Notes: generated by a model not told the origin, from the sequence alone. A stretch of DNA of 63,964 bases, filler included, from Rhabdomonas costata (GCA_019059605.1; 28 parts of 28 records of this genome joined end to end with filler, not necessarily neighbours in it); one strand, 5' to 3'; counted from the whole stretch's first letter, positions 1 through 63,964 are shown. A program made the numbers and translations.

Positions 1-2186
1 TTAGTAAGCCCACTTCTGCATCTAGAGGTGTGGCTCTTGTGCAAGGTCGCTTTTGCCTGCAAAGAATACTTGCCAGTCTGCACTTTTGGTGTGGTTCCAA
101 CACCAAGGGCGCTTTTAGGGGGTGTTTTTCGTTTCTGCATTCTATCTTTTGTTGAAGGAAGAGAAAAACTGTGTCGCAGTCTAACATATAGTGCAACGTT
201 CAAACTGTAAAAGGGTCAAGTGTACCAATGAATGTTTCCGAAGTCTTAAGCTCTTCGGCCAACGTGGAAATCGGAAGCTGATGCCCACTCTGATAACGCC
301 TGGTGCGAACCTCGAGCACTTCCGCCGGGGTGAGAGGGCGGCCACCTGTTCAAAGACAAAAAAAACGCCGGTGCGCACACCCCACCACGAGAGAGAGAGA
401 GACAAGACATGTACAACTTTTTTTTTACACAATGGCGAACCCGTCATTGGGGTGGGGCTTATTATAGATTACTATTGTACCATGATGTTGTTGGAGGATT
501 GTGCCACGCCGCTGCAAAAAAAAAAAATCGTTATTCAGATAACAGCACGATGTGGAGCGGAAATGAGCAGCAACAGAGAGCCAGCAAAAAAGACATCCAC
601 CCACAATCTTATCTCCTCTCTGTCCCATTTCAAAAATACAAACAAAAATACATACGGGCAGGATCCTCTTCAACCATGCAGCGCATGTTGTAAGCAAGAA
701 CATCTTCAGTTGAGGGATGGTGGAAAAGAACCGCCCCTTGTGTCAAAGGGACTTGCTGAAAGCATTTGGAGAGCTGTTTCACTCTCCACAAATTGATTCC
801 TCGGGGCCCCGATGCGAATGGGAGTCCCATGCTCTTTGCTCACAACTCTCAATGCACCAAGTATTGGAAAGCACAACTAAAATAACACTGCGAAGACAGC
901 AGGCGGCTCAAGCAACCACGAAGGGCATTCTGTGTTGGAGGTGTTAAATTCCGCAGCCTCGCAGCAGCCCAAGTGCGGGGCTGGCGCCCGACATGCATAA
1001 ATGGATAAATGGATAACGTTCCAACGTTGAATAGTGCCAATATCCAACGTTGGAACTTCTATGGGGACCTTTCTAAAAATGAAAATTGAGGGGTTGGTAT
1101 AAATTTGTGAGAAACCGAATGAGATAATCGAATGAGAATGAACCCCCCTTCCCACGTTTTCGTTTGTCTACCGTTCTCCGGACTCATCCCATCCACGACC
1201 GCTCTCCATGCCCACACGGTCTGCGCTTCCCAACGCGACAGCTTTGCCTCTATAGAGGAGACCCCGGGTGTGTGTCGACCTCACTCCAGTATGCCGAGCT
1301 GATGTACGCCTGCAGTCCGTGCGCTTCTTCATTCTGCTTGCCTTGTCACTCTGTACACTTCCTACACCGTCACCACAGGCCGCATCCCTACTCTCGCCTC
1401 CGTTTTCTCCACCAAAACAACCGCTTTGGTCTGCTCCTCTTGAAGATGGCCCTCGGGCCTCTTTCCTTTCAGTCCTCCAAACCGCAGTCTTCGTTCGGCC
1501 CAGTCGATTACTTTCCAGCTGGTCCTGCTCTTCTAACCTGGCACGGCGAAATTTAGGACGCTTCCTATTTCACTCACCCTCTGGTTTTCCGCATTTTTCT
1601 TCGTCACATTTTCTCTTTATGATCACCTTGTCAGTGTAAATTATTGCAGTGCCTTTTACACAGACCCTGAACACTCTGCGCGTTCTGCTTGGTGGTGGAG
1701 CGCCGAGAGCAGCTAAAGGTCCAATAGTCTGCTGCTTTTTGCCGCGCACAGGGGGTGCGGTTAACCCCGGTGGTCGGAGAGACCACGGGAGTCTGCGGAC
1801 CCCTCTTGCAGACATTCTTGCAGAGGCTGTTCGGAGCCTACCGGTCCCGTCGTCCCCGTTCCTTAAAGGAGGAGGGAAACTCGGCAGTGTGTTGCCGGTT
1901 CTCTGTGGGTTTTGCAAAAGCGGTGGCGGCAGCTAGCCCTCTCGCCCCCCTCCCCCAAGACCGTAGCTTTAAATTTGTTGTGTCTTCGCTGTGCCGCAGT
2001 TCTTCCCACACCGCTTTCAGTCCCCCAGTTCTTCCTTTGCCCGTGCGTACTCCCTTCGCCAAACCCTACCGTACCCAACAATGTCCGCTCCGCTCGGTTT
2101 TCTTCCTTCTTCGCACGACCCGCGCTCCTCTCCCCACTCTTCCTGCCTTCTCAGCTCTTGAACTAACCACCCAACACACCCAACAA

Positions 2187-2286
2187 NNNNNNNNNNNNNN
2201 NNNNNNNNNNNNNNNNNNNNNNNNNNNNNNTTAATTAATTAANNNNNNNNNNNNNNNNNNNNNNNNNNNNNNNNNNNNNNNNNNNN
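2187..2286. other. Artificial contig-joining linker (N44-TTAATTAATTAA-N44); first of 27
   Basis: Identical 100-nt spacer with stops in all six frames. It starts at 2187, 4475, 6763, 9050, 11339, 13627, 15924, 18212, 20500, 22787, 25074, 27360, 29647, 31933, 34220, 36506, 38792, 41078, 43361, 45646, 47932, 50216, 52501, 54827, 57112, 59396 and 61681. Contigs between linkers are all ~2.18-2.23 kb, consistent with length-sorted concatenation. Confidence 0.99.
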
Positions 2287-2369
2287 GGTTTTTGTTTTCC
2301 TTTTTTGTTTTCCTTTTTTCCGTCTAGGAAAGGTTCGTTGGTTCCTTGTAGTGGTTTGGCGTGCTCCAG

Positions 2370-3257
2370 GGGCTTACGCTTCAGCGGGCCATCCAGCATG
2401 GGGTCAAGCACGCCAAGCTTCCGCTGCAGGAATACATGGACCACAGCAAAACGGACAAGGTGAGAATGGGGTGAGTTTGGTGGTGTGTGTTTTGAGCAGT
2501 TACACACACGCTCACCACGCTCACCCCTGTCCCCATTCCCTTACCTCTTCCACTAACACACCAGGCACGGATAGGTTTCGGGATATTTTTCGGGATTTCC
2601 CGCGTGTTTTTCTTTTTGGTTTGAAATTACTATATACTTTTTTAACGCGAAAGACTGATCTGCAAGATGCAAGATGAAAGTCTTTTTGCCCTTTTATTAT
2701 GCCGGATTCGGGTTTTTGAGTAGAGGTGCAGAATCCCCCAGTTTTCGGGCATAGCTTGGCTTGCAAACATGCCCATAAATATTTGCATGCCGATTTTTTC
2801 TCAAAGAAGTAGCCATTTATCATTTTGCCGTTTGCGTCGTGTTGCAAACACGGTCCAAACAGGTTTTTTCCAATTGACACCTTAACTCTCAATTAGTCTC
2901 CGTTAATGGTAAAGTCTACTAAAGGTTTTTGGTTTGGATGTAAATCCGGATGTAGACAGCATGCTGGGCAGCGATAGAGTGCCGTTGCGAGGGAGTCTGT
3001 TTGTTGTGGTTCAGTTCTCACGGGTGCTGACGGTAGACCACATGGTTGCCGTGCTGTGCGCCTTCTTGGAGACTCGGGACTGGGCCCAAGCCTTCCAGAG
3101 AGCCATCCCCTCCCGCAAGCAGGCCACCTTCTGTGGGTCAGATGGCTCCCTCTCAGAGGGCGGAGGGGAGGCCCCGCCACCCGCTGAGGAAGCAGCCTGT
3201 GTTGAGCAGAATCGGGACGGCGAACCGCACAACGGAGTGCCGCCGCCGGGGGAGTGA
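2370..3257 (+). CDS. TRM10: tRNA m1G9/m1A9 methyltransferase Trm10 family, last two exons (5'-partial)
   Basis: Exons 2370-2459 and 3015-3257, joined by GT-AG intron 2460-3014, give GLTLQRAIQHGVKHAKLPLQEYMDHSKTDK|FSRVLTVDHMVAVLCAFLETRDWAQAFQRAIPSRK. This matches the Trm10 C-terminal signature (A..LP..EY...VLTVNHV...TRDW..AF...IP.RK). Confidence 0.9.
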
Positions 3258-6200
3258 GCAACCTTCCACCAGTGACTCACCTCCCTAATTGCTACACCCC
3301 CGCCTTGGAGATCACGTGCAAAGCTCTCCAACCGCTGCGGGAAGGGTTTATTCCCGCCCTCGGGGGGTTTTCTTCATGCTGGCTGTGCCCAGGCGGCAGC
3401 GGTTTGGCCTTTTCGTACCGCCCTGGTTCAGACTCTGGACCTGAATTGCTCGCCATCTCGTGCCTTCCGCTGTCACAATCAGAGACCACTTGGAGCCTCG
3501 CGATTTCCTCACCTCGGAAAAGTTGCGTGGACCTTGGACCGTGGGCCAATGCCATGACTGAGGATCTGAGGGAACTGTGGGGAAAAACTCTCTTCCTTAG
3601 CTCTGACAGCTGTTTTCTAGTCCAGGGAAACAACGTGGTCTAAAAGGCAGAACTAAAACCTAAACATTGGACCGCTCACTGTGAATACACCTCTGTTTCA
3701 CTGCTGCTACCACCCTGATGTGGGCGATAGAAAAGGGGAGCAGGTCGGGGAAGTTCGAGGAAACTGCCCAGCTCCATGGGACCAGTTGCCGGAAGCATGT
3801 CCCTCAGAGGCTTCTACAACGGTGGAGGGGGTGCACTGCCAACGAAAAACAGATGTTTCCGTGACGGAATCACCTTTCAGAATAATACGCTCCACGTATT
3901 ATGTTGCCCTGTGCCCTTTTTTTGATCAGCGCTAAACATACCCGGTGCTCTTGTCTTCTCCTCACGGAACCAAGCTCTCCCCAGCAAGAGCAAATGATGC
4001 AGGATTGCCCCTTTGCTCCTCCCCTGCCTCCCCTAATGGCGCGGTATGCCCTGGGAGGTTCCTTTCTGCAGTACATCGACAAGCTGCTGGGGGCACTGCT
4101 GCTGCTCCGCCCTCGCAATGTCGCGGAGACCACCTCTCTGATCAGCCTGCTTCTTGTGCCCCACCCTGGGGAAGGGGAGGCAGAGAAGGGTCCGAACTCG
4201 GGACTGACTCCATGCCTGCAGCGCGGGACGGAACGGGCGGTTGCGCGCCATCTGACGTCCTGCTCGACAGAGCAGCCGCTGCAAACAATGAGAGGAAAAA
4301 AGACCTGCACGACAGAAACCAATTCAATTTGCACTGCAAGCAGAGAAAAAAGCAGCAAAAAGAAAAATATCGAACAAGAGCAAAAAGGCTCTCGTCACAG
4401 ACCAACAGCGCAAACACACACAACCACTTTCGCGCGCCACCGGAGCTGCTTTTGCTGCTTCTGAACCACCACACNNNNNNNNNNNNNNNNNNNNNNNNNN
4501 NNNNNNNNNNNNNNNNNNTTAATTAATTAANNNNNNNNNNNNNNNNNNNNNNNNNNNNNNNNNNNNNNNNNNNNGTGTTGGTGTGTTTGGTGTTTTGTTG
4601 TCCAAAAAATGAGACACTTTAGGACTTCACCGAGGTTTTTCGGGGGGAGGAGGAGAAAAATCTAACCTGTGTTGCAAACAACGGAGACACCAGAGGTATC
4701 CCAAAACTTCTTTTAAAAGCCCCGTTTCAGTGGTCAGCCTGCCCCTCGTTGGGGTCGGAATTTCCACAGCCGCCTCTACCGAGCCCCGCCCTCCGACCGC
4801 TCTGCTCCACAAAACAGGGGGAGTGTAAGTGAGGGTGAAAGGGGAGAAGTTGGAGCTGATCTCATTCGATGCGATACTGGAGTGAGTGACGTCGTCGACC
4901 CGGCGGAGTGGATGAGTCGTTATCAGCTGCCTTTTGGACGCTCTTTGTCGGGTTCTGTGTCGGGTTTTTTGATTATAGCCTTTTTTCCTTTGAGCATTTC
5001 CGGGACAAGGGAGACCAGAGGTCAACAACGTCGGGCCACGACTCACAAACAAGCCTCGCTGACCCGCTGCACGAGGCTCGCATCCAAGCGCGCACCGGCT
5101 TGCTGACACACCGGTGCTTCAAGCCACGACACCTCCGACCCCTTCGCAGTTCGCAGGACTCCCACTGCAACCAATGAAAAAACCCGACCACTCTCGCTTT
5201 ATATCCTGACTCAAACAACACCTGCCGTACCCTGCCGCCCTCCCCGTGCATAATGTAAACCCTGTGAGCGCTGCCTTTAGGGTGTGTGAGGTACACACGT
5301 GTCCGTGGTTGCTTCTTTCTTGCCCCTAGGCAAAACGGAAGTTTTCGGACAAAAAATTAACCAGTTTTTTCCCGTCGGCAGATTAAGTATAACCAAGGTT
5401 ATATAGTATAACCAATTTACAACCACTGATTATAACCAACCAGGTTTTTGTTACAGTCCTGGTGCATCTGTGGGGTTGATGTCGATCATTCGCATCTGAA
5501 CTCGCATAATTGGTCGGGATCTGCGGGCTCTGAGATGGGATTTGCGGGGTGCGGGATGACGGGACGATGTGTGAAGTGGGGGGAGGATGAGCTTGAAGAA
5601 GGCGAGATGGTGGGATGGATATGGGTGAAAGGGGGCAGTGAGCGGGAAAAAACAGTCTAATTGCGACGAAACGAGAAAGAGATTAAAGTAAAGATGAAAA
5701 AGACGCGCGGAATGAACCCCCAAAATTGCGTCAATGCGAAGTTGAAACCAAAACCGAGCCGACCAGAAGGCTGCAACACAACAACACGGTGGGTTTTCAC
5801 AAGTAAAAGCCGACCTTACAAACACAGAAAACGTTCAAGGGCAAGCGCATACATGATGATGCCTTCCACCGGTGTTGCCCATCTACGAGGAAAGCTAAGT
5901 CAATGACGAGAAAGTCTGTCGGCTGTTGGGCAAAGAAGGTGGACAAGAAGGAAAAAGTGTGCAACCAAGGCTTCAGGAGAACATATAAAAAACCGAATCT
6001 AAAGAATCTCAGGATGCTAGACGAGGCTGAAGCAGGTGGACAAATCCAGAAAGAAACCCTATGGCAGGCCTATGCCTGGGTTAAGATACGGTGTCCCACG
6101 TGGCCTGGTTGACCTTGCACAGTCACAGTGAACGTGCACAGTCAAAACCTCCTTGGGACCGGGTGAATGCTGTTCTTTTTTTTCTGAGACAACGGGAATC

Positions 6201-6862
6201 GCTGGCTCATTTGTTCTGCGGTGCGCGTTCATGAAGGGTCGGTGCTGTTCAAATGTCGTAGCACGTCTAAGGTTCATCCAGTGGCGGATACTGACCTATA
6301 CCAAATCGAGTCCTCCCCAATAAGGGGCCCACAGGCAGCTCCAGGAAACGTTCCATTGACAATAGGTGGGTATGGAACCACCCACGCAAAAATGGTCCAA
6401 GGGATTACTCTGCGCCGACACCAGCGGCTACAGATTCTCCAGGTCCTCATTTTCTTTCACCATTTTGTTTCTCATTTTTGTTTTGATTATGATTATGGTT
6501 TTCAACAAAAGCAGTGCAGTCCCGAAATTACAATGGCTCACCAAATGCATACCCTGATAAAATCCATCCATTACCAGAGGTCATTCTGGAACGGATGTAA
6601 CGTCCCCAAGAGTCCTCCAAAAAACCCAAAGATGGTTCACTATTCACAGCGACCAAAGACAGCTCGGAGTCCCTGGAAGCGAGACACACAGAACAAGAGA
6701 AGGAGGCAGCCACGCAGCCATGCAGTCAGCCTCGTACCATTGCCCATCAAATCGAGTGCACTNNNNNNNNNNNNNNNNNNNNNNNNNNNNNNNNNNNNNN
6801 NNNNNNTTAATTAATTAANNNNNNNNNNNNNNNNNNNNNNNNNNNNNNNNNNNNNNNNNNNN

Positions 6863-9049
6863 GGGTTGGTGGCAGCCGATGGAATAGCAATGCGTGCGCC
6901 TGCTCTGGCCAGGGCCACCGGCTGCAACCATTCCCCCGACCGCGGGCTGGGAGCCCGCACTGCGGTGTAAGGCCCAGGCACTGCCGCTGGGAAAGGAATC
7001 CCCATGATCGCCGCTGTTTCGCGGGCGCAAGGTAGCATCAGTGGACTCGACCATGTTTACGCTACTGCTCAGCTGTAAGCGCGGAGAAAAGTGCAGAAGA
7101 GCGAGTGATTGAACAGTTGCTCTGGTCAGCGTTTGCTTCACCTTTTGTCCTCTCCATTTTCAGGTCATGCCCAGTTCTAGTGGGGTTTGCTCTCTTGACT
7201 GTATTATATGTGGTGGGGTGCCTGCATTAGAAGGTCGTGGCAAACCCTGTCGGCTCTATTTCGTCTTTCTTTTCGGAGTCCCCGCGACTTTGCTGGGTAG
7301 CCGGTGGAGCAGTGCGGGGTGTAGTACTCGCATTACACAGACGAGTGCATGAAGATAGTTGCGTAAAAGTGGTGGCAATGGCTATGCAAAATGAAAATAC
7401 CGATTCTCGGAAAGTACCCAGGATCTTCATTTCCATTGAAATCCCAGGGGGCACGGGCATCGCCTCCTCACCCCCTGCAAAAGCTTCAATTTGAATCCCA
7501 GCGGGAACGTGACTCACTGCTCTTAGCGAAAAGTAAAGCAAAAAGCGAGTAAAGTCGCAACCAACGCAAAAATATCGGGGGTGGGGGCGTACCACGGCCA
7601 CAGTGCGGATTTGGCACTGTGGCAGTGTGGCACTGTATTGGCAGCTTTAGCCACCTTCCTATTGCCATGTCACATCGCTCGCATCCTCGTACTTTACATC
7701 TCACGACAAGCCCGACTGCAAATTCCTGCAAAGCCTCGTATGAGGCTGACCCAAGAGGAACCCGTTCTCTGCCCCAATCTCGCCCCATTCCTCTGCATTG
7801 GCCTGCAAGTGGTGGTTTCCGGTGAGCCATGTTGCTCTCCTTTGGATGGCTGCTGGTCGTACTACGAGCTGCGGTGGCCCTACCAGGCTTAGGATGGGCA
7901 AGCCTGGCCCGTTGCTGGGCTTCCCTTTGGCCACAGTCGTCCACCACCGCACGACTGTGAGCTCTTCCCATTCTGGCGTAGCTGCTCCATCCCTCTTCTA
8001 CTTGAACCTCAGGCAATCGGTACCACCCTCAAAACTGGAATCGTGTACAAGGACCGCCCATGGCGTCTTTTAATCCCTTGCAAACTTCCCTTTTGAACGG
8101 GTCACTTTCCACTGGCAAACTTCAGGAAATCACAGAGCTTAAAACGTAAACGGCAGGGTTCATCGACCAGGAATTCGCTGGTCACGCTGGCAGCGGGTAC
8201 CTTCCTCCGGCACACATTACACCTTACAAGTCCCCGTGACCACAACCATATACAGAAGCACACAAAAATGCATCCTTTGAGTTGTTACAACTCGGCGTAG
8301 AGGCGCAGGCATGATAAGCTGCCAGAAAACCCTGAAAACTGGCGATTGGAACACAGGTGGGATGTCATACATAGGAGGATGGATGGGTACTGCTGAAAGC
8401 CCCCACCCCGCGTCCCATAACGACGGAAATAGAATTGAAGTGCACTCACTTGAGCTTCGTCGGGCTTGATCGGGACCCCTTCATCATCGGGGCTGTCGTA
8501 TGGGCCGTTGGTCTCGTCCCCACGAGCCTGCAGCTGCTGCTGCAGGGCCTGCGGGATGTACCTCCGGACTCTGCGGAGGCTTTGCAGTATCCTTAGGCAG
8601 GACAGCTGTGTCGTGGTGGGTCCTAGCCCGCAGAAGACGGTCTCGCTCATAACATGCAGCTCAAAAACCATAAACCCATGAATGGTTGATTGGTCCCAGG
8701 CATCCAATGCAAAGCCTCCCACCCCAACCCCACCCACGCTCACGCACAAATTCAAAACCAGGTTGAGGTAGTATTTTCTTGCTTGAGCATAGTTTGAAAC
8801 CGCTCTCCAGAATCAGGCACGGCCAAAGCGCGGGTTAGGGCACCAAAGGTGGCACACGTCACCAGTCAACATCCTAACTGACAACCAGTGGTAACGCTGC
8901 ACAGTCGGGAGCGACGTTCAACAACAGCAGATCTGTCCCTTGCTTAAACAACAGCTAAACAATAGTCACAAGTGCCTCGATCGTCTCCAGAAACGCCAGC
9001 TTCTCCAAATCAAACGTCGCGATCGCCGCGCTCAGCTCCACCACCACCT
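6863..9049 (-). CDS. Multi-exon fragment, probable membrane-proximal helical region of a receptor-type adenylate/guanylate cyclase-like protein (partial, catalytic domain not seen)
   Basis: Exon-like blocks: ~8976-9047 VVVELSAAIATFDLEKLAFLETIE; ~8450-8622 PTTTQLSCLRILQSLRRVRRYIPQAL...EAQ|GTGAGT; ~6863-7072 after a CAG acceptor. The 'A..FDL....L...P...Q....I...L...R.YIP..L' pattern resembles, from memory, the segment preceding the cyclase domain in euglenid/diplonemid cyclases. The first junction is not cleanly in frame. Confidence 0.45.
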
Positions 9050-9149
9050 NNNNNNNNNNNNNNNNNNNNNNNNNNNNNNNNNNNNNNNNNNNNTTAATTA
9101 ATTAANNNNNNNNNNNNNNNNNNNNNNNNNNNNNNNNNNNNNNNNNNNN

Positions 9150-10960
9150 TGCATGTTTAACCAAGTGCACTGCTATAGGTCTGGCGACAGATGGTCCAGA
9201 GATGAGGATGTCTGCTGGAATAAGGCCTGGTCGTGGAGGCATGGGAACCTTAGTCTGCGTAGAAAAGCCCAAATGCGCTACTGCGGCACACGCCACAGAG
9301 AGGAGGAGGTAACGGTGCGTGCCCTGGACAAGGAAGCGTACGTATCCATTTCAGTCCCGCGTGGTATTCCTTCCCGGATCGGCGTTTGGAAAAGCAAGAA
9401 CCCAGGGAGTCCAGGAGGTGGCGTGCGGACTTGGTACGGCTGCAGGCCCTGCAGCATGGTGCGGTTAGGAGGGCCCAAAAAGAATCGCATCAAACGTGCT
9501 TTTCAGGCGGGATGTCGGAGTCCGGGTTGCCAAAAATCCTGCGTGGCTTCAACGAATTCCATCGAATATGGTCGCAGGTCAAGAATGAAGATGTTCACCA
9601 ACCTTTGGCGCCATAGGAGGACCCATATGATCGCTGTTGTTGCCGCTCGTCATGTTTGAAGGTCAGCAAAATGCCCGGAAGATCCCATCAAGCTGCTCCA
9701 CAGCGGATGGTTGGCATTAACGCGCCGGAATGTCAGGCAAGTTTTTTGTGGGATGCCGGACAATGAATTGAATGGCGTGAAAACTGGTGTTCTGGTGTAT
9801 CAGCCGGGCCGATAAGTCAGTCGAAGACAATCCCAACCAACACCGGGGACGCCGCACACTATGCAGACGGTGCTATTTGGGGCAAATTGTGTTAATTGGG
9901 GCAAACGGGGAGTGGGGCTTGTGCCGTAATATGAATGTTGTGATGCAGGAAATGTGCAAACATACGCTTGCAATCGCAGACAATCCCTTCAGTTTATTCA
10001 AATGATCGCAGGTACGAATTTGACGCGAGCTGTTGCAGTAGTTGCCGAGGGGCAAACAAAGCAAGAAGCTTCATAGCTCGCTCTTGCTACCTTAAGCCGT
10101 GGATATAAAGGGTCACCATGTTCACATCTGAGCAGTAAGTTGAAGCGTGAGGGCACAGAAACAAGTCCACAGGCAGGCATGCGCTTCATCACCAACATCA
10201 GACGCGCCGCTGTGCAGCGTGAATATAAACATCCCAAGGACCGCGCATTGGACTCACGACGGCACCTACTGGCGGCGGCAAGGTCCAAGGTCCCCCCAGA
10301 GCGCCACAAGCCGCAGCAAACGTAAAAGAGGGGGACAGCACAACAGCGCACTGGGCAACTGTTTGGAAGTATGGAACGCCACTGAAAGGAAAAATTACGC
10401 GCGAACCTTTTAGGGCACGCATATCGTAGAAAAGCACTACAATTCTGATTGAGGTCATCGCATCATGTCGTCGTGTCGTCACAAAAAATGGTTCTATGTG
10501 GGTAAAAGGAAGGGAAAAGCCGCGTTAGACGTGGCAACCATGTTCACGACCAACAGCGATGGAAGCCGTGGCATTCGAGCCATACAACACGATACCTTGT
10601 TGAGACCACATCCCCGAGGCAGATTGAAGAGGAAGAGAGCACGCAACAGAGGAGGAGGAGGAGTAGGAGGGTTGGTGGCTGCTCACTTGCGGTCGAGGTG
10701 GATCACCCCGTCCCATGGTTCGGTACGGTGGCCGTTGAGATACTCCTCACAGCGCGAGAGCAGCATCGCTGAGGGTCCGTCACCAGGGCATACCCGAAGT
10801 GCCATCGTGAGCCACGTCCGAGCGAGCTCCAAGTTTCCCGAAGCAAACTCCAGCAGACCCTGAGAACGACAGCCATGGCCAACGTTTCTTCGGGATGGGG
10901 ACTATCGATGCACCTTTTGACATGGATCCCGCTTGAGGAAGCCATGTGATGTGGGAAAAC
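9150..10960 (-). mobile_element. Decayed CRE-clade (RLE-type) non-LTR retrotransposon
   Basis: Frameshifted motifs in the expected order on the minus strand: (RP)IAVG ~10549-10560; HGDPLYP (RT QGDPL) 10100-10120; IVCGVP (VLGVP) ~9845-9862; SPHATSW..VLAFP (PHAxAWLxAxP) ~9390-9432; GTEMDTY (zinc-knuckle remnant) ~9338-9358; PADILI...RPIAV (restriction-like endonuclease) ~9168-9218. Boundaries are approximate. Confidence 0.6.
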
Positions 10961-11468
10961 AATGATCACCACTGGACGCCCTTCGAACGTAAGAACTCAC
11001 GTCCACAAGGTTAAAAACTCACATACACACCCAACAAGCCACACATGTCACCCGTATCTAGTATATGTATACCTTCTCGAAGTTTTCGGCGAGACGAATG
11101 AGCGCAGTCCGGGGGACGACCTTCCACTGGTGCACCAAAGCGTCCTCTGCAGCAACGAACGAGGAGCACAGCGGCAGGGTCGAGCTGGAGCCCGAGTTGG
11201 CGCGGTACAGCACTGCACAAAAATAATACCAGAGTCAGATGAACTGGACCAGTTACCACAGACACACCCACACACACAACACAAGCGGCTGGGATTATGG
11301 GGGGGCGCAAAGCAAAAAAACCCAAACACACCCACCACNNNNNNNNNNNNNNNNNNNNNNNNNNNNNNNNNNNNNNNNNNNNTTAATTAATTAANNNNNN
11401 NNNNNNNNNNNNNNNNNNNNNNNNNNNNNNNNNNNNNNGGGTTGTTGGCCAGAGGCGGATCCTGCAAG

Positions 11469-12542
11469 ATGGGAGCTCGGTTTCCAGGTCTCGGTGGTCG
11501 GCCCCTTCTCGTGGGGCTGCTGACCGTTCTTTGGGATACCATCCTGGTCGCACAATCTGTCTCTGGCCTGGAACCCTGGACGATGTCAGATTTCACTCGA
11601 TGCTTTCACCTCGCCATGGCCTTGAAGCGCAGGCCCCCCTCCTGTCGGTATCCCCCGCGGAGCTACCGCAATCCAGAAACTCCAGAGACTCTCTCCGCTC
11701 AGGAATTTCCTGTGAGCAAGCTCATGGTGGTGGCCCACGGGGACGACGAGAGCATCTTTGGGGGCGCCGCGTTGCTTGCCTCGCCACGGTCTGTGCGGTG
11801 GGTGGTGCTGTGCGCGACGTGCGCGGTGGCGATGCGGTACCGGGAGTTCAGGGCTGCGGTCAGGGCGGGTTCTCGGGGCACTGCCACTCCTGTCAGGCTG
11901 GGGCTGCCTGACCTGTACCTTCAGCCCTGGGGTCGGTCCGATCAGAGAAAGTTTGCAAGAGCGATGACGGCACTTCTGGCATCACGGAATTTCTCCGCAG
12001 TGGTAACCCACAACCACAGGTGCGTTCTTCTTCTGGGTCCGTTCGCAGCCTTGCATGCATTGTTTATAGGTTACGGTCCGAAAATTCGGTGCGGTGGGTT
12101 TCGGTTGGTTCCAGGTTGTTGTATGCTTGCGAATCAAACGCGCAATTATCAGTCCTGTCTTGAGACGTGGGTTGGAAGGCCATATCCTGGCCGTGTTTAG
12201 GACGTGGAGGATGCCTCCAGATTTCTGAATGCATTGGTTTGGTTCCTTTATGTTCCTGCTATGTCGGTGAAGGCCATCATAAGCAATACTGCCCTGTTGC
12301 TTTGCAGCGGCGAGTACGGGCATCCCCTACACAAGCAGCTGTTTCAGCTGGTGGCCTCCGTGGAACCTCGTCCCACCCTTTATGTTTTCACCGCACTCAA
12401 CACCACCGTTCCTGGAGAGGATCTTCCCAGGCTGCCGCTTGCCAGGACGCAGGCACGAAGCTGGCGCAAGCTCGGGCGGCGTTCCGAATGCGCGGTGATG
12501 TTTTCTAAGCAGTTCAGGCCGTTCACAGCGCCTATTACATAA
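11469..12542 (+). CDS. PIG-L/LmbE-family N-deacetylase with an N-terminal hydrophobic segment; two exons, apparently complete
   Basis: Exons 11469-12019 and 12308-12542 (GT-AG intron 12020-12307). Motifs LMVVAHGDDESIFGG, RYREF and VVTHNHS|GEYGHPLH correspond to the family's AHPDDE, RxxE and T(H)...GxYGHxxH motifs. Confidence 0.85.
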
Positions 12543-12899
12543 ATCCTCTAATGCGATGTGCCATTTACATGCCGAGCTCTCCATTCGTATCACTTATTAG
12601 CAGACAAGCGTTGAAATCTAAGACCTATCTGCTTTGCTGGTGTGTGCATTTACACCACTTTCCTAGACAAATCTTAGCTTACAAAGTGGAGGAAGCGGTA
12701 ATCCACGAGTTTTTCCCATAAAAGGCGCAGTTTGCCGAGAGCATAACGTAACCGAGGTTATGGGCGAGGCCTCTTTATTCAAGCCGCTGGATGTGTGGCC
12801 ACTTCAGTTAAATAACCACACACACACATTGGTATCAATAAAAGCGGTGAATTTCCATAGCAGACAGAATTCTGCAATCAACGTTGCAATCAGAGGATA

Positions 12900-13626
12900 A
12901 CATGTAGAGTGAGATGCTTGAGAATCAGGCGCATTTCGCCAAGTGCAACATCCAGATTTATCAGGAGCTGCTTCAGCAAATTGACAATTTGTTGCAAAAT
13001 GACAACATCTGCGAGTTGAGTAAAAATACACTCAGGTCAACCAATAAACGGGACACATCGATAACTTTCTGCCTGGGCACTGGAGTGTCAGCTTGGCAAG
13101 CTTAGCAGCTAAAGATTCCATACTCCTTCGCCATCAAGTATGCTATCATTGTCTTGGACAGATACGTGATTGTGATCCACAGTGACAAGGAGTTTGAGAC
13201 ATGAGAGTAGATATTTCAGAAGCTCAAGTACAAGTTACTGCGCCACACTTCCGAGCGGAAACTGCTGGCTGATACTGATACTGATTAATGGAGCATGAAT
13301 GGCGACTGGACAAAGCTTCATTAGGTTTTACATACCTACAAGATGTTTTTCCATGCACAGTTTTACAACAATAGATAATGATAAAATTATCGCAGCAATT
13401 AACACCTAGATCCAGAGCAATGCGACGCTATGTACAAGACGGTCAGATTACAAGAGGCCGTTACGCGTGCATCCGGAGCTTTTACCACACCAAAGCTCCA
13501 CGTGTTGCTGTCTGATCACTTTGCTAAGCAGAAACGCACTCCGTTAGTGACGCATCAAGTGGCGCATTCTTTGCACACAATGCAATTGGATAACGTGAGT
13601 CACACCACATTGGAGCCCACCACCAC
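12900..13626 (+). pseudogene. Possible decayed Transib/RAG1-like (CMC-type) transposase C-terminus
   Basis: Stop-riddled coding-like DNA with MNGDWTKL (13295-13318), TPKLHVLLSDH (13487-13519) and HQVAHSLH (~13553-13576). Order and spacing recall NGN..R.L / TPKLHxLxxH / EQGxESxH. Confidence 0.35.
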
Positions 13627-14134
13627 NNNNNNNNNNNNNNNNNNNNNNNNNNNNNNNNNNNNNNNNNNNNTTAATTAATTAANNNNNNNNNNNNNNNNNN
13701 NNNNNNNNNNNNNNNNNNNNNNNNNNAGTGATCATCATAGCTGCATGAGTGAGTGAGTTAGAATTACAGATGAGATAGTGGTACCACGCACTACTAAGGT
13801 ACTCATAGGTTGGGGGGGACCCCCAATACACTTGAGCCAAATTACCGGCAATGTGCAATTTGGAGGCAACTAGTCACAAGGATAAGAAAAAGGAAAATTA
13901 GACAGGAGGCGTTCTAATTTGCCGCCGAAAAAGGCACTTGCACAATAAGCAAAGAAACGAAGCACGAGGAGACGAGAGGAACGGAGTGGAGACCAGATGT
14001 TTTTGGTGGTGCTGGAAGATCCCCAGAACGACAAAGAGGCATTTGTGGAGATGTTTGTTTTCTTAATTCGATTTTCTTTTTCTCTTTTGTGTGTGAGCTC
14101 CGAATTGAATGGGGTGGTGCTTGTGCCACCATAG

Positions 14135-15249
14135 TGCCTATGGCTGAGGACCGGCGGGCGGAGGAGAGGAGGAAAGCCCTGGGTGTGGTCTCTGGCCTCC
14201 AAACGATTTCCCTGCGCCCGTCGCAATTCGCGCTGACCCGGGACGGCACCCTGGCCCTGCTGTTCGAGGACAGCAGCAGCGCTGGGGACACCGTGGTGGA
14301 CGAGTTGAGGTCTCGCCGCTTCTCTGGGGTAGGGCCTTTGCCTTTTTCTTTGTTTCCCTCGCGAGCCCCCATATGCCCTTGCGTTGGGGCTTCAGTACTG
14401 ACATACTCTTGGCTTTCGGCTTTGGAATCAAGCCTCGTGGTTGGCTGATAATGAAGTTCCTGAAGGTTTTAAAGGCTAGAATCTTCCCCGCAATTGGCAA
14501 TAATTATGACTTTTTCGGCGTTGGGTTCCTTAGAATCTATGGTGAATTCGCGCATTTTCTCGTGAAGGGTGGCCATTTTTTGTGTGTACATTTTTATGGT
14601 CAGTGAGAAAGAATTGCCCCTCCCAATGGAAATTCCTTGAGTCTGAAATTGAAACTGGAGTTCGCACTCAAGCGGTTAGTTGGTGTGATCAGTTTGCACA
14701 CCCCATTAGTACACATAATAATTAACCGTGTCCTTTGGTCCTCTCTCTGACCTTCTCTCTTTAGGTTACGGAAAACATTCATAAATCACCGGTGTCCTTT
14801 TCACCAAAACGTGGTGACTGAAACGTGGTGCAGGAATCAACTTGGGTTGCAGGAAGTGCATTTTGAAAATGAAATGGTCAGAAGAATTTTGTGGTCGCTG
14901 AGTGCCTGCTTTGCTCCAAAAGGTTCAACCCATATGTGTTGTGGCGTTCAGTCTGTCGGCAGTGTGAACGTATTTTTGAACGAATTCTGCCCTGGCTTAA
15001 TAATTTTTATAGGCTGCGGCTGAAGGAGTCCTTTCCGTACGCCACCACTCGAACCTGGACCATCCTGCACTGCACACTATGCCGTGTAGTGAGAGAGGCA
15101 GTGCCTTCTTCCCCTTCCCATGGCAGTGAGGCACCCTCCCCGCTGGAGCTTCCCTCCGCTGTGGCGCAGGCCTTGCGGCAGGCACTCCGGGAGGAGCTCC
15201 AGGCCCTGAGTCGCGCTCTTCCTCAGGGCGTGGTAACCTTCAGGGAGAT
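14135..15249 (+). CDS. 2H phosphoesterase superfamily protein (RNA ligase/cyclic phosphodiesterase-like), internal exons
   Basis: Exons 14135-14309 and 15013-~15249 (GT-AG) give ISLRPSQFALTRDGTLALLFE...VVDELR|LRLKESFPYATTRTWTILHCTLCRV, which contains an HxT motif (LHCTL). Only one of the two expected HxT/S motifs is on this contig. Confidence 0.5.
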
Positions 15250-16603
15250 GTGGTGTGTGTGTGTGTGTGTGTGTGTGTGTTGTGTGAGAGAGAGGCAGAC
15301 ACCAGTCTCGCGACTGCTCGAGACTCAGGCAACTTATGGCCACAACCAGCCCTGGATTCCTGGGCCCGAGTTACCTAATCGAGAAGCGTGTTAGACCATG
15401 ATATGGAGCCGATTTCGATGCCTGACAGAATCCCCACCAGTATTTACCTTTTTACACCCAACTCTGTGTGTTACCATTCGCTCCTGCCTGCAAGGCCGCC
15501 TGTCCGCTTCTGCTTCATCCTTTACCAAGTTTCCTTTCGTGCCTTTTTCATCCCTCTCATGCTGTGAGACCCGTTTGGCCACTCTTTGGCCCAATGCCCA
15601 CCTTGATTTCGGGTCGCAGCTAACAGTTGGGAAGCTGCCCATTCTAAGAGAAGATGCCCATTCTCCCGAAAACTTATCTTTAGATCAACATGCCCTTTTT
15701 TCACCTGTCCCTGAAAACAGAAAACAGGCAATGCTCTACTGTGTGTATGACAGTGTTTCGCTTGAGGGTATTCTCTGCATAACCGCCAGCAGGGAATAAT
15801 AGCGAAAAAGAAGCTGAAACAAACGTAAGCCCACAAAACAGCTTTCGTCCATTTCCCTCCTTTATCTGCTCGCGCAAGGCAATGAGCCCTAATTGCGGTG
15901 GTGGTGACGACAACCCCAAACCCNNNNNNNNNNNNNNNNNNNNNNNNNNNNNNNNNNNNNNNNNNNNTTAATTAATTAANNNNNNNNNNNNNNNNNNNNN
16001 NNNNNNNNNNNNNNNNNNNNNNNTTTTTTTTGTGCTCCCTTGTAGACTGGCTGCCGGAGGAATTGAGGTTCAGACCAAGCAATATGTCAAAAAAGAAAGA
16101 TGGCCTCATATTTAAAAAAAAAAAAGAAGCGGGTTTCAGCCCTGGGGAAGTGGGGAAGTGAAATTGGGCGCCACGTCAGATTCAGTTCCAAATGGCGGCC
16201 TTCTTCCATTCCAATTCAACGTGACACACAGCCGTTGGGAGATATGACTTGTTCTGCACGGTGGCTGTACCCCCTTTCAGGGGCTGTCCGCCCGTTGCCC
16301 GCTGCTGCTGCTCTAGCACCTATTACTGCTGTGCTGCTGTACGCTTTTTTCGCTTCGTAAACAGGTCCTTCCTTTCCAGTTTCATTCGGTTTCGGCAATT
16401 TTTGTCTCCCTTCATGCCTTTTTCCTCTTTCCTCGCCAAACTGTAGCGTTTTTGCAACGATAAAAAGAAACGGAAAAATAGACGATGCAAGTTCCGACTC
16501 GAACGGGGTAGCGGACGCACGAACAGAGGTGTGCCACTCCATCCAGTGCTAAGACGATTGCTTCTTGGTCGCTTCCCCTCCCCTTTTTTCTTTGTATGCG
16601 CAG

Positions 16604-17283
16604 GTTCAATCTACGTGGACACGGGTTGGGAAAGTCCAAATCTACAGTGGCGACCATGCAATTTCCGAAATCTTTCCGAAAGTGGTGGAGAGTTCGTTTG
16701 CATATGGAGGGGGGGGGGTCTGAATCCTGTCTGCGTCCTGAACCATGCCCTGAAGCTCTCCGGCTTTTAAACCGAACGTTGGGTGCACAGAGATAACATC
16801 AGAGTCGTCAACGGAGGGTTTGTTCCCCTGGACCCGGAAAAAACCTGATCTCTGCTCATCGTGGACTTTACGCACTGCGGGGTAACCCCAGCCCAGGCAA
16901 GGTCAGGTCGGTTATTGTGCCTGTGCAGATGGCTGAAGTTGAAGTGGACTGGGGCCACCCCGCCGTGGTGCGGCGGTTGTTCCGTGTGCTGCACCAGCAT
17001 CACGGCTGGAGCAAGGAGGCCCTTTTAGAGGAGCTCGGGCGGGCCTTTGCTAACCCGCTGCCACCGGAACCAGACCCCACGCAGCCCTCTGTCTCCGTCG
17101 AGGGAAAGGTAGTGCAGAGATGGAGAGGGAGAGGGAGGTTCTGAGTCAGCAAGTTTCACTGACTGAGGATGGGTTTTCATTTGCTTTTATGGGTGGGGGG
17201 GGGGTGGGTGTCTGTGTGTGTTATATGCACGGATGTGCCCTCTGCGAAAGCAGGTCCAGCGCCCCATCCAACCGGGGGTCTAG
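16604..17283 (+). CDS. Hypothetical protein, 3' exons
   Basis: Phase-compatible GT-AG exons 16604-16624, 16929-17108 (MAEVEVDWGHPAVVRRLFRVLHQHHGWSKEALLEELGRAF...) and 17254-17283 (VQRPIQPGV*). No family recognised. Confidence 0.4.
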
Positions 17284-18938
17284 TGTGCCAGTGAGGTTTC
17301 CTGAGGACCTCCACCCAGCAGAAGAGGAGAGAGATTACCCAAACCAGAAGAGGTGGTCATTCCCCCCTTCAAGCAGCGGCCACGGAGGTGGGAGAATCGA
17401 CCCGAAGCCCAACTGGAGAAGAACTCTAAAACGAACCCTAAAACGAACGCTGTGTGTGTGTGTGAAAAGGTCCCCCTGGCCGACTCCTCGAAAGCTTGTC
17501 AATCCATCTTGTGGGTGTCCCCGCCAAACCCTCCGGCTGCAGCGGGCAAGAAGCGGCACAAGATAGCACAATAAACATTGAGCCGCCAAACTGGAAGTGA
17601 CTGGCCTGGGGTGCAAGGACCATTTCTTGTGCCTCGGCTCAATCTATCCTCGCGCTATCAGCACGCAACGTTCTGACTGATGTGGAGTTGATGCCACATT
17701 CCTGTCAACACACATAGCCTTCTGCACTTGAGGGCCCGGAGTAGGCTGGGGTGGTATAGCGCATTTACTCGCTGATAGTGGCTACGATGGTCGCCTCCCG
17801 AGCTCTCTGTCACGAAAGAGAGTCTGAGGGATGTCTAAAGATGACGCTTCGGTCAGCTGCGTCAGCTGGAGGTTTCAACTGGGGTTTCTTCGCATAGCCA
17901 GCTCACGAATATGTCAGGACTCTCCAGCGCTTTTGGAAGTGCTGCGGGTATACGCATGCAGCCGCCAGTTTCTGGCAGAGAGGGCCAATGGGGGACTGGT
18001 TGATGTGGCTTTCCATCTCCCAGAACGGGTGGCACAGTGCCCATCAGATCCTCAGTGGTTCTCTCAGCTGAGCGACTCAAGAACCATTCGTTGTACTTTA
18101 TATTTCAAAAGAAGACAAACCGCGTTTATCGCAAAATGGATCACCGTGCATCCTCCAGCCAGGGTTCCGGGGCATGACCTTTCAACCCCACACCCCAAAC
18201 ACACCCACCACNNNNNNNNNNNNNNNNNNNNNNNNNNNNNNNNNNNNNNNNNNNNTTAATTAATTAANNNNNNNNNNNNNNNNNNNNNNNNNNNNNNNNN
18301 NNNNNNNNNNNTTTTTTTTGTTGTTTCGGCTTTTTGGTCAAAGAAACTAAATTTATTCCGTCTAGTTTTCTTCAGGAAGCAAAGAGCAATCCAGAAGTCG
18401 GAGAAGGGAGAGACTTTTTGAGTGTACCCCTTTTTCGAGACTCTGGCGTGTGTCTTGTGTTGTGTCGGTGTGTGTGTGTGTGTGTGTGCTTGTTCCTCCG
18501 GGGCACAAAGCAAGAGAAACGTTTGCAATAGTTGCGGTTGGGGTGGCTGCCGTTCTTCTTACCGTTGCTGCTTTGCCGGAGGAACGCTGGTAGCCAGTCC
18601 TTGATCTTTTGTGCCCAGGACGAGGTCCCAGGTTGCGATGGCAGCTCATTGACGCAGGTATCCATTGTTTTTTGTTTTGCAATTGATCATAACAGAAGGT
18701 CCCTTTCTCTGTCTCAATTGCTCACCAAACCATAACATGCTTATCGTTGCCGTGGCCACATCGATGACTTGTGTGAAAGGACATCCCCACATCTCCACGG
18801 GTTCTACTTTGATTTTTGGACATTGTTGTTTTAAACTGTGTTTCCTCATGAACTGCTGAGATTTCTCGCGCTAGTGGACCCATTTTTTCAGTTTACTTTC
18901 TTTTTATTTTTTTTGTTTGCCTCAATGATGACTCCAGC

Positions 18939-20499
18939 AGCGGACCTTCCGCCGCATCTCAGCATGAAAGTCCACTCAGCAGCAAGCCGTCTATCGCATT
19001 CCCCTGCTAACCCCTGTGGCCCTAGCCCCGCGGCGATCCGCGAAGACCTCGCCCACGCTCAGCAGCAGCGGCTGAGATCCGGCGAGTCGTACCTCTCGCG
19101 CCCGATGGGGGGCTTCAGCTTTCTACCGCAGCCCTCCGTCCGCCGCCCCTCTATCACTTCCAGCTCTGGCCTCACCCTCTCCTCCCTGGCGTCAGCGCTA
19201 CCTGCTGGCCTGCCCTCCTTTTGCACGCTGCTCTTCGCATCCTCCTCCTCATCCACACTGTCTCCCTTTGCATCCCAAGTCGAGGATCTTCGCCGCTCCG
19301 GCCCAATCCGGGGCACTGCGATGGTCTCCACTCCAGGGTCCACCATGAATCCCATGATGATTGGCCTCCTGCCAGGCACCGCATCGGAGGCGTCCCTGTC
19401 CCCGGTCGTCGCCAAACCCGCACGGGAGACGAGTTGCGTGAATCCTAACGTGGACGAGCGGGGGCCATGCCCTTACCACAAGGCTTGGAAGATTCTGCGA
19501 TCCAAGCGGGTTGAAGAGAGAGAAGAGAGAGGGTTGGCAGAAGCCGCCTATTGCTTGGATTTCTCACCTTTGCAGCCGTCCGATGCCTCTTCGCGACGCT
19601 TATAGTTGCTGGTTCTTCTTGTCTGCTCCCGGGATTGGACTGGTGGCAGCCGGTGGGAGTGAAGTCTATTCTTCACCCGCGATTTTGAGTCCAGTCCTCC
19701 ACTCGATTGTAAAATTCAAACATCAAAGGCTGTTTCCCTCCTGTTTGCAGATGCCCGTCGCTATGCGTTCGAACTCGATTATTTCACCTGCCTTTTTGTT
19801 TCCTCTGTTATGCCTGAGATAGGGCTCCATCTTTGGCTCTGACTCGTCCATGTTATGAGGACTTTTCTGTTCAATTTCATGTATTCAGAATTACGATACA
19901 TGAAGGCCCCGCCGCGGACTGGTCTGCGTCCCATAAAGCAAGTCCAAGTCCAAGTCCACTCGTCGTCAATGCCCCGATAGAATTTTGGTCCACCAGAAAT
20001 ACGGAACCCAATATCTGGCTTTATTTGGATCGGGGCGTGGCAGAAGTCACAGCTGAAACGATGATTCTTTAAAAGAAAACGGGTCACGCCTCAAACACGA
20101 GATGTAGTGACACATTTTTAAAGCCATTTTGATCCTTGACTACTATGCTCTTTAAATGCAACATATCAGAAATTCCACAGCAGTCTTTTTTGCGAGGAAA
20201 TATCGCATGTAAAACAAAAGCGCCTCCTTTTGAGTGCATCTCAAAAGCTCTCATATTCTTAAGGTTGCACAGGCAATACCTCACCGCTAAGCATCTTAAA
20301 ATAGCTTGCCACCGTGGCATCGCTCAGCAGCGCTGTGCAGCAATAATGCTGTGTGTTCTGCCTCGTCTCCGGCCAACTCGTCGTCGTCGTGAGGCATTTT
20401 TTCGCGGTGTTTTTATCGTTTCAGGGTTACGTCTACTACGAGTGTAACGAGTGTGGGGCGCGATGGAAGGTCATGACCGCTAGGCGTCGCCTCATGACC
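18939..20499 (+). CDS. Low-complexity Ser/Pro-rich protein with a C-terminal C-x2-H...C-x2-C zinc ribbon (partial)
   Basis: Exon ~18939-19509 spliced via GT-AG intron 19510-20424 to 20425-20499 gives CPYHKAWKILRSKR|GYVYYECNECGARWKV. This resembles the CxH..W..LR.K.G....C..C...W ribbon that I recall as common in euglenozoans. Confidence 0.65.
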
Positions 20500-21472
20500 N
20501 NNNNNNNNNNNNNNNNNNNNNNNNNNNNNNNNNNNNNNNNNNNTTAATTAATTAANNNNNNNNNNNNNNNNNNNNNNNNNNNNNNNNNNNNNNNNNNNNG
20601 TGTTGTGTGTGGTGTCACACTGGAAGCTCAGGCAATGGCATATTGTGACGGTTTTCCATTCGACGACTTTTTTGCCCGAATGCCCGGGCATGTTATCTGG
20701 ACACATGTTTTGCAATGAACTTGTTTCCGCGTTAGTGTTGTTTTTTGAAGCAAGCTGCGAATTCTGTACCCAGCGGTTTGGTGAAGGGTACGCACAGTTG
20801 GGGCTTGAACTCAGCCATGTGTGGTGCAGTCCATCGCAGTTAGTCGTTTTCGATGGACCTTTTATTTCTCATATAATTATTAACCACTGATATGCCATGG
20901 GGTCAACATTAGCGGTTGAATTACTGATGAATGGCCTTCCGGTTTTTTGTCATAAAAAATTCCTTGCTGATGCATTATTAAAGCTTTCACGGTAGAATCA
21001 AAAATCAAAGGTCATTGAACATGACTTTGAGCAGCGTTTGGGAGCACCATTTCAAGAAAAGCTGAGAGCATAAAAACTAGTAACAAAAAACGGGGGGAGG
21101 GAGCAAGGGCAATTACATCTCCAGCAGAAACGCAACTTTCCACTGATTTGAAGCTTAGACCTGGTTCTTACCCCTCCTCCTCCTCCCTCGTTCATCCCCG
21201 CTGGCCTTGGTGTTCTTACCACTCTTTTAATTTTCCCCCATTTTTTTTGGGTGAAGTCCTCTTGCTCCCGTAATTTCTTTCTTTTCTGCTTGCTTGTTTA
21301 TAGCCTGCTCAACAGTTTCTGCTCATTTTGTAACTTATTGCTGCAACGAGCCAGTGCTGTGAACGTTGCTGTTGTTTGTCGTTTGGTTTGGCCTGAAAAG
21401 AAAAGACTTGGTAAAGGTTTTCCTGACGAGGGGCATCCAAACACACGGCTATCAAGTCACAATCCCCCATAC

Positions 21473-22529
21473 GCTATCGGGGTTTCCATCGGTGCGGCAG
21501 AGGGACTGTTCCCACGCCACATGATGCTCCAGCGCTTGAGGCTCCGCTGGAAGCACAGCGGGGTACGGGAACTTCAGTGTGTACGTGCCGTAATCCGCCG
21601 GGGTCCGCATGGTGTTCGTCGGGGGCACCACGTCAGGGTCCCAGCAGACCCAGTACTGGTCCCCGTCCAAGTCTGAGCCACTGAGAAATCAAAGCCGTCC
21701 CGTGGGTCTTAGTAGCACACTACGTATGTATGCATCGCTATATTTACAAGAAGAATAATCAAACAACAAAACCCATCATCTTGTACCATACGTATGAAGC
21801 AACTCACCGATCAACTTTCTATTTACTGAGTGGACTTTTTTTTTGGGGGGGGGATTGGTACTCTGACGAAGTTGCAGTTGTTCTGCTTTTTTTTTTCGGG
21901 TGGCGTGAAAGCTGTCTGTGAAAAAGGAACCCTGTATCTAAGTTAAACACCCCAGAGGTAACATAATAAGGCGTACCGAATTCGGAGTGGCTTTCTGCGA
22001 AAGGTAGGGGGTTCAGCAGCAATGGTTTACCGAGAATCGGGACCAAATTAGCGGAATACCTTGACCCCATCATTAAAAGCCATCCCAGCACGTCGCACTC
22101 TCTCGCTCTCTGTGTGGAAGGGACCTGTGATTGTGTTACATATAGGTTCCACTATCTCTCTCTCTCCCTCTCCCTCTTTGTTGATGAAGGTGTGGAAAAG
22201 CCAAAGAGCGGGAGGTTGAAATCCCTCTTGAGCCATGTCCTTGACGAGTGCTCTCACTCTATATATTAAACTCGTAGTCGCTCTCTGTGTGTGGGGGAAT
22301 GGGGGAACCTCATCTTGGTGCAATCCGGGCGGTGCCCCTGGACGCTGAACACCAGCACGTCGGTAAGGCCCTGGAGCGCGGGGTGGGGGCAGCCCACCCC
22401 GCGCAGCACGCGGAGGTCGCCGGCGTGGTTGCACGGGTTTTTCGTCACCGCCAGGGGGCCCGTGATCACCTTCCGGCGGCCTGGGCCAGGGCGGTGCAGA
22501 TTTGGGGAGATTGCAAGGTAGACCTCGCC
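21473..22529 (-). CDS. Cellular (RNAi-type) RNA-dependent RNA polymerase, catalytic exons (partial)
   Basis: Exons 22309-22529 and ~21473-21680 (GT-AG intron 21681-22308) give ITGPLAVTKNPCNHAGDLRVL...DVLVFSVQGHRPDCTKMS|GSDLDGDQYWVCWDPDVVP. These are the KNPCxHxGD, DxxVF...GxRP and catalytic DLDGD motifs of RDR/QDE-1 polymerases. Confidence 0.95.
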
Positions 22530-22916
22530 CTGAAAGAGAGGGAGAGTCCTTTTCTGCGTCTGTCTTTCTGTGCGTGCGTGCGTGCGGGGCGGCGCGTGCA
22601 CGTGCGCATTTGATTGACTGCGTGCATATCCGCCCAACTGAGGCCCCCAGGTCACGTTCCCGCCCAGCCGCTAATGTTGTCCAACTCGTCCGCCCATATC
22701 TCATACAAAGGCTAATTTGACTCCAAACCAAGACTGCTCAATTAGAGGCCACTGGCACAGATCACCTAAGCCCTTTCCACAAAAACNNNNNNNNNNNNNN
22801 NNNNNNNNNNNNNNNNNNNNNNNNNNNNNNTTAATTAATTAANNNNNNNNNNNNNNNNNNNNNNNNNNNNNNNNNNNNNNNNNNNNGGGGTGTGGTCGAG
22901 TTTCAAGGAAATGATA

Positions 22917-24127
22917 CGGGGAACAGATGGAGTTCGCCACAAAGGGTGAGGGAAAAGGAAGGCTGCTCGCAAGGGTCTCTTGCTGTACCACCTCTAGCAG
23001 CAAAATCAGACGTGCGCGCAGCGCAGAGAATTTTTGAAATTGAAATTCCAACCAAGATGCTCGTGAAACAGCAAAGCCCCCGCGGCTGAGTGGTGAGTTT
23101 CAGGTATAAGTCCAAAATGGTCGATGTTAGATTTTAGAATTTTACAACATGGTAAGGTGAAGCGGAACCCCCCCCCCCCTTGTACGCCGAAAACAACGAT
23201 ACCAACCATGAACCATGCAGTCCCAAATCCGCGACCTTGCTGCGAAGGAGGGAAGGAGGAAAACCTGTCTCCCCACCCTGATCCTGAGCGGAGGAGGAGG
23301 CGCTCACGTTGGCGAGCTCCCGCAAATACTTCGCCACGCTGAAGTGTCGCGGCGCCCGCGGGCCGCCGCTTCTGCAAAAGAAGGATGTCCGGGAAGCAAG
23401 CAAGGTAGGGGCCTTCTGAATGGCAGTTTGAAACCAATCCTTGGCACATGGCGGAAAAGAAGCGGGTCACAATTCCGTCTTCCACAGGTGAGCCAACCTC
23501 GACGCAGGGTACGTTTTCCTCATATTAGCTGTACTACAAAAACCGAAAAGGACATCGCCCTTTTCCAATCAAGGGTGCAGAAAGACCAAAACATATAAAA
23601 AAAATACAAATAAAACATATAAAGACCATACCATATAAACAAAAACAAAAACAAAAATAAACATATATAAAAATGCCTCACCGCAAACTCAGAATTTAGG
23701 CTCTTTGGCCCTACGTAACAAACATGCCTTTTGCACACTGTCATTTTGGAGCATTTGCGGGCGTCTCATAGGGAAACTCGTGACAAGCTTGAACTCTGGG
23801 TTAGGGGAGGTTTGGGACGCAAAAATTACGAATTTCATACAGCCGCAAAGGCCACATGCTCGCGGGCCAGAGGGAAAAGGATCGGACCCGCCGCGTCGCG
23901 TGAGGGTGAGCGTGAGGCACGCAGAAAAGACCCCACACCTGCTTCGGCTTCGCCCTTATGTAAGATCCTTCATTTCATGGATCAGTACATGAGCAAACGC
24001 TCCGTTTTTGCGCATTCTAAACTAACCCAAAAGTCGGAAGACTGTCACGCGCTTGTTAGCAAAGCAACTGCTCCCACACTCCGCCGACCTGAATCGCGCA
24101 GTAAGCTCTCGGATACGCTGGGTATTC
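22917..24127 (-). CDS. Hypothetical multi-exon protein fragment
   Basis: Four short phase-compatible GT-AG exons (~24089-24127, ~23278-23371, ~23053-23085, ~22917-22993) give NTQRIRELTARFRSGGPRAPRHFSVAKYLRELANV...AGALLFHEHLEVVQQETLASSLPFP. No confident family. Confidence 0.35.
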
Positions 24128-25173
24128 CTGCGGCGACCAGAAAGGTGCTTGTGGTGGAACACCACAGCCGCCGGGAACACCGTGAGGAAGAGATACCAGT
24201 TCACTACAATCAGGATGCAGGTCAGCTGAAAAGACCACAGGCAGTCAGCGAATCTCACAGTCCCAGGTGCCAAAATTCAGAAAGTATTAGCACCAAAAGC
24301 GCCCTGTCACAGGGTAGGTGGGCCGCCCCAGCGTCGCCTTGCCGAGGGACGAACCCGCGGTTTTGGTGATGGTGTGGGGAGGATGCGATGGTGTTCCCGA
24401 GACTACTCGATCCGCCTTCTTTTAGTGAACGGCACTGCGGATATGGCTAGGTTCCTGCTGCCGCGTGGTGTCTTTCTTGCTGCATCTTGTGCTTGCTCTC
24501 CGTCTTCTTCGTTCCCTCACGGCAATTGCGCGTTGCCCCATCAGCCCCATTAGCTCTGATGCGTGGATGGAAACTCGAAAACAATCACACAATTCAGAAA
24601 GTTACCTACCGACTCCCCGCGCCACCCTTGCCGAAGGTTTCGCCATAATCTCCGTTTGGCCCACGGTACTATTACTTGTTCTCGTGTGATGTTTGCTTCT
24701 TTCTCTCTCTTCACGCGCCGGTTCCGTTCGTGTCTGTTAAATATTGCGGTGTTGGGTGTTCGCTCCATGGCTTAAGGAAACTTGAGCACACTTGAACACT
24801 CTTTGAGGAAATCAACGATTTCCAACACGATCATCAAGATTCAGGATGAAAATCCTCCAACAAACACACGCGCACACACATTCATACACACATACCCGAG
24901 AAAACTGCTGAAAGGACGGTACAGGAACTGCAAGGTTCACCGAAAACGCGATGAAAACAACCATCGAACTCACCGTAATGGAGACCCCAGCCTTTCGATA
25001 CACCCACGCCTGAACAGAACGCAGCAAACACCACACGGCAGAACAAAGCAAAAAGGTCTGATGCACAACCACANNNNNNNNNNNNNNNNNNNNNNNNNNN
25101 NNNNNNNNNNNNNNNNNTTAATTAATTAANNNNNNNNNNNNNNNNNNNNNNNNNNNNNNNNNNNNNNNNNNNN

Positions 25174-27359
25174 TTCGATGGATGTTGACTGGCCCGGTGC
25201 AAAAAATCAAAAAATAGAAAGAAAAAGAAAAACTAGGAAACTATTGGAGATCTCTCTCATGAAACCTGGTGGAACCAGGAACAGGTGTGAACGTGCGATG
25301 GGGATTGAACTCAGGTTAACCGAGAAATCAGTAAGAAGAACTGATGAGGTCTCAGTCTCTCGAAAGAAGCGTTGATGATGCTGAAATGGTCAACACACCA
25401 GAGTCACGCTTGGACCGCCCTTTGGATCTCAATGGTGGTGGTCAACTTCGGGTCGCCCAGGGATCCTGGATCAGCCAGTGATCTCTATGACACGGAGACT
25501 GTAGGAGATGTAGGACATGTCGGTGGTGAGTCAAGGGAGGTAACATGATCGACAGGTCAGAGCGCAGGACGTCGCTCAGAACTGGTCAGTGTTGACCACG
25601 TCCTTGGTGACGTAGCCCATCGGTCGATGGATGGTCGGTCAGGGTGAGGTCGTCACCAATGTTGCCGATGTGGTCTTCGGGGTGTCTGCCGTCAGTCGTG
25701 GGAGGGTTCATGTCTTGGAGCTTGTGATGAACCTTCTTCAGGGAGACTTCGTTGTGTTGGGCGTGAGCAGGGTAGTTCGACTGTCGGTGTCCGAGTTCAT
25801 GTCGACGGAGGCCAAAACTAAAAAGGGTTCTTCTCGGCGTTCTTGTGGTCAGCTTGAAAAACTCAAAAAACAAAATCAGGAAGAGAACATGTGCAAGTGC
25901 ATTTTGCCAAGAGAATTAGAAAAGGAGAGGAGCCTGGTGGGCTTTGCGGGGCCTGGCGAGGTGGACGCGGTGTCGAAGGAGTCGAAGGTTGGGATTTGGC
26001 TGGACACGCGTCGGTGTCGTCCTCCGGAGCTTCGGAATTGACAGCTCAGTTGTAGGGGTCGTCTAGGGTGGCATTCCCGATGCCTTCGAATTTCCGCTGT
26101 CTCGGCGTTCCCGACGCCTTGGCATTCCAGGCGCATTGTCATTCACTGGTTTTTTGCATTCAATAAGGAATTCAGAGAGTTATGACAGAGTAACAGAGAC
26201 ACACTATACATAATGCTTCAAGTTTGGGTAATTTTTCGATATACCTTTGTGTAATTCGGCTCTTCGGAGTCCGACTTGTCCTTCATCATACAGTCCCTCT
26301 TCGCTTTTTCGATTCTTCGATTCAGTAAGCTATGACCGTGGCGGGGGCCAAACCACCTATCGGCAGCCATAGCCAGACTTCCTCGATTCCTCGAAGTCGG
26401 AGCTAGGTTCAGCGTTCGATTGCCGGGAGTGAACAATACGAGATACAGAGAGAAAAATGGAGACACGAATGTACAGAATTGGGTTTTGGGAATTAATACC
26501 GGCGATAGCCTCGGTCGCGGAAGTGGACCCGACTCGCGACGGGATTGGTATGAGCTCGGATTCGGCGCATCGGCGATGGAGATTCCTCTGTTTCCTCCTC
26601 GATCTCCATATTATCGGCAGCCGACTAGACCTCTTCCTGAGGATCTTCCAGTGCGTCAGCTACTTCTTCAACCAAAAGGTTATCTGATAGGACATCGTCT
26701 GCGGCGAGTCGTTGTTAATCTTGTATGTACTAGGAATGGTCTCCGGTGCTCCAGTGCGGGCGAAGGGGATTTGATGTTGGTTGGCACGTCAAACAGTCCA
26801 GAGATAGAGCTCCGATTTACAGAATCCACCACTTCCGGGATTGGACATTAGTCATCGAGTGTAGGCTGGGATACCATTGATCATTCAGTCTCCGATCCAA
26901 TGGAAGGAGATGCGGAAGTGGGTCCCAGCTCAGTTCAAAGTTTGGCAAGACACGCCAAAAACACCACGTAGTTTTAGGTCACGAGTACCAGCACCTTTGA
27001 TCTGCTGCAAGCAGGACCTTGACACGCGACTACACTGGATGTATCGGTGTATTGACTGGATGTATCAATGAATCTGCTTCGACCTGGAAAGTCTCACTCT
27101 CACTAATGATTCCCACCACTTTCGGATCCTTGAGAGCTTACCAACCGAATTTCCGACCTGATTTACCGCACCAGTTGGCAGATTATCGGACTTCCTGTCC
27201 ATCGCCTACACACAACTCTACGAGAACTTCAACCGATCAGCAATGATTCCAAAAAAAGCTTCAGATCCAAGTCCTACTTCGGTACCTCAACCCGACGACG
27301 ATGATTTTCGATAATCCGGAATCCACAACACTTCTGTCTCCTCAGGTACCCCCCACCAC
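25174..27359 (-). pseudogene. Intron-free, frameshifted coding-like DNA (decayed mobile or viral element?)
   Basis: Protein-like stretches on the minus strand jump between frames or are broken by single stops, e.g. DDVLSDNLLVEEVADALEDPQEEV*SAADNMEIEEETEES and HNEVSLKKVHHKLQDM...MGYVTKDVVNTD...DPKLTTTIEIQ. No recognisable family. Confidence 0.3.
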
Positions 27360-29746
27360 NNNNNNNNNNNNNNNNNNNNNNNNNNNNNNNNNNNNNNNNN
27401 NNNTTAATTAATTAANNNNNNNNNNNNNNNNNNNNNNNNNNNNNNNNNNNNNNNNNNNNGTGTTGTGGTGCCCCGTCTGGTGCTGTCGTGGCGGCTTGAG
27501 CCTGAAGTGGCTGGCCACCAACGTGATGGAACGAACAGCTTCCCGACGACCGAAAGTTCGGAAGAGGGCTCCGTGCAGGAGAAGCCGTCTCTACCCCGGA
27601 ATATCTCTGGGTCGAGTGAGCATTATTGAGTGTCCTTGCTTTTTGGATCCGGTTCCCCTCCGTTGCACGAGGTGACATGCCGAGTGTGCAGTTCGGTGAA
27701 ACGGATATTTACGTGTTGCAAGCCATTAGAAAAGCAACAACAGGGGATCCGTGGAACCTGCCCACCTGCCTCGCCAGGTTGTGTGTGTGTGTTCCCTGGT
27801 GCGCCTGCGCCACCAGGATTCCCAAGTCCCTTCAGGTCTCCACTCTCGCATGGGTTAGCATTGCTTTTTTTTTTTGCGTTTCTCGCGGGCTCTTCCTGGG
27901 TATAGGTCCGAATTCTGTTGCGTGGTAGATGTTGCACTCATTGTGCCTTTGCTTTGGGCTTTTTTGCCCCTCGAGCGACCCAATTTGTTGCCTCTCGCGC
28001 CGATCGATTTCTGCGCACCAGGTTCCAGATGCAGCTGGTGTTTGGGTTTGGGTAATGCGCGCTAGTTTCTACATTGGAAGCTGCGCCCCTCCGCACCACC
28101 ACTGCCTCCACCACCACCTCATTGTCACTTCTGGATTGACTTCCTGCTTACTCGTCACAGTCGGCACCCTCGTTATTGCTGGAGTATGCTACCTTTCAGT
28201 CTCTTCCCTTCGGCAAATTTTCTTTTGTGCAGCAGTGGGTTACGTTCAACCACTTTGCATTTGGATTCTTGATGAAGGTCTGATTCATCACCCCCTTCGG
28301 TGGTGGTACCTGTCGGTGGAGGCTCTCTGTGTCAGTGCGGATCTGTGGTGTGGCTTCTGGTTTGCTAATTCCCGTCTCTTACCTCTGTGTCCCCCTTGTG
28401 TCTCCTTTTCGGAGAGCAAAGGAAACAGAGAACAGAAAGTGGCAGAGCGATTGGTGTTAGCGCGGTGTATTCGAGTGCCCTTCTGTGTTCCTGTGTAAAT
28501 TCAACATTGCCTAAAAGGCTCGGAAATGACTGCCAAGTGTGTACTTGTCACTTCGGACCCACTGGTGCGCCTGCGCCACCAGTTCACATCTTGGTTTTCG
28601 GACCACGGTTTCTTCCCGCTCTTAGTCCGGGGGCTCTCACGGTGCTTCGCTTGTGGTTTTGTATGCAGCATCGGCCTGGTGCGTTTTTGGGGTGTTTTCG
28701 CTCCCCTTTTTACTGTGGTGGTTGCTCTACTGTCCTACTCAAGCACCCCCCCCCTGTCTCTTCAGGGTTGCGTCATGTTGGCTTTCTCTTCCCGTTAGTT
28801 GGAGCGATGAAAACTGAAGCGTTTTATTGATGACTCTTCAACCAAAACGACCCACAACCACCACAGCCACCACTTGCGAACCGTGCTCTCTCTTTTGTAG
28901 CAGTGGGCAGGTTTTCATGTTCTACTTGTCCTCCTTCTCCCCGCCTCTCAAGGCAGCTGGTGAGCGCTTTTTTGTTTGTTGCGTCCGTGTTCGTAGTCCC
29001 CGAACATTATCCAACCACGTGGGGACGATGAAGGTTGGGAGACTTGTCACCACGCCCCGTGGCTTTCAAGTGGTGTTCTGCGCCCTTGGAGGGGACTTTC
29101 ACACGGGGTTCTGGGTTAAGGGACACAAGTGCTGTGTGTGGACTTTGTTGTGGATGCTTCCGGAATCTGAGACACAGGACCCTAGAATGCCCAAACAAAG
29201 CCATCGCTTGATGGAAGCCTTTCTTCATCCGAACGCAAAACTGGACAGAAACACTGGCAAGAATTGTATAAGATACCCTCCCGAGTTCTTCCAGGCCCTT
29301 CCTCTTTCTCTCTATCTCACGCTCTTTTTCTAACTAATGATAATGTAAAAAGACAATAGGAATGCCAGGCACTATTGGAACGCTTATGGGAGTGTGCAGT
29401 GCTGGTTCGAAGGAAAGCGAAACAGATGCCGTTGATCATTCAGATTTGCAGATTTGCGGGGTATTTTCTGTTTTCAGTTCAGTACGTTTTGATGTCAACC
29501 ATGTGTGTGCGCGCGGGCAACCAGCCGTGTGCCTACCCTCACAAAGAGCGCCAAGGTTGGTATATTCACAAACAAATGGATACAGCTCCAAGGAGGCAAG
29601 TGAGGCGCCCGCTGAGAACGTCATATTTGCATCTGCACAACCAAAANNNNNNNNNNNNNNNNNNNNNNNNNNNNNNNNNNNNNNNNNNNNTTAATTAATT
29701 AANNNNNNNNNNNNNNNNNNNNNNNNNNNNNNNNNNNNNNNNNNNN

Positions 29747-29967
29747 GGGGCGCTGAGGCGGCCCCCTGCGAGCCGCCTGGCCAGCCGCCACGGCAACCGC
29801 ACCACCACCACCACCACCACTCGCACCGGTAAGACGGTGCAGTAGTACAGGAAGCTGTCCAGACACAGCAGGAACCCAAAGCACAGCAGCTGCTCCACCC
29901 CCAGCGGCACCAGCAGAAACGCGAAGCTCTCGCGCAGCCTCGCCAGGTTAGGTGGCGCCACGGCAGG
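29747..29967 (-). CDS. TAPT1: TAPT1/Emp65/POD1 ER membrane protein, N-terminal exon (partial)
   Basis: After a pyrimidine tract and CAG: RLRESFAFLLVPLGVEQLLCFGFLLCLDSFLYYCTVLPVRV. This matches the conserved TAPT1 block (P.ELEKLM.FG.FLCLDAFLY.FT.LPLRV). Confidence 0.88.
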
Positions 29968-32032
29968 CTGTGGGAGAGAGAGCAGTGAGCATGGGAAAGG
30001 GCAGAAGAGAGGAGGATGTCAGCTGGATTGACAAAAACGACGTTTACTATCCAAGCTAGGTCGGAAAATTTGCAGCTTTGGAACTATGGCTGAAAACACT
30101 CTGCCCGAGGCCGTCAGGGACGGAATGGTTTACGACGATCCCGAAAAGCCTCAACCAAATCACGATGACTTGTGGAATAACGCTCTCCCGTTCATTTCCC
30201 GCTTCCAGTCCTAATTCCCCCCCTGTCACCTTAGAAGACACACTATTCCGAAATTTGTCCTCAACAGTGTTCGCTTTCATGGGCCCAATGCCACTTCAAT
30301 GGACACATCACCGGTAGGCAACTGCGACGTACACCATATCAGAACACCATAATTGTTCACCCATTTGTGAACAATTGTCAGGTGTCCAGTGAGGCTAAGC
30401 CCAAGCCATAAAAACGGTAAAGGCGTAATGTGTGTGTGAAACTCATGAGCTCGTGTCCAGAAAATGAGATGCGTCTAAACGCGTGTGGGAGCACCGCGGA
30501 TGCGTTCAAATGCGCGCGCCGACATACCCCCGGGCCAAACCCAAACTCATGGGCCACAAACTGGAGCAAGCCATGCATCACCAGAAAATAGTACAATAGA
30601 AAACAGTTGAGAAAGAAACGGAAACACCAGCACTGCGCGATACCAGAGCACAGGCTGAGCGAAAAGCCTGGTTGCCTCCAACAAATGCTCAGAGTCCATC
30701 CAAATATTCAAAATATCCAACACAGGGCACAACCACAACGGCAGGTAAAAGTGTCTCCAAGGTTTCCGGATGGACTCAAATGCTTTGGTTGAGTAAGTCT
30801 CTGCCATTTGTGGTGCAAATTATCTCTCAACGACGGGCCCCACTTCTGACAGAGCCCCCTAAATGGACCCTTCCAGATCCCTCCACAACCTGGCGCCACC
30901 GCCCTACCACCCTCACCAGCTACCTGCTGACTTTCAACCGATCCTCATTTGGCACAGACTGGAACTATTCTGCCCTGTACAACCAACGGTGACAGAATCT
31001 TTAAAACCATGAAAGGCTAACTAGTCCTATTTGGGCCCCATAAAGACTGACGCCTGAATTCCTTTACAAGCGACAGCACATGTTTACAGCTTCAGCCTCG
31101 GATTCTAGATTCCAATAGAAGACTTGTAGGGGCACAGGAGGCGATGCACGCGCTGTGAGTGGGTGAGGAGGAAACAAAGTATTTAACGCTGTGAAGTGGT
31201 TTGGCGTTATTATGCAAGCAAGAAGAAACGAAGACATTGCCCTGAATGCGCCTTTACGGGGTATTTTTTCAGGGAGGGATTACTTAGGCTGTTTGGATCC
31301 AGTTGTATTATTTTTGTGAATGAGGGGACAGGTTTATCAAAAGAGGCGGAGGCCAGCCACCACTGCGTGGGCAGCTGAGTTTGGGGTGGGGGTGCTGCCC
31401 AGGGAGACCAGTGATGATGTATTATAACTATATGGAAAACTTGAAAATCTGACAACAAAACGTCCTCCTACAGGGCGTCAGAAGTGCGTCATTGCGAACC
31501 TGCTGCAAAACGTGAATGCCCTAAGGTGCAAAAGATATGCGACAATGAGCCTTAGCGGGGAAGCCCACTCCACACTGACACAGAAGTCCTCTTACCACGA
31601 TTTACGGCAAATACTGATGAGGTACAAAATTGTTCCCTTCGTCGCAAAGCAATGAAGAGCAACAGTCCCACGTGCCATCCCGCATACAGGGGAACACACA
31701 AAACACTAATTGTACAGTTAAGCAAAATGGAATGTGAGCACTGGTGAGGCGCGAACTGGGGTCGACACGGCGACCTCTCCATCCGAGCTATCTCCGCTGA
31801 CGGATCTCTTCCAAGTAAGTTTGCAGCCTTTCCACCTGGGCAGCGAAGCACGCAGACCCCTAAGCTGATGACCAACATCTTCAAAGCCATGAAAAAGGAA
31901 CCGCGAACATCAACCCAACAACAAGCAACTACNNNNNNNNNNNNNNNNNNNNNNNNNNNNNNNNNNNNNNNNNNNNTTAATTAATTAANNNNNNNNNNNN
32001 NNNNNNNNNNNNNNNNNNNNNNNNNNNNNNNN

Positions 32033-33278
32033 GCAACTCGTCTTTGGGCGACCTGGTGACAAGGCCGGGCCTTCTGGCGAGGGCGCTTAGGGTTCTCTAC
32101 GAGGAAGGGCGAGCGCCCGAGACGATTCGGGTTGCGGCCTGTGTCGCCTCCACCTTAACCTCTCTGCATAAGGTACTAATGTGTGGGTGTGGAGTTGCGG
32201 GGGTGGAGGGTGCATGCGCCATTGGGCGGAAGTCTTAGCATGCAGTCGCGGGGACGGATATACGGTTCAAGGAACTGGGACTAGGGCTCAGAAGCGAGCG
32301 GTTATAGGCAGGGCTTCCGTGGGCATGTACCATCCTTATCTAGCCCTTTGAATGTATGGAAGTGTCAAATCAAATCTCAATCAATGTCTGCAATCAATTA
32401 TCTGGCTGTGTGCCTCATTATTCTAGAGAGTTTCCAGGTGTTTCACCAAGGTCGTTTTTGGAAGAGAAAAGAGAGCCATCTCTGCAGTTGGTAAATTTGG
32501 GGGGCAGATAACAGGAAAGTACCTGGAAAAGATATGCAGCAGCTTCCATTGCACAAAGAAATGGCTCCTTCCAGGTCATCGCCCCTGCAATACGCTTGGA
32601 GATGCAGTGGCGATGCAGGTTCAGGTGCGGCTGTTTACCGGGGCCTGCACGACTGCGTTTATCAGCAGTGTATGGCCACATTCTCATGCGCTACGTTGGT
32701 CTTGTGGCTTGCGGTTACACAGTCAGCATCCTTTTTTACCACGGTGATTACCGCGCTCCCTTTTCAGCCCACACATCACCCTCTCCTTCACACTCCCATT
32801 CGGTCGTCAAACCCACCCCACCCGTCTCATCACGCAGCCGCCTCTTGCGGAGGCTCACCGCCGCACCATTTTGAAGGCCGGGGAGGCCCTTGGGCCCGCT
32901 TCGGGGCCTTTGGAGGCTGCGCGGCCACAGGGGCTCCCGAAGGTTCAAAGTCCTCCTACCAGCTATTTTCTTCCCCCCACACCATCCAAACAAGTGCTTT
33001 CTTAAACGCGCTGACGCCGTTGCATGTGGAAATCGCTGTCTTTTGTACAGCAGCTTGGCGTCATTATCAACCATCCTTTCGGAAGGAATACCCTGAATTG
33101 CCTGTCCTTCCTTTCGTCTTGTCATCCCTCTTTTTGAACCGTTTGAAAGGATGGGCCGAGCGTTGCGGCAATGACGGAGTCCCTTTACGGGGTTCTCTTG
33201 GCCTGCCTGACGTCATCCGTAACCGCGAAGGCGTTCGCCCACGTGTTGCGCCAGCGTGGGGAGGCCGACTTCGCCGGG
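32033..33278 (+). CDS. Hypothetical helical (ARM/HEAT-like?) protein fragment
   Basis: Exons 32033-32172 (LVTRPGLLARALRVLYEEG...LTSLHK|GT) and 33150-33278 (DGPSVAAMTESLYGVLLACLTS...) are phase-compatible and show amphipathic helical patterning. Confidence 0.3.
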
Positions 33279-35546
33279 GTATGCTCCGAAACAGCAGTTT
33301 ATTGTCAGCTTTGCGGTTGTTTTTATAATGGCGCATGCTGTTCGATGTGCAAGCGTGTGGCTACTGTTTGGTGTTCTGTGTGTGGGATCCAACAATGAGG
33401 GCACTATGCGCTGATATTGGGTCAAGTGTGCTCTGAGGATGTTCCAGAATACAGGGTTAGCTCTTTTTTGTCGACTCCAAAAAAAGCACTGCAATACCTT
33501 TTCCTGTGGTGCAGGGTGGTAAGGTTATACACAGTTTGGTGGTTTGTCGGCTTCTTGCTTCTGTTATTTGTTTGTTTGTGCGTGTGAATTACACAGCTAG
33601 GGCCTCTGTTGGTTGCACTGGCCCCGAGACTCCGCCACGCCGTGCGCAACGCTGCCGAGACCACCACTCTGCCCAGTGGGGCGGACGTGGATGGCATACT
33701 TTCCCGCCGGCAAGACCCTGCGAGGTGTCAAGAAATCATTCCTCATGGACGGAACGCATATGCACCCTAGCAAGGCAAGCGTCAGGAAATGACTGGTCGC
33801 TCGAACCGGAGCAGCAAAAAGCCCATCATTCCGTGTCGAAATTTAAAAAGCAAAATCTTTTCATGTTACAGGGTTTAGTCCGCTATGTCGTGTGTTGTAA
33901 TCGTTCTCAGTGGCGTTTTGAGGGGAAGACTTTATCCGTTAAGCGCTCTCACGTATATATCATCGGCATACCTTCAGCACTGTACCTTTTTTTAGGGGAC
34001 ACGTGCATCGCCTCCTAACCCCCTGAGAGATCACTAAAGTATACGATCAGCTTAGAGCCCTGCAGGGGACCATCCATAACAGCCGCCACTTCTGGCGCTT
34101 CTGGCACTTCTGGCCAGTACACACCAGGCCAAGCTTGCCCCAGTGCACACTGGCATTCTCAGAGCCACATTTGGAGCACTTGGAAGGCGGCTCTCGGAGA
34201 ACTCCATAACCCCCACCCCNNNNNNNNNNNNNNNNNNNNNNNNNNNNNNNNNNNNNNNNNNNNTTAATTAATTAANNNNNNNNNNNNNNNNNNNNNNNNN
34301 NNNNNNNNNNNNNNNNNNNTGTGGTTTTTTCTCTCCATGTACGTGGGTCCTGGGTAGTCTCTGTTGCCCCCAGCCGCAGTTCCCTTCCCATATCTCCCTT
34401 GAAAATCAGATGTTCTTCCACTGTATCTTTCCTCCTCAATCTACCTCAGGATTCGGCTAATCAGTGGGCCCCATCGTTTTTCCAACCCACCTTACCTTGA
34501 ACCAAGTAATTGGCAGAGACCACACCGTCCGAAAAATGGCAGCTCAAACTGAATTCGGAAAGGCTCCTCCTCAATCTCCCCTAATAGGAACGTGGACACA
34601 TTCCTGCTTTGCGGTACGCGTCCCCATAAAGCTCTCAACACCATTCTTCAAGGTTTCAATGAGACCCGGAGAGCGCTGCGAAAAAAAAAAAGACAGAAAA
34701 CGCCTAGAAGTGAAGAAATCGATTGTTATAGCTCCATTCATTGGAGAAAAGCGCAAGGGCATTCACACTTCTGGGTCAGGTTGGGGGTAAGAACGTCGAA
34801 AATCGTGAATCCCGCGGAATAGTGCTTTTAAGGTTTTTACGGGGGTACAGGTAACCCCCTTAAACTATAATAAAGTCGTGTCGAAAGTGCTGGCATGGTT
34901 CACCTGACTCTCTGCAATTTAGCAAAAGGTTTGAGTAAGTTTTCTGTTACCACTGTTAATCGTTACCCCATCTCCCACTCTTAATTGGGACCGTGAAAAT
35001 TCGTTCCTGTTTCTGCAAACACCAACATTCGTTCTGTTCGGGATTGCAGAGACAATCCAACCCTTCCGGTTTTTTGGCGAACGGGTTCAGAGTTAGGTTT
35101 CGGTATATAAGTGAATTGTCTTGGTTCCAGGGATTGCAGACTGGTACCACAGATTTATGTTAGAGATTGAACGCCAGCCAAACCCGCGACGCGCCCGTGG
35201 CGATGGGGACAAGGGAGGGATTTCAACAACCTTGACCAATCCACAAAAGAGGAATGGTCATTTTCCAGGGGATCGGAAAAGTAAGAGTGGGAGCGCACCC
35301 AACAGACAAAACCCAAGGTATTCAACAAACAACAATGCAAAAAAAGCCGAAGGAAGGAAGAGCTGCCTTTGTTGAAGCTTGTTTGTGCCTTCCCTGTCAC
35401 AGTTTGCATCCCAAGGAACAGGATAGACCCATAAACGGCGAATGGCAACAGCTGCATGAGCGCGTTGTTCACCAGTGATCATTCCAAGTAAAGCGTATGC
35501 AGAGAGAAGCCCCAAAAACCCCCAGAACGAAATTCTAAGAACTTAC

Positions 35547-36071
35547 CTCAGCATCAATCGTGGGGCACTCCTTGAGGTGCTTAAAGGGCGCCAGGATATC
35601 GAATCTTTGCTGTTCCCCCCAGAAGGAGGCCCATGCATGTCAGTGCGGAGGCACACCCCAAGCGAGGCGCCCGCAAACAAAGTGCGAGCGATCTAGGGTG
35701 GGCAAAAAGAAATGACTCCATTCACAGAGAAATCTACAGAGAAAACACGTGCTCCACACCTTGCACGAGGAACAGAAGATGTGGTGAGGAAGCCAGTCGT
35801 ACTTCATCGGCGCGCAGCCCGAGATGGACCAGCTTTGCGAATAACCCTTCAGCTGAAGCGCACCCCGGCGAGCGCATTCCTGAAAATCAACACACAAGGC
35901 GGGTAAAGGTCGAAACAGGCGTCCCACCCTTCCCTTCTCTCCCCCAACCACCCGCTGCTACACACCAGGTAGCACAGGAAGAGCGCGCAGCTGCAGTGCC
36001 AGCACGCGTAGAGCAGGAAGTAGTGGTGCTCCCCAAAGTCGAGCTGGGTCAGATCCAAGAATAGGTTCTGT
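35547..36071 (-). CDS. Hypothetical protein with a C2HC-type zinc finger (internal exons)
   Basis: In-frame GT-AG exons 35966-36071, 35760-35879 and 35547-35609 give ...HIFCSSCK|QRFDILAPFKHLKECPTIDAE (C-x2-C...H-x3-C). Confidence 0.55.
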
Positions 36072-36959
36072 CTGCAAGGGGCGCGAGAGCAGAGGCAAAG
36101 ACTCTTGGTGTGAGAATTACCTGGGGCAGAGCCTTCTCTCCACAGTTTTGTTGTGGTTCATTGCATTCATGCGCTTGCATCGCACAGCGGTCAGCGTACG
36201 TACACACCATCCAGTCTCGTCGTTCCGGTTCCTGCCGAGTAACCCGAGGCGATCACAGCTCGAATGTCATGTTCAGAAACAATAAACTTCACGTGCAAGT
36301 TTGACCTATTGAGCTTCCAAAAAGCACCCTCCTCCCCCACTCCCAAACTCCATCCCACATGTGCAACCACTCGAAAGGCAGGGCATACCCACACACAACT
36401 CCGAAAGTTGCCCCGCAGCGGCACTGCACCTTCGCCATTGGAAGGGAAGGACAGCAAACTTCACTTTCTGGCCCAAAAAACAAGCGAAAGGAAGGAATCG
36501 CCGAANNNNNNNNNNNNNNNNNNNNNNNNNNNNNNNNNNNNNNNNNNNNTTAATTAATTAANNNNNNNNNNNNNNNNNNNNNNNNNNNNNNNNNNNNNNN
36601 NNNNNTGTTTGTGTGCTTTTAGATGTGTGTTGTTTCCACTCCCACCAATGTTGCGCAGTCCCCGACCCCATTGCAGCCATTCTTGCACGGGCTTCTCTTT
36701 TCCTACCGGTTAGCTTGCAACACCTCACACTGCAACACGGGTGCCCTTCGACGCAAGGTCTCCTGTTTCTTGGCCTTCACCTTGTATTTGATGGCTTCTG
36801 GGGTGAGGCAATGTCATTTGCGGCTTAACCTGTTTGCCACATCCTTTTTAGTTTCATCTTGCGACATTTTTCCAGACTGGCCAGCATTTAGCTTTCTGTG
36901 ACCTGTGAGCAGGCCTCACGGTCTGCTCATCTGGGCGGCTGCAATGGTTTCCTTCTTAG

Positions 36960-37691
36960 GTGCGCTATGTGCACAACAAGTACGCCATGGATGTCATCAC
37001 CTACGTGAACCCTTGCACTAAGGTGGACGTCCTGCGGGTGTGGCGCTCTCTCTAACACTTTTCAGCTTCCCTCTTCCCTTCCTTGCACCTCCATGGTTGT
37101 GGACGCGAGGAGGGAGACAAATTTTCAGTTTTCTTTGATTGCTGTTTGAGCTGACGGGAGTATTGAGCGTGGGAAAGGGGAAACAGTTGTCTCTTGCCAA
37201 TGTCATGCCATAGCAAGTCTAAATCTCGCTTTCACTATTGATTTTCATTTTTCTAATGTGACTACAAATTTCCGTGTCCAACTGCAAACGCACAGTACAG
37301 CATCACAACCGCAAAGGGAGAGAGAAAGGTAGTTAAGAGAATGTGTGTGTTGGGGTGGGGGGACGCGTTTTTTGTTCAATCTACTCTTCCTCCTGGAATC
37401 GCTGTGGTGCACACTAGCGGTCCTTTACTTCCTGACTGTCCCCCGCCCTGCCCTGCTCCGAGCTGCGCTTACTCTCCGTCCCCTACGCCTGTCCTCAGAT
37501 TGTCCGAGTGGTGAGAGCGGGGGGTCTTTCTTTTCCCAGCGTTTCCTTCTTCCGCTGCTTTTTGTGGTGAACTGCCTTCCTTCTGTGTTCACAGTGTGCG
37601 ATTCGGTCTTTGAACGCGGCCTACCACAGCTTCGTGGCGGAGAGGAGGCCGCAGGGGAGGCTGCTGGTTTCCCTGGTTGGGCACTCCCTAG
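36960..37691 (+). CDS. DDHD-type (PA-preferring) phospholipase A1, lipase-motif exons (partial)
   Basis: Exon 36960-37022 VRYVHNKYAMDVITYVNPCTK and exon 37595-~37691 CAIRSLNAAYHSFVAERRPQGRLLVSLVGHSLG align with DDHD/PA-PLA1 'LR...N....DV..Y.SP....LN..Y..F..R.P.F.G.VS..GHSLG'. Confidence 0.8.
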
Positions 37692-50700: not shown

Positions 50701-51113
50701 GACGGGAGATGTTGGGACACCGCCTGGTCGAGGTGCTCACCTATTGCTGTTGTGATGAGCAGCGCCACCGTGCGCGTTATGGAGCGACGGCTATTGGCCT
50801 CGTTCAAGCCTGAGGAACTCTGTTTCCGGATGAAAATGTCCTCACTATATTGGTTTTTTATGCCACGTTCAACCCACGGAAACTTCCTCACACACTTCGA
50901 GCCAGCTTCTCACCGAGGCAATGGTAGCCACAAGCTACAAGCTACAAGACACTCTCCACTCCAAGGTCAATTTTCACTTGTACCACCCCACCACACCCAC
51001 ACAGCAACAAACAGGAGCTCCCAGTCGCAGCCACACCACGCAAACGCAGCAGCAAGTGTCCAGGTAGTAAACCATCGCACATCCCACCGCCAACCACAAG
51101 CAAGCATACCACC

Positions 51114-51155
51114 AAGCCCAGTACCTGCCTTGTTAAGCCCAGTACCTGCCTTGTT
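51114..51155. repeat. 21-bp tandem duplication
   Basis: AAGCCCAGTACCTGCCTTGTT x2. Confidence 0.9.
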
Positions 51156-53021
51156 GCAGCCCCTTTTTCTGCTTGCATTGTGCTCCGTGAGAGCGGCTTC
51201 ATCCAATTGGCGACGGTGTGGGGATTTTATCCCGATTCCTTGCTGAGGATTGGATCGAGCAGCGGTCCGAATCCCTCGGTCTTGGTTTCCGGATTTTCGG
51301 GCGGAGCAGCCATCCTGGTAACCGCAAGTACGACACCAAGCGCCAAGTCACGCCAACACACGCCACTGGCCCAAACACCATGCCTCGGTCCAACCGGTAA
51401 GCCTCAGTCCCAAACTTCGATCCGCTCACAACACCGCGATCCGTAGCACCAGGGTCCCACACACTTTCGGGGGTTGCAGCAAGAAGGCAAGAAGGATTGC
51501 CAACTTACTAAAACGAAAGCAAAAGCAATGCACAACAGTGCGACAACCTGCAAGGAAGATATACGGTTCGGCTTTGGTTTTGCAAGCAACCGTACACGGA
51601 AGCGAGGGGGGACACTACACCGCACCGCGCCACACTCCACCACACCACACCACCACACCACTCCACCATACCCCCATGCCCACATCACGCTACACTTCAA
51701 CACATGCGCTGGGCTGAATACCACCAATTCACACATGTAAAATTGAAATCGAATATGCGAAAACAGGAAGTCCATATGTTCGCGGGAGGCTATTTGGAAG
51801 TGCAAATGTCGACGCAGACAGGGCAGGAGAGACCGCAATGCCCTCGATGCGAAACTGAAACGCAGCAAGCAATAACGCAAAGGAGACCTGTACACCACGC
51901 AAAGAACAGGTGAAGCCGGAACACACACATACACACGATGGCGCGAGAGTTTCATTCCATCCCAGTTGGGCACACACACAGCCTCCATTCCTCGCACCGC
52001 ACTGGCTCTGACAAGACAAGCTTTGGCCGAACCCGATACTTAAGACGTGACTAACACCCCACAGGTACACGAGGCCAGAACCTGCACATTCTGCACCCGA
52101 GACAATACGCCTTTTTGCCCGAGTCTCAGATCGGAATCCCCATCATTCCCATGCGAGGAAAATGAGTCCTACATAGTTCCACTATCGAAATTGAGACCTT
52201 CGGTAAGAATGAAGCCATTCCCTGTTACGAACCTACCATAAAGACCAAAAGACAACTGCGGGAAAACCAAAGCAAGAAAACAGAAAATACGCAGTCAGAA
52301 AACAGAAAATGAGACCACCATGAACGAAGCCTTTGGAATCAATAATCGCCATGATGCGCACCCAAGACCGAGGTAAACCTTTTTCACCCTTTGCCTTTTG
52401 TTTTTCCCGTTTTACTCCTTTCAACCACTCTACGGGGCTTGGCTTTTTCTCCCACAGGCCGTGGGAGACGCCCAAAGACCTGCAGAAGGTACAGTGGTAG
52501 NNNNNNNNNNNNNNNNNNNNNNNNNNNNNNNNNNNNNNNNNNNNTTAATTAATTAANNNNNNNNNNNNNNNNNNNNNNNNNNNNNNNNNNNNNNNNNNNN
52601 GGGTTTTTGGGTTTTTGAAAAAACGTTGACGCGAAAGGAGATTTGTCCTCCCAGGTGAAGTGACGCGCGGGCAATACGCAGCGTTACGTGCTGTGTGAGT
52701 TGGCAATCATCTTGGCCAACAAGAAATTAGCTGGGGGACATGACTTTCAACTCATCCCATTTTAATGCCGCCCTCCTTAACAGTGATAACCACGGTCTCT
52801 TGATCACAACTATCCGTCCCCCCCCCCCCGCGCCAGGGCAGAGCTGCATAACGCTGAGTGACAGAAGACCGGCCGGTAGTTCCCAGTTTGTGTCTGTAGC
52901 ACTAACGTCGCGGCAGAAACGTTGTCACGGGCGGGCAGCCGATTACACAGTGCCGGGGAAAAGCAGCTGTTACAGGTAACCCAGCAGAATATGAACACCT
53001 GCGCATTTGAGCGAAAAATAC

Positions 53022-53462
53022 CTGGATGCTAAACTTCCCCTCGAGAGCGGTGATCTGCCGAAGATAGCTCGCGTTCGGGTTGATGAATGGACGGCGCTCC
53101 CGCACCTGCTGCACCGCCTCATGCATGCTCAGCCCGCTGGCCTTCATGAGATAGGCTATCACAATCGCCGCCGAACGGCTCACCCCGCTGCTGCAGTGCA
53201 CGAACACCACCCCGCCATGCGAGAGAGCGTCCTGCATGAACCGCAGCGGGCCCTCGAAGTCGATCTGCTCCGTCATATTGTCCCTCAGGTTGCAGTTGTA
53301 GTACGCAAACCCCCCGGGGAAGAAGTTGGGCTGCTCCGCTGCGGCGTTCACAACATGGGTCACCCGGAGGCGCCGCAGCAGGTCACGGGACTTCGCCCCG
53401 TCGCGGTTGCCCAGGTACAGCCGGCCAGGCAGAATCTGGGAGACCTCCATGGACTTGTCCAT
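53022..53462 (-). CDS. Dual-specificity protein phosphatase (atypical DUSP/MKP-like)
   Basis: MDKSMEVSQILPGRLYLGN...VTHVVNAA...LRDN...VFVHCSSGVSRSAAIVIAYLM...INPNASYLRQI contains the full HCxxGxSRS active site and AYLM motif. Probable donor CAG|GTATTT at 53021; the unspliced frame stops at 52902. Confidence 0.95.
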
Positions 53463-54092
53463 TTTGGGGGAGTTGGGGCAAGAAGTGATAAGGAGAAGGC
53501 AGGAAAAGAGAGGAGAGGAGGGCGGGATACAAGGAGCGGCGGGCCACCGAAGTCGGACAGATATCAAACAAAGAGAGAGAGAGAGCGGTGCTAAAAAGTG
53601 AGAAGACGTTCACAACGGGACCTCGCAAAACTGTTCACAGACAAATCAACACCAACTCTGAACTGGGGGCTTCCGTACCAATAGAGGCCAATAGGGGAAT
53701 CGAACCTCCGAGAGAACCCACCACCACACAAACAGCCAGGGTTCGCCACGCCTTCGCATGCCTGTTGGTACAGTGCACCGCTACACCCTTAATGGAAAAA
53801 AGCTACATAACGCCTCTGAGTCACAGCCTCATATAGGGCCGCTGCAGGGCCAATACAGTGGGGGTCTCTCCAATACCCCAATCTAGCCCAACACCCGCGC
53901 CATTGTACTGCCCACCCAAAACCTGGGCCTTGAACGGTTCCGGGTATAGAGGTTCCCTGGTATATTGTGGTCCACCCGGCCCATACGCTGGGTGCAAGAG
54001 GAAGCTGCAAATGCTTGCATTTCCGCATCTCCGATTCTATTGATTCGATATCCAGAGATGTAACGCTGGGAAACAAAAACGGCGCAGGCATC

Positions 54093-54389
54093 TCAGCTCC
54101 GATCCCAAGCAAGCCGCACGCTCGGAGCCGCACTTTGCCCACCTGTGAGATCACTGAGGGTCTCTGGGAGGCGGAGCCCAATCTTCCACTGAGGGGCGAG
54201 ACTCTCATCTAGAAGGCTTCGAAACTGCTTGCAAACCAGCCGCAGCTGCGGCTTATGCCCCAGAAAGCTGCAAACCAATATATCCTCGCAAAGGGAGGAC
54301 ATCAGTTCTGAGGAGGAGGAGGAGGGCTGAGCGGAGAAAGTCTGGAAGAAGAGGCCAGCTGCTAACTCGGGTGAATCGGAACTCAGCAT
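54093..54389 (-). CDS. Possible F-box-like small ORF or exon
   Basis: LMSSLCEDILVCSFLGHKPQLRLVCKQFRSLL resembles F-box L..LP.DIL..I.SFL.....LRLVCK.FR.L. Confidence 0.4.
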   Translation of the reverse strand: MLSSDSPELAAGLFFQTFSAQPSSSSSELMSSLCEDILVCSFLGHKPQLRLVCKQFRSLLDESLAPQWKIGLRLPETLSDLTGGQSAAPSVRLAWDRS

Positions 54390-54747
54390 TGCTCAAAGTC
54401 AACTTGCTCATTGCCGCTGACCGCCGTCAGTGCTCCGCAGCATCTCCACAGCAGCAACTGTTGAGGGTGGAACCAAACGCAGTTGTCGCCATGACCGCAA
54501 CGCGGTACTACTGCGGCTGAGGCATTGCAGGCTGTTTTGCGGTGTCGCTCCGCTCCTCACACCCCGAGGTAGTATTGCACTCTAGAGCGAACCTGCCGAG
54601 GAGGACTGCACAAACCCCAACAATGCTCTCCTCGCTGCGCTGGTCCACACCTCTGCCCAATTTCTCTTTTGTCACCTGTTGCTGCAATGTGCAGTGTTGT
54701 TTCACTGAAGAAGTCCCCTTCGTTCTCCTGTCCTCGCGCCCACTTCT

Positions 54748-54748
<1 letters not shown>

Positions 54749-54791
<43 letters not shown>
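54749..54791. repeat. (GT)21 microsatellite
   Basis: Read directly; shorter (GT)n tracts occur at 15253-15280 and ~18468-18488. Confidence 0.95.
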
Positions 54792-54794
<3 letters not shown>

Positions 54795-55048
54795 AATACC
54801 GAAAGCAATCACAGACACCCCACCACNNNNNNNNNNNNNNNNNNNNNNNNNNNNNNNNNNNNNNNNNNNNTTAATTAATTAANNNNNNNNNNNNNNNNNN
54901 NNNNNNNNNNNNNNNNNNNNNNNNNNGGTTTGGGCAAAGAACAAAGATTAGACTTGTCCACGGGCACAAAGGAAGGAGGAAAGGCCCCCCACGCAGAACT
55001 TTCGCCCTTCCCGGGGTTTCTCTTCCGGGGCCGTGTGTTCTTTTCTTC

Positions 55049-56658
55049 TCACATTATTTTGTGCCGCATGTCCTGCAGACGCTTGCAGACATCCTCGGGC
55101 TGGCGGTCCAGCTCCTCCGCGATCTGCTTTTGCTCTGATGAGATTCCAAAATAAAAACAGAGTGGTGTGAGTTTGTGAACGGATAGGAGGGAGTGTTCCG
55201 AGGTGCTGGTCCTCCCCCTCCTTGTGCTTGTGCTCTCCTTGTCGAGCGCTTCTGTGCAAACACAACTCGTAGCATAAAGACGCGTCCCTCGGGCACGATT
55301 GTTTTTGTTTCGGGGGAGGGGTGTGTGCTAAAAGCGTAAAAGGGTTATGTCCTTTCAATGTCTCATATAAAAAACGTCATCCACAGCACAGTTTGTCCGA
55401 TCCCTAATTATTCAGGGGATGCTTCTAGGGGGCCGCCTCGACCGCAGATATCGTCCCTAAAGGAAATTTGTTACACTACAATGTGCAAAAGCTCTGACGG
55501 TGTTGACAACTTAACAAAACGTTAAAAAAACTGCTCTATTGCCCAACTCCAATTATCAATGAGCGTTAGAAGGATGTGACTTGAACTTCGGGCAAAGCCT
55601 ACACCCCAAAGCCCACAACTACCACTGCCGAAGCCGGACGCAGAACCGGAGAGAACAGAAAGAAAGCAGCGCGCACTGGAAAGTGGCAGAGCGTTGAACA
55701 GCTCACAGAAGTCGCCGTCAACCACGTCCTGTGAAAGCAATAAAAGAAATAAGACAGAAAGATCAACTGTAATGTGAAATGTGGAAACATGAAGAGTGAA
55801 GGTCGGGCTTGAGCAGAAACGAAGCATCCCTGCAAACCATCAAAACGAAGCGTCCCTGAAACCTCCCCTGGCAGTAGCGTTGCCGGCTCGCAATCTCTTA
55901 GGCTCGCACCCTCTCATCCTGAGGATTTTTTTTTTCATATTTCCATTACTTCGCCGGGAGCGAAGCTCTTAAGTCGACGGAAGGGTCGGCGCGGCTGATG
56001 TAGAGACAGAGGCACAGAAAGGGATCAAGGCGAGGATTGGAATACCGTGACTGGCAATTTCGAGTATGAGGGGAGGGAATGGGCACAAAAACCTTGCAGG
56101 GGAAGTAGCTGCAGCGGTACGCCAAGTGGTCCCGCCCACACAGCGGGGGGTTCTCCTGGCGCATGTGCATCTCCAGCAGCTGGAAGAAGTCGGAGTCATC
56201 TCGGGTTTGCAGGGGGATAAGACATCCCACGGAGCCCATGATCGTGGTGTACAGCAGGACCTGCACCGGTACCAAACGGGAACCGTGGCGGCAACAGCAG
56301 GCGAGCCTCTTCGGATGCATCCAGGATTGGGTTCAGCGCAAGTGGTGAAAGTCTTAAGCGACATGCCTGACGAAGAAGTGACAGAGCACCAGACAGTACT
56401 GCATGCACTTTTCTTACCGCTCACAGCCGCGCGAGAAACATAACAAGAAATATTGCAAGGCAAATTGTTAAAGTGCTCGTTCAACAAACTGAAAGTATTG
56501 CCGGATTCATCGCTGGTGGAAAGATGGATCGCCATGATTGTAGAAGACGCAAACCCCCCAGAGCCGTCCAGAATCACCTCCATCCCTCCTGGGGTCAGCT
56601 CTGTCTTCTGCAGGCTGGTCACCATATCCCCAACGTGGAACCGCACAATCTCGTCCGC
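55049..56658 (-). CDS. SF3B3: Splicing factor 3B subunit 3 (SAP130/Rse1), last four exons (5'-partial)
   Basis: Exons 56578-56658, 56093-56260, 55677-55728 and 55049-55134 (all GT-AG, in frame) give FHVGDMVTSLQKTELTPGGME|VLLYTTIMGSVG...FFQLLEMHMRQENPPLCGRDHLAYRCSYFPCK|DVVDGDFCELFNALPLS|KQKQIAEELDRQPEDVCKRLQDMR, the conserved SF3B3 C-terminus. Confidence 0.97.
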
Positions 56659-59013
56659 CTGTGTACAAATAAAATGAGGGAAATAGAGTTGTACTTCAAG
56701 CAGCCCAGCCCCCTCTCCTGGATCACGACGCCAGAAAAAGCACCTCCCTGCGGCTTTTCCTTGGTTGACAGCTCAACCAAGGAAAAGAGAAAGCCCCCTA
56801 AGTAGTCAGGGTAGCAAGCCATCCGTAGTGAAAAGCCACAGTAAAGCATAATTCGGTTTTCTGCTTTATTCAGGGAAAGCCAAGGGAAAAAACTAAATTA
56901 TCAAAAAAAAAAGGGGGGGGGGACACAAAATGGTCCCTTAACACAGGACGCACACACATTCAAATGATCACCGAATTAGACTTCATTGCACTGCCGGGCC
57001 ACGACCCGCTCGTACCGTTGCGGCGCGAAGGAGCAAAGCGTTCTTTTCGGAAAACGAAAACAGGAAAGTAAGAAGCACGATGGCGGTGGAAAGAACACGC
57101 CACCCCCCACCNNNNNNNNNNNNNNNNNNNNNNNNNNNNNNNNNNNNNNNNNNNNTTAATTAATTAANNNNNNNNNNNNNNNNNNNNNNNNNNNNNNNNN
57201 NNNNNNNNNNNTGTTGGGGTTCGGTTATCGCGATCCACCTCGAGCCACCCCCACCCGAAGGCTCGAACCCCGTACGTGGGTAGGTTCGTAGAGCTTCGAG
57301 TCCCCCAGCTTGCGAGGCTCCCCTACTTTCCTTCTTCATTCCCGTTCACTGTACTTTAATTCTCTGCGGACCCCCACTGTCGAGTGTCAAAATTTGAAGA
57401 AAAATCAGAAAAACATCAATGTAGACCTGCCAGGGGTAAAACGACCCGCGGCAGCGGGTCCCTCTCTGCAAAGGCTGTCTGGCTTCCGCAACAGCCGCAA
57501 GCGTGTCCAGCGGAAGCGTTCTTTAGGTTTTTGAAGCAAAGCCCCTTTAAAAACGTTTTCAAAAAACCAACAAATCGAAACAACAATTCCAATGTGCTCC
57601 ACCCAAGTTTAAAAACACAAAGGCAGCTGAAAGATTGGTCAGACCCCACCACCACCATCTTGCAGGACTTTTGGTTACCTCGAAAAAGAGCATGAAAAAT
57701 ACACATTTCAAATTTATCTCTCATATGCGGTATGTTAAGAACAATACATGGGAGTCTGACAGCAGGCAAGCCCGGCGAACACACGGCGAAAAAACGAGCC
57801 TACCGCCACCAGTCTCACCACCACAAAACACGAAACGACTCACATGTCCCCCGTCCCTTTCGAATAACCACCCCATGTTATCGCAGGAAGAGGCACAGAG
57901 GCACGTGAGTTGAAAGTTCATAGATGCGAACAATTACGTTTTGGTGCTCGCGTAGGGGACCGTTCACTGAAAATTGTCAAGGCAGCTTCATATGCAGCTA
58001 CATACGGAGCTAATACCTAAATATACCTTGCAAGTTATTGAGAAACAACGCAAGAGAACCTGAGTCCGATATTCTGTGAACGTCGGCAATGGCGAATTCG
58101 GAGCCCCGGCCGTCGGGTCTTCGCGAAATTCTGAGCAAGATCCACCACTGCATGCCCCCACTTTCGGATTCTCCTCCAAGCTCCTTGTTCTCTCCAAAGC
58201 AGACAAATGCCACAGTGATGACAAACAGAACCCGAAACATTTTGTGAGCTTGACTTCCCACAGATGGGTGGCTGTGTAGAAAAGCCACAGCACGCGAAAA
58301 CACCACTGGTCGTTAACGCTGCTTGCCCGTTTGGAGGTCAAGCGGGTTTCTGACCAAACGATCCAACCTCATGAGGGGCAACCATGTACATTTGAAAAAA
58401 TTGCAAGTTTTTTTTTTTTGCGAAGAATATGTATAGAAGGCATGCAAAAACGTTTTGTAAAAAACCGCCGCACCGGTTGCAATACAAGACCCCGCAAAAA
58501 AAAGAAAATGCAAATACCCCATCATCCGAACGAAATTTTGGCAAAGGCACAGTTCAAGCCCATCCACTATTGCATACGGGCCACGGCAGGAAGGCAGGAA
58601 GGAGGCAGGTTATGTGGCGGGGCGGAGGGGGCCGCGGGCAACATCCATATGAAATCGGTCATTTTCCGACGTGAAAATGGGTCCCCTTGGAACCAGCAGA
58701 CAGGAAATGGGATGTGGAAGAACTGGGCGGATATTATAGAAGTTATGATGTGGTCCAGACCTGAAGCCAGTATGAAACGCCAATGTTTGATGAAATGCGT
58801 AGGTCTTAACCTGAACGGCGAAGCGTTACATTACCAGGATAATACCATCCCTCAATCCAAGATGAAAACGGGGCAACGGCTCACTGAAACCAGCAAAGAA
58901 GAACGTGCAAAAACATGCACGATAAAAGTAAATGCAAAAAGCGTTGCAGCGTTTGTGAAATCCCTGGCGAGTACGGGTTTACATTCACAAAACAATTGAA
59001 GAGGAAGACTCGG

Positions 59014-59221
59014 TCACTCAAACGGAACGATTTTGTCCACAATAGCAGCGCGACACAATGGACAGGCCTGCAGCTTGTCCGAGCATCCTCGGCAAGCGGT
59101 TTTGTGCCGGCAGGGCATGAAAATAACCTCCTTTGTTCTGCTTTGGCAAATGTCACACAGTGCACGCTCCGAACGGAGCCTTTCGACAGTGCACAACAGT
59201 TCTTTCAGCGACTCGTAAAAC
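59014..59221 (-). CDS. C3HC4 RING-finger (IAP/MGRN1-type) protein, terminal exon
   Basis: After TTTTTAG: ...CDICQSRTKEVIFMPCRHKTACRGCSDKLQACPLCRAAI...* with all eight Zn ligands present. Confidence 0.9.
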
Positions 59222-59277
59222 CTAAAAAGCGCAATGAAAATAACAGGAATGAAGTGCCGCATCCCACTCAATGCCAA

Positions 59278-59395
59278 AACAAAGGAGGTTATTTTCATGC
59301 CCTGCCGACACAATGGACAGGCCTGCAGCTTGTCCGAGCATCCTCGGCAAGCGGTTTTGTGCCGGCAGGGCATGAAAATAACCTCCTTTGTTCTG
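59278..59395. repeat. Exact 90-bp copy plus 30-bp inverted copy of the RING exon at the contig end
   Basis: 59306-59395 is identical to 59051-59140; 59278-59307 is the reverse complement of 59363-59392. Confidence 0.92.
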
Positions 59396-59544
59396 NNNNN
59401 NNNNNNNNNNNNNNNNNNNNNNNNNNNNNNNNNNNNNNNTTAATTAATTAANNNNNNNNNNNNNNNNNNNNNNNNNNNNNNNNNNNNNNNNNNNNGGATG
59501 CGGCTCAAGGTGAAGAGCAACAGCAGGAGCAGCAAGGTGAACAG

Positions 59545-61455
59545 ATGTCGGAGACGTCAGTACCCCCTGCAGAGGAGAACAGGTCAGGTTGCGAAGTGCA
59601 GATGGGGTCAAGTTCGTCACCCGAAATAGGAGTTTCAGCTCAAGTTAGCGTGTGGGGACAGAGGGAAGACAGAGAAGAAGAGGCAGACCCTGAGACTCGC
59701 AGAGGTAGGAAGCTGGCTGAGGAGTCAGCGAAGCGAGCCAGACCAGATTCGGCGGCCGTCTCAGTGCAACCGTCGAAGAGAGTGGAGAGATTGGAGATAC
59801 CGCGATATTCTTTTCGTATGCCAGGGGTGGAGCTGATGAGGCCAGCGGCAGAAAGGAACATGGTAGTCTTACCAGAAGAAGATTACCATGACGGGTTGAA
59901 GGGGAGAGCGATGGATTTCTCGCGAGCAGAAGGACTGGAAAAAGAGAAGCGCAAGCTGCGTATGAAGTTGAGAGTAGTGCGGGAGTTCTACAAGGGGTAT
60001 GCAGCAAGAATCAACTTTAAAGAACTGGAAGGGAATGACCCCGCCACGTTCTTCCCATTTCCGTACCCCGTAGTTGTGCCCACAGAAGAGGAGGCGCGGA
60101 ACCACGTTCGTATCGCAAATCAGCCAACAGTGTTGGCATCAGAAGAGAGAGAGGTGATGATTGATGTTGATGCAAATGGAGATGACGAGACAGAGGGGAC
60201 GGCCACGTCGTATAGGAGTGTGTTGGATGAAGATTATCAGTCAGTGCCAAGGTCGAGACACGATAAGAGGCGTGAGAAACAGGAGGAGGACATGGTGAGG
60301 TGGTTTTGTAAATATCCTGTGTTGGACAACCCCGCAAAGATTATGGTCGTAGATATGGAGTACTTTGAATATTCTTCGGAAGTGGTCGAGTCGCACCCCC
60401 CGCATGATCCGGATACGGTTTATACAACATCAGACGGAGTGCATTACACCAGCAGCACGTTGGAGCATTTGTACAACCATTGGTGGGAGGGAGGAGAGTT
60501 TGAGACATACTTTCGGGATAACACGCGTTTGTTCCAGGATAGGCATTTTTTTGACTTCGAGACTTTCGTATCGCTTGCCGAATTTCACATGAGGGGTCGT
60601 AAGCCGAGATGGACGGTGAAGCTTCCCCGAGAGTTGTCGTGGGCTTTTCGTACGGTGGACGGGGAAAAGATCTTTTGTGCAACGTACGACGTTATCCCTT
60701 TGGTTCCAGCTAGTGATTTCTTTGACAGGAAGAACAATTTTTGCAATGAAGTTGATCGGGCGTGTTGGGCTTTCTGCGAGAAGTTCGTACACCACTTGAA
60801 GTATAACCCGGGGAGGTCAGGTTTGACATTCGTAAAGGCCGTCATCCGACTAGAGAGGGCGGTACTTGCATTCAAGCCGGAAAAGATAATGGTGAAAGGA
60901 ACGCAGAATGAGGCAGAACTGTTGAGTAAGTTTTTTGAGATGGCAGGTGGAACTATAGGGATCCCGCCGATCGTAGCGTGTCCGAGAGTTAGGGTGAAGC
61001 AACCAGGGGCATTGTCGCCAGAAGTTCAAACAAAGGTGTTGGCACCATTGGCGTTCGCAGTGTCGAAGTTGTGTCCGAGGCACAGGTCGCAGCATGTGAG
61101 GAATTTGAAGCCGAATGAGCCGGAAAAGGTGGACCATTGTAGTTTGGTGGAATGTTTGTATTATTCTATTTATGCGTTGCCATCGGCAAGGGTTGGGGAG
61201 TTTGCAAACGGGAAATACCCGAGGATCGTACGGTTCCTGTTTCAAGAGGATCAAGATTGGGAACAGAGGTTTAAGTTGCTGCCAGGTGAGGATATTTTGT
61301 GGGACCAGAAGGGGGATCCACATGACCAGGTATGGAGTCAGCGACCGGCGCAGGTGAAGGCCCGAGAGGAAATGAAGCGTAAGGAGGAAGAAAAGCAGGC
61401 TAAGGCAAGCGTTTCAGGAGTGGCAAGTGCGAGTTCTAGTGGGGCAACGAAGTGA
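59545..61455 (+). CDS. Intronless 636-aa protein (frame open to contig start) with a DEDD-superfamily nuclease fold and a Maelstrom/arenavirus-NP-type zinc site
   Basis: Longest ORF in the window. Motifs in order: IMVVDMEYF (D-x-E, 60352-60360), LPRELS, FVHHLKY, IMVKGTQNE, CPRV, LCPRH (61072-61083), HCSLVEC (61135-61155). The N-terminal ~250 aa are charged and low-complexity. The frame is also open 59497-59544. The ORF itself is near-certain; the family call is by motif only. Confidence 0.75.
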   Translation: MSETSVPPAEENRSGCEVQMGSSSSPEIGVSAQVSVWGQREDREEEADPETRRGRKLAEESAKRARPDSAAVSVQPSKRVERLEIPRYSFRMPGVELMRPAAERNMVVLPEEDYHDGLKGRAMDFSRAEGLEKEKRKLRMKLRVVREFYKGYAARINFKELEGNDPATFFPFPYPVVVPTEEEARNHVRIANQPTVLASEEREVMIDVDANGDDETEGTATSYRSVLDEDYQSVPRSRHDKRREKQEEDMVRWFCKYPVLDNPAKIMVVDMEYFEYSSEVVESHPPHDPDTVYTTSDGVHYTSSTLEHLYNHWWEGGEFETYFRDNTRLFQDRHFFDFETFVSLAEFHMRGRKPRWTVKLPRELSWAFRTVDGEKIFCATYDVIPLVPASDFFDRKNNFCNEVDRACWAFCEKFVHHLKYNPGRSGLTFVKAVIRLERAVLAFKPEKIMVKGTQNEAELLSKFFEMAGGTIGIPPIVACPRVRVKQPGALSPEVQTKVLAPLAFAVSKLCPRHRSQHVRNLKPNEPEKVDHCSLVECLYYSIYALPSARVGEFANGKYPRIVRFLFQEDQDWEQRFKLLPGEDILWDQKGDPHDQVWSQRPAQVKAREEMKRKEEEKQAKASVSGVASASSSGATK

Positions 61456-62395
61456 GGCGAGTGGGCAGTGGAGTGGTTGGGATTCGTATCGCAGGAGGCA
61501 TGAGGATGTTGGATCAGTTGTGTGCGAAAAGTGGAAGGTGTCGTAATTGTAACTTTTGCATTGCCTTGTGTTGCTGTTGCTGTACTGAGCTTTCCAGTTC
61601 AGGTGAGCTCTCGTCCGAAGCAAGGCAAGGAACGTTCGCAGAGAAGATCAGAGTAGAGAGCAGAGAGGATTTCTCTCTGTNNNNNNNNNNNNNNNNNNNN
61701 NNNNNNNNNNNNNNNNNNNNNNNNTTAATTAATTAANNNNNNNNNNNNNNNNNNNNNNNNNNNNNNNNNNNNNNNNNNNNGAAGGAGTTTCAGTGGAGAT
61801 ACAATCTCCCGGTTGACGCTGACCCCTTTTTGTGCCTGTTGGACGCTGTTCGGAATGGTCATTTTCCTTTTTGAATCTTCTTCCTGTGGTGGGTCCAATA
61901 ATCCAGTTATGCCTTTTCTTTATTTGATCTGGATCTTTTTTCACTCCTACCGTGCCTTAAAAGTGGTTGCTTTCAGTAATTCCTTCCGGTTTTCCATTGA
62001 ACTTCCTTGGGCCGGGATTCCAAAGGTATGCCATTTAAATGCCTTCTATCCTACAGGGAAATTTTAGGGCACATATTCACTGCGTGCGTGAGTGCTAATA
62101 TACAGCCAATTCTGGAACCCGGTTGGGGTGAATTCCAGAGGCAAAGGCTGACAAGTCCGATACGCCCGGGGAGAAAGCTGGCGTGCTGCTGCATAGGGCA
62201 GCAGCTCAACACGAAATCACATAGCGCAGCGAGTGGGGCAGAAAAAGTACCCCGACTGGGTGTGCAAAGACGTTTGAGTGCTGCAGTGCCGATCTCGCGA
62301 GATAAACCAAAAAACAGTTAACGGGGTGTCTGTACATCAGTCCAATAGTTGTCCTATTTCCCAAGTCCAAAGTCACGCGGAGTTTAGCGGCGAGC

Positions 62396-63942
62396 TCAGT
62401 CGTGAGGGGAGGAAGTAGAGCTGGAGGAGCCTACGGTGGATATGGCGTGGGCAACGAGGAAGGAGATGAGGTAAGATAGGGATGCTGCTGCGAAGCCGCT
62501 GAGCAGGATGCTGGTGGCGGACCGCAAGCGGGGAACTTGGATGAGCTTGCCCTTGAGGTAACCCAGCACAAACAGGCAGGCCCCAGTCAGCCCGCAGCTA
62601 AGCAGCAGGGCAGCCGAAGGGGCTGCGACGGGAGACAAGCAGAAGCGTGTGTATGGCAGAGCGCATCTTAGGAACGATAAGAGCATAGCGGCCATCTTTT
62701 CCGGAAATTTTGTCCCCTCAGGAGCCTCCTGTATTTCAGGAGATGGCTATTTTCCAGGACTTCGGCTTCGTAGTGACTGTTATTATAACGATGTGGCCCG
62801 CAAAGTCCAAACAACGTTTTGCTAGTAATATAATCCAAAAGTCGTCAATATCAGCAATGAAATACGGTACGCAAAACAAGACCAAGGGACGTGAACCTTT
62901 AAATCCGTAGTCACCTTCACAAAGTAATCCTTCAGAAGGGAAGAAGGTCCAGAAGAAAATCTGACTGAAAACACAGGGGGCCAGGAGGAGGAGATGGAAG
63001 GTCCACAGAGACCTAAGTCCGCGAGGTAGGCCAGCAGGGGCACCGATCCGAAGGTGATGAAGGAGACGAACATGATCACGCCCTGCTTCAGGGGCGCCCA
63101 CTCGTCCTCCCCTGCATCGGGCTGGATCCCTTCAAAGGAATCACGCACCATGATACCATCACGCACCATCACGCACCAAACACTTCAAAAGGGTCGTCAA
63201 CTCGACTTACATCACCCAGAGACCACTTTCCAGATCTCAGTTTTTCATGTGCTTGACTTGCCCTTGCCGCGTCGCACTCCTTCTGAAGTAATCTGGAGGC
63301 ACAGGCATCGAACCTTGCCTTTAGCAGAAACAAAAAGGAAAAAGACGTGCCTCACCGTTCAGCGACAAAGAACCAATAAGTGACGCGTTTGCAGCATACC
63401 ACAAATGTGCGAAACACAGTATTACGTCCTTATGCTCTGCGTTTGCGATGTTCCCAACAGACTGCCTGCCACGTGAGAGTCGAACAGATGAACAGATGAA
63501 CAGTCGAACAGCTGTTGAAGCCAAAGCCAAAGCTGCAAACACACGCCGGGTGCCCATTAACAATTTACCGCTAGTACTAAAATGACCTTACATGACGTGG
63601 CTGGGGCGGGTGGAGAGTCATTTGCACACCAAGCTCATCGATCATCATCAGATCCACGAAAACCTTCGGGTACTAACGAGAGAACATAAGGACAGGAAGG
63701 CAGCAAAGGGTCACTCGGCGGAGCAACAACTTAGGAGAAGGAACAACACAACCCAGAATTCAAGACTTGCATGAACAGCGGAGCCTTCAGGTTTCAGAGG
63801 TCTCAGTACTCTGATTCTGACCAAGCTCCCCAGTTTTCCATTGATTTGCGGCAAACCTTCATCATCACGTCCATCATGGCCGAGGCGTCCTGCTCCGAGA
63901 CCCCTTTGTTGATGTACAGGTCTACCATCTCCTGCTTCTCCC
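62396..63942 (-). CDS. VIT1: VIT1/CCC1-family vacuolar Fe2+/Mn2+ transporter, last four exons (5'-partial)
   Basis: Exons 63857-63942, 63630-63672, 63013-63129 and 62396-62622 (GT-AG, in frame) give GEKQEMVDLYINKGVSEQDA...MK|YPKVFVDLMMIDELG|IQPD...PLKQGVIMFVSFITFGSVPLLAY...LFVLGYLKG. Confidence 0.93.
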
Positions 63943-63964
63943 CTGTTCGCACCCACCACACAAA

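Follow-up and report, generated by a model that had tools for sequence, protein, structure and literature searches.

A 636-aa ORF in the window analysed here (the whole stretch of DNA, 63,964 nt in length) encodes a protein with the predicted fold of a DEDDh exonuclease. In the reading that we favour, with moderate confidence, this protein is a divergent member of the MAEL/arenavirus-type branch of DEDDh 3'-5' exonucleases, most likely the product of a nuclear gene of a euglenid-like host. The protein was previously uncatalogued, and its family, otherwise composed of short metagenome fragments, is invisible to Pfam and PDB sequence searches.

The window consists of 28 separate contigs (2183-2226 nt each) and is not one continuous locus; the contigs are joined by 27 identical 100-nt spacers (N44 + TTAATTAATTAA + N44). 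Since the contigs are unlinked, neighbouring genes in the window are meaningless and the target gene has no usable flanks. The ORF is the sole gene on its contig (Table 1), with 48 nt upstream of its first ATG and 225 nt downstream of its stop codon. No second gene and no match to any protein family were identified in the remaining frames and on the opposite strand of this contig, which has no terminal or inverted repeats and no similarity to, or second copy of the gene on, the other 27 contigs. Rfam and tRNA scans of the whole window returned nothing, and the low-GC contig at 43461-45645, read with the mitochondrial code, yielded no convincing gene.

The frame was described in the initial annotation as uninterrupted over about 1.95 kb, purine-rich and in contrast with short exons elsewhere, all of which holds. 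It is the longest in the window (43 stop-to-stop frames reach 170 aa or more, and the runner-up has 277 aa) and its purine content is 0.597. The host domains confirmed by Pfam occur on frames that are short (100-235 aa) and each represent part of a domain only. The GC3 of the ORF is 0.56 versus 0.66-0.86 in five Pfam-confirmed host exons. No stop codon interrupts the frame upstream of the ATG as far as the first in-frame codon that follows the spacer, so that the N-terminus may be truncated by the contig end.

Table 1. Features of the contig carrying the exonuclease-like ORF (positions in the window)
Feature	Position	Strand	Remarks
Assembly spacer (N44 + TTAATTAATTAA + N44)	59396..59495	.	Divides the gene's contig from the preceding unrelated one
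Unplaced gene-bearing contig, 2185 nt	59496..61680	.	GC 0.509; + strand G 0.329 / C 0.180
Open frame, first in-frame codon of contig to TGA stop	59497..61455	+	True start maybe upstream of contig
ATG-started ORF, 636 aa	59545..61455	+	
Charged N-terminal region, no recognised domain	59545..60255	+	Residues 1-237
DEDDh-type exonuclease-like domain	60256..61251	+	Residues 238-569; confidently folded part of model
Exo I motif VVDMEYF	60346..60366	+	Residues 268-274; D270 and E272 on beta1
Aromatic/acidic insertion	60370..60609	+	Residues 276-355, between beta1 and beta2
PRE motif	60625..60633	+	Residues 361-363, beta2; E363 candidate zinc-binding Glu
Conserved helix NEVD...VHHL	60745..60798	+	D404, H416, L418 (HHL = 416-418)
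Exo II equivalent VKGTQNE	60892..60912	+	Residues 450-456; E456 opens the helix after beta4
C510-P-R-H513	61072..61083	+	Candidate zinc ligands
Exo III equivalent H531-C532-S-L-V-E536-C537	61135..61155	+	C532 candidate zinc ligand
C-terminal tail, Lys/Glu-rich end	61252..61452	+	Low model confidence
Stop codon to contig end, 225 nt	61456..61680	+	No other ORF with a family match
Assembly spacer, 3' of the gene's contig	61681..61780	.	

All the motifs listed in the initial annotation (D-x-E, PRE, HHL, VKG...E, C-x2-H and HC-x3-EC) are present in the predicted protein. The N-terminus is long and charged, as had been stated (D+E 0.20 and K+R 0.16 over residues 1-250); its first 253 aa have no match in Pfam, and residues 32-129 are matched by a single metagenome relative, P0030, with 40% identity. 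The insertion that had been noticed between D-x-E and the putative zinc-binding Glu is common to the whole family. It amounts to about 78-85 aa in the window protein, where E272 and E363 are 91 residues apart, and is shorter in distant relatives. The pattern CxxH-x(8-25)-HCxxx[DE], picked post hoc, arises in 54 of 200,000 shuffles of the protein; the conservation of the motifs in relatives is more telling than this statistic.

A full HMMER scan (phmmer) retrieved only 32 short metagenome fragments, with 27-62% identity. These fragments define a family that keeps D-x-E, PRE, NEVD, H-x-L, KG-x3-E, H513 and HC-x3-E. Clustered at 60% identity or more, they form at least eight groups in addition to singletons, and every relative that was looked up (29/29) comes from an environmental assembly. 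The distant relative P0038 (412 aa, about 28% identical to the window protein) consists of an acidic leader and the nuclease alone. Conservation was counted in an alignment (A1) of 31 sequences, the window domain and 30 fragments, over the family sequences spanning each column or, for some columns, over those with a residue there. Among spanning sequences, D270 is kept in 12/14 and E272 in 9/14; the catalytic Glu of D-x-E is thus missing in five of 14, of which P0004, P0010 and P0025 still have the Asp. Counted over sequences with a residue, the Glu of PRE (E363) is kept in 14/15, D404 and H416 of the conserved helix in 15/18 and 12/14, and the Exo II Glu (E456) in 16/20. The Exo III residues H531, C532 and E536 are kept in 8/9, 9/10 and 8/8, respectively, and H513 in 7/8, while C510 is found in just 4/8 relatives. 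The presence of Glu at the third and fourth acidic positions (E456 and E536), pointed out in the initial annotation, is therefore a conserved property of the family.

Outside these fragments, sequence comparison gave no usable match. The window protein matches none of the Pfam families at E-values up to 10, and none of the 31 sequences of A1 matches the Maelstrom (PF13017) or an arenavirus family in Pfam. NCBIfam and PHROGs returned nothing below an E-value of 0.3, and the ESM Atlas no usable match for either the whole protein or the domain. Searches of the PDB by sequence, with a profile of the full domain and with a profile of its C-terminal half (A4) returned chance matches only (aminopeptidase, mS23, uS15, NUP54), and arenavirus NP chains were not found by these searches at E-values up to 10. 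The window protein itself is absent from a library of 1.84 billion representatives; a word-indexed protein search retrieved nothing with the window protein and P0011 alone with A1. Scans of metagenome contigs and of IMG/VR viral contigs detected no relative.

Two of the fragments exhibit apparent frame shifts. Read in the shifted frame, the tail of P0002 agrees with P0020 at 12 of 13 positions (maximum in shuffles 9), and that of P0014 with P0016 at 26 of 38 (maximum in shuffles 20). The shifts could be assembly errors, one of them lying at an inferred run of A. An intron was considered as the cause of the common end point of several fragments, and rejected: the majority just stop where their short contigs stop, and frame shifts explain the two tails better.

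The AlphaFold models of the window protein (model 1; pLDDT 75.2, pTM 0.78) and of P0038 (model 2) both exhibit a DEDDh (DnaQ-like) exonuclease fold. The RNase H-like/DEDD fold anticipated from the sequence is hence recovered in two independent models, each with the expected core order beta1-beta2-beta3-alphaA-beta4-alphaB-beta5-alphaC, at middling scores; DEDDh enzymes predominate in the results of four structure searches. In model 1, the D-x-E acids D270 and E272 are on the first core strand, as expected for Exo I of a DEDDh enzyme, E363 is on beta2, E456 lies where the helix following beta4 starts, and H531, C532 and E536 are at the last core helix. The Exo II acid and the Exo III His-x4-acid also occupy the elements expected in DEDDh enzymes, both acids being Glu instead of Asp. 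An Exo II residue that is either D or E is described for nidoviral ExoN (PMC7968707).

The arenavirus NP likeness claimed in the initial annotation reappears in the structure comparison of model 1. In a Foldseek-seeded list, arenavirus NP exonucleases occupy ranks 1-10, the best being Lassa 3mx2_B (Z 10.0, rmsd 4.5, 168 aligned residues). In an independent search of 48,161 chains, they occupy ranks 1-2 (LCMV 4o6h_A, Z 9.2, 169 aligned residues; Lassa 3r3l_A, Z 9.0), and the following ranks are a mixture of DEDDh enzymes and other RNase H-like folds. Other DEDDh and MutS-connector domains, at Z 8.0-9.1, are tied with the NPs, whose lead over other DEDD folds is under about 1 Z. Maelstrom structures appear at Z 7.8, 7.7 and 6.7 (ranks 16, 18 and 45). 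For model 2, DEDDh enzymes score Z 9.1-8.0, with the NPs of LCMV (8.4) and Lassa (8.3) at ranks 5 and 8; Maelstrom scores 8.0, 7.9 and 7.9 (ranks 12, 18 and 19, with 189-210 aligned residues), tied with many others. All Foldseek E-values are above 0.001 (best 3e-3 to 7e-3). In the Foldseek search with model 2, RNase T comes first, and neither an NP nor Maelstrom is among the matches listed. Within the matches at Z of 8 or more, the highest identities are those of the NPs and the MSH2 connector domain for model 1 (14-15%) and of the NPs for model 2 (14%), and the longest aligned length is that of Maelstrom.

These scores bear on the alternative that the family is an independent DEDDh lineage, having no specific kinship with Maelstrom, RIF4 or arenavirus NP, in which the Cys/His pattern would be coincidental or form another metal site. 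The Z-scores of NP, Maelstrom, DinG, RNase T, TREX-like and polymerase exonucleases lie within about 1-1.5 units of one another, RNase T leads the Foldseek list for model 2, the A1 sequences have no MAEL or arenavirus match in Pfam (0/31), and C510 is kept in 4/8 only. We nevertheless regard an independent lineage as unlikely: the ECHC arrangement is reproduced by the Cys immediately following the catalytic His, the conserved His some 18-20 residues upstream and the conserved Glu of beta2, and among matches at Z of 8 or more the NPs and the MSH2 connector domain have the top identity and Maelstrom the top aligned length. Neither MAEL nor arenavirus NP is linked to the family by any sequence model.

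As a member of the MAEL/arenavirus-type branch, the window protein would work as follows. At its N-terminus, a charged stretch of about 240 aa in which no domain is recognised precedes a nuclease domain of about 330 aa, which may hydrolyse RNA from the 3' end by a two-metal-ion (Mg2+/Mn2+) mechanism. The acids would be D270, E272, E456 and E536, the last being the putative fourth acid of the Exo III equivalent, and H531 would act as general base, giving a D-E-E-E-h variant of the DEDDh set. A structural zinc may be held by E363 on beta2 together with C510, H513 and C532. The insertion specific to this lineage, about 78-85 aa long and placed between beta1 and beta2, could form a lid or a binding surface. 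By analogy with EhMael and Trypanosoma RIF4, the protein may degrade or trim RNA, and the most concrete guess as to its function is a role within the host RNAi pathway.

The euglenid-like label of the assembly derives from one contig, unlinked to that of the gene, carrying a phosphatase exon 71% identical to a Rhabdomonas costata protein; a third contig carries an exon of a eukaryotic RdRP. In composition, the target contig resembles the rest of the window. Its values for GC, CpG and TpA (depleted, 0.56) are all within the range of the other 27 contigs, and its tri-/tetranucleotide distance from the rest ranks 6-7 of 28, three contigs being far more deviant. Such a profile argues against the contig belonging to another organism of the sample, that is, a contaminant eukaryote or its virus. 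The GC3 and strand purine bias unlike those of the confirmed host exons, the environmental origin of all 29 relatives looked up and the absence of the protein from the representative library would fit a contaminant, which we consider very improbable.

The low GC3 and the uninterrupted frame, in an assembly with genes split into short exons, make the host origin doubtful. The initial annotation had inferred an undescribed transposon or an endogenous virus; in this alternative, the gene belongs to a host transposon or an endogenous or episomal virus, and its nuclease destroys dsRNA or small RNAs and thereby blunts RdRP-based silencing. Besides the unbroken 1.96-kb frame and a GC3 lower than in all five confirmed host exons, several observations are compatible with this: the location of the gene on a small unplaced contig, relatives that split into at least eight groups plus singletons, the apparent frame shifts in P0002 and P0014 (possibly assembly errors), and the loss of the D-x-E Glu in 5/14 A1 sequences, a pattern also known from decaying multicopy elements. 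Moreover, retrotransposons of bdelloid rotifers are described as carrying DEDD exonucleases, some with Cys-His-Cys (PMC5408684), and the top structural matches of model 1 are arenavirus NPs. However, the contig exhibits no reverse transcriptase, integrase, capsid, polymerase or terminal repeat on either strand, which is a weak test as the contig is barely longer than the ORF; there is no relative in the IMG/VR viral contigs and no second copy in the other 27 contigs. A mobile or viral origin and an anti-silencing function are thus unsupported, and we judge them rather unlikely. Nor did we find any literature tying such proteins to Polintons, as the initial annotation had stated; the co-mentions are, by title, piRNA/transposon papers. 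An arenavirus-like nucleoprotein, as an endogenous viral element, was set aside as the identity of the ORF because no domain is recognised in the charged region preceding the nuclease, and relatives such as P0038 comprise nothing but an acidic leader and the nuclease.

The other possibility raised initially, a divergent Maelstrom-type protein of the host, fits better than a virus or transposon, especially in view of RIF4, the MAEL-type RNAi factor of kinetoplastids (PMC3359990). A bolder proposal, which strikes us as distinctly improbable, is that the family makes up a stand-alone eukaryotic lineage of DEDDh nucleases with zinc, more closely related to the arenavirus NP exonuclease than is metazoan Maelstrom. 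It would then be a surviving member of the stock, cellular or mobile-element, that supplied arenaviruses with their dsRNA-degrading domain, in euglenids possibly residing on an intronless, low-GC3 and possibly multicopy element.

Under the favoured reading of a MAEL-type nuclease, the family would widen a sparse sample. To our knowledge, EhMael and TbRIF4 are the only protist MAEL-type nucleases with both sites that have been studied. The present family, seen only in the euglenid-like assembly and in environmental fragments, would add members with Glu at two catalytic positions and a large insertion. Should the family turn out to be the RIF4 counterpart of euglenids, it would provide a handle on siRNA duplex unwinding in RNAi-proficient free-living euglenozoans; should it instead reside on a mobile element, this would represent a rare parasite-encoded MAEL-type nuclease. 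Protist MAEL-type nucleases with DEDDh and ECHC have been proposed as the ancestors of both the inactive Maelstrom of the metazoan piRNA pathway and the immune-evasive arenavirus exonuclease (PMC4408791, PMC7968707).

Among DEDD nucleases, these same two sources describe the ECHC arrangement for MAEL and arenavirus NP only. The metazoan Maelstrom structures (Drosophila 4YBG, Bombyx 5AF0, SIWI complex 9NHC) are RNase H-like and coordinate zinc by a Glu on beta2, Cys-x2-His and Cys, like the candidate site of the window protein, and they align with our models at Z 6.7-8.0 over 167-210 residues, the longest stretches obtained. For Bombyx MAEL, the published residues are D122, E137 (from beta2), C290, H293, C302 and R306 (PMC4408791). 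The spacing from the beta2 Glu to the first Cys is 153 in Bombyx MAEL and 147 in the window protein, and the C-x2-H and the C-x3 leading to the fourth acid position are alike in the two (PMC4408791). The putative ligands E363, C510-x2-H513 and C532-x3-E536 are therefore spaced as in Bombyx MAEL except for the insertion of about 78 aa, and the E/C-x2-H/C-x3-acid order and spacing match the published zinc site (PMC4408791). Metazoan Maelstrom is described as having lost the DEDD acids and nuclease activity and as having an HMG box in front (PMC4408791). In contrast, none of the five catalytic positions is lost in the window protein, which lacks an HMG box.

Entamoeba histolytica EhMael (EHI_192630) is reported to possess the DEDD set and the ECHC motif and to be a Mg2+/Mn2+-dependent exoribonuclease (PMC4408791). 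In the window protein both sets recur in this order, a likeness drawn from the description of EhMael. It differs in lacking a Pfam Maelstrom match, in having Glu at acidic positions 3 and 4, and in two further features, the long charged N-terminus and the additional stretch (about 78-85 aa) that separates D-x-E from the zinc Glu.

The arenavirus NP, which has both DEDDh and ECHC according to a note added in proof (PMC4408791), provides the best matches to model 1 with its C-terminal exonuclease (Lassa, LCMV, Mopeia and Tacaribe; Z 9.2-10.0, 163-169 aligned residues, covering the whole ExoN domain). The identity is just 11-15%, and NPs are not the top matches of model 2. The NP domain (about 200 aa) does not have the large insertion, and the window protein, unlike NP, exhibits no recognised domain at the position of the NP core and no viral genome context.

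ORF3 of bdelloid LTR retrotransposons/Athena is described as a DEDDy exonuclease with DEED for DEDD and, in some cases, Cys-His-Cys (PMC5408684), and so provides a precedent for a DEDD exonuclease borne by a mobile element. As described there, it is RNase D-like and adjoins gag and pol, whereas the window protein has a His in the last motif and no element genes.

We found no report of Maelstrom in Euglena or of a MAEL domain in kinetoplastids, and, judged by titles, no work on RIF4 in euglenids. Trypanosoma brucei RIF4 (Tb927.10.8880) is a euglenozoan protein whose DEDDh domain is mentioned in the MAEL survey. This RNAi factor is described as preferring dsRNA and as required for single-stranded siRNA, converting duplex siRNA to single strands for Argonaute (PMC3359990). 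The phmmer scan provides no link to RIF4 (0/32 matches is a named protein), and the comparison uses the published residue numbers (D294, E296, D392, H472 and D477 in a length of 490 aa; PMC3359990) and the architecture. RIF4, which is smaller than the window protein (490 aa versus at least 636 aa), lacks the large insertion between beta1 and beta2, and its acids at positions 3 and 4 are Asp. The distance from DxE to Exo II is 96 in TbRIF4 and 184 in the window protein, or about 100-106 when the insertion is subtracted (PMC3359990). As far as RIF4 is described, both proteins combine a long N-terminal region without known domains with a C-terminal DEDDh domain; the distance from Exo II to the His is 80 in TbRIF4 and 75 in the window protein, and a His-x4-acid follows in both (PMC3359990).

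The window is a series of 28 pieces (2183-2226 nt each), ordered roughly from longest to shortest. Between them lie 27 spacers of 100 nt, all identical (44 N, TTAATTAATTAA, 44 N), which carry stops in all frames. The pieces being unlinked, readings resting on linkage between them are invalid, and since the target gene lies alone on its own piece (59496-61680), the neighbouring "genes" are irrelevant to it. The long uninterrupted frame remarked upon in the initial annotation is confirmed: the 636-aa ORF is the longest frame of the window by far, the runner-up measuring 277 aa from stop to stop (43 frames reach at least 170 aa). The frame is open from position 59497, where the piece has its first in-frame codon, so the N-terminus of the protein may extend further; just 225 nt follow the stop. 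The motifs previously listed were all identified, namely VVDMEYF (D270-x-E272), PRE (361-363), HHL (416-418), VKGTQNE (450-456) and, toward the C-terminus, C510-x2-H513 and H531-C532-x3-E536-C537. The target piece exhibits no inverted repeats, only three direct matches (short, two-copy, 16-24 nt), no similarity to the other 27 pieces, and no family match in its other frames or on the opposite strand.

Features of the window and conserved residues of the window protein (ORF numbering; A1, alignment of 31 sequences)
Feature	Position	Strand	Basis
ORF, 636 aa, ATG start	59545 to TGA 61453-61455	+	ORF call
Dual-specificity phosphatase frame, PF00782	52902-53609	-	Pfam, E-value 1.5e-28
Eukaryotic RdRP exon-sized frame, PF05183	22269-22670	-	E-value 2.8e-14, profile positions 358-426 of 582, GC3 0.76
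WD40 protein, exon-sized fragment	39753-40052	-	Pfam, GC3 0.83
CPSF-A/DDB1-type protein, exon-sized fragment	55949-56332	-	Pfam, GC3 0.74
VIT-family transporter, exon-sized fragment	62399-62746	-	Pfam, GC3 0.66
C3HC4 RING-finger frame, PF13920	59014-59373, within piece 57212-59395	-	E-value 9.5e-20, two stretches
D270	residue 270		12/14 spanning column, A1
E272	residue 272		9/14 spanning column, A1
E363 (PRE)	residue 363		14/15 with residue, A1
D404 (NEVD)	residue 404		15/18 with residue, A1
H416	residue 416		12/14 with residue, A1
K451	residue 451		17/20, A1
G452	residue 452		14/20, A1
E456	residue 456		16/20, A1
C510	residue 510		only 4/8, A1
H513	residue 513		7/8, A1
H517	residue 517		8/9, A1
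H531	residue 531		8/9, A1
C532	residue 532		9/10, A1
E536	residue 536		8/8, A1

Pfam returned no family for the window protein at E-values up to 10, and searches of NCBIfam, PHROGs, PDB sequences, a word-indexed protein library and the ESM Atlas yielded nothing. Among 1.84 billion representatives, which do not include the window protein itself, a full HMMER scan gave 32 matches at E-values up to 0.001; 11 of them reach 1e-10 and none reaches 1e-30. These are all short (50-354 aa, 27-62% identity) and jointly span query residues 194-573; P0030 alone falls on residues 32-129. All 29 matches checked originate from environmental assemblies (ENA or JGI/IMG; contigs of 519-4334 nt), and none bears an informative name. 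At 60% identity or more, the fragments form at least eight groups, with some singletons besides. The family has so far been observed only in the R. costata assembly and in environmental fragments. One match, P0032, we regard as spurious. This 354-aa metagenome protein consists of some five units of about 57 aa in tandem, each with DDHCS-x-N-x-C-x-EY, and aligns to the HC-x3-E region of the query (E-value = 3.4e-4); Pfam gives it a weak MIZ/SP-RING signal (E-value = 1.3e-8), although no individual stretch passes. A relationship to the family is improbable.

Conservation was counted in the alignment A1 (the window domain and 30 metagenome fragments), over the sequences that span a column or have a residue there. 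All members have a long stretch between D-x-E and PRE, of variable length (91 residues in the window protein, about 62-68 in P0011 and P0038). Of the 14 sequences that span the column of the catalytic Glu of D-x-E, five lack this Glu, and three of those five retain the Asp. The C-terminal tails of P0002 and P0014 read as frame-shifted family sequence (12/13 and 26/38 positions recovered in the shifted frame; shuffled maxima 9 and 20); they represent either pseudogenes or assembly errors in environmental contigs.

ORF residues 225-600 were modelled by AlphaFold with A1 as input (model 1; mean pLDDT 75.2, pTM 0.78). In this model the first core strand carries D270/E272 and the next long strand E363; E456 opens the helix that comes after the short strand KIMV, and H531/C532/E536 lie at the last core helix, a predicted placement corresponding to a DEDDh layout. 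Foldseek with this model found nothing in the PDB at an E-value of 0.001 or better; its weak list comprises DinG, RNase T and RuvC, arenavirus nucleoproteins (NPs) begin at rank 4, and rank 27 is a Maelstrom complex. When the top 1000 Foldseek chains were re-aligned, arenavirus NPs took ranks 1-10. The Lassa chain 3mx2_B (Z 10.0, rmsd 4.5, 168 aligned; model 38-345, chain 381-558) pairs its residue 381 with model residue 38, and D270 (model 46) would correspond, if ungapped, to residue 389, where Lassa NP has its first catalytic Asp. A Foldseek-independent search of 48,161 chains ranked LCMV NP first (Z 9.2, 169 aligned), then Lassa NP (9.0), DinG (8.7), MSH2 (8.6), a TREX1 homologue (8.4) and Pol III epsilon (8.2), with Maelstrom at ranks 16, 18 and 45 (Z 7.8, 7.7, 6.7; 167-173 aligned). 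The BFVD matches are DEDDh exonucleases of phages and giant viruses, and arenavirus NPs account for three of the top nine (all E-values 1e-3 to 7e-3). The model of a 412-aa relative, P0038 (model 2; pLDDT 62.7, pTM 0.64), again retrieved DEDDh enzymes, including arenavirus NPs at ranks 5 and 8 (Z 8.4, 8.3) and Maelstrom at ranks 12, 18 and 19 (Z 8.0, 7.9, 7.9; 189-210 aligned); Foldseek put RNase T in first place. Since both models land on DEDDh enzymes, the predicted DEDDh fold of the family is robust. The family may be especially close to arenavirus NP or to Maelstrom, but the structure scores do not discriminate.

The zinc ligands of the Bombyx Maelstrom (MAEL) domain are described as E137 (beta2), C290, H293 and C302, D122/N124 occupying the D-x-E position and R306 that of the fourth acid; the same source reports both DEDD and the Glu/Cys/His/Cys zinc site (ECHC) in Entamoeba EhMael and Lassa NP, which are active exoribonucleases (Chen et al. 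2015, PMC4408791). The ECHC finger is reported to be common to Maelstrom and arenaviral ExoN, as sister branches, and cellular and DNA-phage DnaQ-like exonuclease domains to have no zinc fingers within (Cruz-Gonzalez et al. 2021, PMC7968707). The window protein exhibits a candidate set of D270-x-E272, E363 (on beta2 in model 1), C510-x2-H513 and C532-x3-E536, with C532 directly after the catalytic His (H531). Its Glu-to-Cys distance is 147, compared with 153 in the published Bombyx numbering, the sole large difference being an excess of about 78 residues separating beta1 from beta2. No sequence of A1 (31 in all) matched a Maelstrom or arenavirus Pfam family, and neither Maelstrom nor arenavirus NP turned up when PDB sequences were searched twice with profiles; these searches offer no sequence-level bridge. 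The models and the residue conservation support the fold, the catalytic motifs and the candidate zinc motif as read in the initial annotation. The protein is probably an uncatalogued variant within the MAEL/arenavirus-type DEDDh exonucleases, distinguished by Glu at two catalytic positions and by the large insertion.

Euglenid genomes are described as intron-rich, that of R. costata having about 52% GC (PMC8219788). The WD40, CPSF-A and VIT fragments illustrate the host's gene style of short, GC3-rich exons. The three best relatives of the phosphatase frame (52902-53609) are EukProt R. costata proteins (71, 51 and 51% identity). The RdRP frame, on a piece unlinked to the target, is the host RdRP alluded to in the initial annotation, and the assembly has RNAi-type genes. 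The RING finger is present a second time because a 90-nt segment is repeated exactly and in direct orientation (59051-59140 and 59306-59395, the second unit lying at the end of the contig); inverted matches are also present on that piece, and the duplication is possibly an assembly artefact. Two pieces are compositional outliers, 43461-45645 (GC 0.395, with a 107-nt self-inverted match at its end), in which reading also with the mitochondrial code revealed no convincing gene, and 41178-43360 (G+T-rich, G 0.328, TpA o/e 0.95). These may be organellar, repeat or foreign DNA.

The target piece is no compositional outlier (6th and 7th of 28 in k-mer distance; TpA ratio 0.56, other pieces 0.46-0.95). 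The coding GC3 of its ORF is 0.56, against 0.66-0.86 in five Pfam-confirmed host exons. This low GC3 and the uninterrupted frame are two oddities. Taken with the location on an unplaced contig, the large number of diverged relatives (two with apparent frame shifts) and the loss of the catalytic Glu in some of them, they are what a gene carried by a mobile element might look like. Each of these features is also compatible with a family of host genes that evolves fast, is weakly expressed and has been sampled through noisy environmental assemblies. The search for element hallmarks in the window was negative, and no relatives were found in viral contigs (five scans) or metagenome contigs (two scans). 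The mobile or viral origin initially proposed is unsupported and less likely than a host origin.

Euglenozoa include both kinetoplastids and euglenids; our literature search found no paper on Maelstrom or the kinetoplastid RNAi factor RIF4 in euglenids. TbRIF4 is described as a 490-aa protein of RNAi-proficient trypanosomatids with a C-terminal DEDDh domain (D294, E296, D392, H472, D477), a 3'-5' exonuclease preferring dsRNA, required for the conversion of duplex siRNA to single strands and for Argonaute loading (Barnes et al. 2012, PMC3359990); its DEDDh domain had earlier been noted in a MAEL survey (Zhang et al. 2008, PMC2628886). As far as these descriptions go, the window protein shares its plan, a long N-terminal part without recognised domain followed by the nuclease. 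By published residue numbers, and with the insertion set aside, the ExoII-to-His spacing is 75 in the window protein and 80 in TbRIF4, and both exhibit His-x4-acid. TbRIF4 is a better comparator than those initially considered. The anti-silencing function first proposed finds no support and is the less likely role; given the RIF4-like plan and spacings, the most economical reading would be a host RNAi or RNA-processing exonuclease, a role that would be the opposite of a silencing suppressor.
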